This document shows positions 1 through 64,000 of a stretch of 64,000 nucleotides of DNA, one piece after another (position 1 is the stretch's first letter; the number at the start of each line of letters is the position of its first letter). Source of the DNA: Candidatus Latescibacterota bacterium. GTDB lineage: Bacteria; Latescibacterota; UBA2968; GCA-2709665. The position numbers and the translations under genes are program-made. The notes below the pieces were generated by a model that saw nothing but the letters and a program-made list of their open reading frames with translations, did not search any database and was not told the origin of the DNA. The stretch lies in contig OZ242180.1 of NCBI GenBank assembly GCA_965205485.1, positions 4,256,001 to 4,320,000 of the forward strand, written 5' to 3'.

Positions 1-379
1 AATGGACGAGTCCTTTCTCAATCGGGCGGTCAACGAGGGTTTCTCCGGCGGTGAGAAGAAGCGAAACGAGATTTTCCAGATGGCTATGCTCGAGCCCAGG
101 CTGGCCATCATGGACGAAACCGACTCCGGATTGGATATCGACGCCCTGAAAATCGTGGCCGACGGCGTAAATGCGCTTCACCGGAAAAACCCCGATGGCG
201 CGGTCCTCGTGGTCACTCACTATCAGCGGCTGCTGAATTACATCGTGCCGGACTTCGTGCATGTTCTTTTGAAGGGCCGGATTGTCAAATCGGGCGACAA
301 GGACCTCGCCCGGAAGCTGGAAGCGGAAGGCTACGATTGGATTCGAGAGGAATCTACGGCCCGATTCGCCCGCGCCTAA
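1..379 (+). CDS. sufC: Fe-S cluster assembly ATPase SufC (5'-truncated by window edge)
   Basis: [15 protein letters not shown], Walker [13 protein letters not shown] and VTHYQRLL are SufC signatures; lies upstream of sufD. Confidence 0.96.
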
Positions 380-592
380 GAAGTCGTTTTAAAATTGCCG
401 GTGAGTTCCCGAGCGCGAGCGAAAAAGTGGCGGTTATGAGGCGCGAGGGGCGCGCAGCGCAGACGGGAGAATCCGCCCGTATCCTAATGTATCGTGGCTG
501 CGCGCCCCTCGCCACTCTTGGGTGGGTTTGACCAACGCCGACCGGCGCTTTTGCAGCCGCGCGAAGACCGCTGGGAATTTTAAGACAGCTTC
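380..592 (+). mobile_element. MITE-like palindromic element, copy 1 (213 bp)
   Basis: Imperfect terminal inverted repeats GAAGTCGTTTTAAAATT / AATTTTAAGACAGCTTC; flanked by TAA direct repeat (377-379, 593-595); homologous to 13129-13338 and 23948-24031; no credible coding capacity. Confidence 0.85.
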
Positions 593-611
593 TAAAGGAG
601 GCAGCCGAAAC

Positions 612-1937
612 ATGGGGTTCGAAGGCACACAAGGCTATCTGTCGGCATTTGCAAAGTCTGAGGAACGGCTGAACGGAAGGCCCGCCATGTCTCTGCACGA
701 GCTTCGCAGGGCGGCGATCGGCCGATTCGAGGAACTCGGGTTTCCGGGTTCAAGGGACGAAGCCTGGTTTCACACGAATATCGCGCCGCTCGTCCGCAAG
801 CCGTTTCGTACAACGACGCCGGAGGATGCACGTCGGGCCTGGAAATCGGAACACCCATTTCAGGAACTGACTGCGACGCGCCTGGTCTTCGTGAATGGCT
901 TCTACAGCGCCGAAGATTCCAGTGCGGGGAGCCTCCCGAACGGTGTGCGGGCATGCAGCCTTGCGGAATTGAAGGCCTCCGAGTCGGATTGGGTGGAAGG
1001 CAATATCGCGCGGCACGCCGATTACGATGAACACGCTTTTGTCGCGCTCAACACCGCGTTTCTACAGGATGGCGCCTTCATACACGTCCCTCGAGGCACC
1101 GTTGTGGAAACGCCCATTCACGTGGTTTTTGTTTCAACAGCTTCAGGCGTCCCTTCCATTTCACACCCCCGTACCCTCGTACTGGCCGAAGAAAACAGCC
1201 AGGTGACGATCATCGAATCCTATACGGGCGACGGAGCCTATTTCACGAACGCGGTGACCGAAGTGATCGCCGACGACAGCGCGATCGTGGATCACTACAA
1301 GCTGGAGCTCGAGAGTCCGGAGGCGTATCATATCGCCACGATGCAGAGCCGCCAGGGCGCCCGCAGCGATTTGTCCACGCACGCGATCTCTATCGGCGGC
1401 AGACTGGTGCGCAACGAAGTCAACGCGCTGTTGGCCGGTGAAGCCGGTGAAGCCACGGTCAATGGCTTCTATCTGACCGATCGCGAGCAGCATATCGACA
1501 ACCATACCCTGATCGAACACGCCGAGCCGAATTGCAATAGCCACGAACTTTACAAGGGGATACTCGGCGGCAGATCCAGCGGCGTGTTTCGAGGCAAGAT
1601 ACATGTACACCAGAAAGCTCAGGAGACCGACGCGTACCAGAGCAACCAGAGTCTGCTCGTCTCGGAAGGTGCCGACATCAATACCAAGCCGCAACTCGAA
1701 ATCTACGCCGATCAGGTCAAGTGCTCGCACGGCGCAACGATCGGTCAGCTCGATGAAAACGCGGTCTTCTATCTGCGCTCGCGCGGGTTGAGTCACGCGA
1801 CCGCTCAACGTATTCTGGTACACGCGTTCGCGGTCGACATCCTGAACAGAATCAAGCCCGAATCCGTCAGAAACTACCTGGAACGAATTGTCATGGAAAA
1901 ATTCGAACAGGCGCGGGAGGCCGGAGACGCGCCATGA
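612..1937 (+). CDS. sufD: Fe-S cluster assembly protein SufD
   Basis: KPQLEIYADQVKCSHGATIGQLD..FYLRSRG motif; ATG at 612 follows AAGGAGG (the ORF-track start at 522 lies inside the MITE). Confidence 0.95.
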   Translation: MGFEGTQGYLSAFAKSEERLNGRPAMSLHELRRAAIGRFEELGFPGSRDEAWFHTNIAPLVRKPFRTTTPEDARRAWKSEHPFQELTATRLVFVNGFYSAEDSSAGSLPNGVRACSLAELKASESDWVEGNIARHADYDEHAFVALNTAFLQDGAFIHVPRGTVVETPIHVVFVSTASGVPSISHPRTLVLAEENSQVTIIESYTGDGAYFTNAVTEVIADDSAIVDHYKLELESPEAYHIATMQSRQGARSDLSTHAISIGGRLVRNEVNALLAGEAGEATVNGFYLTDREQHIDNHTLIEHAEPNCNSHELYKGILGGRSSGVFRGKIHVHQKAQETDAYQSNQSLLVSEGADINTKPQLEIYADQVKCSHGATIGQLDENAVFYLRSRGLSHATAQRILVHAFAVDILNRIKPESVRNYLERIVMEKFEQAREAGDAP

Positions 1938-3214
1938 GCCCTACTGCACATGCCCTGGCCGAACGGCTCTCCTGCCCGCTCGTCGAACGCGCGGGGCCTT
2001 TCGATCCCCACCGTATCCGGCGGGACTTTCCGGTACTGGACCAATCCGTTCGGGGCAAGCCACTGGTCTACCTGGACAACGCCGCTACAACCCAGAAGCC
2101 CCGGGATGTACTAGACGTCCTCGAAGTCTTCTACGAAGCGGCGAATGCGAACGTACACCGCGGCGTCCATCATCTCAGCCAGATCGCAACGGATTCTTAC
2201 GAGGGTGCGCGCAACAAGGTCCGCCGGTTTCTGAACGCGGCCCACGACCGGGAGATCATCTTCACCAGCGGAACCACGGACAGCATCAATCTCGTTGCCC
2301 AGACGTTTGGGCGAAAATCCGTCGAGGCCGGCGACGAAATCCTCATAACCCAAATGGAACACCATTCGAATATCGTGCCCTGGCAGATGCTCTGTGAGGA
2401 AAGAGGCGTGAAACTCCGTGTTATCCCCATCGACGACAACGGCGAGTTGCAGATCGACAGGCTCGAGTCACTGATGAACGAACGTACGAAACTCGTGTCC
2501 GTCGTCCACGTGTCGAACGTCCTGGGCACCCTCAATCCGGTTGCTTCAATCGCGGAATCGGCGCGAGAACGCGGTATCCCCGTACTGCTGGACGGAGCAC
2601 AGGCCGCTCCTCATTTCAAGGTGGACGTTCAGGCGTTGGGGTGCGACTTCTATGCCTTCTCGGGGCACAAACTATACGGTCCGACCGGTATCGGAGTGCT
2701 CTACGGAAGAAGCGAACTGCTGGATTCGATGCCGCCATACAGGGGAGGCGGCGGCATGATTCGAGAGGTCTCGCTTGAAAAAACCACCTATGCCGATGCG
2801 CCTGCCCGTTTCGAAGCGGGCACGCCCCATATTGCCGGTTGCATCGGGCTGGGCGCCGCCATCGACTATCTGAACCGGATCGACCTGGAAGCCGCCGCCG
2901 CGTACGAGAATGAACTGTTCGCCTACGCAACAGACGCGCTTTCCGAGATATCGGGATTGAGAATCATTGGTACCGCGCAAGACAGAGTCAGCGTTATTTC
3001 CTTTGTTCTGAAAGGCGTACACCCGCACGACGTCGGTACCGTTGTCGATCAGCACGGGGTGGCGGTCCGCGCCGGACACCACTGCGCCCAACCCGTCATG
3101 CGCCACTTCAATATTCCCGCAACAACACGTGCGGCTACAGCGTTTTACAATACACGGGAAGACATCGACACGCTCGTACGGGCTTTGCACGCGGCCAGAG
3201 AGATTTTTCGTTAA
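1934..3214 (+). CDS. sufS: Cysteine desulfurase SufS
   Basis: YLDNAATTQKP, PLP-lysine SGHKLYGPTGIG, catalytic RAGHHCAQP; ATGA overlap with sufD. Confidence 0.97.
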   Translation: MSPTAHALAERLSCPLVERAGPFDPHRIRRDFPVLDQSVRGKPLVYLDNAATTQKPRDVLDVLEVFYEAANANVHRGVHHLSQIATDSYEGARNKVRRFLNAAHDREIIFTSGTTDSINLVAQTFGRKSVEAGDEILITQMEHHSNIVPWQMLCEERGVKLRVIPIDDNGELQIDRLESLMNERTKLVSVVHVSNVLGTLNPVASIAESARERGIPVLLDGAQAAPHFKVDVQALGCDFYAFSGHKLYGPTGIGVLYGRSELLDSMPPYRGGGGMIREVSLEKTTYADAPARFEAGTPHIAGCIGLGAAIDYLNRIDLEAAAAYENELFAYATDALSEISGLRIIGTAQDRVSVISFVLKGVHPHDVGTVVDQHGVAVRAGHHCAQPVMRHFNIPATTRAATAFYNTREDIDTLVRALHAAREIFR

Positions 3215-3666
3215 TGTCCAACCTCAGAGAGCTGTACCAGCAGGTCATTCTTGACCACAACCGGAGTCCGCGCAACTACCGGTGCATGTGCGATGCCGAC
3301 CGGACGTCAGAGGGACACAACCCGCTGTGCGGCGACCACTTGAGCCTATATGTCAAGCTCGACGGGAGTACGATAGCAGATATTGCCTTTCAGGGCGAAG
3401 GATGCGCCATCTCCAAAGCGTCGGCATCCCTGATGACGGACGCCGTGAAGGGTCAGACCCTCGAGTGCGCGCAATCGCTCTTTGGAAGATTCCGTGACCT
3501 CGTCACAAGCGATGTGTCTACCGAACCGGCTGTCGACGGCATCGGCAAGCTGGCCGTCTTCGTTGGCGTGAGAGAATTCCCCGTGCGTATCAAATGCGCA
3601 ACCCTGGCGTGGCATACGCTCAAGGCTGCACTCGAAAACAGCAAATTGCCGGTGACCACCGAGTAG
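3214..3666 (+). CDS. sufU: SUF sulfur-transfer/scaffold protein SufU
   Basis: LYQQVILDH, NPLCGD, GCAISKASAS, RIKCATL; TAATG coupling to sufS. Confidence 0.95.
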   Translation: MSNLRELYQQVILDHNRSPRNYRCMCDADRTSEGHNPLCGDHLSLYVKLDGSTIADIAFQGEGCAISKASASLMTDAVKGQTLECAQSLFGRFRDLVTSDVSTEPAVDGIGKLAVFVGVREFPVRIKCATLAWHTLKAALENSKLPVTTE

Positions 3667-3689
3667 GTATCCATCGGGAGGGTATCATC

Positions 3690-4193
3690 TTGCTCGAACG
3701 ACTGCTGAACCGTCTCTACGGAAATGAGGAAGGCGAGTCCTCGGCGCGAAGGGACGACGTAGCGGATTCCGGAGCCGCAGACGCGACGACCCCCGTGGAC
3801 ACGAGCGCGCTCACGGAGCACGCCGCCAGACGACAGGAAGAAAAGCAGGAGTCGACCGAAGCGGCCGGAACCGATGGTTCGGTCGACACGGATGTCGTCA
3901 AAGAGAACATCATCGCCGCACATCGCACGGTATTCGACCCGGAAATTCCCGTCAATATCTACGATATCGGCCTTATATACGACATCAAAGTTGAACCCTC
4001 CGGGATGACCCACGTCCGGATGACCCTCACCTCCCCCGCCTGTCCGGCCGCGGGAATCCTTCCCGGTCAGGTAGAAAGCGCTACACGATCGGTTGCCGGA
4101 GTACGCGACGTCATCCTGGACCTGACCTTCGACCCGCCATGGAACCCGGAAATGATGTCCGAAGCCGCGAGGCTCGAACTCGGGCTCCTTTAG
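3690..4193 (+). CDS. sufT: SufT-like DUF59 (FeS_assembly_P) protein with acidic N-terminal extension
   Basis: DPEIPVNIYDIGLIY, MTLTSPACP, DPPWNPEMMSEAARLELG; probable TTG start at 3690 after GGGAGG. Confidence 0.88.
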   Translation: MLERLLNRLYGNEEGESSARRDDVADSGAADATTPVDTSALTEHAARRQEEKQESTEAAGTDGSVDTDVVKENIIAAHRTVFDPEIPVNIYDIGLIYDIKVEPSGMTHVRMTLTSPACPAAGILPGQVESATRSVAGVRDVILDLTFDPPWNPEMMSEAARLELGLL

Positions 4194-4309
4194 GTCGACG
4201 GCGGCCGCATTCCCCCTGTGCGCCGGGAACGTTCCCGCTCAACCGCGCCGCCTTGACCCAGCGGACGGCGCGGATCAGACTCCATCCCGACAAGAATTGG
4301 GAAGGCTCC

Positions 4310-4789
4310 ATGAAATTGAGCGCAGGTGAAGAATACGGGCTTCGGTGCCTGCTCCAGATCGGCCGGCGGCAGCGAGAAACCGGCGGCGGCCTTTCCATAT
4401 CTGAAATCAGCCGGATCGAAGGCCTCTCGGTCCCGAATGTCGCAAAGCTGATGCGCCTTCTTCGGCTTGGAGGATTTGTCGAGAGCTCCCGGGGTCAGTC
4501 CGGAGGATACCGACTTGCGCAATCGGCCGACATGATTGTGGTGGGAGATGTGCTGGCCGCCCTGGGCGGGCGGATGTTCAATCCTGATTTCTGCGAAGAT
4601 CACGCGGGCCGTGAAGGGTTGTGTACGCACTCCGTCGACTGTTCCATCCGGTCGCTGTGGAGCTCGGTGCAATCTGTGATCGATCAGCTCCTCAGCCGCG
4701 TCACGCTGGATGATCTTCTGGGAGAAGAACAGGCCATGGATGCATGTCTGCAGAACGTAACCGAAGAGTTGATTCAGGTGTCGGGTTAG
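4310..4789 (+). CDS. Rrf2-family (IscR-like) transcriptional regulator
   Basis: MKLSAGEEYGLR, SSRGQSGGYRLA, three C-terminal Cys (FCEDH..LCTHSVDC). Confidence 0.92.
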   Translation: MKLSAGEEYGLRCLLQIGRRQRETGGGLSISEISRIEGLSVPNVAKLMRLLRLGGFVESSRGQSGGYRLAQSADMIVVGDVLAALGGRMFNPDFCEDHAGREGLCTHSVDCSIRSLWSSVQSVIDQLLSRVTLDDLLGEEQAMDACLQNVTEELIQVSG

Positions 4790-4890
4790 CTGCCCGCCTG
4801 CAATGCGAGTCCAACACGTTGCATCGCGGGGGCCGCACCCGCCGTCGTAAAACCAGGTGACGACTCCAAACATACCTACCGAGGTGTTCA

Positions 4891-5385
4891 ATGGGACTTG
4901 AGACGGGCCTTGGCGACAACGTCATTACCACCACGCTGTCAAAGATGATCAACTGGGCACGCAAGTCATCACTCTGGCCGATGCCGTTCGGCACGGCTTG
5001 CTGCGCCATCGAAATGATGGCCACGCTATCCGGACGCTTCGACATGGCCCGGTTCGGCGCGGAGGCCGTACGGTTCTCACCACGACAGTCCGACCTGCTC
5101 ATCGTATCGGGCCGGATATCGATCAAGATGATGCCTGTACTCAAGAAGATATACGACCAGATGCCGGATCCGAAGTGGGTGATTTCCATGGGTGCGTGCG
5201 CATCGTCAGGAGGCGTCTTCAATACTTATACGCTGGTTCAGGGCGTGGACCAGTTTCTTCCGGTCGACGTCTACGTGCCCGGCTGTCCCCCCCGGCCCGA
5301 AGATCTGCTGTCCGCGCTTATGAAGATACAGGAAAAGATAGACCGGGAACAACCCGCAAGGTCAGCCGTGGCGCTGGAATCCTGA
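4891..5385 (+). CDS. nuoB: NADH-quinone oxidoreductase subunit B homolog (stand-alone)
   Basis: [44 protein letters not shown]; all four N2-cluster Cys present. Confidence 0.93.
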
Positions 5386-5425
5386 ACGTCCTGCCACTGC
5401 CAATCTCTCTGAGGGGAAGGTCGAT

Positions 5426-6010
5426 ATGAATATCACCGTTACCGAAGCCGCGCAGAAGGAGGTTGTCAACCTGATCGGGAGCCAGGATTCGGACATCGTT
5501 GGCGTTCGAGTCAAGGCCGAGGCGGTGTCGCCACTGCAGGCCAATTACCGTCTCGCATTCGTTGCCCGCGGTCAGGAAGAGGATGACGACGTCGTCACGC
5601 CGTTCGAGGGGTTCAACATCTACGTAGACCCGGTAAGCGCGCCCTATGCCGAGGATATTTCGCTGGACTTCGTGGACAGCCTGATGGGCAGAGGGTTCAA
5701 AATCGAGAATCCCAACAAAGTACCGCCGCATCTGAAGGGCACGGCAGCCGAAAAGATCCAGAACATCATCGACGAAAAGATCAACCCCAGCGTCGCCATG
5801 CACGGCGGCCACATCTCACTGATCGACGTAAAGGATAACAAAGCATACGTCCAGTTCGGCGGCGGATGTCAGGGTTGCGGTATGGTGGACGTCACGCTCA
5901 AGCAGGGCGTCGAAGTTCTCATCAAGGAGGCTGTGCCGGAAATTGAAGAAATCCTCGACGTGACCGAACACGCGGACGGCACAAACCCCTATTATCAAAC
6001 CTCAAAATAG
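5426..6010 (+). CDS. nfuA: NfuA-type Fe-S carrier (degenerate IscA-like N-domain + NifU-C domain)
   Basis: INPSVAMHGG, GGGCQGCGMVDVTLKQG (CxxC), DVTEH.G.NPYY. Confidence 0.92.
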   Translation: MNITVTEAAQKEVVNLIGSQDSDIVGVRVKAEAVSPLQANYRLAFVARGQEEDDDVVTPFEGFNIYVDPVSAPYAEDISLDFVDSLMGRGFKIENPNKVPPHLKGTAAEKIQNIIDEKINPSVAMHGGHISLIDVKDNKAYVQFGGGCQGCGMVDVTLKQGVEVLIKEAVPEIEEILDVTEHADGTNPYYQTSK

Positions 6011-6026
6011 CGAGCGCAAACGACAA

Positions 6027-7511
6027 ATGGCAGACACCATGGGGACCTCCCCGTTGTCTGCCGTTTTTTTGGATGGTCGACCATTGACGATCAATAGCCC
6101 ATCGGGTCCGTTCAAAGCTGTACTCGTGTCCACGTACGAACTGGGTCGACAGCCATTCGGTCTGGCCTCGCCGGCAGCGTGGCTGCGGAGGGCGGGCATC
6201 GATGTGGTCCAGGCCGACGTTTCGATCGAAGATTTTCCCGCCAAAGACGTGCGCGACGCCGATCTCGTGGCGTTCTACGTGCCAATGCATACCGCGACGC
6301 GTCTTGCCGTTCCACTTGCCTTGCGGGCTCGAGAGCTGAATGCCAACGCTCACCTCTGCTTTTTCGGGCTCTATGCTTCGGTCAACGAATCCTTCCTGAG
6401 AAGCCTGGGCGCACAGACCATTCTCGGCGGTGAATTCGAAAACGGTCTTCTTCAACTGTGCAATCGCCTGCGGGAGGCTTCAGGCGCGAACGGAACGCAG
6501 GAAGAACCCGTCGTTTCCCTCGCAAGACAGCATTTTCATCCGCCCGATCGTACAGGCCTTCCCAACCTGTCCCGTTACGCAAGTCTTTGCACCGGCGACG
6601 GACGTCTCAAAACCGTCGGCTATACAGAGGCAAGCCGTGGCTGCAAGCATCTCTGTCGCCATTGTCCCGTGGTGCCCGTGTACGGCGGCAGGTTCCGGAT
6701 CGTACAAAGCGACATCGTACTTGACGACATCGCCCAACAGGTCGCATCGGGTGCGGGCCACATCACGTTTGGCGATCCTGACTTCTTCAACGGCATCGGC
6801 CACGCCCTGCCGCTTGTCGAAGCGCTCCACGGGAGATTTCCCGATCTCACCTACGACGTTACCGTAAAGATCGAACATCTCTTGCGATTTCGCCGCTATC
6901 TGCCCACCCTCCGAGATACCGGGTGTGCACTCGTTACGACCGCGGTCGAGTCCCTCGACAACCGTGTTCTCACGCTGCTGGACAAGGGTCATACAGTCGA
7001 GGACTTTTACGAAGTCGTGGACGTCTTCACGAAACACGGGCTCGTGATGAATCCGACGTTCATTCCGTTTACGCCCTGGATCACCATGGAGGGATATGCC
7101 AGCTTTCTGGACACGCTCGCCGGCCTCGACCTGATCGAGTACGTCTCTCCCGTTCAGCTCACCATCAGGCTGCTTATTCCCGGGCAATCAAAGCTGCTGG
7201 ACCTTGCCGACGTGCGCAATTCTGTGGGTCCGTTCGAACCGGCAGCGTTGTCCTACCCCTGGGCGCATCCCGACGCCCGTCTGGACCGGCTTCAGAATGA
7301 ACTGACCCGGCTGGTCACACGGCTTCAGAACAGGGACGCTCCCCGGCGTGAGATCTTCCACAGGATCCGTTCGCGTGTGTACGGCCTGACGGACCGCCCC
7401 GCCCCAATCGCGGGTTTTGATGCGGACTCGGCCCGCCTGTCGCTTCCCCGGCTCACCGAACCCTGGTACTGCTGAGCGGAACCCACCGAAGAGCAGTTCG
7501 CTCTTGTCTGA
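6027..7511 (+). CDS. B12-binding/radical SAM selenoprotein with C-terminal CUAEP tail (Sec at TGA 7473-7475)
   Basis: CxxxCxxC (SRGCKHLCRHCP); reading through TGA 7473 gives EPWYC-U-AEPTEEQFALV ending at TGA 7509-7511, matching the CUAEP/CCAEP-tail radical SAM family as recalled; SECIS-like hairpin follows; start codon uncertain. Confidence 0.88.
7489..7505 (+). promoter_or_regulatory. Putative bacterial SECIS hairpin
   Basis: AAGAGC-AGTTC-GCTCTT perfect 6-bp stem; loop starts 19 nt after the UGA and has G then U at loop positions 2-3. Confidence 0.72.
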
Positions 7512-7582
7512 CCTGTGAAGCCACTCGAAACAACAACACTTCCTTTCATCAATCCCCGCCCAACCGGCTTGTTCACTGCCGT

Positions 7583-8803
7583 TCAATCCTCAATCACGAC
7601 GTCCAGCAGTCCATTGGCCTCCCTGAGCGCCGTTTCCACCGCCTCGGGCGTCCTCCCGCGCGCGAAGATGAACCCCAGATACCGGTCTCCTTCGGGCAGC
7701 GGCTGAACGGTCTGCCCCCTTGGAACCGTGATCACGACGTCCAGAATTCCCGGCATACGCCGTGCACGTGCCGTCCCGCGCACCTGCCGAAGCGTTCCCG
7801 GCTTCGGCACCGGAAGCATGATCACTCCCGCCGCCGTATCCTCCCGGAGTAAATCGCCCGGAGCTCGACCCGCTGCCTGGCGCAGGATCAGTTCTTCCAG
7901 CGACACGCCCGCGCCGAAGCGCAATACCCGCGAACACAGCCCGCCAATGGATCGCGCCGCGATTTCCACCACGTGGATGCCACGCGCGTTCAGCCGTAAT
8001 TCCGCGTGTACCGGCCCCACGGTCAATCCCAGGGCCGTTGCGGCCTGTTGCGCGGCGACGCTTATCCGCGCCTGATCGCAATCTGATAGCCGGGACGGCG
8101 TAATGTACAGCGTCTCGGCGAAATATGGACCGCAGAGCGGGTCCGGTTTATCGAACAACGCGAGGGTGTGAAGCTCACCGTCGACAAGCAATCCCTCCAG
8201 CGCGACTTCCCGGCCGGGAATGTAGTCCTCCACCAGAATAGCCTCGGGCAAGCAATCTTCGGATCCCGAAATCATCCCCAGAATTCGATTGAAAGCAGCT
8301 ACGAAATCCGCCTCCTGGTCCGCCCGAATTACGCCGCGGCTCGCCGAGAGAGAAACGGGCTTCAATACGCACGGATAGTCGACGGTTGCGGCCGCTTCCG
8401 CCGGTTCGTCCCGAATTGAAAAAAGCCTGAACCCTGGCGAGGGCAGGCCTTTTTCGGCAAGCATCCGGCGCATCACGTGTTTGTAACGGGACGCCCGGAC
8501 GGACGAAACCGGATTGTGCGGCAGTCCAAGCGCCTCACAGGCCATCGCGGCGAGAACGACGGTCTCGTCGTCGACGCCGACCACCGCCCGGACGGGGTAT
8601 TCCTTCGAATGGGCGACGATCTTGCCGACCGATACTGCCGGCCTGGTGAAGTCCAGCGCGAGCGTCTTTCCGGGCGTCAGGCTCGCCAGCGCCTGGCGGC
8701 GGTCCGATCCAACGACCACGGCAACGTTAAGTGCAGCCGCCGCGGCCATGAAATCGCGGGTACGGTAGGTCGAAGTCGGAATAAGCAGCAGAAGCCGGTC
8801 CAT
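7583..8803 (-). CDS. ATP-grasp domain protein
   Basis: YPCVLKPVSLSASRGVIRAD, LVEDYIPGREVALEG, HAELR..EIAARSIGG. Confidence 0.9.
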   Translation of the reverse strand: MDRLLLLIPTSTYRTRDFMAAAAALNVAVVVGSDRRQALASLTPGKTLALDFTRPAVSVGKIVAHSKEYPVRAVVGVDDETVVLAAMACEALGLPHNPVSSVRASRYKHVMRRMLAEKGLPSPGFRLFSIRDEPAEAAATVDYPCVLKPVSLSASRGVIRADQEADFVAAFNRILGMISGSEDCLPEAILVEDYIPGREVALEGLLVDGELHTLALFDKPDPLCGPYFAETLYITPSRLSDCDQARISVAAQQAATALGLTVGPVHAELRLNARGIHVVEIAARSIGGLCSRVLRFGAGVSLEELILRQAAGRAPGDLLREDTAAGVIMLPVPKPGTLRQVRGTARARRMPGILDVVITVPRGQTVQPLPEGDRYLGFIFARGRTPEAVETALREANGLLDVVIED

Positions 8804-8849
8804 GGCCGACCCAGTCTTGGCAGCCCGTTGGAAAAGCCCATCCGGACTG

Positions 8850-9251
8850 CTACGCGCTCACGTCGTCGTCGCCGGAATTGGTGTCGGCTTCCGCATCGGC
8901 TTTCTTCCGGTCTCGTTTCTCCTTCAAGGCTTTCACTTTCGACAAGAGGTCGGGCGCCAGATCCAATAACCCCTTGATGGAGCCTTCCTTTTCCTGGACG
9001 GGAAGAATCTGGGCCTTTCCGTCTTGAATCACGACAAATGCCATGGGTTCCACGGATGCCCCGCCGCCGGTGCCGCTCCCGCTGCCGTCCGACTTGTCCC
9101 CGCCGCCACCCGCGCCGAACCCGAACGAAATCCTGGAGACGGGCACCACGACGGTGCCCCCGATATCGATTGGCTCCCCGACGACCGTCTCGGCCTTGAC
9201 GATTTGCCTGAATTCCGTCATCACCGTCCTGATGAGATCCTCAACTGACAT
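8850..9251 (-). CDS. GerW/YtfJ-family protein
   Basis: ETVVGEPI..VPVSRISFGFGAGGG..GGGASVEPMAFVV; ATG 9251 after GGAGG. Confidence 0.88.
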   Translation of the reverse strand: MSVEDLIRTVMTEFRQIVKAETVVGEPIDIGGTVVVPVSRISFGFGAGGGGDKSDGSGSGTGGGASVEPMAFVVIQDGKAQILPVQEKEGSIKGLLDLAPDLLSKVKALKEKRDRKKADAEADTNSGDDDVSA

Positions 9252-9275
9252 AATCCCTCCTTGAAGCCCGCTCAC

Positions 9276-9974
9276 TCAACCCGTGGCGCCAGCGCCGATA
9301 ATGTCCTGGTCGGACCGCTTCCGGTTGCGTCGTTCCGAAACCCATGCGAGCGCAACGCGCCATCCGAGACAGACGGAGGCCAACAGGAGCCTGTGGGGAT
9401 AGATCTGGATTTCCACCCGGCCTTCCCCGTCCAGCCGCTGTGTCTGGAAATCGGGTATCACGTGGACGCTTCCCGTTGCACCGGCCAGAGACGATCCGGC
9501 CACGATGCATCCGTAAACCTGTCCGGTCGTGGCCGGATCGGATGCGCCGAACGTTATCTTGCATTCAATGCGACGAAGACGGAAGCCGTTCAGAAAACGC
9601 AACGCGGAACGCCGCAAGGGCAACGTCAGGTTTTTTAAACGCCTTCCGGCCCGCACGAGCCGTTCAACCTTTGCCGAAAACCTGTCAGAAACCTCCGCTT
9701 CCGCCCTGCGCGTTGCGTCAGGTCGCCTTTTCTTCTTCCTGCCTCTTCCCGTTCTCAATCGCGCAACCCAAACCGTCCACCAGCCCAGAATCGCGCCCGC
9801 ACGCCAACCGCCGTCAGTGTAGAAAAGCCGGATACCCGCCAGACCGATCCACGGCCTCAAGCGGATGTCCAGGGTCGGACCACACCCTGAACCGTTTTCG
9901 CCGTACACCCGGAGACGCATCGGCGCGAGGACGATCAGGAAGCACAAAAACAACAAGAGCAGGAGGAAATCCAT
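9276..9974 (-). CDS. DUF2953/YtfI-like membrane-anchored protein
   Basis: Hydrophobic N-terminus; FGASDPATTGQVYG..VIPDF motif; adjacent to ytfJ-like gene. Confidence 0.7.
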   Translation of the reverse strand: MDFLLLLLFLCFLIVLAPMRLRVYGENGSGCGPTLDIRLRPWIGLAGIRLFYTDGGWRAGAILGWWTVWVARLRTGRGRKKKRRPDATRRAEAEVSDRFSAKVERLVRAGRRLKNLTLPLRRSALRFLNGFRLRRIECKITFGASDPATTGQVYGCIVAGSSLAGATGSVHVIPDFQTQRLDGEGRVEIQIYPHRLLLASVCLGWRVALAWVSERRNRKRSDQDIIGAGATG

Positions 9975-10163
9975 ATGACCAACTCCTTATAACTGTTTCA
10001 CTTACGATCAATATGCACATTGCCTTCCGATTGTCAAGCGATTTATATGTTGATCGGCGCGTCTCATCCGATATATTAAAAAGCGCGGTGCCGACTGGCG
10101 AGCGCGAGGCAACCGAGTTTCCGGCCTCAACTGAATCGGCGTCAATTCAACAGGAGCGCGCCT

Positions 10164-12020
10164 GTGCAGAAAAATCCGATGGACATGATAAAAAAAATCA
10201 AGGTCTGGGTCGCCGCGGGCGATCTGTCGGAAGCTGCCGGAGAGCACGCCGCGCTCTGGCTTACCGACCCCCGATTCGCGGCTTCAATGGAGGAAATCAA
10301 GAGCCTGATCCGTGCCGGAGATCTGAACGAACTTGAAGACGCCTTTCGAACGAGGATCGAGTTCGGCACCGGTGGCATTCGCGGCCCGATGGGGCCGGGC
10401 CCGAACCGCATCAACCTGCGCACTGTCGGCGAAGCCGCACAGGGTATTGCCCGGTACGTTCTTAAATCCGGGTCCGATGCGCCGCGCCGCGGCGTGGTCA
10501 TCGCTCACGACACACGGAACAACTCACGAGCCTACGCCAAGGAGCTGGCGACTGTTCTTGCCGGCAACGGCATCCGCGCCAGTATCTTCGAAGGCTGTCG
10601 GTCCTCGCCTGAACTTTCGTTTGCGGTCAGGTCGACCAACGCGGCGGCCGGCGTAGTGATCAGCGCCAGCCACAATCCCCCGGGCGACAATGGCATCAAG
10701 GTGTACTGGTCCGACGGAGGCCAGGTCGTACCCCCTCACGACAGCAACATCATCGCCGAGGTCAACGCCGTATCCGAGGTCAGGAAACTCGACTTCGATC
10801 AGGCGGTTGAACGGGACCTTATCGGAATCCTGGATCGCACGGTCGACACCCGTTACCATCGTGAGCTGGCCAGCCTGACTCTCAGGCCCGCACGCCGGAT
10901 CCGGGTGGTCTACACCCCACTGCACGGCGTGGGATTGACGTCGGTATTGCCGGCGCTGGAAATCCTCGGCTATAAGGATTTGCACGTCGTCCAGTCGCAG
11001 GCGAAACCGGACGGCAACTTTCCCGCGGTTCCCGGCGGCGTCGCCAACCCCGAAGACCCGCGCGCGCTGGCGGTGGCCGTCCGGGAAGCCGCCGAAATTA
11101 ACGCCGATCTGGTCATCGCCAGCGACCCGGATGCGGACCGCCTCGGCTGCGCCGTACCGGATTCCAGCGCCGGGTGGAACGCACCCCTCGAGGATCTGGC
11201 GCTCAACGGCAATCAGATCGGCGCTGTTCTGTGCCATTACATCCTGGAATCAAAAAAAAACCGCCGGGAGTTGCCCGCCGACGGATTTGTCGCAAAAACG
11301 ATTGTCACGACCGACCTGACCTCCATCATCGCGCGCGCCTTCGGCGCCACGGTCGTGGACGACCTTCTGGTCGGCTTCAAATACATCGGCAGCCTGATCG
11401 ACGATCTTCCAACAGATGCCGAATTCCTTTTCGGCGCCGAAGAAAGCCACGGCTATCTGACGGGTACGTTCACAAGAGACAAGGACGCCGCGGTCGCCGC
11501 CGTACTCCTGTGCGAATGCGCGGCGGCTCTCAAGGCTCGCGGTCGCACCCTACGAGACTACCTGGACGAGATTTATGCGCAATACGGTTACTTCCGAGAA
11601 ATCCAGCAGTCCGTAGTCAGAACCGGAGCACGGGGCAGCCGGGACATCGTTCACGTCATGGAATCCCTGCGCTCAAGGCCGCCTCGGCAGATTGGAGGCC
11701 ACAACATCGTGGAAATCATCGACAGAAGGACCGGGAAGGCGCTTAACCCGCACACCGGGGCCGTCCGAACAATGGACGGTCAGAAGGGCGACGTGATTGC
11801 CTTCACGTTCACCCCCGCGGGCCATACCCGGGTCACCGCCCGACCGTCGGGAACCGAACCCAAAATCAAATACTACGTCTCCGCCGCTTCGGTGGACCAT
11901 CCTCAACTTTCCGGAACCGGTCTGCACGACACGAAAAATGCAATCGACCGGCTGGCGTCGCGGATTCTTTCAGGTATGGTGGACGAGGCCGAGTCACGTC
12001 TCGGTACGGGTAAACCCTGA
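10164..12020 (+). CDS. Phosphoglucomutase/phosphomannomutase (alpha-D-phosphohexomutase)
   Basis: FGTGGIRG, SASHNP phosphoserine loop, DPDADR metal loop, GFKY, AEESHG, RPSGTEPKIK. Confidence 0.95.
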   Translation: MQKNPMDMIKKIKVWVAAGDLSEAAGEHAALWLTDPRFAASMEEIKSLIRAGDLNELEDAFRTRIEFGTGGIRGPMGPGPNRINLRTVGEAAQGIARYVLKSGSDAPRRGVVIAHDTRNNSRAYAKELATVLAGNGIRASIFEGCRSSPELSFAVRSTNAAAGVVISASHNPPGDNGIKVYWSDGGQVVPPHDSNIIAEVNAVSEVRKLDFDQAVERDLIGILDRTVDTRYHRELASLTLRPARRIRVVYTPLHGVGLTSVLPALEILGYKDLHVVQSQAKPDGNFPAVPGGVANPEDPRALAVAVREAAEINADLVIASDPDADRLGCAVPDSSAGWNAPLEDLALNGNQIGAVLCHYILESKKNRRELPADGFVAKTIVTTDLTSIIARAFGATVVDDLLVGFKYIGSLIDDLPTDAEFLFGAEESHGYLTGTFTRDKDAAVAAVLLCECAAALKARGRTLRDYLDEIYAQYGYFREIQQSVVRTGARGSRDIVHVMESLRSRPPRQIGGHNIVEIIDRRTGKALNPHTGAVRTMDGQKGDVIAFTFTPAGHTRVTARPSGTEPKIKYYVSAASVDHPQLSGTGLHDTKNAIDRLASRILSGMVDEAESRLGTGKP

Positions 12021-12052
12021 AACGCTGGCCGCCTGTCACCATGGTCTGATTG

Positions 12053-13119
12053 CTAGAAGATATCGCTCCACCAGTAGAAAGGTCCTTCGCACTCCGGCAG
12101 CGACGCCATCCATTCGGATAGCGATGCATCCGGTTCGGCCGCCTTCTGACCGTACAACGCGCGCCAGAACGCGCCCTCGTCCTCCGGTGCCCCTCCTTGT
12201 GGTTCCCCGTTCAACTTTTCCCGCATTGTTCGCCAGTTGATCCCCTTCAACATCATTTCATCGTGGATACCCCACGTTGCGGTGGAACCAGAGACCGCTT
12301 CGAGCGCACTTGCGAGGCCATGTCCGGCGGGAAGGCTGCCCTCGATCCGCTTCAATCCGTTCTGGCGGGCGCAACCGCAAATCAACTGCGCCAGGTCGAC
12401 AAACGCGCCGTCACCGGAGGCTTGACGCACCCTTCTTTCACCCAGATCCGGTCCTCGGACACGTCGAACGTCGCATAACCGCAAAGTTCAGAATCCACCG
12501 CAACGCCCCACTCAGGGAAGACACCCCGTATTCGCGAGGGTCCGGCGCGCCAGTAGTCTCGCGGTCTCGTTTCCGGGCCGGTCAGACAGCCGGAACTACG
12601 TTCGTAAATCGCCATCACGGCATCCAGGTCGCGGTCGATATCGAGAGCCCGCACGCGCGTGGAAGGCGGATCACCAGCCTCAGACTCGAGATCGATTACA
12701 AACGTCGGCAGCGGGATGGGCGTCCAGCCCAGCGCCTGGTAGAACGGCGTCCCGATAATCGTGAAGAGGAGACCGACGTCGTACCCCGCGTCCAGCATAT
12801 AGGCCTCCGCATTCCGCATCAGCGCGCGCGCATATCCCCTGCCCCGGTAATCGGGATGGGTCAGCACGCTGCCGATACCTCCGGCGCGAATCAAGGAGCC
12901 ACGCACGCGGATTTCCCGGTCCCAGACCCGAAGATGCGCTGCGATTCGCCCGTTTTCCAAGAGAACCCGCGATTGTTCCAGCAGATAACCCGGATCGTCC
13001 CGCACGTACGTCCGGTACCGTTCGAGCGCTGCTTCCCCCTCGTCGGGCCGGAACACCAGCCGCTGGAGCTCCAGCGTCTCCTTGATTTCGTCCTCCCGGA
13101 CGGCTCGAATCTCCATCAT
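12053..13119 (-). pseudogene. GNAT (Eis-like) N-acetyltransferase interrupted by a frameshift near 12425
   Basis: N-part 13119-12382 has IGSVLTHPDYRGRGYA..FYQALGW; a plausible C-part (..GDGAFVDL..FYWWSDIF) continues in another frame to 12053; could be a sequencing error. Confidence 0.7.
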
Positions 13120-13128
13120 CTCTCCCAA

Positions 13129-13338
13129 GAAGTTGTCTTGACATTCCCAGCGGTCTTCGCGCGGCTGCAAAAGCGCCGGTCGGCGTTGGTCAAACCCACC
13201 CGTATCGAGAGGTCGAGGCTGCGCTTGCTCGCCTCTCTTAGGCGGGTTTTCCCGTCGGCGCTGCGCGCCCCTCGCGCCTCATAACCGCCACTTTTTCGCT
13301 CGCGCTCGGGAACTCGCCGGTAAATTTGAAACAGTTTC
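13129..13338 (-). mobile_element. MITE-like palindromic element, copy 2 (210 bp)
   Basis: Arms nearly identical to copy 1 in reverse complement (e.g. CCCAGCGGTCTTCGCGCGGCTGCAAAAGCGCCGGTCGGCGTTGGTCAAACCCACC); flanks CAA/TCA are not a perfect duplication. Confidence 0.85.
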
Positions 13339-13392
13339 TCAGCCTGACTGCGCGGTAGCGATGCATCCAGAGCGATTTGCACTCTTTGTTGC

Positions 13393-14166
13393 TTACACGG
13401 GCGCGAGCCAGCCGCCGTCCACCGGCAACGCCACCCCCGTGATCCACTCCGCGTCGGAGGAGGCGAGGAAGACGCATGCCCGGCCGATATCCCGTGGCAA
13501 TCCGAATCGGGGAAGCGGCGTCCGTTCCAGCGCATCCCGGATCTGTTCCTCGGTCAGATAGTCCTGTATGGCTGTTTCGATATACCCAGGGCACACGGCA
13601 TTCACCGTCACCCCATCGGACGCCACCTCCATCGCCAGATCGCGGGTGAGGTTGACCACGCCGGCTTTCGCGGGCGCGTAGGCCGGCCCCCCTCCACCGC
13701 CAAAGGAATGCACCGACGCGATGTTGATGATCCTCCCGGCCTGAGATAATTTCAGATGAGGAATCGCGGCTTTCGATGCGACGAATACGCCCCGGATGTT
13801 TACGCCTGTCACCCTGTCCCACGACTCCAGCGACAGCGTCTGGCTGTCGCCGGGAATGTGTATACCCGCATTGTTTACCAGAATGTCCAGGCCGCCGTAT
13901 GCGTCTACCGTCCGCTTCACCAGCGCCCCGACGGCGGCGGCGTCGCCCATGTCGGTTTGGACGAATTCCCCTTCACCACCCAGTCGCCGCACCTCCTCAA
14001 GCGTGGTTGTCCGGACTTCCTGTTCGTGATATTTGCCCTGCTTCGGCGCCTCCCGGACGTCGGCCACCACCACCGCCGCCCCCTCTTTGGCGAACTCAAG
14101 GGCGACGCCGCGGCCGATACCGGAACTCCCGCCGGTTACGACGGCAACCCTGTTTGTCAGTACCAT
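13393..14166 (-). CDS. Short-chain dehydrogenase/reductase
   Basis: TGGSSGIG, LVNNAG, YAPAK (YxxxK), VDGG. Confidence 0.95.
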   Translation of the reverse strand: MVLTNRVAVVTGGSSGIGRGVALEFAKEGAAVVVADVREAPKQGKYHEQEVRTTTLEEVRRLGGEGEFVQTDMGDAAAVGALVKRTVDAYGGLDILVNNAGIHIPGDSQTLSLESWDRVTGVNIRGVFVASKAAIPHLKLSQAGRIINIASVHSFGGGGGPAYAPAKAGVVNLTRDLAMEVASDGVTVNAVCPGYIETAIQDYLTEEQIRDALERTPLPRFGLPRDIGRACVFLASSDAEWITGVALPVDGGWLAPV

Positions 14167-14282
14167 TGAGGCCCTCCATTTCAATCGATTCACGAGCATC
14201 GGAGCAATTGGAGGCTTGCATTCGGCCGCCTTAGCGACCCTTCCCGCCGAATCCTCACGTTCGATTCTCCATTATCGGGGAA

Positions 14283-15785
14283 TCAACTCGAGACCCAGAT
14301 GGGACTTGCCCACGCCCACTGGTTATTCTCCTGCACCACCCGAACGTAATAGAAGTCGGTCTCGTACTCCCGCTCTGCATCTTCAAAAACAAGCGTCGTC
14401 CGCAGCCGGGCCTCGGGAACCGCCCGGTGTACGAGCATCGCCTCGGAACGCCATCCCCTCACGAACTCGCTCCTGGAACCCTCCAGAAGATCCGCCAGCA
14501 GGTATCGACACGTCCTTCCGTTGACATTGAATTCCAGAGCCGCAGCGCGCGGGGCGTTCATTTCCAGGACCAGCGCGTTCGTCCCCCGCAGGTATGGATG
14601 CTCGTTGCCCCGGGTATGTGAAAACCACGCGACGTGCCGGTCATCCTGCGCCACGATCCCGTGAACGGGCTCCTCGCCGGTTGCCGCAATGCCTCCGTCC
14701 GCCGACGGCGCCAGAACGGGATCCCCGGTGAAACATGGTTCCACGGAAAGCAGCCGGCCATCCGACAGGCGCACGCTCGCATCCCACCGAATCCATTCCT
14801 CCTTGTCGCCCCATCCCCATTCCACCCGAACCTTCGCCCGGACCGGGTCGGGCGTCTCCACCCCGGGCGCGGGCCCGAAAATCCTTTTCAGGGGACGGTT
14901 GTTCCTGATGACCTCTATTCGATCCAGCGCATCGGCTCCACTGACGGACACCCGGATTTCGCGGGCGCCGGTCCCCCCGGTTTCCTCGCCCATCGCCGCG
15001 TCGTTGACGGAAAACCGCAGCCCGATGCGATCCCCGGTCACCGCGTAACATCGCCTTGCGCGGATCGAGTCCCAGATCGCCTGCCGGGTGAGTTCCGGCG
15101 CGTACACGCCGGTCCTTCCCTCGCCGTAATGCCCCGGATATCCGCCATGATGATCCGTACCACCCAGAAACCCGAACCGGTGACCCAGCTCGAGTCCGTG
15201 CGCCACAGTGCCCCGATATTGTCTGGGGCCCATGGTGTGGTACATCGGATATGGACCGCCGTCCCGCTCGGACCCGCCGTGCCCGGAGAAGATCTCGACG
15301 GCCGGCGACCGTCGTGAGCTGAAGTGCGACCAGTTGATTCCCCTGAAGCCCGCACCGTAGCCGATGTGGTGGGGGTGGATCATGACATCCTGCCCCTCGA
15401 AGGCCTCATCCAGTTCCTCAAGGCTGTTTCGTTCGACGATTTCACCACAATCGTCCGGATAGTAGACGTTGTGGTCGCCGAAGGCGCAGGAGTGCCACTC
15501 GTAACCCAGAAAGGAGACAAACCGCCCCGGCCGGTTGTGTTTCCGTACCGTTTCCTGCACGCGCGGCCAGTTTCGCCTCAGCCGGTCGAAACCCTCCCGG
15601 TGGTAATCGATAATGAAGCCGTGACGTTCCCGATCGACCGGCATGTCGTGCCAGGTTGCGTGCCCCACCACCGAACAGAAGTCCAGATGCTCGTTCGCCA
15701 GCCTGAACGCCCTTTCGAGACTGCCGTAGCCATAACTGATCGCACAGTGCGCGTGGAGGTCACCCCAATACAGCGAATCTTCCAT
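14283..15785 (-). CDS. DUF3604-like PHP-domain metallohydrolase
   Basis: YWGDLHAHCAISYG, GYEW, HPHH, GGTDHH, RRCYAVTG, AWASPIWV. Confidence 0.75.
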   Translation of the reverse strand: MEDSLYWGDLHAHCAISYGYGSLERAFRLANEHLDFCSVVGHATWHDMPVDRERHGFIIDYHREGFDRLRRNWPRVQETVRKHNRPGRFVSFLGYEWHSCAFGDHNVYYPDDCGEIVERNSLEELDEAFEGQDVMIHPHHIGYGAGFRGINWSHFSSRRSPAVEIFSGHGGSERDGGPYPMYHTMGPRQYRGTVAHGLELGHRFGFLGGTDHHGGYPGHYGEGRTGVYAPELTRQAIWDSIRARRCYAVTGDRIGLRFSVNDAAMGEETGGTGAREIRVSVSGADALDRIEVIRNNRPLKRIFGPAPGVETPDPVRAKVRVEWGWGDKEEWIRWDASVRLSDGRLLSVEPCFTGDPVLAPSADGGIAATGEEPVHGIVAQDDRHVAWFSHTRGNEHPYLRGTNALVLEMNAPRAAALEFNVNGRTCRYLLADLLEGSRSEFVRGWRSEAMLVHRAVPEARLRTTLVFEDAEREYETDFYYVRVVQENNQWAWASPIWVSS

Positions 15786-15874
15786 CTATCGGTCACCAGT
15801 GGTTTGTATGCCGGTCTCGCCGCGGTCGAATCCGACAGGGAAGCCGTTACCCCGCGCAGGCCGGCTTTCGTACA

Positions 15875-17074
15875 CTACGACCGCCGAAGCACGGCTGCGA
15901 TCGATTCACAGAGATAGTCGATGTTCGCCTCGGTGATTCCAGCGACGTTTATCCGCCCCGAACCCACCATATAGATCGCGTATTCCTCCCGCAGGGCGTC
16001 CACTTGCCGGCCGGTCAACCCCGAAAATGAGAACATCCCCCGCTGCCGGGCGATAAAGGAAAAATCGCGACGAACGCCCTTCCTCTCCAGGGTATCCACG
16101 AATAGCGCCCTCATTCGATTGATCCGGTTCCTCATCTGGGCCACTTCGTCCTCCCACTGCGGGCGAAGTCCGGAGTCATTCAGCACCTCCGTCACGATGG
16201 CCGCACCGTGGGCCGGTGGATTCGAGTAGTTGGCCCGGATACAGATCAACACCTGGCTCATCAGCGCGTTGGCCGCCTCCGGAGTGGATGCCACGACGGT
16301 AAGCGCGCCGACACGCTCGTTATACAGGCCGAAATTCTTCGAAAACGAACTGGACACCATCAACTCGGCGCCCGATCGGCAAAACGCCATCAGTCCCCGT
16401 CTGTCCCGCTCGAGCCCATCCCCCAGCCCATGATAGGCAAAATCCACCAGAGGGATCCATCCGCGCGCGCCTGCCACATCCGCGAGCTCCTCCCATTGTT
16501 CGGGTGTGGGATCGATCCCGGTGGGATTGTGACAACAGCCGTGCAACAGTACGACATCCCCCTCTGGGACGATTTTCAAGGCATCGCGCATCGCGTCGAA
16601 ATCGAGATCGTTCGTCTCCTTCTCGAAATAAGGATACGTTTCAACGGCCACCCCGGCGTGTGCGTAGATATTGGGATGGTTCGCCCAGGTCGGATCGCTC
16701 AGCCAGATTTTCGCCTGCGGATACAGCTTGTGGACGAAGTCGCCTGCAACGCGCAGTCCACCGGTCCCCCCAGGCGCGTGAACCGTGGCCGCCCGTTGTC
16801 CGGTGACGATTTCGTGCTCCGGTCCGAACAACAGGGCCTGTACTGCCGCCGCATATTCGGGCGCGCCCGAAATCAGCAGATAGTCCTTTGTGGTCTGCCG
16901 TTCGAGGATCCGGGTTTCCGCACGCTGTACGGAGTTGAAAACGGGCGTGTTGCCGTCGCCGTCCTTGTAGACACCCACGCCGAGGTTGATTCGATCGGGG
17001 TTCGTATCCTGTTTGTACGCCGCGGTCAACCCCAGTATCGGGTCCGCGGGCGCCGTCTCGAGCGTTTCGAACAT
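15875..17074 (-). CDS. aspC: Aspartate/aromatic amino acid aminotransferase (class I)
   Basis: DPILGL, NLGVGVYKD, HGCCHNPTG, SFSKNFGLYNERVG, GRINVAG. Confidence 0.93.
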   Translation of the reverse strand: MFETLETAPADPILGLTAAYKQDTNPDRINLGVGVYKDGDGNTPVFNSVQRAETRILERQTTKDYLLISGAPEYAAAVQALLFGPEHEIVTGQRAATVHAPGGTGGLRVAGDFVHKLYPQAKIWLSDPTWANHPNIYAHAGVAVETYPYFEKETNDLDFDAMRDALKIVPEGDVVLLHGCCHNPTGIDPTPEQWEELADVAGARGWIPLVDFAYHGLGDGLERDRRGLMAFCRSGAELMVSSSFSKNFGLYNERVGALTVVASTPEAANALMSQVLICIRANYSNPPAHGAAIVTEVLNDSGLRPQWEDEVAQMRNRINRMRALFVDTLERKGVRRDFSFIARQRGMFSFSGLTGRQVDALREEYAIYMVGSGRINVAGITEANIDYLCESIAAVLRRS

Positions 17075-17277
17075 CCTCTTTCCTTTCCAGGTTTTGGCTG
17101 TGAGCTTGCCGGATAACACCAGGTTGACGTTCGTTGTGAATGACGATTGACTGCGGTCTGCAACCCCGGCAGACCACCCTGCCTGACGTCAGGGTGGACC
17201 GGTATCGATTCTTCAACCGTGCATTGGGCGACACCGGTAAGATCGGGGTTCCGCCGACTCGCGCCCCTGTCGAGCGC

Positions 17278-18846
17278 TCAGATTGCGGCCATCGCCATCC
17301 CCGGAGAGCCGGGATCGGCCCCTCCATCGAGGGTTCCCGTTGCCGGATCGAGAATGATGCCGTGCACCGACGCGATTCCGCCGTAGCCGTCCAGCAGGGA
17401 ATGGACCTCGTGGCCCATCGCCCTGACGCCCTCGCAGACGGACGGTGCGATTCTGGAGTGGGCGACAACCACGTCGCTCTGGCAATCGAACCTGGGGGCC
17501 GCGATCGCCTCGGTGGCCGACATTCCGTGGTCGATCACGTTCAGAATGGCGTGCAGAATCCCGGTCACAATCCGCGTACCCCCGGGCGCGCCAACAGTGA
17601 ATAAGGGCTGGTCACCCGTTTTCACCAGCGTCGGCGCCATACCCGTCGTTCTCGACTTGCCCGGCTCGATTGAATTCACCTGCCCGGGCATGGGGTTGAA
17701 ACAGTTCATACAGTTATTGTACATGAAGCCCAGTCCTGGCGTAATCACATCCGAACCCGATCCCAGCGAGTGGGTGAGCCCCACCACGTTACGCCACTGA
17801 TCCACAACGGAAATATGAGTGGTATTGGGCGGCTCCTGCGGGCGCCATCGCGGGATGGTGATTTCTTCCCTGGCATCGATGCGCCGGCGCCAGGCGGCGG
17901 CGCGTTCTTCGGACAGCAGATCCTCCACGGGAACGTCCACAAATGCGGGGTCTCCGATCAGGTTCGCCCGGTCCGTCCAGGCAGCCTTCATCGCCATCGC
18001 CACGGTATACACGTATTCCGCGGAAAGATGCACCATATTCGAAAGGTCGTAACCCTCGAGGATCTTGAGCATCTGCAGAATGGTCAACCCGCCGCCGGGG
18101 GGCTGGTTGGAGGCGACGGTATAGTCACGATACCGTGAATGCAGCGGCGAGGTTACCGCCACCTCGTACCGGTTCAGGTCTTCCAGCGTCACGAATCCCC
18201 CGCCCTTCTCCATGTCTTCAGCGATTGTTCCGGCCATGTCCCCGCGATAGAATACCTCTTTACCGCCCTCGGCCAGCACCGAAAACGTCCTGGCCATATC
18301 CGGGTTGGCAATCAGCTCGCCCCCGCTTTCGTGGGGCGACGCAGCTACCGTTGTCCAGGGTGTGGTCTCGGGAGTTGGAATCTGTTTCCAGGCGGCCGCC
18401 GCCGCGCGGGTCACCTCGTAACCGCCGGCTGCAACCGCGATGCCAGGCTGGAGAGTCGTTCGCCACGGCATGGACCCGTAGTCAGTCTGAGCCATGAAGA
18501 GTCCGGCCACCGTGCCGGGTGTCGTCACCGCGCCGTAGCCGCGATCGTTGACCTGACCCCTCAGCGAGTATCCGTAGCCCGTGGCATTCTCACGGAGAAT
18601 CTCATGCTCCCACATATCCGGCCGAACCCGTGCGCCCGCCTTCCCGTGAAAATCCAGAATCGTATCCGTTTCAGGCGTATGGATGTACATCATGCCGAAG
18701 CCGCCAACGCCGCAGCTGCGCGGCGTGGTCACCATCTGGACGAATGCCGCCGTTACAGCCGCGTCGACGGCATTCCCGCCATCGAGCAGTACCCTGACAC
18801 CGGCGTCTACCGCCAGCGGCTGAGGCGCCGAAACCATGCCCTTCAC
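17278..18846 (-). CDS. ggt: Gamma-glutamyltransferase family protein
   Basis: GGNAVDAAV, GVGGFG, catalytic Thr NTTHISVVD, GAPGGTRI, GGADP; GTG start after AAAGGAG. Confidence 0.92.
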   Translation of the reverse strand: MKGMVSAPQPLAVDAGVRVLLDGGNAVDAAVTAAFVQMVTTPRSCGVGGFGMMYIHTPETDTILDFHGKAGARVRPDMWEHEILRENATGYGYSLRGQVNDRGYGAVTTPGTVAGLFMAQTDYGSMPWRTTLQPGIAVAAGGYEVTRAAAAAWKQIPTPETTPWTTVAASPHESGGELIANPDMARTFSVLAEGGKEVFYRGDMAGTIAEDMEKGGGFVTLEDLNRYEVAVTSPLHSRYRDYTVASNQPPGGGLTILQMLKILEGYDLSNMVHLSAEYVYTVAMAMKAAWTDRANLIGDPAFVDVPVEDLLSEERAAAWRRRIDAREEITIPRWRPQEPPNTTHISVVDQWRNVVGLTHSLGSGSDVITPGLGFMYNNCMNCFNPMPGQVNSIEPGKSRTTGMAPTLVKTGDQPLFTVGAPGGTRIVTGILHAILNVIDHGMSATEAIAAPRFDCQSDVVVAHSRIAPSVCEGVRAMGHEVHSLLDGYGGIASVHGIILDPATGTLDGGADPGSPGMAMAAI

Positions 18847-19003
18847 GGGATCTCCTTTCAGTTGCGACGGCGAAGACTCACACTTGTGGGGAAGACCGCT
18901 GGAACGCGGCGATCGGCGGGTCCGCGCGTCCCGATGAACGTCCCCGCCGATCCGGTGCGGTGCGCAGAAGGAAACGTAGCGCTGGCATCGCATGCGGCGG
19001 GAT

Positions 19004-19032
19004 ATTATATTCCCGCGCCCCTTCAAAAGCAA
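19004..19032 (-). promoter_or_regulatory. Putative sigma70 promoter for ggt
   Basis: TTGCTT-17 bp-TATAAT on minus strand; the -10 lies inside the inverted repeat GCGGGA-N8-TCCCGC. Confidence 0.55.
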
Positions 19033-19065
19033 GTGCAAACCCGCCACAACGACGGAGGCAACCCG

Positions 19066-19884
19066 ATGGAAATCTCACTCGCGGGATGGAGTCTTCACCG
19101 GCGGTTCAGGGATTCCGAGAACCCCTTGCGACTTCTTGACTTTCCCGCTCTCGCCGTTGAAGAATTCGACATTCGTGTGCTGGAACTCAACAGCCCCTTC
19201 TTCGTATACGCCGATTCGGACAACCCCGCCAGGAGCCGCCTGGCCGCCGGGTATCTCGTCGAACTGCGCCAACGCGCCCGGGATGCGGGCGTGCGCCTGC
19301 TGAACGTCGCCGTGGACGGCCACGGCGACCTTGCCTCGCCGAACGAAAGGGATCGAAAACAGGCCGTTGACAACCACAAGAAGTGGATCGATGCCTGTCT
19401 GGCGTTGGGCTGCGACGCATTTCGGGCCAACAGCGGCCCCGCCTGGGGCGAACCGGTTACCGAAACCCATATCGGACAATGCATCGAGAGCTTTGGCGAA
19501 CTCGCGGAACTTTGCGCGGGGGCGGACATCCGGTTGATGATGGAGAATCACGGGGGCGTTTCGGTATCGGCGGACAACATCCTGCGTGTCATGGAAGCCG
19601 TAGGAAGCGACTATTGCAGGGTCCTCGCCGACTTCCTCAACTGGCCGCCGGAAGACGACAAGCTCGATAACCTGCAGCGGGTCGCCCCGTACGCCTGGGC
19701 GACTCACGCGAAATTTCTCAGTTTCGCCGACGACGGTGAGTCGCGGGAAATCGACTGCGCCGGCGCCATCGGCATCCTGAAGGACGCGGGCTACGATAAC
19801 CCGTTCGGTATCGAGTACGAGGGCAAGACCAACGACCGCGAGGGCGTGCTGAAGAGCAAAGCGCTCCTTGAAAGACACGCCTGA
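19066..19884 (+). CDS. Sugar phosphate isomerase/epimerase (xylose isomerase-like TIM barrel)
   Basis: MENHGG, LADFLNW, THAK, GIEYEG; ATG after GGAGG. Confidence 0.88.
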   Translation: MEISLAGWSLHRRFRDSENPLRLLDFPALAVEEFDIRVLELNSPFFVYADSDNPARSRLAAGYLVELRQRARDAGVRLLNVAVDGHGDLASPNERDRKQAVDNHKKWIDACLALGCDAFRANSGPAWGEPVTETHIGQCIESFGELAELCAGADIRLMMENHGGVSVSADNILRVMEAVGSDYCRVLADFLNWPPEDDKLDNLQRVAPYAWATHAKFLSFADDGESREIDCAGAIGILKDAGYDNPFGIEYEGKTNDREGVLKSKALLERHA

Positions 19885-19924
19885 GCGTTCGATCAACGGA
19901 CTGATGGGCGACGTATCCCGGAGC

Positions 19925-20383
19925 CTACGCTCCTGCGACGGGAAACTGGATTTCGGTCACGAAGTCCTTCGGATCTCCACCGGGCGTGAAATGCAGGTAG
20001 ACCTCCCTGCCGGGCCCTGTAATCCGGTAGCCGTTTTCCCGGATCCATTGTCGTACGGCTTCGTACGCGTTTCGGAACCCGTCGAACGGGCCGTGGTGAA
20101 CCAGGCACGCCATTTCTTCTCCCGGCAACTCCCGTACCGTGACGCGATCACCGTCCGGCATTGGACGATCAATCGGCAGCGCCGCCTCCGCGTCCAGAGG
20201 ACCGTGCCAGATTGTAATCCCCGGTCCCCGGATGTTCCCGTTTTCTTCTCCGATATGCGTGGCGACCTCATTGTACATTCGGTTCATCGCCGAACCGATG
20301 GCGCCGTAGCCCCGAATAGATTCCCGCCGGGAAGCAACCAGGATAGGCTCGACGGACTTGATCTCGACTTCACAGACAGCCAC
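19925..20383 (-). CDS. GyrI-like small-molecule-binding protein
   Basis: ACLVHHGPFD..AYEAVRQWIRENGY..REVYL..TEIQFPV; GTG start after GGAGG. Confidence 0.85.
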   Translation of the reverse strand: MAVCEVEIKSVEPILVASRRESIRGYGAIGSAMNRMYNEVATHIGEENGNIRGPGITIWHGPLDAEAALPIDRPMPDGDRVTVRELPGEEMACLVHHGPFDGFRNAYEAVRQWIRENGYRITGPGREVYLHFTPGGDPKDFVTEIQFPVAGA

Positions 20384-20486
20384 GTCATCCTCCAGGGTCT
20401 GTCGGGGCAAACATGATCGATGCACAACATAGCACCGTAAATGGAGTTACGCATTCACATCGGGACTCTCTACGGCACAACCGGAA

Positions 20487-22034
20487 TCACCCGGGCGCCG
20501 TGAACTGAAACGCATACAACTTGCAGTCGCGCATGACGAAACGTATCCTGACCGGCCTTCCGGACAGTTCGCCAACGTCCGTCCGGTCGCCCCAGCGCAC
20601 AGGCATCCGGACGGAGTTGCCGCAGAGCCAGGACGCGTCCGCTTCGGCGTAATTCCCGATCGGCCGACCGAGATCGTCCTGCAGTTCCACTTTCACCGAA
20701 CCTCCCCCCCCGGTATCCAGATTCAACTCCAGTTGCGTGCCCTCAAATCGAATCGCGGGCGTGATAAGCTCGCCGCCTCCGTAGCCCGCATCCGCCGATA
20801 CGAAGCCGTCCAGCCGCATCACGGCGCGGCCGATTCCGCTCAGATGCCTCCCTGCAGCCGGGTCGACCACGCCGTCGTGATCCCGGTTCGTGCCGCTGTA
20901 ATAGATCCACAACTCGTCGCCCATCGGTACGGGATGCGGCATCGCCCAGACCATGCGGGAAGAGAAGCTCCCCTCCCTGCCGGGCTTGAGGAACGCCTGG
21001 CGCCCGCCGCATCGCCGAAAGTCGATGCCGTCGCGGCTGACGGATAACCGGGCGTCGAAACGACTGGGGCCGTAGATTCTCTGGGTTTCTTCCCTCGCAA
21101 CGCCCATATCGTCCCGCACAACGGTGACAATCGGCTCGCGGTCGAACCAGTACCAGTTTGCATTGGCCAGCATGATATAGACACCATCGGGGTCCGGATA
21201 TTTGAATACCAGAGCGCCGTAATAGTCCACCGGTACCCGTCCGTAAGGTTTCTCCGGTCCTTCGGGGCAAAGGGGAGAAGGCGTCTCATAGGAATCCATA
21301 TCCGCGTCGTCGGGCCGCATGACGATTCGCTGATTGCCCCACTCCTTCAGGTCCTCGGACTCCAGCCGGCGCACCGTCCGGTAATTGAGATTGCCACCGG
21401 CGGTGCCATGGCGCTTCGCGAACCAGTGCCGGGTATACATCGCGTAGCGCCTGACCGGCGGGTCCCAGAACACGACGGTCTGCGTATCCCAACCGCCCCG
21501 GCTGAGCCGGACGTCCCGCGCCAGCTTCCAGTGAATCCCGTCAGGCGATCCGTGCATGTGCAGATGGCCCCATACCTCGGGCGGCGAATACACCTTTGCC
21601 TGGTTCCGGTAGCGGGAGTCAGGTAACGCGTGAGGATCGATCCAGACGGAACTTCCCCCGATTTTACCCGGTATGACAACGTTGTTCTCCGTTGTGCCGC
21701 CGGAATCAAACAGATTCAGGACCGGTTTGTTAAAATGGATGCCGTCGGCAGACTCGGCGTAGGCGACGTGGGCTTCGTCGCGGCCGGACCGGTAGTCGCC
21801 GATGCGAACGTGATACCATGCGCGGACCCTTTCGTCGACGTCTTTGAGAACGCTGCTGTAAATCCCGTAACTCGTCCCGGGCCGCTGCTCCCAGACTGCG
21901 TCCGGCTTCAGTACCGGATCGTCCGCCTGATAGGGAGGATTCATGACAAATGTGACACCCGCGCTGGATTCGACGAACTTCGAATCCACGAACAGTTGCT
22001 TTCCGGATCCCACGTCGATGACTTGATTCGGCAT
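20487..22034 (-). CDS. Beta-propeller glycosidase-like protein (GH32/43/sialidase-like)
   Basis: Repeated Asp-box-like motifs SADGIHF, SPDGIHW, SEDLKEW, SRDGIDF; WDTQ; RLDGFVS C-terminal domain; no signal peptide. Confidence 0.6.
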   Translation of the reverse strand: MPNQVIDVGSGKQLFVDSKFVESSAGVTFVMNPPYQADDPVLKPDAVWEQRPGTSYGIYSSVLKDVDERVRAWYHVRIGDYRSGRDEAHVAYAESADGIHFNKPVLNLFDSGGTTENNVVIPGKIGGSSVWIDPHALPDSRYRNQAKVYSPPEVWGHLHMHGSPDGIHWKLARDVRLSRGGWDTQTVVFWDPPVRRYAMYTRHWFAKRHGTAGGNLNYRTVRRLESEDLKEWGNQRIVMRPDDADMDSYETPSPLCPEGPEKPYGRVPVDYYGALVFKYPDPDGVYIMLANANWYWFDREPIVTVVRDDMGVAREETQRIYGPSRFDARLSVSRDGIDFRRCGGRQAFLKPGREGSFSSRMVWAMPHPVPMGDELWIYYSGTNRDHDGVVDPAAGRHLSGIGRAVMRLDGFVSADAGYGGGELITPAIRFEGTQLELNLDTGGGGSVKVELQDDLGRPIGNYAEADASWLCGNSVRMPVRWGDRTDVGELSGRPVRIRFVMRDCKLYAFQFTAPG

Positions 22035-22087
22035 CGCTCAGACTCCCCTGATTACGGCCGACGGCGAAAGCCATCGGTCAAGAGCGG

Positions 22088-23911
22088 TTACTGGCTCGGC
22101 GGTAGACCGGCATTCCGGTTCCATTCGCGGACCTCTCGCCACAGTCTTTCCGCGTCGACGTTAAAGCCGTTTTCGTTCAGACGAATGTATGTACAACCCT
22201 CATAGAAGTTGTAGACGTCGAATCCGTCGGCGGCGATACGACGGATATTCCGCAGTTCCATATCCACGAATTCCTCCGCGCGCATGCCCTCGAATCTCGG
22301 ATTGGGCGTGTAGGCCATTCGCAGTCCAAGCTCATTGCAGAAATGCAGCGCCTTTCGATAGAAACGGTCGATTGCCGCCTGTTGCCCGGCCGAGAGGTTT
22401 CTCGCCTGAAACCGTTTGAAATTCACGACGTCCACCCAGCCTTCCGCCAGCCATCTCCGCCAGTTCCAGTAAATCTGATCCAGGCTTTGCTGCCGGGGCT
22501 CCCGATCCATGCTCGGATACGCCGTGAGGTGGATCCATGATTCCCTGCCGTGCAACCGGATCAGTTCAGATGCGGCCTTCAGGAACAGATCGAAATACTC
22601 CCCTCGCAATTCCCGCCAGGCGCCCCGATCGAACGATTCGCGCGTAATGTCCACCCCATATCGATCGCGAAACGCTTCGACAACGGGTTTCCCGAATCCG
22701 TAATTCTCGAAATCCATATTCTGCGTATGACTTTCGACACGGATGTCAACCCCGTCGCATCCCGCGTCGATTTCATACTGAACGATGTCGAGCAGCCACT
22801 GTCTGACATCCGGATACCCGAGTTCGACTGTTGAAGTCAGAAACCGGTTTCTTCCCCGTGCGATTCCTATGAACGGTACCTTGTCCACGTTCAGCCTGTA
22901 CCTTCCCGCGGAGTGTTGCCAGTCGTGTCCACCGGGATGGTTTTCGAACGGAATGAGCCAGTTGGCGTCAAACCCGATTCCGGACTCCTCAAACGTTCCG
23001 AGAGGCCTCGAGTAGTCGGACCTGGGAGAAAATCCCGGGGTGAAGACGACGGGCGCACCCGCAACGTCCTCGACCTCCAGGAGTGCCGTCAGTGTGTTCG
23101 TCACGCCGACGGGGCCGGAGAAACGGAGACAGAAAAACGGCTGAGATATTTCCAGTCCGGAAATTTCGATACAGACGAATTCCCCTTCGTCGGCAAAACG
23201 CTTTTCGGGCGCGGGCGCAAATACAGGCGGCCTTCTTCTGCGCACGGAAACGCCGACACGGCTGCCGCCCCGATAGGGCGTGTATCGCGCATTCGTCTCG
23301 CTGACAAACAACTCGATGTCAGGAACCCCCTGCAGGCGCTTTGCTTCGTGCCAGAGGCGAACGGTCCGCACGGGTTTCCGAACACCATCCGCTTCCAATA
23401 AGGAAGGGTGAATCTCCACGCGGCGGTCGGGATGTTCGCGGAGCCACCGGAACGCCATCTGGCCCGAGCCGCCTATCTGGGGTATTCCCGGTAACACGTC
23501 AGGCGCCGTTCCAATAGGATAAAACCGTCCCGGTCCAAAGCTGGCCATGTCGTTTATCTTGTGCACCGCGTAGACTTTCAACCCGATGCGATGGGCCTCT
23601 TCGCACACCAACGCGAGTGGATCCGGAACGGCTTCCACGAACGTACGGGCCCCGCCCATCAGATCGGTGGAGGAACCCCTGTCCCACTTGCCCATCTCCC
23701 GGTCCCCCATCTCAACCCAATGAATGCCCTTCATACCCAGATCGGCCACAAGGCGGATGTATTCCCGCAACCGTTCAGGGGTCCATGGGACCGACGTCGC
23801 CGTGAAATCGTCCCTGAAATCCAGGGTCATATGGAATTCCATTGTGCGGCCTCTCAATGTCCCGGCCAATTCCTCAATGCGATCTCGCGTGAGGACCTCC
23901 CGCCTTGACAT
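22088..23911 (-). CDS. Hypothetical TIM-barrel glycoside-hydrolase-like protein
   Basis: 607-aa ORF with EEAHRIGLKVYA, YPDVRQWLL..GCDGVDI, YGFGKPVVEAFRDRYGVD, NWRRWLAEGWVD, resembling GHL10-like families. Confidence 0.5.
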   Translation of the reverse strand: MSRREVLTRDRIEELAGTLRGRTMEFHMTLDFRDDFTATSVPWTPERLREYIRLVADLGMKGIHWVEMGDREMGKWDRGSSTDLMGGARTFVEAVPDPLALVCEEAHRIGLKVYAVHKINDMASFGPGRFYPIGTAPDVLPGIPQIGGSGQMAFRWLREHPDRRVEIHPSLLEADGVRKPVRTVRLWHEAKRLQGVPDIELFVSETNARYTPYRGGSRVGVSVRRRRPPVFAPAPEKRFADEGEFVCIEISGLEISQPFFCLRFSGPVGVTNTLTALLEVEDVAGAPVVFTPGFSPRSDYSRPLGTFEESGIGFDANWLIPFENHPGGHDWQHSAGRYRLNVDKVPFIGIARGRNRFLTSTVELGYPDVRQWLLDIVQYEIDAGCDGVDIRVESHTQNMDFENYGFGKPVVEAFRDRYGVDITRESFDRGAWRELRGEYFDLFLKAASELIRLHGRESWIHLTAYPSMDREPRQQSLDQIYWNWRRWLAEGWVDVVNFKRFQARNLSAGQQAAIDRFYRKALHFCNELGLRMAYTPNPRFEGMRAEEFVDMELRNIRRIAADGFDVYNFYEGCTYIRLNENGFNVDAERLWREVREWNRNAGLPPSQ

Positions 23912-23947
23912 TGGCGCTGAGAGGTCCTATCTTGTACCTGCCGTTCA

Positions 23948-24031
23948 GAAGCTGTTATAAATTTCCCAGCGGTCTTCGCGCGGCTGCAAAAGCGCCGGTC
24001 GGGAACTCACCGGTAATTTTATTACAGCTTC
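23948..24031 (-). mobile_element. MITE-like element, copy 3 (84 bp internal-deletion derivative)
   Basis: Retains both ends GAAGCTGTTATAAATT / AATTTTATTACAGCTTC; flanked by TCA direct repeat (23945-47, 24032-34); arms joined at TCGG. Confidence 0.85.
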
Positions 24032-24072
24032 TCAGGTTTCTGTTTCAGACCCGGAAAGAGGGAAACGTCCCG

Positions 24073-24450
24073 ATGCCGCTGACCATCAACAAGACCATCC
24101 GGCCGAATGCGATCTGGCAGGAGATGTATCTGCGGGTACGCGAGGGCCAGCGCCTCGTCATTTCCGCCGAAGGCATCTGGTCGCCCGAGATGCGTCCTGC
24201 AACCATCACATGGTGCGGCGCGAACGGAATCGAAGGCCTCCTGGCCGGAGACGACTACCTGCTGCCCGGCACCAACGTGGGCGCCCTGATCTGCCAGGTC
24301 GGTGCAGAGAATCCGCCCATGGCGGCAGGGGTCTATTTCGACCTTTTCTCACCATACGAAGGACCGCTGTTTATGGCAATGAACGAAAACCCCGAATACC
24401 TGAACCAGGCCGGCTCGATTCAGGCCCAGATCATTCTGTTCGAGCGGTGA
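24073..24450 (+). CDS. LecA/PA-IL-like lectin-fold protein
   Basis: 125 aa; GQRLVISAEG, CGANG, GALICQVG, GPLFMAMNENPEYLNQAGS align by eye with PA-IL [43 protein letters not shown]. Confidence 0.65.
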   Translation: MPLTINKTIRPNAIWQEMYLRVREGQRLVISAEGIWSPEMRPATITWCGANGIEGLLAGDDYLLPGTNVGALICQVGAENPPMAAGVYFDLFSPYEGPLFMAMNENPEYLNQAGSIQAQIILFER

Positions 24451-25238
24451 TTCTCGCAAACGTCGTCCGCGTACTCATCCGGGAATACGGCCTCTCCTTC
24501 GTCTTCGTGTTCGTCACGCTCGGTATCTGGGAACTGCTGGTCTATGCGTGGGACGTCGCGGACTATATCCTCCCGGCGCCTTCGCGTATCTTCGGCAAAC
24601 TGATCTCCGCGCGATACACGCTTCTTTCTCACGCCTGGGTGACCCTGCAGGAAGCGCTCTGGGGTTTTCTTCTCGGCGCCGGGACGGGCGTGGCAGGCGC
24701 CATTGTCATGGCACGCTCTCCCATCATCGAGCGCATGCTGTACCCCATCGTCATTTCGTCCCAGACCTTTCCGAAAGAAGCGCTCGCCCCGCTGTTTATC
24801 GTCTGGTTCGGCCTCGGGCTCTTCCCCAAGGTGGTCATCGCCGCGCTCATTTCTTTCTTCCCGGTCATTATCAACACGACGCGCGGCCTCCTGGCCGTGG
24901 ACCCGCTCATTCTGGATCTGATGCATGCGCTTTCCGCCGGTCGCCGCCAGATACTGATCAAAGTCCGCCTGCCGCACGCCATTCCCTATCTTTTCGCCGC
25001 CTTGAAAATCTGTGTCACCCTGAGCGTGATCGGTGCGGTTGTTGGAGAATTCGTTGGCGCAAGCGCCGGCCTGGGGCACCTGACGCGGCTGGCCAACTCC
25101 GAGCTGGCTACGGATCTCATGTTCGCCGCGCTGATTGTGCTTGGCGCGATGGGTACGCTCCTCTTCCTGATTGTGGAAGGCCTGGAAAAACTCCTGCTCA
25201 AACGCTGGGGCGATTTCCACGAACCGCTCAGGCGTTAA
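24447..25238 (+). CDS. NitT/TauT-family ABC transporter permease
   Basis: ILPAPSRI, LAPLFIVWFGLG, FFPVIINT, KVRLPHAIPY, GAVVGEF; GTGA overlap with upstream gene. Confidence 0.93.
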   Translation: MILANVVRVLIREYGLSFVFVFVTLGIWELLVYAWDVADYILPAPSRIFGKLISARYTLLSHAWVTLQEALWGFLLGAGTGVAGAIVMARSPIIERMLYPIVISSQTFPKEALAPLFIVWFGLGLFPKVVIAALISFFPVIINTTRGLLAVDPLILDLMHALSAGRRQILIKVRLPHAIPYLFAALKICVTLSVIGAVVGEFVGASAGLGHLTRLANSELATDLMFAALIVLGAMGTLLFLIVEGLEKLLLKRWGDFHEPLRR

Positions 25239-25272
25239 CCATCAATCCGGAACCGTCCAATGGGGGAATCCA

Positions 25273-26244
25273 ATGAACCGTCTGTCCTGGCTCTTTCTTA
25301 TTTTTCTGGTTGCCTGCGGCGAACCGCCCGAGACGTCAAATCGCATCCAGTTGCTTCTGGACTGGAAAGCGCAGATGGAGCACGCCGGCTTCTTCACGGC
25401 GAAGGCGAACGGATTTTACAGTGCCGAGGGGATATCGGTTGAGATTCTCGAAGGTACCGGTGCGCCTACAACAGCCCGTCTCGTCGGCAGCGGCAAATAT
25501 CAACTCGGGGTTTCCAGCGGATCGGCCACCCTGATCGCGCGCACAAGGGACATTCCCGTGGTCTCCCTCGCCGTGATTAACCAGCATTCGCCGGTTGTGG
25601 TGTATGCGTTGGAAGAGAATAACATCCGAAAACCGGAGGATTTGATCGGCAAACGGGTCGGCGTGAATATCGGAGGAACCAAGCACCGGGAATTTCAGGC
25701 CTTTCTAAAGAAGGTGGGGATCGACGAAGAACGCGTACGGGTGATGGGAATGACGGAATCCAGTCCCGCACCCCTCCTTGCCGGCAAGGTCGACGCCATG
25801 CTGGGTTATACCGAAGACCAGCCGGTAACCGTCGAACTCCGCGGGCGAGCGGTGACCCGAATCTCATTTGCCCAATACGGCATCGACCTCTACAGCACCA
25901 ACATCATCGTCAATGCCGACTATCTGAAGAAGAACCCGGACGTCGTGCGAAGATTCGTCCACGCCAGCATGAAGGGCTGGCGCTACGCCGTCGATAACCC
26001 CGAAGACGCGGTGGCGGCGTACATGGCCGAACGCCCGGAGAGCGACGCCGAGTTCAACCGGGCGAATTTCGCAAGGCTCATCCCCATTCTGATGAGCCCG
26101 GACGTGGAACGCCTGGGGCTGGGGGCACAGACCGTGGAGCGGTGGTCACACACGCAGAATATCCTGTTCGATCTGGGTCTGATCGACCGCAGGATCGACG
26201 TGTCCGGGCTATTCGTTTCCGATCTGCTTCCGACGGCTCCCTGA
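25273..26244 (+). CDS. NMT1/THI5-like ABC substrate-binding lipoprotein
   Basis: Lipobox LVAC; LLDWKAQMEHAGFFTAKANGFY, PEDLIGKRVG, ASMKGWRYA. Confidence 0.9.
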   Translation: MNRLSWLFLIFLVACGEPPETSNRIQLLLDWKAQMEHAGFFTAKANGFYSAEGISVEILEGTGAPTTARLVGSGKYQLGVSSGSATLIARTRDIPVVSLAVINQHSPVVVYALEENNIRKPEDLIGKRVGVNIGGTKHREFQAFLKKVGIDEERVRVMGMTESSPAPLLAGKVDAMLGYTEDQPVTVELRGRAVTRISFAQYGIDLYSTNIIVNADYLKKNPDVVRRFVHASMKGWRYAVDNPEDAVAAYMAERPESDAEFNRANFARLIPILMSPDVERLGLGAQTVERWSHTQNILFDLGLIDRRIDVSGLFVSDLLPTAP

Positions 26245-26317
26245 TCGCGCCGATGAGAGTTTCCTGTCGGCGCCATGTCCCTTCAGGCCGGGCGCACGAC
26301 AGGACGCGGTATCCGTG

Positions 26318-27076
26318 CTATCCCGCCATCAGGGTTCTCAGGTGCGCAACCATCTCGACAAAACGTGGCTGAGAAAGCAATCCGACGTCTCTGGGTCTTG
26401 GAAAATCCACCGCCACGTCTCCCACCAGCCTGCCGGGGCGCGGCGACATCACCACCACCCGGTCCGAAAGCAGAACGGCCTCCGGGATGCTGTGCGTAAT
26501 AAACAGCACCGCCGTCTGTGCATCCCTCCATATTCGCAGCAGCTCCAGCTGCATGCGCTCTCGAGTCATTTCGTCCAGCGCGCCGAACGGTTCGTCCATC
26601 AGCAAGAGGTCGGGGCGGTACGTCAGCGCCCTGGCGATGGCCACTCGCGACTGCATACCCCCCGACAGCTGCCTTGGATATGCGGACTCGAAGCCCTCGA
26701 GTCCCACGGTTCGAACCATTTCACGAGCCCTGGCCGCCACGCTGGAATCGTTGAATACCTCTCCGGGAAGCCCGACGTTCTCTTCCACCGTCCGCCAGCC
26801 CAGCAGCGCGGGACTCTGAAAGACCACGCCTATTTCCCGGGCCTTCCTGGCTTCCGCGGGCAACTTTCCGTTCACGCGAACGGTCCCGGACGTGGGCGTC
26901 TCCAGGTCACCGACGATACGCATCAGGCTTGTCTTTCCACAGCCGGACGGTCCGACGACGCTCACGAAAACGCCCTGAGGAACCTGGATATTTACGTCCC
27001 TCAAGGCCTCCACCCGACCGGTGTCGCTATCGAACACCTTGCTCACTCCGCACACGTCGATGGCCAGACTCTTCAT
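26318..27076 (-). CDS. NitT/TauT-family ABC transporter ATP-binding protein
   Basis: GPSGCGKT, YPRQLSGGMQSR, LMDEPFGALD, ITHSIPEAV, SPRPG. Confidence 0.95.
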   Translation of the reverse strand: MKSLAIDVCGVSKVFDSDTGRVEALRDVNIQVPQGVFVSVVGPSGCGKTSLMRIVGDLETPTSGTVRVNGKLPAEARKAREIGVVFQSPALLGWRTVEENVGLPGEVFNDSSVAARAREMVRTVGLEGFESAYPRQLSGGMQSRVAIARALTYRPDLLLMDEPFGALDEMTRERMQLELLRIWRDAQTAVLFITHSIPEAVLLSDRVVVMSPRPGRLVGDVAVDFPRPRDVGLLSQPRFVEMVAHLRTLMAG

Positions 27077-27091
27077 CGCGCATCCTGTTAA

Positions 27092-29089
27092 CTAATAACC
27101 GTGAATATAGTGGCCGCCCTCGGGAAACCAGATCAGGTCCACCAGAAAGGAACATCCAACAGCGAAGACGTAACCGACGATCAGCCCGTAACAGACCGGC
27201 TTTACGCGCCGATACAGGGAAATACCGCCAAAACGCAGGACCATCAGCTTGGCCAGCCACACCAGGAATATATCCAGCACATAAAGCCGGACGTAACCGC
27301 TCGACATCAGCATAACCCCCAGGGGATGAAGCGGCCACCAGGAGAATCGGCTTTGCATCAGCTGTATGGCGCCCGCGGCCAGCCCGCCCAGGAGCCACAC
27401 GCCTATCTTTCCAGGATCGGTCACCTCGGGGTCCGTGTCGGCCACCGCTTTTGCGATACCCTCGTACATGCCTCGCGGCGCGCCGACCAGAGACCACGTG
27501 CGAAACGTGCTGCCGCCTTCCTGGTAGCAGATGGAGACCGTATAGACGATTGCGGCCAGCATGCCCGCAACCAGGCTGACGGCCACGACCCATCCCGTAC
27601 GGCGCGGCCGCCCGGCCAGACGTTCCACGTGAGGAAGCGCCGCCGGCAACCGCCAGCCTGCCAGCAACCTCCAGTTCACCAGACGGAGCCCCACGAGCGT
27701 GGACTCGTTCATCCGGTTCGCGCCCACGGTCATATTCAGGATCGAAGTCGGAAAACTTGGAAACAGATAGGCAAACCCGCTCGCGGCCAGAAATTTCATC
27801 ACAACAAGGATACTCGCCCAGAACAGCAATAGCCAGGACAGGCCGACTGTGACGCTGTATCCCGCCCTGCTCAACCAGAAAACCATATAGATGCCGCCGG
27901 CCAGAATGGCGAACAGGGCCAGTCGAGGAGACAGAATCGCCGTCTCGGGCTCTTCATCGGCTCGCGGCCTCGCGACCTGCCGAAAGACACGCTTCAGGTG
28001 TCCCCTTGCGGCCCAGAGGGTCCAGACCACGAGGCCCATGCTGACGCCGTGCGTGAACAGGCCCAGGATGGTCGACGGCTTGGCCTCCTGCCCCGCCAGG
28101 CCCACCGAGAATCCGACCCGGGACATCGCATACAGGCCCACTTGCCCGGAAAGCCACAACGACCATATGCTGAACAGGATGTCCAGGTCGCACAGGAACG
28201 TAAAGCCAAGAACGGTGGGCAACATCCGGTAGGAGAACGGCTGAAGATAGCGGGACAGTTCGGCGCCTCTGGGCCCGGTCGGACCATAATACGCGTCGAA
28301 AATCGCCAGCCGTGGAAATCCGGGACTCCAATATTCAATCAGATTCCACAGCAGGGGAACGGCTGATATCGCGAAACCTGTCCAGAACAGCCACTGACGC
28401 GCAAACGGAGGCCAGCCACGCTTTCGGTCGAAGCCGTCCGTCAAATCGATCGGCACCTGCGCCAGCGGATAGGTCAGCCGTTCGTGCCGGACCCACTGCT
28501 TCTGAAACACCGCCGTCAGCCCCACCCCGATCGCCGTCATCGCGGCGCCGGCGGACATCGCCCAGAAGACAGGGCCCACCCATGCCCCCCAGGGCACGCC
28601 CGCGCCCTTCTCGATACCCAGGAAAAACCCTTCAGTGACGCCAGGAAAATCCGACGGAAACATCCACCAGGGCAGATAGTCGAATATCAACTCCCGCCAC
28701 CGGTTTTCGGGAGAGGCGTAATACCTGGGGGCCGCCATTGCGCCAACCCACTGCGTAATCCAGTTATATCCTGCAAATGAACCGCCCACCCAGAGCATGC
28801 TCAAGGCCATCCTCAACTCCGCCGACGTCAGGGACAACCAGGGCACGAACCTTTTCAACAGAGCGTTCACCAAAAGCCACGCGACAAAGGGCAGCAACAC
28901 CGCCAGTGGCAGATTCGCCATGGCCATATGTGCGGAGCGAGACCTGAACTCCAGAAACGTCGCCGCGACACAAGCGAAAACCAGCATCGCGACCGAAAGC
29001 GCGATAACGGTTCCGCGCAGTCCCTCCTCGGCTGAGGCCGGAGAATCTTCCGGCAGCGCGATGCGATTGCGGGAATCGGGCTGACTCAT
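27092..29089 (-). CDS. DUF6785/DUF6784-like multi-pass membrane protein (putative transporter)
   Basis: YYASPENRW, VPWGAW, KQWVRHERLTYP, WWPLHPLG, C-terminal GHYIHGY; many TM segments; paralog of 47020-49023 and 49072-51084; start approximate. Confidence 0.75.
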   Translation of the reverse strand: MSQPDSRNRIALPEDSPASAEEGLRGTVIALSVAMLVFACVAATFLEFRSRSAHMAMANLPLAVLLPFVAWLLVNALLKRFVPWLSLTSAELRMALSMLWVGGSFAGYNWITQWVGAMAAPRYYASPENRWRELIFDYLPWWMFPSDFPGVTEGFFLGIEKGAGVPWGAWVGPVFWAMSAGAAMTAIGVGLTAVFQKQWVRHERLTYPLAQVPIDLTDGFDRKRGWPPFARQWLFWTGFAISAVPLLWNLIEYWSPGFPRLAIFDAYYGPTGPRGAELSRYLQPFSYRMLPTVLGFTFLCDLDILFSIWSLWLSGQVGLYAMSRVGFSVGLAGQEAKPSTILGLFTHGVSMGLVVWTLWAARGHLKRVFRQVARPRADEEPETAILSPRLALFAILAGGIYMVFWLSRAGYSVTVGLSWLLLFWASILVVMKFLAASGFAYLFPSFPTSILNMTVGANRMNESTLVGLRLVNWRLLAGWRLPAALPHVERLAGRPRRTGWVVAVSLVAGMLAAIVYTVSICYQEGGSTFRTWSLVGAPRGMYEGIAKAVADTDPEVTDPGKIGVWLLGGLAAGAIQLMQSRFSWWPLHPLGVMLMSSGYVRLYVLDIFLVWLAKLMVLRFGGISLYRRVKPVCYGLIVGYVFAVGCSFLVDLIWFPEGGHYIHGY

Positions 29090-29260
29090 AACATTCTGAA
29101 CCGGATTGGCGTCAACAACCGGACAATGACACGTGCGCCGGAGGAGGTCTCTCAGCACGACCGATGCAGCGCGAAGGCGGACTCGACGGCCGTGAGATAT
29201 GGATGGTTTGCCGTCCGGATTGACTTCGGCACTGCTGGAACGGCGTCCACGGATACACAC

Positions 29261-29295
29261 AAAAAACAGAGGCCGCCCATGCGGGATTCAGCCTC
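29261..29295 (-). terminator. Probable intrinsic terminator after kelch gene
   Basis: GAGGC..GCCTC stem followed by TGTTTTTT on minus strand. Confidence 0.5.
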
Positions 29296-29326
29296 GATTG
29301 CGCTTTATCCTCCAATTTCCGTATGG

Positions 29327-30466
29327 TCAGGGATTGTAGACCAACGCATGCTCGAGATACAGGAACTCCTCGTCCACACCCCCGGCCACGAGTACCCGCC
29401 CGTCGTTCAACAGGGTGGCGGTGGCGCCGCTTCTAATCCTCCCTGCGTCACCGCCGACGAACTGAAAGACCCGCGTATTGGGATCGTAGATCTCCGCATC
29501 GGCCGCCGCACCACCCACGAAGAGCACCGTTCCGTCGCGCAGCCTGGTGGCCGAGTGGCCGAACCTCGGCGTCAGCATATTTCCCGTGTCCCGGAATGAC
29601 GGGACGTCGGGATCGAAAATCTCCGTGCTGCTCACGGGGCTGAACACGCCTCCACCGAACTCGGCGCTGCCGCCGGCCAGCAGCACGCGTCCGTCTTGCA
29701 GCAACGTCGCCGTATGCCCGAATCTGACGACCTGCAGGCTGGCGCCGCCCGGCGCCGTGAACAGGTCGGTGTCCGGATCGAAGCGCTCGGCGAGTCCCCT
29801 GGCGCCGCCCGCGATGAGCACGTCTCCGCTGTTGAGAAGCGTCGCGGTCTGCTGCACGCGCCTGGTACCGACGTTGAGGGACTTTACAATTCGGTCTGTT
29901 TCCGGGTCGTAAATCTCCGCCATGAACGTCAGGTCACCCAGCAACAGCACCTTTCCGTCCCCCAATGCCGTCGCCGAACTCGGACGCTGGATTCTGCTGC
30001 CCGCCGAACTGCCCTCGAAAGAGCCGGAATCGGGATCGTACAGGACCAGTGATTGCCGGCCTCCTCCGGCAATCAGCACCTTGCCCGTGTTCAACAAGGC
30101 GGCCACGTGACCGCTGCGACCTTCAGGCAGGTCGCCTGTTCGCCGGAACCTGCCCGTGGCCGGATCGAAGACCTCCGCGCTCGTCAGCGGTTCCTCGACG
30201 CCTGCGGTAACCACGTGTATCCCTCCGGCCACCAACACGGAACCGTCGGACAGCCGTGTGGCCGTATGATCCCGCCTGGGCTCAACCATGGGGCCGACCG
30301 CGCCAAAGGACCTGGGCGCCACACTGCCCAGCGGCCCCCCTGTTTCGTCGACCCCGCACCCGTACAGAGCCATTCCCACGACGGCGGACCATACGACGGG
30401 AAGAACCCTCCGGCCGCAGACCGGTGGCATAGCGAATCGCGAGCGTGAATGGCAGTTGGTTGTCAT
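29327..30466 (-). CDS. Kelch/galactose-oxidase-type beta-propeller lipoprotein
   Basis: Repeated (H)TATLL.DGrVLvaGG..aEi(y/f)DP units; lipobox-like ALYGC; start uncertain. Confidence 0.85.
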   Translation of the reverse strand: MTTNCHSRSRFAMPPVCGRRVLPVVWSAVVGMALYGCGVDETGGPLGSVAPRSFGAVGPMVEPRRDHTATRLSDGSVLVAGGIHVVTAGVEEPLTSAEVFDPATGRFRRTGDLPEGRSGHVAALLNTGKVLIAGGGRQSLVLYDPDSGSFEGSSAGSRIQRPSSATALGDGKVLLLGDLTFMAEIYDPETDRIVKSLNVGTRRVQQTATLLNSGDVLIAGGARGLAERFDPDTDLFTAPGGASLQVVRFGHTATLLQDGRVLLAGGSAEFGGGVFSPVSSTEIFDPDVPSFRDTGNMLTPRFGHSATRLRDGTVLFVGGAAADAEIYDPNTRVFQFVGGDAGRIRSGATATLLNDGRVLVAGGVDEEFLYLEHALVYNP

Positions 30467-30482
30467 TTACCCTGATCGTCCT

Positions 30483-31352
30483 CTATTCCACCGCCCCGTA
30501 ATGGGGCCCCCAGTCTGCCGCCACCTGCCGCCCGATGCGCTCGGCATCGAGACTGTCCGCTCCATCCAGCGGCGTTGTCCGCCGCGCCCATTCCACGTTC
30601 TGCACCAACTCGGCCTCCGAAAAAACCCCCACAACCGCCGTACCGACCCCGGGAAGCCCCAGCGCGTACCGCAGCGCCGCCTCGTGATCGTGCGGACCGT
30701 GCGCGGCCAGGGCCGAAGGCGCCGGTTTGTCATAGTTCATGTCCAACGCCCCTCCATAGACCTTCATGGCCGCGACGCCAACGTTTTGTTCAAAGGCGAT
30801 CGGGAGTACTTCGTTCTCAAAGTTGTACGTGTATCGGTCCGCGATGTTCATGGCCAGCATCACCACGTCGATTTCGGCTTCCTTCAATACCCGGGCGGTG
30901 CGCCAGGGCGCGTTGTGCGCCGTCACTCCTATAAACCGGGTCCAACCTCGCCGGCGCGCTTCCATGAGGCCCTCGAGCGCGCCATCGGACGCCAGCACCC
31001 TGTCTACGTCACGATTGCCCATGGAATGCACATAGACCAGGTCGACGTGGTCGGTCTGTAGATCTCTCAGGCCTTTCTCCAACATCGCAAGCGCCGAGGC
31101 CGCGTCGTCAGCCGGCGTCTTGGTGACCAGGAAGACTTCGTCCCTGCGGCCGGCCATGACCTGCCCCAGCTGAAGGTGCGCCCGGCCGTAACCTGGCGCG
31201 GTATCGATGAACGTCACGCCATGGTCGATCGCCATGTGGCAGAGCGAAATGGCTTCATCGTCATCCATACCGATTCCACCGGGGGCCGAACCGTAGCCAA
31301 GGACGGGCACACGCACACCGGTTTTGCCCAGTATCCTTTGGGGTAACTGCAT
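30483..31352 (-). CDS. Aldo/keto reductase
   Basis: RILGKTG, IDTAPGYG, LVTK, DLVYVH (complete D/Y/K/H tetrad), AMKV; start uncertain. Confidence 0.9.
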   Translation of the reverse strand: MQLPQRILGKTGVRVPVLGYGSAPGGIGMDDDEAISLCHMAIDHGVTFIDTAPGYGRAHLQLGQVMAGRRDEVFLVTKTPADDAASALAMLEKGLRDLQTDHVDLVYVHSMGNRDVDRVLASDGALEGLMEARRRGWTRFIGVTAHNAPWRTARVLKEAEIDVVMLAMNIADRYTYNFENEVLPIAFEQNVGVAAMKVYGGALDMNYDKPAPSALAAHGPHDHEAALRYALGLPGVGTAVVGVFSEAELVQNVEWARRTTPLDGADSLDAERIGRQVAADWGPHYGAVE

Positions 31353-31523
31353 TGTTTGACGCTTCAATGACGCTGCAACCGGGCCAATCTCAACGGACTG
31401 AGCCATGGCTTTCTCCCGAGAGTGAGGTTCCACACGGCCTTAGCTTCAGGTATTTTAAATATGACGACACAAGGCACGAACTGTCAAATGCAGATGTACC
31501 GGCCGGCTTCCGGCCGGTACCGT

Positions 31524-31859
31524 TCAACCCGTACGCTCTCCACCCATTCTTCGCAGGGAGTCGTACGTATAGATACCCGTATCGTGACCGTCTCCCCACC
31601 TGATCTGTATGGCGTACCGCCCCACCGGTACCACATCCGTAACGTCGGCGGTCGCGTCGCGCTCCTCGGGTGTCAACATGTGCAGTCCCCGTCCCCTGAC
31701 CTGTTGTTCGCGACGGTCCGAACACAGCGCGCAGGGACACCATCTCCGCAACGCGGAAAGTGACAGACTGTCGACGCGGCCTCCCCGCCACTCGATTTCC
31801 ATCTCTCCGGCGTCCCGGTTCACGTCGATGCGTATTGGAATGTCCGTTCTATCGTTCAT
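31524..31859 (-). CDS. DUF971 (gamma-butyrobetaine hydroxylase N-terminal-like) protein
   Basis: LRRWCPCALC, VGRYAIQIRWGDGHDTGIY. Confidence 0.88.
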   Translation of the reverse strand: MNDRTDIPIRIDVNRDAGEMEIEWRGGRVDSLSLSALRRWCPCALCSDRREQQVRGRGLHMLTPEERDATADVTDVVPVGRYAIQIRWGDGHDTGIYTYDSLRRMGGERTG

Positions 31860-32228
31860 TACGCCGCAACCGGCCGGGTAACAATATACCCGCGACCCGT
31901 TTTTCAAGTTTGCGCTTGACTTTTTATATGTCTGTACTAATTTAGTGGTTTATGGCGACAGGTACGTCGACGCGATCGCAGCGAACCGATCGTTCACCTG
32001 CGAAGATCATGCCGTCTCAGCATCTGCCGGGCCGGGCTGAGTGAAGCCGTCGGCCCGGAACCTTTTCCCGTTCCATGGGTATAAAGTGGAAAAGACTCGA
32101 ATCCGTCCATTCTCGCCCTGAGTCGGCCTCCGCGTCCAATCCTCCGGGGTGAGTTCAATCATCCGGAACGAATCGGAACCCGGCGCCCCCACATTTCCAA
32201 TCTATACACAACCCCAGCCAATTGAACA

Positions 32229-32987
32229 ATGAATATCGTTCACCATCGCTTCAGTCATTCGCTTCTGGCACAACTGGCGCGATTTCGTGAGCGCCAGGAG
32301 AGGTTCCTTCGTCTCCTGAAGGATCATCCGACGGGTATTCGGATTTCGGTTCGGTCCAAGAATCCCGATGTGGACCTCAAGCGCGACTACGGTACCCGCT
32401 TTCTGAAGTCGCTGGGTGCGTCCTTTCTCTTCATGCTGGTCACCGTTCTCATCTACCCCGAACACATCCCCACCGTAGTGCTGAACGAACCCCTGGTCGA
32501 CGTCGTCCAGTGGGCGCAGATTCCCGAAACCTCCCAGGCCAAACGTCCGCCGCCGCCGCCGCGGCCTGCCGTGCCGATCGAGGTTGAAGGTGAGGAAATT
32601 CCCGAAGACATCACGATCGAGACGACCGAACTGGACCTCGACGCGCTCCCGCTGGATCTACGCCTCAGGGGCCCGATCGCCACGGGCCCACCCTCCGACG
32701 CCCCGATGGACGAGTTCGACATCGAATACAAACCGCACCCTATCCGCATCGTGGCGCCCGAGTATCCCCGGCAGGCCCATAAGCAGAAGATGGAAGGCAC
32801 CGTAAAGGTCCGTGTGCTTGTGGACAAGCGTGGGCTCGTAGAGAAGGTGGAGGTCGTCAGCGGACCCGAGATCTTTCGAAGCAATGCCATCGCGGCCGCG
32901 CGCCAGTTCCGTTTCCGTCCCGGAAAGCACGAAGGCGAGAAACGCAAGGTCTGGATGGTGATGCCCATCGGTTTTTCCCTCAAGTAA
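32229..32987 (+). CDS. Energy transducer TonB family protein
   Basis: TM anchor, PPPPPRP linker, PEYPRQA..EGTVKVRVLVD..FRFRPG C-terminal domain. Confidence 0.88.
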   Translation: MNIVHHRFSHSLLAQLARFRERQERFLRLLKDHPTGIRISVRSKNPDVDLKRDYGTRFLKSLGASFLFMLVTVLIYPEHIPTVVLNEPLVDVVQWAQIPETSQAKRPPPPPRPAVPIEVEGEEIPEDITIETTELDLDALPLDLRLRGPIATGPPSDAPMDEFDIEYKPHPIRIVAPEYPRQAHKQKMEGTVKVRVLVDKRGLVEKVEVVSGPEIFRSNAIAAARQFRFRPGKHEGEKRKVWMVMPIGFSLK

Positions 32988-33033
32988 ACCCCTTCCCTGT
33001 CCTCCCTTCGTTCCGCGCGTCATCAGCAATCTG

Positions 33034-33798
33034 CTACGGTTCGAGTCCATGTCTCAGGACAAGCTCCTGAAGCAGAATGCCGTATTGTTCCCGCAATCCG
33101 GGTTCCAGCCTGAATGCGGTCTGAAAGGCCTGCCGGGCGTCTTCGTAAAAGCCCTGCGCCGTCAGGACCCGACCCATCAACACGTAATTCGGGGCGTATT
33201 CCGGCGCAAGCTCGGTGGACTTCGCGGTCATGTTCATGGCTTCCTGAAGTTCGCGCCGTTGCAGATGAATCCATCCCAGACCCTGATATGCCTGAACCGT
33301 TTCGGCGTTCACCTCAATCGCGTCCCGATACGCCACGAGGGAGCGCTCGAAATCTCCCATCTTCCCGTGCAGGAAACCCAGGGCCACCCTCACCCCCGAG
33401 TCCGTGGAATCCAGCACTGCGATCCTCTCGCACACCGGAACGGCTGACGCGTAGGCCTCCTGTCTCAGATAAGCGCTCGCGAGCATACGAAGCACACCGA
33501 CATTTGCAGTATCGTGCCGGGCGAGCGCCTCGAGTTTCGCTACTGCGAGTGAATAGTCTCCAGCTTCCATTGCGGCCGCGGCGACGTGCAGTTCGGGCGC
33601 GAGCAGCGTAGCCACGGAATCCGCGGCAATGTACAGACTGTCTTCCAATGCCGGTACAATCGGGTTCGACTCCAGACCCGAGGTGCGCAGCAGGAGTCCG
33701 GAGAGAATGAACGCGATTATCACCGCCTGTTTCGACTGCGTTCTCCCGCGGCAAAGCCGCGTGTTGACCGCATCGTTCAGATCAGAGGTGGAAGGCAT
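33034..33798 (-). CDS. Tetratricopeptide repeat protein
   Basis: Several TPR-like units (ALGFLHGKMG.., AYQGLGWIH.., YVLMGRVL..); N-terminal hydrophobic segment; GGGAGG RBS. Confidence 0.8.
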   Translation of the reverse strand: MPSTSDLNDAVNTRLCRGRTQSKQAVIIAFILSGLLLRTSGLESNPIVPALEDSLYIAADSVATLLAPELHVAAAAMEAGDYSLAVAKLEALARHDTANVGVLRMLASAYLRQEAYASAVPVCERIAVLDSTDSGVRVALGFLHGKMGDFERSLVAYRDAIEVNAETVQAYQGLGWIHLQRRELQEAMNMTAKSTELAPEYAPNYVLMGRVLTAQGFYEDARQAFQTAFRLEPGLREQYGILLQELVLRHGLEP

Positions 33799-33900
33799 CG
33801 TTACCTCCCGCTTTTTCCGTTTGACAGGTGAAAATTGAATTCGTATTTCATGCCGCAACTCGGAATTCCGTTCCAGGCTTCATTCCAGTGAGGTACATCT

Positions 33901-34671
33901 ATGTTGCTTGAAGGCAAGAAAGCACTCGTTACCGGCGCCAGGCGCAGCATTGGGCGGGGGATCGCCCAGGCGCTGGCGGATGCCGGGTGCGACGTGGGCA
34001 TTAACGACGTCGAGCGCGACGCCGATTCCGAGACAACCCTGGACCTCGTTCGGAAGGCGGGACGCGAGACAGCCTATTTCGATGCCGATATCTCGAGCGC
34101 GGAGGCGGTGAATCGGATGTTTGAGAAATTCCTGGATCGCTTCGGCCGCGTCGACATCATGGTCAACAACCCCTACGCTTCCCAGAACCGGCCGTTTCTG
34201 GAAATCACCGAAGCAATCTGGGACCGCACGCTGGACGTATGCCTGAAAGGGTACTTCCTCTGCAGCCAGGCGGCTGCACGAGACATGGCGGAACGTGGCG
34301 AAGGCGGGAGCATTGTAAGCATTTCCTCTGTACACGCGCAGGCCGTCTGGGCAAACGACACCTGCTACGGAACAGCCAAGGCGGGGATCCTGCGGCTGAC
34401 GATGAGCATGGCCTACGAACTGGCGTCCCTTGACATTCGCTGCAACGCGATCCTGCCCGGCTATATGGACACCGAACACGCCTTCGGTCAGCCTCCACCC
34501 GTGCCGGGCAGCGCGCCGGAGCGTCTCAGCGGCTTCATTTCCACGAGGAGGTACGGCACACCGGAAGACATCGGACGCGCCGTCGTCTTCCTCTGCAGCC
34601 CCCACGCCGCGAACATCAACGGCGTCTCGCTGCCGGTGGACGGCGGCCTCCTGCTTACCGGCGTCCCGTAG
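33901..34671 (+). CDS. Short-chain dehydrogenase/reductase
   Basis: TGARRSIGRG, YGTAK, NAILPG, VDGG. Confidence 0.92.
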   Translation: MLLEGKKALVTGARRSIGRGIAQALADAGCDVGINDVERDADSETTLDLVRKAGRETAYFDADISSAEAVNRMFEKFLDRFGRVDIMVNNPYASQNRPFLEITEAIWDRTLDVCLKGYFLCSQAAARDMAERGEGGSIVSISSVHAQAVWANDTCYGTAKAGILRLTMSMAYELASLDIRCNAILPGYMDTEHAFGQPPPVPGSAPERLSGFISTRRYGTPEDIGRAVVFLCSPHAANINGVSLPVDGGLLLTGVP

Positions 34672-34694
34672 GGACAACGATCCCGCCTTCGATG

Positions 34695-35474
34695 CTACTG
34701 CCCGAACTGTTGAGCGAAGGCGATGAAGTCCCCAAAGTCGACACTGTCGTTTCCGTTCAGGTCGAACTTCGCATCGTAGTTCGCATCTCCGTCGCTCCGT
34801 CCGAAATTCTGCGCAAACGCAAGAAAGTCCGAGAAATCCACGTGCCCATTGCCGTCGAAGTCGGCGGACGCCCCTGTCGGCGGCGGTTCAGGGGGAGTTG
34901 GTGGTACCGGCTCGCCTTCCACCCGTTCGAAACCCAGGATAGCCAGCGGCGCTTCCAGACCGAAATTCGCCATGATGGTCGCATATTGAGGGGGAAGCGA
35001 TACAACCTGTACCAGGAACAACGAATCGTCTCTGGCGGTAAAACCGATTGTATCGCTGACCGCCGTTTCTCCTTCCTCAACCGTCGGCGTCAGAATCAAA
35101 CTGGTATCCTCGACACTGAACGCGCCAACATGCTTGAATGTGTCGACAAAAGTACTGTCGATGGTCTGACCCAGCAACGGAATCCTCAGCTTTACCTGTA
35201 CCGATGTGACGTAGTCCGCCTCGTATGTGTCGGTATTCGCTTCCAGTGTCAGTGTACCGGTTACTGTTCCGTCGATGGACTCATCTTCGACCAAACCCAG
35301 CAGGGCGGGTGACGCCCAGACAGGCAATGCCGTCGAGTCCGCCATCCATGCGCCGGCCGGATCACCGCCTTCTCCCTCAGGCTTCGCGGCGCCTGGATCC
35401 ATGAGTTGCGCGTGCCCGATCGCCGGCCATATGAATAGCAATCCAACGATATTCCATCTATAAAAGAAACGCAT
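34695..35474 (-). CDS. Secreted protein with Pro-rich linker and C-terminal EF-hand/dockerin-like domain
   Basis: Signal-peptide-like N-terminus; PPTPPEPPP; DFDGNGHVDFSDFLAFAQNFG and DLNGNDSVDFGDFIAFAQQFG. Confidence 0.8.
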   Translation of the reverse strand: MRFFYRWNIVGLLFIWPAIGHAQLMDPGAAKPEGEGGDPAGAWMADSTALPVWASPALLGLVEDESIDGTVTGTLTLEANTDTYEADYVTSVQVKLRIPLLGQTIDSTFVDTFKHVGAFSVEDTSLILTPTVEEGETAVSDTIGFTARDDSLFLVQVVSLPPQYATIMANFGLEAPLAILGFERVEGEPVPPTPPEPPPTGASADFDGNGHVDFSDFLAFAQNFGRSDGDANYDAKFDLNGNDSVDFGDFIAFAQQFGQ

Positions 35475-35570
35475 AGCGGCCCTCCCCTGGCTTGGCATTA
35501 AATATTCGCAAGACCTGGCGATTCATTCGCGAAGTCACCCTCTGTGGCTGCGCCTTCACCGAATTATCAC

Positions 35571-35599
35571 AAAATAAGTAAATAGACACCTCAAGTCAA
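35571..35599 (-). promoter_or_regulatory. Putative sigma70 promoter
   Basis: TTGACT-17 bp-TATTTT in AT-rich patch upstream of the EF-hand gene. Confidence 0.5.
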
Positions 35600-35645
35600 G
35601 GCACCCGCCCCTGCGCCGGAATACGTTCGGGCGACGCCGAGATTC

Positions 35646-35682
35646 AGGAAAAAGGCCCTTCTGAACGAAGGGCCTTTTTCCT
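35646..35682. terminator. Bidirectional intrinsic terminator
   Basis: Perfect 16-bp stem AGGAAAAAGGCCCTTC-TGAAC-GAAGGGCCTTTTTCCT downstream of the minus-strand run. Confidence 0.8.
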
Positions 35683-35746
35683 TCCCGCGAGCCAGCACGG
35701 TGAATTCTGGGCCGGTCGCGACTCCCGAAAACCGTATCGCTACACT

Positions 35747-36514
35747 TCACCTGGCTTTATCAAACGCCATCATGTCCACAGGTTCAGGACTTTCGAAGAC
35801 GGCACGGGGCAGGTCATCGAAAACCGCCACGTCGGAATGTGCTCTTGTGCCGCGTCCAGCGGAAAGCAGAATCCTTCCGTGCGGCTGCCAGCCGGTCCAC
35901 GGGCCGGTGAAGCGCGGCTTCTCATCTGAAGCGTTTCGGTAGAAGGCCCACTGTTTCACGAGCCTGCGTTCCGTGTCGACGAAGACGTCGTATTTGTTCT
36001 GCGGGGTCACGCCGACGTTTTTGAAAGTAAGCGTCAACACGTACGCGTCCCGCCCATTTTCCATCTTTGTTTCGCCTCCGTACGTCAGCGTCACCCCGGA
36101 ATCCTTAAGCTTGTACGGCATCACGAGCCAATATGAATCGTTGATCCAGGCCCGGTATCCCCGGTCGAGGTATTTTTTCAATGAATCCGCCTCAGCGATT
36201 TCCACCCCGGCCGTCCAGACGCGTCCCTTCCTGCTGTGGACATTCATCAGCGTGATTCGATCGGACTCCTCAAACCGGATGTCGCCGGTCCACCGGTCCC
36301 ATACGTGCAGCCGCCGGCCGAAGAATCTCCACGTCAGGTACCGGGTACGGTCCCAGTTCCCCCGCCCGCCCATCTTCCTCATAACGGCGTCTGCAATCTC
36401 GATCGCCCTCGGGTCCGAACCTTTGGAATCGAAGCCGTCCGCGGGTGGATTCTCGGCAACGGGTGAACACGCGACCGCTAACAGCCATATCAGTAACATG
36501 TGAACCGGTTTCAT
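35747..36514 (-). CDS. Hypothetical lipoprotein
   Basis: Lipobox AVAC; MGGRGNWD, WINDSYWLVMPYKLKDSGV, GVTPQNKY. Confidence 0.7.
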   Translation of the reverse strand: MKPVHMLLIWLLAVACSPVAENPPADGFDSKGSDPRAIEIADAVMRKMGGRGNWDRTRYLTWRFFGRRLHVWDRWTGDIRFEESDRITLMNVHSRKGRVWTAGVEIAEADSLKKYLDRGYRAWINDSYWLVMPYKLKDSGVTLTYGGETKMENGRDAYVLTLTFKNVGVTPQNKYDVFVDTERRLVKQWAFYRNASDEKPRFTGPWTGWQPHGRILLSAGRGTRAHSDVAVFDDLPRAVFESPEPVDMMAFDKAR

Positions 36515-36527
36515 GGGAACTCCGTCT

Positions 36528-37358
36528 TTAGGGCCAGCGGGTTTCAAATGCATCGCCGCCTTCTCCGTAGACCAGGTCGCCGTATGCCTTCCAGGCCGAC
36601 ATCTCTTCGGGAGCCGGTTCGCGTGGCTCCAACAGCACCGTCAGGTTCTCACGCAAATGGCTCTCCGTGGTCGGCGCGGTCAATGCCAGAGCGACGGCCG
36701 GGTGTTGCAGCACGAACCGGTAGCAATCCGCTGCCGAGGGGACCTGTCCCGGCCAGTCGGCATGCCCCTCGAGCAACGACCCCCAGCGCGTACAGGTGAA
36801 CGCGACCACCGGAACGCCCGCGTCGATGGCGGCGGGAAGCACCTCGTCTTCCGACTTCCGGTGCGCCATATTGTACCGGTGCATCAGCACCTGGATCCGT
36901 CCGCTTTCGATAAGGGACAGCGAAAGCGGACGGCTGTGCGCGGTTGCGCCGACGTAGCGGACCCTGCCTTCGTCCTTCCATTTTCGGATTTCATCGACCG
37001 CCCCGCCCTTTCCCAGTACGTCGTCCGGATCATCCGCGGGCGACACGTATTCGGCAAAAAACAGGTCGATCGCATCCACGTCCAGCGTCTCGCATACAGC
37101 GTCCAGATAGTCCCGCATGCGGGACGGATCGCGGGACTCCGTCCCCGTGGCGACGAATACCTCGTCCCGACGCCGACGCAGCAGCCGTTTCACGCCGTCC
37201 ACCATTCCGTCAACGTCCAGGCCGTAAAAGAAGAAGAAATTCGCCCCGGCCCCGCGAGCGATGGATGCGAACCCGCTTTGCGAGTCGGGCGCGCCCGCAA
37301 GGCCCAGCGGCCGGACGGGTTCTCCAGCCAGGGTCTTCAGGTCATTGGAATCGGTCAT
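36528..37358 (-). CDS. Aldo/keto reductase-like protein (degenerate tetrad)
   Basis: EGRVRYVGATAHSR, MHRYNMAHR, CYRFVLQHPAV; canonical D/K/H not evident. Confidence 0.78.
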   Translation of the reverse strand: MTDSNDLKTLAGEPVRPLGLAGAPDSQSGFASIARGAGANFFFFYGLDVDGMVDGVKRLLRRRRDEVFVATGTESRDPSRMRDYLDAVCETLDVDAIDLFFAEYVSPADDPDDVLGKGGAVDEIRKWKDEGRVRYVGATAHSRPLSLSLIESGRIQVLMHRYNMAHRKSEDEVLPAAIDAGVPVVAFTCTRWGSLLEGHADWPGQVPSAADCYRFVLQHPAVALALTAPTTESHLRENLTVLLEPREPAPEEMSAWKAYGDLVYGEGGDAFETRWP

Positions 37359-37379
37359 GAACTGCCCGGAGCAACAGTT

Positions 37380-38453
37380 TCAGGAAGGGATTGCGACCCG
37401 GCGGCCGGTTTCGCTGGACGCGTACGCAGCGTCGATTGTCCTGGCGACCCGGAGCGCGTCTTCGCCGGTTGCAGGCGGCTCGCCGTTTCCGTTCACGGCA
37501 TGGAAAAACCGTTCCAGAAACGCAAGACCGAACGCGCCCCCGTAACAGTCCAGCTCGGGCAACGCGTAATGAAACGAGCGCACGGGCGAGGCCCGCCAGC
37601 CCCCGGTCGCGCTCTCGGCGTGCAACACCGGCGGGCGGTCGACAGGATTCCAGTACACCCTTCCCTCGGTACCCCGAAAGCCCACGAAGGTGTCGTACGT
37701 GGCCCCGGAATAACCCGGGATGCTCATCGCAAGCTGATACCCGGCGTGCAGGCTGCCTATGGCGCCCCTTCCGAACCTGAACGCAAGTGACGCCACGTCT
37801 TCCACGTCGATGTCTTCACCGCTCAGGGTATCGGCAATCGCGGCCACCTCCGCCACATCGTCATCCAGGACGTAACGCAGCAGATCGATATAGTGGCATC
37901 CAAGCCAGGAGAGAATCCCGCCGCCCGCTTTCCGTCTGTCGAACAGCCAGTGACCGGGATTCCTGAATCTGACCTGCGACGTAATCATCCTGGCCTCACA
38001 CCCGGTGACCCGCCCGATGACGCCATCCGCCACCAGACGGCGCGCCTCCCTGGCAACGGGATGGTATCGGTTCTGATACATCACCCCCAGTTTCACACCC
38101 TGCTTCGACGCTGCGCCGACGATTCGGGACAACTCTTCCGTAGAGTTGGAAACCGGCTTCTCGCTGATCACGTGGATGCCCTTCCCGATCAGCCTGAGGC
38201 AGAGCGCTCCGTTCAGGTGATTCTGGAAGTCCGCGATGCCCACCTCGAAAGATTCGCCATCGAGCAGCTCATCGAGGTCGTCGTAACCACCCTGAACCTT
38301 GGTTCCCATTTCTTCCCAGACATCCGCGACAACCCGGGCGTCGTCGTCAAACAGGAGGATGCCATTCACCATATCGGACAACTGCAGCGTCTTCAGGTGC
38401 CCGATGGCATGCGGGTGCGTCAACCCGAACAGTGCGACTCGAATTCCGTCCAT
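37380..38453 (-). CDS. Gfo/Idh/MocA-family oxidoreductase
   Basis: HVISEKP, YQNRYHP, GGGILSWLGCHYIDLL, VEDVA. Confidence 0.92.
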   Translation of the reverse strand: MDGIRVALFGLTHPHAIGHLKTLQLSDMVNGILLFDDDARVVADVWEEMGTKVQGGYDDLDELLDGESFEVGIADFQNHLNGALCLRLIGKGIHVISEKPVSNSTEELSRIVGAASKQGVKLGVMYQNRYHPVAREARRLVADGVIGRVTGCEARMITSQVRFRNPGHWLFDRRKAGGGILSWLGCHYIDLLRYVLDDDVAEVAAIADTLSGEDIDVEDVASLAFRFGRGAIGSLHAGYQLAMSIPGYSGATYDTFVGFRGTEGRVYWNPVDRPPVLHAESATGGWRASPVRSFHYALPELDCYGGAFGLAFLERFFHAVNGNGEPPATGEDALRVARTIDAAYASSETGRRVAIPS

Positions 38454-38517
38454 ATCTCCTGTTTCTCCTCCCGCGCGTCGGTTCGCGGCCAGGCCGGAAC
38501 CTCGATCGGTCGATCCC

Positions 38518-40134
38518 CTACCCGCGAGGCAGTTTCACACGGTCCAGTATCCGCTGGAAATTCCCGCCCAGGACTTTCTTCTTCGCCGCCAGCGGCAACT
38601 GCGCCCAGACCACCCAGCCGAGTTGCTGCCGGGGGTCTCTCATCGGCGCATCCGTGCCGAACAGCACGTGGTCCTCGTCCGTTGCCGCAACCAGAAACTC
38701 CACCACGCGATTCGTGACGGGGGTGAGGGTAATCTCGGCATACACGTTCGGGTGATCCCGGATGCACGCGGCCACTTCTTCCGCGAACGGATAGCTGCCC
38801 CCCGCATGCGCGATCAGCCAGCTCACGTCGGGGAACCTGTCGGCCAGCCGTCCAATGCCGGCCACCCCGCCCGTGTGACCGGCCACGTGCATCAACGCGT
38901 AGAGGTTGTGCGCGTTTCCGAACTCCCACCACGGTGTGAATCCGTCGTGTTCGTAGTTCAGGTTCATCCGCACGTAAGGCTTCATTCCCACGAATCTCTG
39001 GTCGATATACCGCAGTCGTATCTCCGCCGCGATCTCCGCCGGGGTCATGTGGGTGGGATCGATAACCGCAACGCCGATCACCCGGTCGCCGAATTTCCGC
39101 ATGGCGCGCCTGACGATCTCGTTTCCGTCCTGTGCATCCACGCAAACCGGCGCGTTCCAGCTCATCATGGCTGTCCGGTCGATGCCGCAAAGCGCGTTCA
39201 GGGCCACCATGTGTTTAGCGTCGCCATCGTACATGAGATAGTTCACGCCCGCCGTCTGGCCGCCTTCGTGCAAGACGTGGGAGTGCGCGTCCAGTACCGG
39301 AACGGAGAGCGGCCGTCCCGCCCTGGCCTCGGCCATGATTCCGTCCGCCTTGCCCGAGGGCGGCGCCGGTTCCACCGGCCCCTGTCCCTTCAGCAGCCGT
39401 TTCAGATTCCCACCTGCAATCCGGCGCCTGGATATTTCGGGAATCTGGGCGTAGTCCACGTAAAAACGCGCCGCGCCCGGTGATTTTTCGGTGCCTCCGG
39501 TTCCGAAAAGCAGGCGTTCGTCTCCGAAGTCGGCCACGTACCTTTCGATACCCCGGTTGATCTGGTAGGAAGAGAATTCCAGGTGCAGGTTTTCGTGCCG
39601 TTGCATGAGGGCGTAGACGTGGCGCTGCTGGCTCCATACGTGGTCCGTCAGCAGTACCGGCAAGCGCGGGTACCGGGACAGCAACTCGTGGAAGAACCCG
39701 AAGATATCGGGCATTCCCCATCCCACTTCCAACAGCGTCAGGATGCCATGATGCTGCAGCGCCTCGAACGTGGGACCGACGATTTCCGGATGCATGGAAA
39801 ACCCGCCCGGCACCAGGCGCACGGCGCGGACGTCCTCCTCATCCATCGCCGCGATCAGCGCGTCGCCGTCGACAAAGAAACCGGGGTCACCCAGCGGGAC
39901 GATACACCACAGCGGGAACAGTCGCTCAGGCGCCCTCGCCCTTTCCTCCCGCAGTCGTCGATTTCCGTATACGGGATCATAACTCCGGGCTACGCCGTGC
40001 GTGACCAGCGCGCCGGATATCTCGGCCAGGTCCATGTCCTCGAGAAGGTGTTCCGTAGACCAGCGCACCCGCGGATGTTTCATGGGCCGCTGCCCAAGGG
40101 TCGCGTGACAATCAAAATAAAGCAGATCCGACAT
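38518..40134 (-). CDS. Tandem amidohydrolase (two TIM-barrel domains)
   Basis: Domain 1 FDCHATLG..LLFGTG; domain 2 LDAHSH..IAHAG..LFGTDAP..GGN. Confidence 0.82.
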   Translation of the reverse strand: MSDLLYFDCHATLGQRPMKHPRVRWSTEHLLEDMDLAEISGALVTHGVARSYDPVYGNRRLREERARAPERLFPLWCIVPLGDPGFFVDGDALIAAMDEEDVRAVRLVPGGFSMHPEIVGPTFEALQHHGILTLLEVGWGMPDIFGFFHELLSRYPRLPVLLTDHVWSQQRHVYALMQRHENLHLEFSSYQINRGIERYVADFGDERLLFGTGGTEKSPGAARFYVDYAQIPEISRRRIAGGNLKRLLKGQGPVEPAPPSGKADGIMAEARAGRPLSVPVLDAHSHVLHEGGQTAGVNYLMYDGDAKHMVALNALCGIDRTAMMSWNAPVCVDAQDGNEIVRRAMRKFGDRVIGVAVIDPTHMTPAEIAAEIRLRYIDQRFVGMKPYVRMNLNYEHDGFTPWWEFGNAHNLYALMHVAGHTGGVAGIGRLADRFPDVSWLIAHAGGSYPFAEEVAACIRDHPNVYAEITLTPVTNRVVEFLVAATDEDHVLFGTDAPMRDPRQQLGWVVWAQLPLAAKKKVLGGNFQRILDRVKLPRG

Positions 40135-40203
40135 GTCCTTAAACCTCCTGGCAAGTCCCTGCGCGTGCGCCATCCGGCATCTCCTGGACAGGGACGCCGT
40201 CTC

Positions 40204-41022
40204 TCACGGACAATGCGAGCCGAACTCTTTGTACTGCCTGACCGGCTGTTCGTGGTACTCCCTGACCAGGCGTTCCAGGCGCTCTACGGCCAGGTTGAAG
40301 ACCTTCTCACCCTTTTCGCGGCTGGCCACGCTCGAACTGCCCATCGTGCCGGTGATGTCGCGGGTATCCCTTCGGCGCTCGGAGAATCCGCCGAAGTGCC
40401 GCAGATCCTCGCTGAACGGATTCGGAAAAATATCGTCGTTCATCAGGGGTTTCGCGATGAGGTGCTCCCGCAGATACAGCATGACCGACGTCTCCCATTC
40501 CCCGCCGTGACCCACGCTCCCGTTGTCCGCATCGCTCCACGCCAGCATTTCGTCTGCGACGGACTGCCACCAGCTGTATGCCACCACGAACACGTTTTCT
40601 TCTGCGATGGTGTCCCGTACCACGTGGTTGGGCGCCATATTGCCCCCGTGCCCGTTCACCATCACGATGCGTTTGAAGCCATTGTCACAGATGCTCCTGC
40701 ACACGTCTCCGACCAGGTTCAGGTAGGTCTCGATCCGCAGGCTGATCGTGCCGGCAAACCCCTTGTTGTAGTGCGTAAATCCGGACCATATCGGCGGCGC
40801 GACGATTACGGGAAAGTCATCCACCCGCTGCGCCACCCGCACCGCCATATAGAACGGGCCCGCAATATCCACGTCCATCGGGCAGTGCGGGCCGTGCTGT
40901 TCCACCGAACCGGTGGGCAGAATCACCACGGGATCGTGTTTCAGAGCGGCTTCGAACTCGTGCCGCCACATCTCCTGCCAGAGGACCTTCTTGTTCGAGC
41001 CGTCGTACGACACCTTGTACAT
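40204..41022 (-). CDS. Creatininase family protein
   Basis: PTGSVEQHGPHCPMDVD, NGHGGN, HGGEWETS. Confidence 0.93.
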   Translation of the reverse strand: MYKVSYDGSNKKVLWQEMWRHEFEAALKHDPVVILPTGSVEQHGPHCPMDVDIAGPFYMAVRVAQRVDDFPVIVAPPIWSGFTHYNKGFAGTISLRIETYLNLVGDVCRSICDNGFKRIVMVNGHGGNMAPNHVVRDTIAEENVFVVAYSWWQSVADEMLAWSDADNGSVGHGGEWETSVMLYLREHLIAKPLMNDDIFPNPFSEDLRHFGGFSERRRDTRDITGTMGSSSVASREKGEKVFNLAVERLERLVREYHEQPVRQYKEFGSHCP

Positions 41023-41046
41023 GAACGCCTCCCGTGTGTCCGCCCG

Positions 41047-41865
41047 TCAGTCGAACGGCCAGAGCCTGAGTACGGTCCTGCCCAGAATCCATTCCCGGTC
41101 CGGGTCGCTCAGAAACGCGAACTCTCTTCTTACCAGATCCAGCGCGCCGGTATAGCCGCATTTCCGTTCGACGAGCGGCCAGTCGGTGCCCCACATGAGC
41201 CGGTCCGGCCCGAATGCGTCGTAAACCTGTTTCACAACCGCGTGGGTGTCACGGTACGGATAGGGTTCGCGCGACACAGCCCAGGTGCCCGATATTTTCA
41301 CGTACACCTCCGGATAACGGGCGAGTCGCAGCAAATCCGCGGCGCCATCCGGCCGGTTGACCGGCGGCCAAGCCATGTGATCCACGCAGACCTGTACGTC
41401 TTGGTATCTCTGAATCCAGTGTTCCAGGTCCGGCAGCCGCTCCTGCGCCGTCAGGATGCACATGGGCACCTTCAATTCGCGCGTTCGCCGCCACAGCGCA
41501 TCCAGACCGGGGCTCGTGAACCAGTCGCCTTCCGGCCCCGCGCCCGGGCTCAACCGCACGCCCCTGAAACCGTAATCTTCAACCCACCGGCTCAGATCGT
41601 CGGACGCGGCCGGACTCTCCGGGTCCACCCGGCAGACGCCTTCGAAGCGGTCCGGGTATTTCTTCAGACAATCGCCCGCGTACCGGTTGTCCCACTTGTA
41701 GTGAATCACCTGTACCAGTACGGTCTTCTCCGTACCGTGACGCGCCATCTGATCGAGCAACTGCTCGCACGGCGCGTCTTCCGCGGGCGGATTCGGATTG
41801 TCCGGGGCCCAGGGGTAAGCCGGGTCGTTCACCCAGACGTGAACGTGAGGATCGATTATACGCAT
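41047..41865 (-). CDS. Amidohydrolase (amidohydro_2) family protein
   Basis: IIDPHVHVW, VDHMA, VKISG, LMWGTDWP. Confidence 0.92.
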   Translation of the reverse strand: MRIIDPHVHVWVNDPAYPWAPDNPNPPAEDAPCEQLLDQMARHGTEKTVLVQVIHYKWDNRYAGDCLKKYPDRFEGVCRVDPESPAASDDLSRWVEDYGFRGVRLSPGAGPEGDWFTSPGLDALWRRTRELKVPMCILTAQERLPDLEHWIQRYQDVQVCVDHMAWPPVNRPDGAADLLRLARYPEVYVKISGTWAVSREPYPYRDTHAVVKQVYDAFGPDRLMWGTDWPLVERKCGYTGALDLVRREFAFLSDPDREWILGRTVLRLWPFD

Positions 41866-41944
41866 AAGTTATTTGATTTGGACGAAATGCCGTGGCTTTC
41901 AGATCGTATAGCCGTCGCTTACGTCGGATAAGATAACTGCCCGC

Positions 41945-42142
41945 TTAAACCTTCAGGTCACTTCCGGCACTCCTCAGTATCGCATTTGCCGTATGTCGGC
42001 TTTTAAGGTTATACGGCACCAACAGAATCCGTCCAGTCTCGATGCACTTCCACTTCTCGTGCGAACCTTTTGCGTTTCTCCAATACTCAAAACCAAGTTT
42101 GGTAATTTCTCTCGTAACAATGTTGTAATATGCACTTGCCAA
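41945..42142 (-). CDS. HicA-family mRNA interferase toxin
   Basis: 65 aa basic; LGFEYWRNAKGSHEKW, VP..LKSRHTANAILRSAG; TTG start. Confidence 0.78.
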   Translation of the reverse strand: MASAYYNIVTREITKLGFEYWRNAKGSHEKWKCIETGRILLVPYNLKSRHTANAILRSAGSDLKV

Positions 42143-42143
42143 A

Positions 42144-42395
42144 TTACGTTAACATCCCTTCCGTTTCGGATCTCTGCCACAGGATGGCAGGAATAAGATC
42201 CTTCAACGGATGTTCGGCGATTTCTGACAAGCTTCGATGGTTGGCTATTATCAACTCCGGCGCCTCCTCGATAATGATTGCTTCAAATTCATCGAGACTG
42301 GAAGCCTCGATGTGCAGGCCCTCAATATCGCTTTGAGAATAGAAGACCTGCGCCTCATCGTCCCAGATGGCCCTCACGTTAAATGTCCGTTTCAT
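42144..42395 (-). CDS. DUF1902 (HicB-like) putative antitoxin
   Basis: VRAIWDDEAQVFYSQSDIEGLHIEASSLDEF..PELI; AAGGAGG RBS. Confidence 0.8.
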   Translation of the reverse strand: MKRTFNVRAIWDDEAQVFYSQSDIEGLHIEASSLDEFEAIIIEEAPELIIANHRSLSEIAEHPLKDLIPAILWQRSETEGMLT

Positions 42396-42426
42396 CGTGC
42401 ATACCTCCTTGGTTCGCAGCCAGTCG

Positions 42427-43503
42427 TCATCCCTGCGCCAGATCCTCTGCAAGCGAGCAGACCGCGCGGGTGGCTTCATCGACGTCGTCCCGGCTGATGC
42501 CGAGGTACGGGATGGCGCGAATCGCGGTGGGCCCCGGCGTGCTCACCCGGACACCCCAGCCGGCAAGCAGGCGGCTCGCGAACTCCTTTGAACTCGCCCC
42601 CGTCCCGCCCACGTCGAATTTCACCATATTGGTCTCGACCTCGTCCGGGTTCACCTGAACGCCCGGCGCGTCCGATATGCCCACGGCCAGCCTCCTGGCG
42701 TTGGCGTGATCCTCCGCCAGCCGGTCGATATTGTGTTTCAACGCGTAGATCCCCGCGGCCGCGACAAAGCCGGCCTGGCGCATGGCGCCGCCGATCCTCT
42801 GCTTCCATTGCCAGGCGGCTTCGATAAACCCGGTCGAGCCGGCCAGCACGCCCCCGATCGGCGCGCCCAGACCCTTGCTGAGATCGATCCAGAGAGAGTC
42901 GAACGTTTCCGCGTATTCCCCCGCCGAAATTCCCGACGCGACAACCGCGTTGAACAGACGGGCGCCGTCCATGTGCGTCTGCAGGTCTCGCTCGTGCGCC
43001 GCATCGCAGACCGCGCGCATCTGCTCAAGAGCCCAGACGCGCCCGCCCGGCCGGTTCGTGGTCTGCTCCACGGCCACGAGGCGAAAGCCGGGCCAGTAGC
43101 GGGTCGCGGGATGAACTTCCTCCGCCACGTGTTCCGCAGTAAACTGCCCCTTGTCCCCGTCGACCGGATACAGAGTAGCGCTGGAGAGCACGGCCGCGCC
43201 GCCGGCTTCGGAATGGAGCGGGTGGGCGTTCCTTTCCAGCAGAACCATATCGCCCGGGCGGCAATGCACCGCAAAGGCAATCTGGTTGCACATCGTGCCT
43301 GAGGGCAGCAGCAATGCGGCTTCTTTGCCCAGCATTCCGGCCACCGTCTCCTGCAGTTCGTTCACGGACGGATCTTCCCCGCGCTGCTCATCGCCGACTT
43401 CCGCCGTGCACATGAACTCGCGCATTTCACGGGTCGGTTTGGTTGCCGTATCGCTGTACAGATCGATTCTCAACAGGGAACTGTCGACAGGTTCCGGATA
43501 CAC
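42427..43503 (-). CDS. ltaE: Low-specificity L-threonine aldolase family
   Basis: DLYSDT.T.PT, GEDPSV, PSGTMCNQ, HMDGARLFNA, LSKGLGAPIG, GGAMRQAG. Confidence 0.9.
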   Translation of the reverse strand: MYPEPVDSSLLRIDLYSDTATKPTREMREFMCTAEVGDEQRGEDPSVNELQETVAGMLGKEAALLLPSGTMCNQIAFAVHCRPGDMVLLERNAHPLHSEAGGAAVLSSATLYPVDGDKGQFTAEHVAEEVHPATRYWPGFRLVAVEQTTNRPGGRVWALEQMRAVCDAAHERDLQTHMDGARLFNAVVASGISAGEYAETFDSLWIDLSKGLGAPIGGVLAGSTGFIEAAWQWKQRIGGAMRQAGFVAAAGIYALKHNIDRLAEDHANARRLAVGISDAPGVQVNPDEVETNMVKFDVGGTGASSKEFASRLLAGWGVRVSTPGPTAIRAIPYLGISRDDVDEATRAVCSLAEDLAQG

Positions 43504-43679
43504 TTTAGTCTCCTTATGTGCTGCGGTTATGGCGGGTGGGAATGCGGCGACCGGATCAGCCGGAGGCAGGATTCAGCGGATTGACGCTGGGCGGCAGGCT
43601 CGCGCGGACCGGAACGAATCAATCGGGATTCGCCACGTTCCCGCATCTTCAGATCGGGCAGAAAATGGAATGGAAGGGT

Positions 43680-44642
43680 TCAACCTCGATTGGGGCCGCT
43701 GTCTTTCCGGAACAGACCCAGGAACCGGTCTTCATAGAGCCCGTAGAGGTTCCATCGGTCCAGTTCCCGCTTCAACAGTGCCGCTTTCTCCTTGGACGTG
43801 TCGTGCTCGACCTCTCCAAACAGGCGTTCGATCCGTTCCATGACGACCTGAGGCACCTGTTCCTCGTCCACTTCCTCGAGTTCGATTTCGTCCTCGTTCT
43901 CGTGTTCCATGGTGGAGAAGGTGGTGCGGATCTTCTCTTCTATCTGGGACATGGTATCGTCCATGCGTTCCACCGCCTGGTCGATTTCCTCCATGTTCAC
44001 GTCCAGGTCCAGCATCTTCGCCCAGACGCGGACGATCTCGCGGGACGCCTTCGGATTCGGCATCATCTGGGCGTACATCGGCATTGTTGCCAACAGGCAT
44101 GCCGCCCGGATATTTCGAAGCCCCGCAGACCCCAGCAACAGTCCGTTCAGACCGGCGATGTGTCCTTCCTGCAGGATCTCCACGCCGTACTTCTCAAGCG
44201 CATCGCGCAGTGCCTCCTGGTTGGCCGCGCCGAGAACCTGAACGCGTTCGTTGTGGCTGATGGGCATTGCGTATGCCGCGCCGGTATAGATGGTTTCCAC
44301 CTTGAATCGCTGCGCCAGGTCGAGCATATGGCCCATGAGGACCGTGCCTCCCATGCCCGGTATCTGCGCTTCGCTTTCGGAGATGATCAACGGCGGTTCC
44401 TCGACGTAATAGAATACATGGCTGGGAAGGTCCGAAAACGAACGCGCGAGTCCCTTTTCCACAACCACCGCCTCCGGGGCGAAGTACTCGCTCATGTCAA
44501 TTTCCGCGAACGGCATCGCGTCGAGTTTCCGGCGCAGGTAGTCCAGCGCCCCAACGCCTACGCTTCCCATGCCCGGCCATGCGGCCAGCATGACCGAAGG
44601 GCGCATCCGATCCGAGATATCTCTGGTTATTCTCGCATTCAT
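43680..44642 (-). CDS. PAC2 (proteasome assembly chaperone 2) family protein
   Basis: AAWPGMGSVG, IAGLNGLLLG, ACLLATMP, PNPKAS; coiled-coil C-terminus. Confidence 0.75.
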   Translation of the reverse strand: MNARITRDISDRMRPSVMLAAWPGMGSVGVGALDYLRRKLDAMPFAEIDMSEYFAPEAVVVEKGLARSFSDLPSHVFYYVEEPPLIISESEAQIPGMGGTVLMGHMLDLAQRFKVETIYTGAAYAMPISHNERVQVLGAANQEALRDALEKYGVEILQEGHIAGLNGLLLGSAGLRNIRAACLLATMPMYAQMMPNPKASREIVRVWAKMLDLDVNMEEIDQAVERMDDTMSQIEEKIRTTFSTMEHENEDEIELEEVDEEQVPQVVMERIERLFGEVEHDTSKEKAALLKRELDRWNLYGLYEDRFLGLFRKDSGPNRG

Positions 44643-44801
44643 CCTGATTCCACCTCCGGTATCGGATCCCGATGCCGCATGTACAGGCCGGAAACCGACG
44701 CAGTCCGGTTAACACCCGATCAACTCACGATAATATAAGACAATCCCCGCTGGATGTCCAAAGCATCCGTATTTGGACGGTCGGCTCACTTCGGATTGCC
44801 G

Positions 44802-45884
44802 CTATACATAGCCCTCGAGTGGATGGCTCCGGTCGGACATCGGAAACGCCACGCGACTGCCCGAGATCTGCGACGCATAGGCTCCCAGCACCATTTCCAG
44901 TGCCTTGACCGCATCCATGCCGCTGGAGAGGGGCTCCCGGTCGTGCTCGATCGCATCGATCAGGTCCAGAACCGCCAACCGGTTTCCGTCGGTGAATGGA
45001 GCGGTTTCCAGATCCAGCACGTTCCAGACCCGGGATTCGTCCTCCGGAAGCCATACGCTGTACGGATAAGCGGCAATCAGGGTTGGCGCCCCGCCTCGCA
45101 TCATAAATCTTCCGTCCCGCCCGACCAGTTCCAGGCCGAAACACTGCCCGTTGCCGGGCTGATTCGCCCGGGACACAAAAGACCCCCCGGCGCCGTTCTC
45201 AAACGCGAAAAAACTGTGAATACAGTCACCGGCGATCAGGCCAACCGGCTCCGCCGCCTCGCGGGCATCCCCAGGCTGCAACTCACGCTCATTCTCCATG
45301 ACCCGGGCGCTCATCCAGGCCACGTCGCCGGCCATGAACCGCATCAGATTGAACAGATGCGTACCCAGGACGATCATGTCCTCGCCGCCGCCGCGATGGT
45401 CCTGCTTGCCGGTTGCATTTATCGCCTGCAGCGGACCGATGTCCCCCGCGTCCAGCATGCGCTTTGCGGCCTGAACCTGAGGCAGATAGACGCCCTGGTG
45501 CGCCACGGCCAGTTTGACGCCCGCCCGTTCCGCCGCGTCCACCATGCGGTCCGCCGATTCCAGGCTGTGGGCCATTGGTTTCTCGCAGTAGACGTGGCAG
45601 CCCGCTTCCACGCACGCCAGTACCATCTCTTCATGACAATCCACCCAGCGGGGACCCACGGTTACAATCTCCAGCGCTTCCTTTTCCAGCATCTCCCGGT
45701 AGTCACCGTAGGTCCGTTCCGCGCCGACCGCGTCGGCGACTTCACGCCGCCCCCGCGGGTCCGGATCCGCCACGGCCACCAGATCCACCGCATCCGCCGC
45801 CGCCAGTCCCAGATGAAGGCCGTGTCCGTAATTGCCGCGGCCGGTCCGGCCGATCGCGCCGCCTCTGTAACGTCTTTCTGACAT
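44802..45884 (-). CDS. Gfo/Idh/MocA-family oxidoreductase
   Basis: VAVADPD, HVYCEKPMA, LGTHLFNLM. Confidence 0.9.
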   Translation of the reverse strand: MSERRYRGGAIGRTGRGNYGHGLHLGLAAADAVDLVAVADPDPRGRREVADAVGAERTYGDYREMLEKEALEIVTVGPRWVDCHEEMVLACVEAGCHVYCEKPMAHSLESADRMVDAAERAGVKLAVAHQGVYLPQVQAAKRMLDAGDIGPLQAINATGKQDHRGGGEDMIVLGTHLFNLMRFMAGDVAWMSARVMENERELQPGDAREAAEPVGLIAGDCIHSFFAFENGAGGSFVSRANQPGNGQCFGLELVGRDGRFMMRGGAPTLIAAYPYSVWLPEDESRVWNVLDLETAPFTDGNRLAVLDLIDAIEHDREPLSSGMDAVKALEMVLGAYASQISGSRVAFPMSDRSHPLEGYV

Positions 45885-45928
45885 ATGCAATTCTCCAATC
45901 GCTTTCCGGTCCCTTGAGCGCGAGACGT

Positions 45929-46975
45929 CTAAGGCAACAAGACCACGCCAAGCGCTTCGTTGGGACGCTGAATCAGGTCTTCGCAGGCCTCCGGCGCATC
46001 CGAAAGGCCCACCCTGTGGGTGATCAGCGGTTCGACCAGCATACCGCCGGACGCCATGAACTCCAGACACTCCTCGAGGTTCCGCCTTGTGGTCCACTGC
46101 ATGAAGACGGGAGGATAGTCCGTTCCGTGTTCCCAGGCCTCATCGTGGTATCCGGGTCCCGTCCGGGCCGCGCTCCGCACGTCAAGGTTCCCCAGGCCCG
46201 ATGCGAATACGTGCTCGATCTTCGCCCCGCCAACGATCGTGATCCGGCCCATCTGGTGGGTATCGGGCGCCCGTTTCATCATCGAAACCAGCGTTTTGAA
46301 AGCCCCCGTGCCGTCGCCGCCGAAGGCCAGTATGCCCGCATCCAGCCCGTATCCCCGCGTAAAGTCCCTCGACGCAGCGACGGGGTCCTCCTCGCTCACA
46401 TTCACGATGCGGTCCACGCCCGTCTTCTTCGCCGCAGTCAGGCGCATCGGCAGCCTGTCCAGCGCAAGCGTATGACATCCGGCAAGCCGCGCCCACTGGC
46501 AGGAGAACTGTCCCACCGGGCCGAGTCCCACGACGGCGACATTTTCGCCCAGCGTCAACTCGGCCCGGCGGACAGCATTCAGCGCTGTCGCGACCAGATG
46601 AATGGCCGACGCATCCTCAAAATGCACGGCGTCGGGCATCGGGACGGCCATATTCCTCGGTACGCAGGCGTGGGTCGCGTGGAGCGCATAACCGCCGCCC
46701 ATGCAGGCCACCCGTGTACCGATCGGGATTTCTTCACAGCCTTCTCCCTGTCCGATTACCACACCGGCATTGGAATACCCGAATGGCCGGGGCGGAGCGT
46801 TTCCCGGATTCTCGCGAACCCTCGCCACTGCACCCAGTTCCGTACCCGGACTCACAAAACTCGCTCGAACCTCGATCTGGACCTGCCCTGGACCCGGCGC
46901 CGGAATCGGTTCCTCAATCACGACGATCCGACCGGCGCCGTCTTTGGCCGCTACCTTGCGTAGACCTTGTGGCAT
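45929..46975 (-). CDS. Medium-chain dehydrogenase/reductase (zinc-ligand Cys not evident)
   Basis: VSPGTE..FGYSNAG, VVGLGPVG, RTGPGYHD, WTTRRNLE, PLITHR. Confidence 0.85.
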   Translation of the reverse strand: MPQGLRKVAAKDGAGRIVVIEEPIPAPGPGQVQIEVRASFVSPGTELGAVARVRENPGNAPPRPFGYSNAGVVIGQGEGCEEIPIGTRVACMGGGYALHATHACVPRNMAVPMPDAVHFEDASAIHLVATALNAVRRAELTLGENVAVVGLGPVGQFSCQWARLAGCHTLALDRLPMRLTAAKKTGVDRIVNVSEEDPVAASRDFTRGYGLDAGILAFGGDGTGAFKTLVSMMKRAPDTHQMGRITIVGGAKIEHVFASGLGNLDVRSAARTGPGYHDEAWEHGTDYPPVFMQWTTRRNLEECLEFMASGGMLVEPLITHRVGLSDAPEACEDLIQRPNEALGVVLLP

Positions 46976-47019
46976 TACGTTTCTCCTTTTTTGTACCGTT
47001 GGGATTCAGATGCGGCTTC

Positions 47020-49023
47020 TTAATACACATGGATTCTGTGGCCCTGCGGCATGAACCAGACGGCATCCAGCACGAGTCCCAGCGCGATCGCGAATACGTA
47101 CCCGATCAGAAGGCCTATGAAAAACGGACGCGAGCGCCGGTAAAACGCGGCGCCGAAAAACCGCAGCAGAATTGCCTTCAGGCTCCACGCCAGAAAAATC
47201 GTAAATCCGGTCAGATGCGAAAGAGCGGACCCGGAAAGCGCAAAGCCGATGGGATGAAACGGCCACCAAGTAAACCGGTAACGCATGAACGTGATCAGCG
47301 CCATGGCAATCGCACCGACGAAGAAGAACACATACTCGCTGGACTGCATCGGCTTGGGCGAGATGATGTCGCTGACCGCACCCTGGAAACCGCGGTGTCC
47401 GGCGCGCGTCACCAGCCAGTTCGGCTCGAAATTGTACCCGCCAACCGTGTATCCCAGCCAGACGACATATAGCGTGGACGCCACCAGACCCACAAGAAAC
47501 GCGGCACATACCGACCAGAACAACCGTCGCTTGTTGCCCGCGACGAAGTCGCCCAGCCGGTTGGCATGCATGCCGAATGTGAATATGGTTCCCTTGAAGT
47601 GGCTCAATGCCACCGCGGTCGGATAGAACAGGGCGTGGGTCGCCGCCGGTATCCCTCTCGGCCCCCCGAACGCAGCCTGTACAAGGTTTCGAGCCGACGT
47701 GGGCGAACTCAGAAAAACCAGCCCTGAATCCGCCAGGATCTTGCCCATCGCCAGATAGACGAGAAACATGGTCGGCATGGTCAGCGCGATCACGCCGGTA
47801 TCCATCCCGGCATTCCAGAGCCAGGCGACGGCGTAACAGCAGGCGATCCCAAGACCGAGGAAGGCCCCGCGGTAGGAGATGAGTTCCCGGCTGTCGTCTA
47901 TGTGTTGGCTATGTGGTTTCAGCGCTTTCAAAAACGCATCCTTGAGATGACGCCGCGAAATCAAAACCCAGAAGAACGCCAGACACACGAATGCACCGGT
48001 TGTCTGCCAGGTATACGGCCCGGCGGACCGGTAGGAATGCCAGGACGGCATGCCCAGCCGGGTCAGAATTCCCGATTCGACAACGAAAAAAAGATCGAAG
48101 AACCAGAGACTGAACAGGACTTCGAGACTGGCGAAATAAGCGAAGCAGATCACGAACGTATTGAAAGAGATCCACAGGGCGGGAAAATCCCGCGCCAGCG
48201 GAAGGTACCAGCCAGGCGTCATGCGAAAGCTCGGAAAGGCCGGGAAGAACCAGCCGATCATATTCCAGCAATAGATGAAGGCGCTGACCGAGAATCCGGC
48301 CCAGAACATCCGGCCCTGCATCAATTCCGGCAGCAGCCGCTTCCCGGAGCCCGCCAGGGAGGCGATTTCCACGATCGGCTCCATCGCCGGATAGACGAGC
48401 TTTTCGTATTCCGACCACTGGCGGTGGATGATGATCGATGCACAGAAGCAGGCGAACGCCACCGCGGCAATGAACGTGAACCACCAGAACAGCGGTCCCG
48501 CCCAGCTCTCCCACGGCACGGCCGTGTCCGGAGGCAATCCGTTGTAAAACCAGCTCATTTCCCCTTTTCTGTTCTGGGGAAAGATAAACTCCGGAAGATA
48601 GGGATGCAGGAATTCCGACCAGCGGTTCTCGGGCGTGGCGAAATAGTACGGGGACACGATCACGCCCACCAGATATCCACTCACGCCGTACGTGGGCCCA
48701 AGCGAACTCACGAACCCCATGGCAAAAACCGTAAGCCACTCCGTTCGCGAAAACACGAAAGGCCTTCCGAATCGAAAGGCCAGTACTGAACACACGACCA
48801 TCGACAGCATGGTCAGAATCAGGTTGCCCATCGGCATATGGCTGTATGCCATCAATGAGCCATGAACAAGATAAAGCACGGTGTTGGCGAGAAGACTTAC
48901 CGCCACCGCCAGACACAGTCCGAAGCCGATCGATCGAAGCGTGACGCCCCGGTCCCCCGCCGCAACGAACGTTTCGGGATCTGGTTGTGCGGCCTGCGTA
49001 ACCGCCGCACCGCTTTCAGCCAT
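47020..49023 (-). CDS. DUF6785/DUF6784-like multi-pass membrane protein
   Basis: YYFATPENRW, HRQWSEYEKLVYP, WWPFHPIGF, GHRIHVY. Confidence 0.78.
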   Translation of the reverse strand: MAESGAAVTQAAQPDPETFVAAGDRGVTLRSIGFGLCLAVAVSLLANTVLYLVHGSLMAYSHMPMGNLILTMLSMVVCSVLAFRFGRPFVFSRTEWLTVFAMGFVSSLGPTYGVSGYLVGVIVSPYYFATPENRWSEFLHPYLPEFIFPQNRKGEMSWFYNGLPPDTAVPWESWAGPLFWWFTFIAAVAFACFCASIIIHRQWSEYEKLVYPAMEPIVEIASLAGSGKRLLPELMQGRMFWAGFSVSAFIYCWNMIGWFFPAFPSFRMTPGWYLPLARDFPALWISFNTFVICFAYFASLEVLFSLWFFDLFFVVESGILTRLGMPSWHSYRSAGPYTWQTTGAFVCLAFFWVLISRRHLKDAFLKALKPHSQHIDDSRELISYRGAFLGLGIACCYAVAWLWNAGMDTGVIALTMPTMFLVYLAMGKILADSGLVFLSSPTSARNLVQAAFGGPRGIPAATHALFYPTAVALSHFKGTIFTFGMHANRLGDFVAGNKRRLFWSVCAAFLVGLVASTLYVVWLGYTVGGYNFEPNWLVTRAGHRGFQGAVSDIISPKPMQSSEYVFFFVGAIAMALITFMRYRFTWWPFHPIGFALSGSALSHLTGFTIFLAWSLKAILLRFFGAAFYRRSRPFFIGLLIGYVFAIALGLVLDAVWFMPQGHRIHVY

Positions 49024-49071
49024 GGAACTGCCCCCGACGTGGAGCGGATGGAACTCCGGTCCACCCTCGCG

Positions 49072-51084
49072 CTAATACCATTTGTGGAGCGTGTGCCCCT
49101 GTTTTCCGAAGAATACGGCGTCTACGAACAATCCGAGCGTTGTAACCAGGATATATGCCGTCAGCGCACCGATGAAGAACGGGCGCGACTTCCTGTAGAA
49201 ACCGGCGCCGACCAGCTTCAACAGAATGAACTTTACCAGCCAGGCCAGGAAGAGCGTGAAACTCGTCAGCCGCGTCAGCCACGCGCCCGAGATGGCGAAC
49301 CCCACCGGATGGACCGGCCACCAGCTGAGACGGTATCTCAACAGATTCAACGCCATCATGGCGATAAAACCGGCCAGGAAGAACCAGTAGTCCTCCACCT
49401 CGGTCGGTTCCGGCGAGAGAATGTCGTTCACGCCCCGCTGGTACCCGCCGACGCCCGCGCGAATGATCAGCCAGTTCGGCTGGAAGTTGTACCCGCCGAT
49501 CGTATATCCCAGCCAGACCGTAAACAGCGTGGACCCCACGACACCCACGACGAACGCGCCGAACACGCCGCCGAAGAACCACCGGTGTCCGCCGGCAAGA
49601 AAGTCACCCAGCCGGTTCAGGTGCATCCCCAGCGAAAACGTATATGCCCGAAAATGATTGAGCGATACGGACGCCGGGTACATGAGCGCGTGGTTGGCCG
49701 CCGGGACGGCGCTTGCGCCGCCCAGCGCCGCCGTTGTCAGCGACCACGCCCTCGTTGCCGATCCGATGTATATGTGTCCGGTTTCGGCAAGAATCTTCGC
49801 CACCCCGAAGTAAATCAGAAACATGATGGGAATCAGAAGGCAGATGACCTTCAGATCCATACCCGCCTGCCACAACCACGCGACGGCATAAGCCGTTGAG
49901 ATGACAAGCCAGATAAATGCCGCCCGATAGGATATCAGTTCGCGCCGGTCATCAATCGGACTGCTTTGGGGGCGGAGCGCCTTGTGAAACGCCTGCCAGA
50001 GATGGGTCCGGGAAACCAGCAGCCACCAGACGGCAATGCCGACAAATGCCCCGTATATCTGCCAGGCATATCGCCCCGTCATATAGTGAGGTGAAATCGC
50101 CTCAACCCCGAGCCGGTTCAGAAATCCGCCCTCGAAGATAAACACCAGGTCGAAGAACCAGAGACTGAACAAGACTTCGAGACTTGCAAAATAGGAGAAA
50201 CAGATGACCACCGTACTGACGAAAATCCACTGAGGGGGGAAAGCCCTCCCCAGTGGAATCCAGGTCCCCCTCGCCGTGGGGAAGACTGGAAAACCGGGTT
50301 TGAACCACCCGATAATATTCCAGCTGAAGACGAAAAAGACAATCCCGAATCCTGTCCAGAAGGCCTTGCCGGACATGAATTCCGGGAGCCAGCTTCTGCC
50401 CTTGCCCGCGTTGGCCGCCATCTCCACGATGGGTTCCATCGCCGGAAAGACGATCTTCTCGTTCTCCGACCACTGCCTGTGGATGATCACCGACGCGCAC
50501 AGACACGCCAGCGCGACCGCACAGACGAACGTAAACCACCAGAACAGGGGCATCGTCCAGGCTTCCCACGGAATGGGCGCGCCATGGGGCAAGCCGTCGT
50601 AAAACCAGGTCATCGCCCCGTCCTTGTTGGTCGGGATCATCCATTCCGGCAGGTACGGATGAAGAAACTCGGCCCAACGGTTTTCAGGCGTGGCGAAATA
50701 ATAGGGCGTCACGATAACACCCACAAGGTAGCCGCTCACGCCGTAGGTCGGCCCAAGGGACGCGATGAAGCCCATTGCGAAGACCGTGATCCACTCGCTC
50801 GGCGAAAACACGAACCTCCGGCCGAAAGCTTTCGCCAGGGTCGCACAGAGCAGAATGGACAGCAGCCAGACGATCAGGTTTCCCATCGGCATATGGCTGT
50901 ACGCCATAAACGACGAGTGGAGAATATACCGTACGACGTTTCCCAGAACGCTGATGACAAGGGACAGACAGAGTCCGAAAATCAGCGCCCGTACCGTCGT
51001 TCCGCGGTCTTCGACTGCCTTGTCCACGGGGCTTCTCGCCAGCCGGGCCAGACCCCGCGTGGAAATCCTGTCCGGTTCAGCCAT
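49072..51084 (-). CDS. DUF6785/DUF6784-like multi-pass membrane protein
   Basis: Tandem paralog: YYFATPENRW, HRQWSENEKIVFP, WWPVHPVGF, GHTLHKWY; start 51084 after GGAG (alternative 51105). Confidence 0.78.
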   Translation of the reverse strand: MAEPDRISTRGLARLARSPVDKAVEDRGTTVRALIFGLCLSLVISVLGNVVRYILHSSFMAYSHMPMGNLIVWLLSILLCATLAKAFGRRFVFSPSEWITVFAMGFIASLGPTYGVSGYLVGVIVTPYYFATPENRWAEFLHPYLPEWMIPTNKDGAMTWFYDGLPHGAPIPWEAWTMPLFWWFTFVCAVALACLCASVIIHRQWSENEKIVFPAMEPIVEMAANAGKGRSWLPEFMSGKAFWTGFGIVFFVFSWNIIGWFKPGFPVFPTARGTWIPLGRAFPPQWIFVSTVVICFSYFASLEVLFSLWFFDLVFIFEGGFLNRLGVEAISPHYMTGRYAWQIYGAFVGIAVWWLLVSRTHLWQAFHKALRPQSSPIDDRRELISYRAAFIWLVISTAYAVAWLWQAGMDLKVICLLIPIMFLIYFGVAKILAETGHIYIGSATRAWSLTTAALGGASAVPAANHALMYPASVSLNHFRAYTFSLGMHLNRLGDFLAGGHRWFFGGVFGAFVVGVVGSTLFTVWLGYTIGGYNFQPNWLIIRAGVGGYQRGVNDILSPEPTEVEDYWFFLAGFIAMMALNLLRYRLSWWPVHPVGFAISGAWLTRLTSFTLFLAWLVKFILLKLVGAGFYRKSRPFFIGALTAYILVTTLGLFVDAVFFGKQGHTLHKWY

Positions 51085-51153
51085 CAACGCTCCATCAATA
51101 TCCATCAGGGCGGTGGAGCCCCATTCCTGCTCCGGATGCAGCGGTCATCGCAC

Positions 51154-51945
51154 TTACATCGCCACGATCTTCCTCATGCGCCTTGCCGTCTCGATCTGCG
51201 CCTCGCGACTTCCCGAGACCTCGTGTACGACCGGAGAATCATATCCGATGGCGCGCAGTCCGGCCATGACCTCGGGCCAATCGGTATCGCCGTCCATGAG
51301 ATCCACGAACCGGTGTTCGCTGCGGCTGAAATCCTTGAAATGCACCCGTACGATGCGACTGCCAAGACCGCGAATCCAGTGTTCCGGAAATCCGTAAGCC
51401 ATCATGTTCGCGGTGTCCAGATAGGTTCCCACCCGGGGGCTTCCCACGGCGTCCACAAACGCCGCCATCTCACGCGGGCTCAAGAGGAACTTGTTCCAGA
51501 CGTTTTCGATGCCCACGGACACGTCCTTCTCCTCGGCCAGGGGCGCCAGGTCCCTGATCGCGCCCAGCATCAGATCCCAGGCCTGTTCGTAGGTTCCTTC
51601 GGCGGTGAGCTGGCCGGGGTGCAGCAGCACCGCGTCGATTCCCAGAACGTGCGCGATTTCTATGGACCGTGCGAGACACCTGACGCCCTGCTCGCGGTCG
51701 CCCGAATTCAGGCTGAGGAAGTTCCCCCGATCCGCGTATTGCGCGATCGAACTGCCGACTTCCAGGCCCGCGGCTTCGCACTTTCCGCGCACCGTCCGGA
51801 TCTCGTCGTCGCCCATGTTCACATCGGGATCGCCACCGTCGCTGAACACCAGTTCCAGCGCCTCGTAACCGGCCTCCCCGCACAGCTCCAGCGTTTCGTC
51901 CAGCGAAAACCGCCCCAGAATAATCTGCGTTACACCAATTTTCAT
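51154..51945 (-). CDS. Sugar phosphate isomerase/epimerase
   Basis: IENVWNKFLLSPRE, YLDTAN, PEHWIR, VHFKDF, GDTDWPEV. Confidence 0.9.
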   Translation of the reverse strand: MKIGVTQIILGRFSLDETLELCGEAGYEALELVFSDGGDPDVNMGDDEIRTVRGKCEAAGLEVGSSIAQYADRGNFLSLNSGDREQGVRCLARSIEIAHVLGIDAVLLHPGQLTAEGTYEQAWDLMLGAIRDLAPLAEEKDVSVGIENVWNKFLLSPREMAAFVDAVGSPRVGTYLDTANMMAYGFPEHWIRGLGSRIVRVHFKDFSRSEHRFVDLMDGDTDWPEVMAGLRAIGYDSPVVHEVSGSREAQIETARRMRKIVAM

Positions 51946-52014
51946 GTTCTTCTCCTCATCATGAACCCGTGCCCGATCTCCCGAGACGCGCGACACGGTT
52001 CTCCTTTCGGCCGT

Positions 52015-53205
52015 CTATGCGTGCTGCGTCTTCCACGAAATCAGGGCGTTCGCGATGGTCTCCGTCATTTCTCTTACGTCGGCGCAATGGGACTCGATGC
52101 TGTCGGGGACGGCCTGAAGAAATGTGCGGATCGTACCCGCATGCTCGCTCACGTACCTGTCGCCATAGACGTTGAGCTCCGGCTCTCGCGGGTCGATCAG
52201 TACTCGCCGGTTCTCGAGCGGACGAACGTGGTAATTCTCCGCGATCGCCGCCTCGATGACGGCGCCTTTTTCGCGCAGGTGACGGGGCAGGGCGTCCTTG
52301 TCGTGCATTCCGATACTCCTGGTGAACCCGTCTCTGGTGAAGTGGGCATGCACCTCGATCGCGGCATCCGGCCGGGTGCCCAGCAGGTACTTCCAGAGGG
52401 CCTCGGTTTCCCTGGCCGCGCCCCTGCCTTCAACGAGGTTGTTGATCCCGAACTTGGGCACTTCCCCGACCGCGTTTGTCACGCTGTGGCCCACGAAGAC
52501 GCCATCCGGATTCATCATCGGCATGAGACAGAACTGCACGTTCTCCAGAAGCCGCTGCGCCCGCGCCGTTGGGATGGTCAACCAGTGGGCGACGTGCATG
52601 ATCCCCCACGAAACCGGCTCGCAGGACTGCATGGTTGCATCCACAAGGAGCTTCAGTTCGCGCGGCGGCGACTCCAGAACCGGAAGGGGCCGACCCTGCG
52701 CGGATGTCCCGATCTCACGGCACGTCCAGACGTCTGAGCCCTCCGCCAGCCGGTGCGCCTTCTCAAGTACCGTATCCGGTGTCTCATACGGCGCCGAGGC
52801 GATTCGAACGGCTTCGCCCGGCAGGACGTCAACCTGCGCGTCCATATATTCATGCTCGCGATAGTCCTCGTCTTCCGGCGGCAGCCACGCCCAACCCGAA
52901 TCCTGCCGCCACACCCACCACGGCGGATACATATAGTTGGACCCCTTTCGGCTGAGCAGAAACCGGAGCTTGACGCGCCTCGCGGCATCGCCCGGATTGC
53001 GCACCCGCACGTGGGCCATGTATTCTTTCGGTACACCGGCACCGTCGAACAACTCATCCAGCAGGTCCTGAAACCACTGTGGAATCTCCTCCGGCTGATA
53101 GCTGATTTCATAGTGGCCGCGGTTGGTGATTCGCATCTCGCCCGCGCTGCTGCACGGAAATTCGTCGTCGATCTCAATGCCGACGCTGTTGTCCACGAGT
53201 CTCAT
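52015..53205 (-). CDS. M14 zinc carboxypeptidase-like protein (atypical zinc motif)
   Basis: IGTSAQGRPL, MQSCE in place of HxxE, PMMNPDG, ETEAL, EVHAH. Confidence 0.7.
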   Translation of the reverse strand: MRLVDNSVGIEIDDEFPCSSAGEMRITNRGHYEISYQPEEIPQWFQDLLDELFDGAGVPKEYMAHVRVRNPGDAARRVKLRFLLSRKGSNYMYPPWWVWRQDSGWAWLPPEDEDYREHEYMDAQVDVLPGEAVRIASAPYETPDTVLEKAHRLAEGSDVWTCREIGTSAQGRPLPVLESPPRELKLLVDATMQSCEPVSWGIMHVAHWLTIPTARAQRLLENVQFCLMPMMNPDGVFVGHSVTNAVGEVPKFGINNLVEGRGAARETEALWKYLLGTRPDAAIEVHAHFTRDGFTRSIGMHDKDALPRHLREKGAVIEAAIAENYHVRPLENRRVLIDPREPELNVYGDRYVSEHAGTIRTFLQAVPDSIESHCADVREMTETIANALISWKTQHA

Positions 53206-53208
53206 CGA

Positions 53209-54009
53209 TCATTCCTCCTCCTGGCTTCCCGCGTTGACGCCCAGCCCCCGGCGATAGGCTTCCAGCGTCATCAGATCATCCGGCAGCACGTTGCCCAGAT
53301 TCACCTCCGGACCGTAGCGGTCTACAAGGGTCCGCCGCATCCGGTGAACGTCGTGCGAGTGTACGCCCGCTATCCACGGGCCCGGCAATTCGAACATGAC
53401 GTTCTCCAGACCGGCCGCCTCCACGGCCTGCTCGACCTGTCGCGCCTTGCCGGGATCCTCGTCAACTAGCTCGGCAGCTTCCAGAAGTACGATCCGGGAC
53501 CCCGCATCGAGACACGCCCTCACGTCGTCGGCCATGGGGATGCCCGCGTCCAACCCTTCCTTCTGGCCCACTTCGCCCAGCACCGTCAGTCCGTGCAGCG
53601 CGACCGCCTGCCGGATCATATTCAACTTCCATTCGTGCGTCACCGCCGCCAGATTGTCCGACACTTCGACCCAACGATACCCTGCTTCCGCCACGGCGGG
53701 AAAATACAGGTGGGCCGTGCCCTGCACCTGGGCATACTCCAGGTACTGCCCCCCGGGAAACGGTTCGACATTATGATACAGATAGTCCCTGATTTTCGCT
53801 TTGAGCACATCGCTGGCCAGCAGTCTCGAAATCCCCACGGCCACCTTTGCGAAATCAAAAAAGGGGGCCGCGGTCTCTATCAGATCAGACTGCGCCCCCG
53901 AACCAAGACCCCAATCCACCACCATGGTCAACCCCGCATCCCGGGGTTTTCGCGACCGACGGCGGCCATCCAGCCCGCCAAAGATATGTTCGTCATTCAA
54001 AATACGCAC
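53209..54009 (-). CDS. comA: Phosphosulfolactate synthase (ComA)-like protein
   Basis: KPRDAGLTMVVD.GL, PGG..LE, VEVSD, EVGQK, GPEVNLGNV, LEAYRRGL. Confidence 0.8.
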   Translation of the reverse strand: MRILNDEHIFGGLDGRRRSRKPRDAGLTMVVDWGLGSGAQSDLIETAAPFFDFAKVAVGISRLLASDVLKAKIRDYLYHNVEPFPGGQYLEYAQVQGTAHLYFPAVAEAGYRWVEVSDNLAAVTHEWKLNMIRQAVALHGLTVLGEVGQKEGLDAGIPMADDVRACLDAGSRIVLLEAAELVDEDPGKARQVEQAVEAAGLENVMFELPGPWIAGVHSHDVHRMRRTLVDRYGPEVNLGNVLPDDLMTLEAYRRGLGVNAGSQEEE

Positions 54010-54086
54010 CCTCCTCCCGGATGTACCGTTCCGGCCAGGCCGCGGCCCCGCGGGCGCATCCGAGGGGGCCCGACCCGCGCCGGCAA

Positions 54087-56483
54087 TCAGTCACATTCCT
54101 TACGATAGATCAGCTTTGCGCCGTCGCGCCGCTCGAATACGGCTTTGCTGCGTCCGGCCAGGCCCCCGCACCTGAAGTCGCCGTCCCGCCCTGCATCGTA
54201 GAGGGAATCGGCGCCGGCAAAGACATCCTCAAGCCCGTTGAACCTGATTCTGACGCCGGACGCCCGACCCCGACCGTCGTCAACGCGTTTCAACGCCACG
54301 TCCGGCACGTCTCCCGCAAATGGATAGAGAACGGAAAAAAACCCGGCGCGCCCGCCGCCCGGTTCGATCCGGGCCGGCAGCCGGAAATACGGAACGTAGA
54401 CCCAGCCCGGTTCCCCCTTCGGCGGGTACCCGCGTCCGGTCCACTCCTGTTTCCGGAACCCGCCGCACAGGCCGCGGTGTGCGGGCAGGGGCGTGGTTCC
54501 AATATCCCCGGAACACCACAGGAGACGTTGATCCCCGCTGTCGTTGCTGAAACACACCCTGCCGGCCGTTTGCGACTCGACCTCGCCATAAACGTGCAAG
54601 AGCCAATCCAGGTCGAATCCGTCCGCTTCGGAACTGAGGTCGTCGTGGATGAGGAAATAACCGCACCGGGGATGAACGATCGTACGCCGGTGCACCAGGC
54701 CCTCGTAGCCTTCATCGTGATACGCGCAGACCATATCGACGTCGTCATCGGTGTGCCAGAATACCAGTCGACCTGTGCATTCGTTCTGGCTTCCGTTGTT
54801 CGCCAGCACGGTATTGTGCGATATCGTCTGCTTGTGCCAGGTGTACTGTTCCGGAAAGATCGAATAATGAGGCGAATTCGACGCATCCGGAATCCAGTGG
54901 TGCCCGTTGGCGAACATGACGAAGCTCAGCTTGTCCGGGTGTCCGTGCCCGCCTCCGTGAGGCCCGAAATCGAAAATCAGATAGGCATCGTCTTTCGACC
55001 ACCCGTCCCGCATCACCGCCAGGCCTGCGTCGGGCAGCACCACCGAGGTATAGGGAGGGTTCTTCTGCTGGACCGGCCCGAGCTCCACCCCGGGCATGGA
55101 CGGCGCGATTCCCGAATCCCCTGCCATCCGCAACAGATCCCCTCGCCCGATCAGGTACAGCGGTACCCGGAGTTCCGGATAGTCCGTGAGCAGATGGCCG
55201 TCGTTTCCGTTGGAGTCGTTGATGGAGGGAACCTCGCCGAAGGGCGTCAGCGTCTTGCACAGCGCCTCCAGCACATAACCAAGCGATCTGCCGTTATACG
55301 CCTTCGACCACACCGGATCCCCGATCAGATGTTTGCCCAGTGCGTACCTGCACATACCTCTGATCATATAGACCGAGTGCGACGGCGAACATTCCCACCA
55401 GTATCCGTCGTCCAGGAAGGGCTCGAAACATGAACCGTATCGCTCATCGGCCAGCTTCAACCAGCGGCCCACTTCCGGAAAATCCGCCAGATAGTATGCC
55501 AGAAAGACCATCTCCGCCAGCGAACAAGACGCCCAGTTCTCCCGTGCCTCGAATCGGTCCCGAATGGCCAGGTACTGGAACTCACCAAGGTCCAGCAGAA
55601 AGAAGAGAAAACGCATGCGGTCCCGGAACTCCAGGTGCGGCGAAGCGACGAGCAGGTCGTACGACGCCATCATTTCCCTGAGGTTGTATGCCGGATCCTG
55701 AAACGTCACGGCTTTCCAGGCGATTCCTGTAAACCGAAACGACTGGTACCGGTCGTAATGGTCCAGATTCGCCAGCAGTACATCCCGCGCCTTCAACCCA
55801 TATCGCCGGTCGCCGGTCTGTGCAAAAGCGCCCGCGCACCCCTGAAGCATCGTCCGTCTCGCGGAGTCCCTTTCGTTGACCACCCGCCCGGTCTCCTGCC
55901 CGTTGTAGAGACTTTTCGGAATAGGCGCCCACGTGGGGACCTCGACATCCAGCAGAGAAGGGTCCGGCGTCTCCTGGCTGCGCCTCGACTGATCGTCCGG
56001 AATAGCCGCCAGCCTCGGCGTGTTCCGATCCAGAAACGACCGGATATATGCCGGAAGGAGGTCCGCCGCGTACGCCTCCATCCCGTACAGGGCGACCACC
56101 CCGACCGGGTCCGCCTCTCTGCCGTGCAGGTCTTCACTGACGGCACGCGTAAACCGGACGCGCAGCCCGGTCGTCCGGACGTCGTCGAGCAGATGGAGTT
56201 TCACCCTCGGCCCGAGGATGACGTTGTTGCGAATCGAGTCCTGCGTCTCCCACGTGCGGGACCCGCGAACGGCGACGTCGTAGTCCGCGGGCATCGCCTT
56301 CCATCTCAACACCACCACGCGGCACACAACGGGGCCATCAAATCGGACGTCGAACCCGCATTCACCGGACACCGTCGACCAGTTTACGGCGGTTTCGATG
56401 CTACCGTCCCAAAGACACGCCAGGTCGGGCGCGGCGGCTCCGAAGATCTTCACACGGTCTTCACGAATGAGGTTGTTGCTCAT
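54087..56483 (-). CDS. Heparinase II/III-like polysaccharide lyase domain protein
   Basis: ENW, DDGYWWECSPSH, PSINDS, GLAVMRDGW, GPHGGGHGHPDKLSF, TISHNTV, HRRT; no signal peptide. Confidence 0.82.
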   Translation of the reverse strand: MSNNLIREDRVKIFGAAAPDLACLWDGSIETAVNWSTVSGECGFDVRFDGPVVCRVVVLRWKAMPADYDVAVRGSRTWETQDSIRNNVILGPRVKLHLLDDVRTTGLRVRFTRAVSEDLHGREADPVGVVALYGMEAYAADLLPAYIRSFLDRNTPRLAAIPDDQSRRSQETPDPSLLDVEVPTWAPIPKSLYNGQETGRVVNERDSARRTMLQGCAGAFAQTGDRRYGLKARDVLLANLDHYDRYQSFRFTGIAWKAVTFQDPAYNLREMMASYDLLVASPHLEFRDRMRFLFFLLDLGEFQYLAIRDRFEARENWASCSLAEMVFLAYYLADFPEVGRWLKLADERYGSCFEPFLDDGYWWECSPSHSVYMIRGMCRYALGKHLIGDPVWSKAYNGRSLGYVLEALCKTLTPFGEVPSINDSNGNDGHLLTDYPELRVPLYLIGRGDLLRMAGDSGIAPSMPGVELGPVQQKNPPYTSVVLPDAGLAVMRDGWSKDDAYLIFDFGPHGGGHGHPDKLSFVMFANGHHWIPDASNSPHYSIFPEQYTWHKQTISHNTVLANNGSQNECTGRLVFWHTDDDVDMVCAYHDEGYEGLVHRRTIVHPRCGYFLIHDDLSSEADGFDLDWLLHVYGEVESQTAGRVCFSNDSGDQRLLWCSGDIGTTPLPAHRGLCGGFRKQEWTGRGYPPKGEPGWVYVPYFRLPARIEPGGGRAGFFSVLYPFAGDVPDVALKRVDDGRGRASGVRIRFNGLEDVFAGADSLYDAGRDGDFRCGGLAGRSKAVFERRDGAKLIYRKECD

Positions 56484-56585
56484 GCGCGGGAATCATCCTG
56501 GAACGGGATCGTCCCTATCGAGTCGCGGCGACGGCTCGAAGCGACACAGAGTGGAGTACGGCCGTCTGCACGCCACCGAAATAAC

Positions 56586-56624
56586 TTGCATATTCCTATT
56601 TGTCAGGTATATTTAAATTTGACA
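56586..56624 (+). promoter_or_regulatory. Putative vapBC promoter with overlapping operator
   Basis: TTGCAT-16 bp-TATATT; inverted repeat TGTCA-N14-TGACA (56601-56624) straddles the -10. Confidence 0.5.
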
Positions 56625-56661
56625 GTCGAAATCATATCTGCCGTTCACCAGGGACATTGCC

Positions 56662-56913
56662 ATGCCAATTGCGAAAGTAGGACGTCGCGGTCAGATGACG
56701 TTGCCCAGGGAAGTTCGTCGAGCACTCGACGTTCAGGAGGGAGACCATATAGTCTTCGTTCGAAGGCGCCACGAGTTTTCAGTTCAGCCCCTGAACCGGA
56801 CCCTGCTGGAACTGCGAGGGAGCATACCTGTTTCCGGCCCCCAGGATTTCGACGGCATCCGCGATCAGGTCCGGCAAACTCGGATTCATGCGAGAACAAA
56901 TGGCGGCTCATGA
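56662..56913 (+). CDS. vapB: AbrB/MazE/SpoVT-family antitoxin
   Basis: AKVGRRGQMTLPREVRRALDVQEGD. Confidence 0.88.
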   Translation: MPIAKVGRRGQMTLPREVRRALDVQEGDHIVFVRRRHEFSVQPLNRTLLELRGSIPVSGPQDFDGIRDQVRQTRIHARTNGGS

Positions 56914-57328
56914 ACACGTTTTCGTCGATACCAATGTATTCCTGAGGTATCTGACGAATGACGTGCCGAAGCAGGCCGATGCCGTAGAGCGTCTTCTGTG
57001 CCGGGCGGGCGCCGGCGAGATTGTGCTCGTGACCGGCATACTGGTGATCGCCGAGATCGTCTGGACTCTGGAGTCGTTCTACAAACTCTCTCGCGTCGAT
57101 ATCCAGGCCAGGGTCAGGGCTATAATCAATACGCCCGGCCTGGAAATCCATGATCGCATTGCCGTTTCTCAGGCAATCTCCGATTACGTAGACAAGAACG
57201 TGGATTTCGTAGACGCATATAACACAGCCTGGATGATGGCGCGAGGCATCAGAGCCGTACATACGTTCGACCGCAGGCATCTATCACGCTTCGAAGGCCT
57301 TGAAGTTCGCGTGCCGGGCGGCATCTGA
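56900..57328 (+). CDS. vapC: PIN-domain toxin
   Basis: FVDTNVFLRYL, IAEIVWTL, DFVDAY, TFDRRH; overlaps antitoxin. Confidence 0.9.
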   Translation: MAAHEHVFVDTNVFLRYLTNDVPKQADAVERLLCRAGAGEIVLVTGILVIAEIVWTLESFYKLSRVDIQARVRAIINTPGLEIHDRIAVSQAISDYVDKNVDFVDAYNTAWMMARGIRAVHTFDRRHLSRFEGLEVRVPGGI

Positions 57329-57351
57329 AGAGTTCTGAATTCAGTAAAAAA

Positions 57352-57387
57352 AGACCTCTGGAACGTGGATCCGGGGGTCTGTTTTTT
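57352..57387 (+). terminator. Intrinsic terminator after vapC
   Basis: AGACCTCTGGA/TCCGGGGGTCT stem (two GU pairs) then GTTTTTT; A-run on the 5' side. Confidence 0.7.
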
Positions 57388-57526
57388 GAACATCGCAACG
57401 TATCATGGGTAGTGACCTCAAGATAAATGCACGGTCGAGGCGAAACAAACACTTTTCCGAACCCTGCACCAGAACGAAATATCGGCCGTACGCTGCCGGC
57501 CGGTATCATGTCCAGGCTATGTATCG

Positions 57527-58138
57527 TTAGAATTCGATTCCTTCACGCGCCGGTACTCCCCTGGCATAATAGTGCTTGACCTTGCGCATCTCAGTCACCA
57601 GATCGACGCGTTCGACAAGCGCGTCCCAGACCTTGTGGCCTGACAGCACCAGTTCGCACCGGCGGTTTCCGTCGTAGAGATCCAGAAGATCCGTCACGTC
57701 CTCCCGCCGCAGCAGACCGTAGGCCGGCGCTGCAAGAATCTCGTCCAGAATCAGCAGATCCTGAGCCCCCTTCCGAAGCAGCAGACGGGCGGTTTCGAGT
57801 CCCCGCCGCGCTTCGTCAATGTCCTGGGGCTCCGCGCCGAATCGAAACGTCCCATCCGGCATCATGCGTTCACATCCGGTCGGATGCAACTCGATCCCGT
57901 CGATCTGCCTGAGCACGTGGCGTTCGGAGTAGTGCTCCGTCTTGCCGTCGTACCCTTTGTCGAACTGCACCATGGCGACCTTCCTGCCGGCCCCGGCCGC
58001 GCGGATTGCCAGCCCGATGCAACAGGTCGTCTTGCCCTTGCCGTAACCGTAATAGACGTGAGCCTGGTGAATGCGTTCTTCACCGTGCGCGGGCGGAATG
58101 ACTCGGGGTCCCGGTGTTGTTCCTCTCTGCTTTGCCAT
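57527..58138 (-). CDS. cobO: Cob(I)yrinic acid a,c-diamide adenosyltransferase (CobO/BtuR family)
   Basis: YYGYGKGKTT, VQFDKG, LILDE, DLVTEMRKVKHYY..AREGIEF. Confidence 0.9.
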   Translation of the reverse strand: MAKQRGTTPGPRVIPPAHGEERIHQAHVYYGYGKGKTTCCIGLAIRAAGAGRKVAMVQFDKGYDGKTEHYSERHVLRQIDGIELHPTGCERMMPDGTFRFGAEPQDIDEARRGLETARLLLRKGAQDLLILDEILAAPAYGLLRREDVTDLLDLYDGNRRCELVLSGHKVWDALVERVDLVTEMRKVKHYYARGVPAREGIEF

Positions 58139-58238
58139 CCGTATATCACCTTGTGCCGCAATGTGAACTCGAATCCGGTTTCCTTCCCGAAGGCGCCTGG
58201 TTCTGGCGGATTCGAATAATATCAATTATCTTATACGT

Positions 58239-59168
58239 ATGGAAACCTGTGCAAATCGGGCCGCCGTGTCATCCGGTGCATCCGCGTCTGTGTCACTCGT
58301 CGACGCGTTCGCCTATTGCGAAGCCCTTACGCGCAGCCACTATGAAAACTTCCCGGTGGGATCCCGTATGATTCCCGCAGGGATACGGCCCCACGTGTGC
58401 AGCATCTATGCCTTTGCGCGTACTGCCGACGACCTGGCGGACGAACCCGGCCTGGCTCCGGACGAACGCACGCGACGGCTGGATGCGTGGGATGCGAAAC
58501 TCGCATCCTGCACGGTTGCGCCGGAAGGACCGATATTCACCGCACTGGGAGAAACGATCCGATCGCAGCATCTACCCCGCCGTCATCTGTACGACCTCCT
58601 CCACGCATTCAGGATGGACGTGGTCACGCAGCGGCATGAGACTTTCAACCATCTCCTGTCGTACTGCCGATACTCCGCTGCTCCGGTGGGGCGCCTCATT
58701 CTGCACCTGTTTTCCTACACCGACCCGCGCCGCAGACGACTTTCCGATCTGATCTGTACGGCGCTTCAGCTTGCCAACTTCTGGCAGGACGTCGCAATTG
58801 ACTTCTCACGAGGTCGCATCTACCTGCCCCAGGACGATATGGACCGTTTCGGCGTTACAGAAGACGATCTGTCAAAGGGCCGCGCTACCGACGGCTTCAG
58901 GTCATTGCTGGCCTGCGAAATCGAACGAACGAGGACGCTGTTTCGAAGGGGCGCCGAACTGCCGGATCTCGTCTCCGGCCGACTAAAATACGAACTTCGG
59001 CTCACCTGGCTGGGCGGGATGCGGATTCTGGACAAGATCCTTACAGGTGAATGCGACGTTTTCAATTGTCGCCCGAAGATTGAAAAAAGGGACATTCCCA
59101 GCCTGTTCCTTCGCGCCCTCTTCCGGAACCCGCGTGTTTGCGACAATTCCGGCTTCCGTACCCAATGA
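58239..59168 (+). CDS. hpnC: Hydroxysqualene synthase HpnC
   Basis: HYENFPVGS, YAFARTADDLADE, YCRYSAAPVGR, ALQLANFWQDV. Confidence 0.93.
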   Translation: METCANRAAVSSGASASVSLVDAFAYCEALTRSHYENFPVGSRMIPAGIRPHVCSIYAFARTADDLADEPGLAPDERTRRLDAWDAKLASCTVAPEGPIFTALGETIRSQHLPRRHLYDLLHAFRMDVVTQRHETFNHLLSYCRYSAAPVGRLILHLFSYTDPRRRRLSDLICTALQLANFWQDVAIDFSRGRIYLPQDDMDRFGVTEDDLSKGRATDGFRSLLACEIERTRTLFRRGAELPDLVSGRLKYELRLTWLGGMRILDKILTGECDVFNCRPKIEKRDIPSLFLRALFRNPRVCDNSGFRTQ

Positions 59169-60025
59169 ACATCAGATCTTACACCGCGGCGCTCGTACGG
59201 AACGCGCGCAGCAACTTCTACTACGCGTTCGTTTTTCTGCCGCGCCCCAAGCGTGACGCCATTTTCGCCACGTACGCCTTCAGCCGGCACACCGACGACC
59301 TGGTCGACGACGCGGCATCGCGGGAAGCCGCCACCCGAAATCTCGCGAAATGGCGCGCCGAAACCCACGCCTGTTTCGACGGCAGGCCGCGGCACCCGAT
59401 TACCGTAAACCTGCACAAAGCGCTCAAGAGCTTCAAGATTCCTAAAGAACACTTCCTGAAGCTGATTGACGGTGTGGAGATGGACCTGGTCAAGAATCGC
59501 TACCAGACCTTCGGCGATCTGTACGAATACTGTTACCGCGTCGCCTCCATCGTCGGCCTGATATGCATCGAGATCTTCGGCTACACCAGGCGTGCATCCC
59601 GGGATTACGCCGTCAACCTGGGGATTGCGCTGCAACTTACGAACATCCTCCGTGACATCAAGACCGACGCAAGGAGAGACCGCATCTATCTCCCGCTGGA
59701 AGATTTGAGACGTTTCAACTACACCGAAAAAGAACTTTTCGACGGAATCACCACAACCCGGTTCCGGAAGCTGATGCAATTCCAGTGCAAACGGGCGCGG
59801 AGCTACTACAGGAAAGCCGCGCAATGCCTGCCGAGAGAGGATCGCCAGAGCCTGTTTCCGGCCGAAATCATGGGTTGCATCTACAGCCGTCTTCTCAGCC
59901 GCATCGAAGCCGTCAATTACAACGTGTACCAACATCCGATTCGCGTAAACAACCTGAAAAAACTGGGCATCGCGCTTGAATTCTGCCTTCGCAACCGGAT
60001 TGGAATACGGGAGAAGTCGCCGTGA
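59165..60025 (+). CDS. hpnD: Presqualene diphosphate synthase HpnD
   Basis: SNFYYAF, DDLVD, YCYRVAS.VG, ALQLTNILRDI..RIYLP; ATGA overlap with hpnC. Confidence 0.93.
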   Translation: MNIRSYTAALVRNARSNFYYAFVFLPRPKRDAIFATYAFSRHTDDLVDDAASREAATRNLAKWRAETHACFDGRPRHPITVNLHKALKSFKIPKEHFLKLIDGVEMDLVKNRYQTFGDLYEYCYRVASIVGLICIEIFGYTRRASRDYAVNLGIALQLTNILRDIKTDARRDRIYLPLEDLRRFNYTEKELFDGITTTRFRKLMQFQCKRARSYYRKAAQCLPREDRQSLFPAEIMGCIYSRLLSRIEAVNYNVYQHPIRVNNLKKLGIALEFCLRNRIGIREKSP

Positions 60026-61362
60026 GCCGCGTGGTCATTATCGGCGGCGGCTTCGCGGGTCTCGCCGCGGGCGTTCGCCTTGCGGAACGGGGCGGGTGCA
60101 TCGTCAACCTGTTTGAGCGCAGGAAACACCTGGGTGGGCGTGCGTATTCATTTGCCGATCGAGCAACGGGCGATACCGTAGACAACGGTCAGCACCTATT
60201 CATGAAATGTTATCTCCGGACCAGGGAGTTCCTGGAAACCATCGGCGCGGGGGATCGCCTGAGGTTTCAGGAAGCGTTCCGTCTGGATTTCTTACACCCC
60301 GGTCTGGGCCATACTGCTCTCAGGTTTCCCCGGTGGCTGCCGCCTCCCCTCAATGTGTTGGCCGGATTCATCCGTTACAGACCGGTCAACCTCGGAGACG
60401 TCGTGGGGCTGAGGCGCATCAGGACGGCCCTGGCAACGCCGTTGCAATACGGTATCACGGTTAACGACTGGCTGGAGGAGTGCGGGCAGTCTCCAGCCAT
60501 CCGGCATGCGTTCTGGGATCCGCTTTGCATCTCCGCGCTGAATCAACATCCCGATTCCGCCCCGGCCCGTCACCTGACTTCCGTTCTGAAACTCGCGTTT
60601 CTCGGGCACACCGACGCTACCCTGATGGGCTACCCCGCTGTGGGACTCAGCGCGATGTACACGGACTCGGCCAGGAGCTTCATCCACCGGCACGGCGGTA
60701 CGTGCCACATCGGCGAGGCGGCCGCGGAACTGCGCGTTGCCGAAAACGGCAAGATATGGATCCGTATGAGATCAGGCGCGGCTGTGACGGCCGATGCCGC
60801 CATCTGCGCAATCACGCCGCCTGCGCTGTCTCGCCTGCTTCCGGAGGGTCTCGACGATCTCAAGACTCGTTTGAATTCCTTCCAACCCTCCCCGATCCTT
60901 TCGGTCAACCTCTGGTTTCGGGAGCCCGTACTCAACCGGCCTTTCATCGGCCTCCTCACAGGTCGTATGGACTGGATATTCAACAAGCCGATGCTATACA
61001 ACGGTCGTGACAACGCATCACCCGGGCATGTTACCATGGTCGCCAGCGCCGCCGACGGGCTGGTGGAACAGCCTGACGAAAAACTCGTGGGGATTGCGCT
61101 GGGTGACCTGCATAAGTTCCTGCCCGAAACCAGAAACATACACCTGGAGCACCATCTGGTTGTGCGGGAACGACATGCAACGTTCGCGCTACCAAAGGGA
61201 CAATCTCCCCCACCGAATCGCACGGCGGCGCCGGGACTCTATGTTGCAGGAGACTGGACCGACACCGGACTGCCTGCCACGGTAGAGAGTGCCGTAGAAA
61301 GCGGCTATCGGGCGGCGGCACATGCTCTGGAATACCTGGACGCAAAACGTTCCCGAGGCTAA
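60022..61362 (+). CDS. hpnE: Hydroxysqualene dehydroxylase HpnE
   Basis: GGGFAGL, LGGRAYSF..VDNGQH, AGDWTDTGLPATVESAV; GTGA overlap with hpnD. Confidence 0.93.
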   Translation: MSRVVIIGGGFAGLAAGVRLAERGGCIVNLFERRKHLGGRAYSFADRATGDTVDNGQHLFMKCYLRTREFLETIGAGDRLRFQEAFRLDFLHPGLGHTALRFPRWLPPPLNVLAGFIRYRPVNLGDVVGLRRIRTALATPLQYGITVNDWLEECGQSPAIRHAFWDPLCISALNQHPDSAPARHLTSVLKLAFLGHTDATLMGYPAVGLSAMYTDSARSFIHRHGGTCHIGEAAAELRVAENGKIWIRMRSGAAVTADAAICAITPPALSRLLPEGLDDLKTRLNSFQPSPILSVNLWFREPVLNRPFIGLLTGRMDWIFNKPMLYNGRDNASPGHVTMVASAADGLVEQPDEKLVGIALGDLHKFLPETRNIHLEHHLVVRERHATFALPKGQSPPPNRTAAPGLYVAGDWTDTGLPATVESAVESGYRAAAHALEYLDAKRSRG

Positions 61363-61748
61363 CCTACCCTGAAGTTCGCTATCCCCTGTTCGATGTAGAC
61401 CCGGGTCTCGATGTCTACGGCAGTGATTCCTTCGATGTAGGGATCGCCTTCCGCATTCACCGCGGCCAGCGGCAGTCCGTCGACCTGATAGAAATCCTTC
61501 CCGTCGTGAGCCTGTGCGGTCAGTTCCGGATCCGCGCCGGTCCGTGCGCTGAACCGGTCGTAGAAATCGTCCGGGGCCATTGCATAGAGATTGGCGCCGG
61601 TGCCTACGAACTCGCCCGTATCGGGGTGACGGCTGAAACCGCATCCCGTGAGGAAGTCCGCGTGGGCGTTCAGGTCACCCATCACGACGACCGTATCCTC
61701 TTCCTCGAGTACGAAACTCTGGAATTTCCCGATCTCCCGCCTCTTCAT
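61359..61748 (-). CDS. Hypothetical acidic protein (129 aa)
   Basis: Strong AAAGGAGG RBS, natural globular composition, fills the gap between hpnE and thrC. Confidence 0.7.
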   Translation of the reverse strand: MKRREIGKFQSFVLEEEDTVVVMGDLNAHADFLTGCGFSRHPDTGEFVGTGANLYAMAPDDFYDRFSARTGADPELTAQAHDGKDFYQVDGLPLAAVNAEGDPYIEGITAVDIETRVYIEQGIANFRVG

Positions 61749-61884
61749 CGGCCGTGTACCTCCTTTCGCGCGCCAGTACCGACCCTCCGGCGGGCCGGTG
61801 GGTCATTTCGTGTTTCCACGGCAATTCCCGGGGTCCGATACCGTAAAGAGCCGGCACGAAGCGTGTGCTGCCCGGCAGTACGGT

Positions 61885-63069
61885 TCACCGGACGCCGTCC
61901 GCCGCGCCAATGGCTTCGATATATTTCAGCCCGGTCCCGGTATTGAACAGCACCACCCGCTCCTCAGCAGAGATCCACCCCTCCCCGGTGAGTTCCTTCA
62001 GCCCGGCAAGCGTCGCCGCGCCCTCAGGCGCCGGGAAAATACCGGTCGACGAAGCCATCTCCTCAACGCAGGCCAGCAGGGCACCGTCGGTAACGGCGAT
62101 AGCCGTGCCGTGGCTTTCCCGGATGGCTCGAAGCATGAGAAAGTCGCCCACCGCGCCAGGCACCCGGAGCCCCGATGCAACGGTGTCCGCGTCTTCCCAG
62201 AACTCGGCCGATTCGGCGCCCGTTTCATACGCCCTGACAACAGGCGCACAGCCCTCCGCCTGTACGGCCACCATTCGAGGACGCGCGGAGCCGATCCAAC
62301 CCATTGCTTCCATCTCGTCGAACGCCTTCCACATTCCGATCAGGCCCGTGCCGCCGCCGGTCGGGTAGAGCACGACGTCCGGCAACGCCCAGTCCAGCTG
62401 TTCGGCGAGTTCGTATCCCATCGTTTTCTTTCCTTCTACCCGGTACGGCTCCTTAAGTGTCGAGACGTCGAACCAACCCTCGGCCTTCTTTCGGTCGGCC
62501 ACCATCTTCCCGCAATCCGTAATCAGACCGTCCACGAGCGTCAGGCGCGCGCCCAGCCGCCGGCACTCCACCATGTTTGCCGCCGGTGCATCGGTCGGCA
62601 TGAAAATGTACGCCTCCATCCCGGCCCTCGCCGCGTACGCCGCCGTCGCCCCACCCGCGTTCCCCGCAGAAGGAATGGCCACGGCATCCGCTCCCAGTTC
62701 CGCCGCTCTGGATATCGCAGCCGACAGCCCGCGTGCCTTGAATGACCCTGTCGGATTGACACCCTCATCCTTGACGTAGAGGTCCGGGACGCCGACCCGC
62801 GCCCCCAGCGCGTCCGCCTTCAGCAAAGGGGTGAATCCCTCACCCAGGCTTATCCGGTGCGCAACCCGTTCGACGGGCAATACTTCCCCGTATCGCCACA
62901 TGGTCGTCTCCCGTCCCGGCAAATCCGCTTTGTGGAGGGCATTCGACGCTTTCTCCAGATCGTACCGGGCGAAGAGCGGCGCTTCGCAGCAGGCGCTCAG
63001 ATTCCAAAGCCTATCTTTGTCGTGGCTTCGGCCGCATCGGGTACATATGAGATCCACAAGATATCCCAT
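61885..63069 (-). CDS. thrC: Threonine synthase (fold-type II PLP enzyme)
   Basis: SLGEGFTPL, NPTGSFKARG, PSAGNAG, EGKKTMG, PTGGGTG, NTGTGLKY. Confidence 0.88.
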   Translation of the reverse strand: MGYLVDLICTRCGRSHDKDRLWNLSACCEAPLFARYDLEKASNALHKADLPGRETTMWRYGEVLPVERVAHRISLGEGFTPLLKADALGARVGVPDLYVKDEGVNPTGSFKARGLSAAISRAAELGADAVAIPSAGNAGGATAAYAARAGMEAYIFMPTDAPAANMVECRRLGARLTLVDGLITDCGKMVADRKKAEGWFDVSTLKEPYRVEGKKTMGYELAEQLDWALPDVVLYPTGGGTGLIGMWKAFDEMEAMGWIGSARPRMVAVQAEGCAPVVRAYETGAESAEFWEDADTVASGLRVPGAVGDFLMLRAIRESHGTAIAVTDGALLACVEEMASSTGIFPAPEGAATLAGLKELTGEGWISAEERVVLFNTGTGLKYIEAIGAADGVR

Positions 63070-63232
63070 CCATCCTCCTGTCAATGACAGAAAGCAGACC
63101 GCCCCGGTGTTCGTTCGATGAACCGACGCATTGAAACGGTCAAATCATACACACCATACTTCAGTAAGTCAAGCGCATGCGCGGGTTCGGCCCGGCGGGT
63201 CGCTATCCGTGCATACCTGCAGAAGGGCGCGC

Positions 63233-64000
63233 TCACCCTCCGAGAAGTCCATAATCCCTGATCTTTCTACGGAGCGTCGGACGCGACACGCCCAGGATCT
63301 CGCACGCCATACCCCGGTTCCAGCCGGTTGCATTCAGAACCTGTTCAATGTGCCGGCGTTCCACGTCCGACAGGGTAAGCGATTCGTCAATCTCGGCCGA
63401 CTCATCAGAGATCAGACCCTTCAGGTGACTACACTGGACCGTACTCCCCCGGCAATAAAGCGCCGCCCTCACCAGGACATTCTGCAGTTCTCTGACGTTA
63501 CCCGGCCACGGATGGACCATCAGCCTGTGCATGGCCTCCTGTGAAACGCCGCCCAGATTCCGGCCGGTACGGTGCCGGATTTCGCTGAGCGTTCGCCGCA
63601 CAAGCACGGGTATGTCCGCAAGGCGGTCGCGCAGCGGGGGCAATTGGACAATCACCTCGCTCAGCCTGTAATAGAGATCCGCTCTGAACGCGCCCTTCGC
63701 AACCAGGTCTTCCAAATCGGCATTCGTGGCCGCAACAACCCGTACATCCGGTCGGATCGATTCCTGGCCGCCGACGCGACGGAACTCGACCCGATCCAGC
63801 ACACGAAGCAGCTTGGCCTGAAAACCCGGAAGCGCATCGCCGATTTCATCCAGAAAGAGGGTGCCGTGGCCGGCCTGTTCGAAACATCCCGCGCGCCGCC
63901 CCGCCGCACCCGTGAAGGCGCCTCGCTCGTGGCCGAACAATTCACTTTCCATGAGGGTTTCCATAACTGCGACACAATTGACGGCCACGAACGCCCCGGG
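63233..64000 (-). CDS. Sigma-54-dependent transcriptional activator (5' end outside window)
   Basis: [39 protein letters not shown], Fis-type HTH. Confidence 0.95.

Follow-up and report, generated by a model that had tools for sequence, protein, structure and literature searches.

Our results strongly support a three-gene module in the window, as we call the whole 64,000-nt stretch of DNA analysed here, consisting of a radical SAM gene, an ATP-grasp ligase of the L-amino-acid-ligase type, and a small iron-handling protein that is either NfuA or YggX. The radical SAM gene almost certainly encodes a selenoprotein, judging from its own sequence and those of its relatives, in which a TGA before an AEP tail is read as selenocysteine (Sec); read-through and family membership are already known, and the gene is another member of a named family. 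The ligase and the NfuA/YggX partners are an addition to an earlier sequence-only reading of this DNA, which had dealt with the radical SAM protein and its tail. Together with the ligase, these carriers keep a lysine near their C-terminus that is found almost only alongside the ligase, which suggests an undescribed chemical tagging of iron-handling proteins; modification of this lysine is a testable hypothesis. The features concerned are collected in Table 1.

Table 1 Features of the window discussed in the text, with positions counted from its first letter.
Feature	Position	Strand	Evidence and remarks
CUAEP-tail radical SAM gene, predicted selenoprotein	6084..7511	+	475 aa with Sec; NF040546, PF04055, homologue starts, AF2 model
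CxxxCxxC cluster motif CKHLCRHC	6642..6665	+	3 Cys invariant in 74/74 family rows and 3 ArsL rows
Extra invariant Cys, C300 counted from 6027; candidate third ligand	6924..6926	+	74/74 family rows; L/V/V in 3 ArsL rows
Predicted Cys-Sec pair (TGC TGA)	7470..7475	+	TGC 7470-7472, TGA 7473-7475; TGA/Cys alternation across loci
Tail AEPTEEQFALV and true stop	7476..7511	+	stop TGA 7509-7511; about 22 bits added to NF040546 score
SECIS-like hairpin AAGAGC-AGUUC-GCUCUU	7489..7505	+	6 bp stem, 5-nt loop, G at loop position 2
L-amino-acid-ligase-type ATP-grasp protein, convergent partner gene	7583..8803	-	PF18130, PF13535, PF18603; closest solved structure 3VOT; co-occurrence
NfuA-type Fe-S carrier, third module member	5426..6010	+	PF01521, PF01106; slot counts; predicted docking
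Terminal Lys194 of NfuA (NPYYQTSK-stop), proposed acceptor site	6005..6007	+	Lys/module correlation in NfuA tails
Terminator-like strong hairpin and U run between nfuA and radical SAM gene	6025..6070	+	-30.8 kcal/mol for 6015-6085, z -4.06
Upstream context: sufC part (by translation), sufD, sufS, sufU, SufT-like, Rrf2 regulator, NuoB-like gene	2..5385	+	context only

Related loci were taken as the best 80 of 582 confirmed GTDB stretches, a set that leans to close relatives and Acidobacteriota. Neighbours of the radical SAM gene in these 80 loci include the ligase (56 loci), YggX (45), aconitase (40), DUF169 (9) and an NfuA domain (9). The association extends beyond adjacency in Acidobacteriota, where 41 of 251 genomes carry the radical SAM gene, 45 the ligase and 40 both, with the two genes on different contigs or far apart in 16 of the 40. 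Across the window's own phylum the identical 22 of 121 genomes have both genes, and both are present in 22/22 genomes of its own family and 0/19 of the sister family, although all of these counts overstate independence, the genomes being kin and incomplete. One ligase-only genome (G513) contributes one to the 45 and one to the 25 NfuA-type genomes given below. A Pseudomonadota sample yielded only the centre genome as positive (1/401), and a ligase match is missing in 6 of 26 chosen radical SAM genomes. Two ligase matches span only profile positions 1-277 (G741:C8:352174-353031) and 2-373 (G780:C1:4165551-4166660), possibly owing to frameshifts or inserts.

The partner ligase passes the Pfam cut-offs for ATPgrasp_N, ATP-grasp_4 and LAL_C2 and matches the L-amino acid ligase family profile (E 2e-67), and it reaches none of the NCBIfam ligase equivalog cut-offs. 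The same three-domain architecture is found in BL00235 (3VOT) and BacD; these enzymes make free dipeptides, whereas the partner ligase shows co-variation with an Fe-S carrier and is predicted to bind it.

The third position in the module is occupied by one of two unrelated proteins. NfuA is a stress-related Fe-S carrier, as described in the available part of PMC8593673, and YggX is annotated as serving iron trafficking or oxidative-damage protection. Of 83 loci with the ligase, 74 have one or the other next to it, the two never occur together (0/120 loci, the best 80 of 582 plus 40 further), and NfuA often stays near the ligase in loci where the radical SAM gene is elsewhere. Module NfuA proteins end in NP[YF][YF]xxxK, some with a further extension, and module YggX proteins in P-x-x-[YF]-x-P-x-x-x-K. 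The lysine holds its register in NfuA proteins that extend past it, which points to the side chain and not the C-terminus as the relevant group.

All 46 NfuA tails from module-positive genomes have this lysine, against 2 of 53 from module-negative ones (99 of 100 tails usable, drawn from the 60 best-scoring proteins and 40 hand-chosen module-negative ones), and the contrast is visible between neighbouring families, with NPYYQTSK in the window's own family and NPYYQTTQ or similar in its sister family. Among Acidobacteriota, the ligase is present in 25/25 genomes whose NfuA match reaches the lysine column and in 0/34 of the other genomes with a strong NfuA match. For YggX, where 43 of 46 tails could be parsed, the lysine occurs in 19/19 ligase-positive and 5/24 ligase-negative tails, with genome G618 in addition, such that 25 of the 45 Acidobacteriota with the ligase are of the NfuA-Lys type and the other 20 of the YggX-Lys type; two of the NfuA-type genomes also have YggX, there without the lysine tail. 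Among radical SAM genomes without a ligase match, five contain no NfuA of the module type, and both readable YggX tails are without the lysine. The correlation rests on few independent events: the NfuA tree has 8 lysine changes and 9 module changes that give only 3 well-supported independent pairs (p 0.25), the YggX tree has 2 independent lysine/ligase pairs, and tree tests of co-evolution are not significant. There may also be a third kind of partner, given that two Chloroflexota genomes (L339, L341) have the ligase with neither NfuA nor YggX beside it, and no NfuA of the module type was found there.

Structure prediction with ESMFold2 places the C-terminal domain of NfuA on the ligase N-terminal domain and residues 358-364 with a score of 0.74, against 0.00 for the best of three controls; the mark that we used was reached by 51/78 solved pairs, 2/108 mismatched pairs and 7/44 blind neighbours, a calibration made without the ADP that the docking model includes. 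Contact agreement between runs was at least 92%, and the pLDDT of the partner at least 79. Among the 25 positions that discriminate best between 29 NfuA-type and 49 YggX-type ligases, 11 fall in the 27-residue predicted interface; since partner type changes only once on the ligase tree, this comparison amounts to one between two clades. Taken together, the co-inheritance and the structure model indicate that the ligase probably binds NfuA or YggX. In the docked fragment the tail can be followed as far as residue 88 of 92, and Lys92 falls outside the set of interface residues placed with confidence.

The firmest predicted contacts lie on an NfuA helix (fragment residues 53-63), away from the lysine, which leaves room for a reading in which the ligase binds NfuA or YggX and the lysine matters without being the site of an aminocarboxypropyl (ACP)-acyl tag. 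It could provide a docking charge, or serve as a transient tether on which a common acid is loaded, modified by the radical SAM enzyme and later released. This would cover the co-inheritance and the model equally well, yet we consider it unlikely: two unrelated folds hold the lysine at a fixed distance from an aromatic residue of the tail, a pattern that a reactive residue fits better than a generic charge, and no release enzyme recurs in the neighbourhoods.

We favour the lysine as a site of acylation, and propose the following sequence of steps. First, Sec would be inserted at TGA 7473, giving a Cys-Sec radical SAM enzyme. Second, this enzyme would cleave SAM at C-gamma with its tail presenting the acceptor, and would move the ACP group of SAM to a thiol-loving atom X held by the Cys-Sec pair; by analogy with ArsL we regard such a step as likely. 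Third, the ligase would bind NfuA or YggX, and lastly it would join the ACP-X amino acid to the lysine side chain in an ATP-dependent amide, leaving an acylated, flexible C-terminal arm on the Fe-S or iron carrier. The amide step, which derives from ATP-grasp chemistry, is in our judgement only somewhat better than evenly balanced; these ligases phosphorylate a carboxylate and then pass it to an amine, according to the accessible text of PMC13149037. Given that ACP-X would be an L-amino acid, the donor of this ligase class, and that the conserved lysine supplies an amine, the order radical SAM enzyme, ACP-X, ligase, acyl-lysine is favoured, and we put forward the chain as a whole tentatively, with somewhat less than even confidence.

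The identity of X is a further point of conjecture. As(III) or methylarsenite is our first guess, a possible rather than a probable one even if the ArsL-type step is granted, and S/Se or Fe are the alternatives. The likeness to ArsL and the MerB-like and HgcAB-like neighbours of ligase-less copies suggest arsenic; the absence of ars genes and the single-copy presence across the family argue for a more routine X, such as S, Se or iron. A counterpoint to the mechanism is that the tail is without a third Cys, whereas ArsL binds arsenic through all three. In its broadest form the proposal is that a widespread three-gene system installs a post-translational modification, an ACP-metalloid (or -chalcogen or -iron) amino acid on a lysine of NfuA or YggX, as a lipoylation-like swinging arm for which two unrelated carriers have been recruited to one slot, and in this form it is a possibility that we hold to be decidedly short of probable. 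Lipoyl and biotinyl domains, EF-P lysylation and LysX-LysW likewise involve an ATP-dependent amide bond made at a dedicated residue of a small protein, and all of them differ from the present case in their ligase families or acceptor residues. We know of no lysine-acylated arm or carrier-loading system that has NfuA or YggX as its target or that uses an ACP amino acid made by a radical SAM enzyme.

The dipeptide-forming activity of the closest solved ligase relatives, 3VOT and BacD, would also fit a small-molecule pathway in which the radical SAM enzyme makes ACP-X, the ligase condenses this product with a free amino acid, and NfuA or YggX only supplies iron or clusters to the radical SAM enzyme. 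Radical SAM enzymes require cluster delivery, as set out in the part of PMC8593673 available to us, and two Bacillota arsL clusters have an L-amino-acid-ligase-type gene. These Bacillota ligases are, however, just 21-26% identical to the window ligase; moreover, the lysine tail tracks the ligase and not the radical SAM gene, NfuA often adjoins the ligase even where the radical SAM gene is elsewhere, the model docks NfuA on the ligase, and no exporter recurs among the frequent neighbours. A dipeptide pathway is thus rather unlikely in our assessment compared with acylation of the carrier. In the two Bacillota clusters (L129:2118-3668, L130:2330-3858) the ATP-grasp gene adjoins one for a small protein of the CMD family with a Cys-Cys end; these clusters may represent an arsinothricin dipeptide route, for which we found no published description. 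Their ligases were not treated as orthologues of the window ligase on the basis of this low identity, and their small neighbours end in Cys-Cys and not in the lysine motif.

The ArsL-like chemistry assumed in the second step draws on a comparison of the two enzymes. ArsL (NF040542) is the second-best NCBIfam model for the radical SAM protein (274.1 bits against a cut-off of 450), with the next family below 40 bits, and identity to a plasmid-borne ArsL is 34% over 406 aligned positions. The two share their domain layout and a vicinal Cys pair at the C-terminus, with the tail CC aligned, and in a family alignment of 74 rows (73 loci and the window) 64 of 141 near-invariant positions are identical in three ArsL proteins. 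They differ in several respects: ArsL has the tail RCCLKC with three Cys, in place of C-U-A-E-P here with the third Cys replaced; C300 and C111 (71/74 rows) are conserved only in the CUAEP family, which also has an inserted helical domain and a linker before the tail; and the arsM/arsQ/arsN context of ArsL is missing around CUAEP genes. Single-sequence queries for ArsB, ArsC, ArsH, ArsN and ArsQ gave no match in the best 80 of 582 loci or in the window's own genome; one ArsM-like gene was found among these 80 loci, and no orthologue-level ars match in the own genome. Identification of the protein as ArsL itself, and thus arsinothricin synthesis, was rejected on the NF040542 cut-off, the tail RCCLKC and the ars gene context. 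The protein probably works like ArsL without being an ArsL.

ArsL cleaves SAM to MTA and an ACP radical, and formation of the C-As bond requires its tail, which bears no extra cluster (10.1101/2024.02.01.577332). According to the accessible portion of a later study (10.64898/2026.04.29.721666), As(III) is bound by all three tail Cys, single Cys-to-Ala changes abolish activity, and there is formation of an organometallic Fe-ACP species whose carboxylate is uncoordinated. ArsL-type ACP transfer has to date been demonstrated for one CxxxCxxC family, as far as the available text of the ArsL papers goes. A review, of which part was available, describes an ArsL 'MCCA' mutant as best on methylarsenate, which we set aside as evidence because the changed residues are unconfirmed. 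The sequence-only reading had offered redox, metalloid-binding and cluster-ligating roles for the tail; via the likeness to ArsL, metalloid binding is the best supported of the three.

The other two roles would have the Cys-Sec pair act as a redox arm or auxiliary-cluster ligand in an enzyme that performs ordinary 5'-deoxyadenosyl radical chemistry and not ArsL-like cleavage. Consistent with such an enzyme, the tail has two chalcogen ligands only, behind the helical domain and linker absent from ArsL, 77 of the 141 conserved positions are not common to all three ArsL proteins, and the top fold matches are other radical SAM enzymes such as AprD4, TsrM and OxsB (14-18% identity), with no ArsL entry among them. 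An AF2 model of the protein, built from a 105-row alignment (pLDDT 91.4), starts with a Rossmann-like domain at the N-terminus, continues with the radical SAM core and a helical extension, and closes with a tail of lower confidence (block pLDDT 47-80), and a sequence search found no solved structure matching the protein. We nevertheless regard ordinary radical chemistry as improbable, given that ArsL is much nearer than other families, that its tail has no additional cluster (10.1101/2024.02.01.577332), and that MerB-like, HgcAB-like and DUF169 genes beside ligase-less copies point to organometal(loid) chemistry.

Ligase-less copies have surroundings of their own, and DUF169 lies near the radical SAM gene in 5/6 ligase-less genomes. 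One variant (L061:9515-12249, L081:9603-12282, L163:6626-11951) has the radical SAM gene followed by DUF169, a CpaM methyltransferase and an HgcAB-like fusion. In Nonomuraea (L030:9400-14600), a Cys-form radical SAM gene occurs with a methyltransferase-like ORF, an aminotransferase, DUF169 and two MerB-like ORFs (one by Pfam, one by eye), making this a candidate organometalloid natural-product cluster.

The selenocysteine assignment is the firmest part of the analysis. The ORF track and translation table 11 place the gene at 6027-7475, ending at a TGA, while the letters at 7470-7511 (TGC TGA GCG GAA CCC ACC GAA GAG CAG TTC GCT CTT GTC TGA) give the C-terminus WYC-U-AEPTEEQFALV when the first TGA is taken as Sec, exactly as the sequence-only reading had described it. 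The start is probably TTG 6084 and not ATG 6027, because homologues begin there and ATG 6027 lies inside a strong hairpin. The protein has the tail C-[CU]-A-E-P of NF040546 and matches this family with 609.1 bits against a cut-off of 500 (profile positions 2-467 of 468; 587 bits without the tail). NF040546 is listed as an uncharacterised CU-motif selenoprotein family (10.1101/2022.07.06.499078, in the portion available); the gene itself shows no difference from the family, and the ligase and NfuA/YggX partners are absent from that portion.

Comparison of homologues bears out the CUAEP/CCAEP family of the sequence-only reading, in which Sec alternates with Cys, and shows that the tail behind the TGA is no product of chance. 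In the best 80 of 582 loci (77 parsed together and the other 3 separately), the codon after W[YF]C is TGA in 49, TGC or TGT in 31 and TAA or TAG in none, and the residues that follow are AEP in 78, VEP in 1 and a contig end in 1; homologues ending at WYC without a conserved AEP, which would have spoken against Sec, are thus absent from the set. The single VEP belongs to a Sec-form member (L088:9387-9389). Each of 22 above-cut-off NF040546 matches in 41 genomes (the window's own and relatives) has exactly one TGA, and the codon is unchanged in contigs from 3 public runs (1 study with at most 2 samples, which may include the source sample). Standard gene callers do truncate such proteins, as had been anticipated: 109 of 120 database homologues are annotated as ending at W[YF]C and 11 run on as CCAEP. 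A member on a Thermomicrobium roseum plasmid (L128:7980-9416) is likewise stopped at the TGA in its public annotation, with the frame continuing AEPLED. The gene is single-copy in its own genome (one contig, 5.13 Mb, 97% complete); one gammaproteobacterial genome has two Cys-form copies (G057:C3:364727-366103 and 1290101-1291477).

The machinery for Sec insertion is complete in the window's own genome, where the proposed search for selA, selB, selC and selD found all four over their cut-offs (547.6, 357.6, 73.4 and 362.6 bits), together with tRNA-SeC(tca); selA, selB and tRNA-Sec cluster at C1:3225171-3228699, and selD is elsewhere. This selD is itself a predicted selenoprotein (G000:C1:2394761-2395684; in-frame TGA, CG-U-AAK) with its own hairpin downstream. 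The expectation of CCAEP forms in Sec-lacking genomes held in part: selA is present in 21/22 TGA genomes against 18/28 Cys genomes (50 of the 80 loci tested; Fisher p 0.014), but Cys forms also occur in genomes that have selA.

The hairpin downstream of the TGA, whose loop AGUUC sits 19 nt after the UGA on a 6 bp stem, agrees with the geometry of the bSECIS model (loop 3-9 nt, stem 4-16 bp, G in the first two loop positions, spacing 16-37 nt; PMC13188914, in its available part). On its own it folds with a borderline -6.2 to -7.4 kcal/mol, against a bSECIS threshold of -7.5 or lower; segment 7470-7530 reaches -15.1 kcal/mol with a z of only -0.53, shuffle z-scores after the UGA are not significant except for the bare 17-nt hairpin, and a similar hairpin follows 151 of 2282 long TGA-ending frames of the genome. 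Because of these weak z-scores and this genomic background, we judged the hairpin only by comparison among homologues. A stem of at least 5 bp closing on a CAG-containing loop is present in 36/46 Sec tails (window included) and 4/31 Cys tails, where synonymous resampling predicts 2.2 and 0.7, respectively, and a second tail set gave 19/20 Sec and 0/2 Cys; this count supersedes a fixed-register pairing (17/46 Sec against 0/31 Cys) that overlooks tails with a 4-nt loop. All 46 Sec tails encode the Gln as CAG, against 21/31 Cys tails. Rfam at gathering scores gave no match anywhere in the 64,000-nt window, leaving the SECIS without a family match. Read-through at TGA 7473, as first proposed, is thus supported by the NF040546 match, the full sel set and the Sec-specific hairpin. 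A genuine stop followed by a relic tail, for which the weakness of the window hairpin and its counterparts elsewhere in the genome would speak, is extremely improbable against the strict TGA/Cys alternation with its conserved AEP tail, the Sec-specific stem and the complete sel machinery.

We found no description of a module of CUAEP/CCAEP radical SAM enzyme, ATP-grasp ligase and NfuA/YggX lysine in a literature search that had most subscription journals outside its scope. For the catalogued family, the Sec call is a correct annotation fix, with the 109 truncated proteins being close homologues, and the partner genes give a family without an assigned function a candidate target residue (NfuA K194) and a candidate reaction (ArsL-type ACP transfer). 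If the proposal is true, it would add a new protein modification to Fe-S biology, one found in roughly 16-18% of the genomes sampled from Acidobacteriota and from the window's phylum; carbon-metalloid bond chemistry could then reach beyond arsinothricin.

Among the surrounding sequences, the hairpin between nfuA and the radical SAM gene may attenuate or separate transcription of the latter; a simple terminator scan did not pick it up. Two groups of neighbours were rejected as module members because they are lineage-local, namely the SUF operon (SufS in 5 and SufU in 6 of the best 80 of 582 loci) and aconitase, which is in none of 40 further loci. A stand-alone NuoB-like gene (4891-5385) between the Rrf2 regulator and nfuA is 94-99% identical in four relatives, and a second nuoB lies directly outside the window (C1:4252641-4253117).
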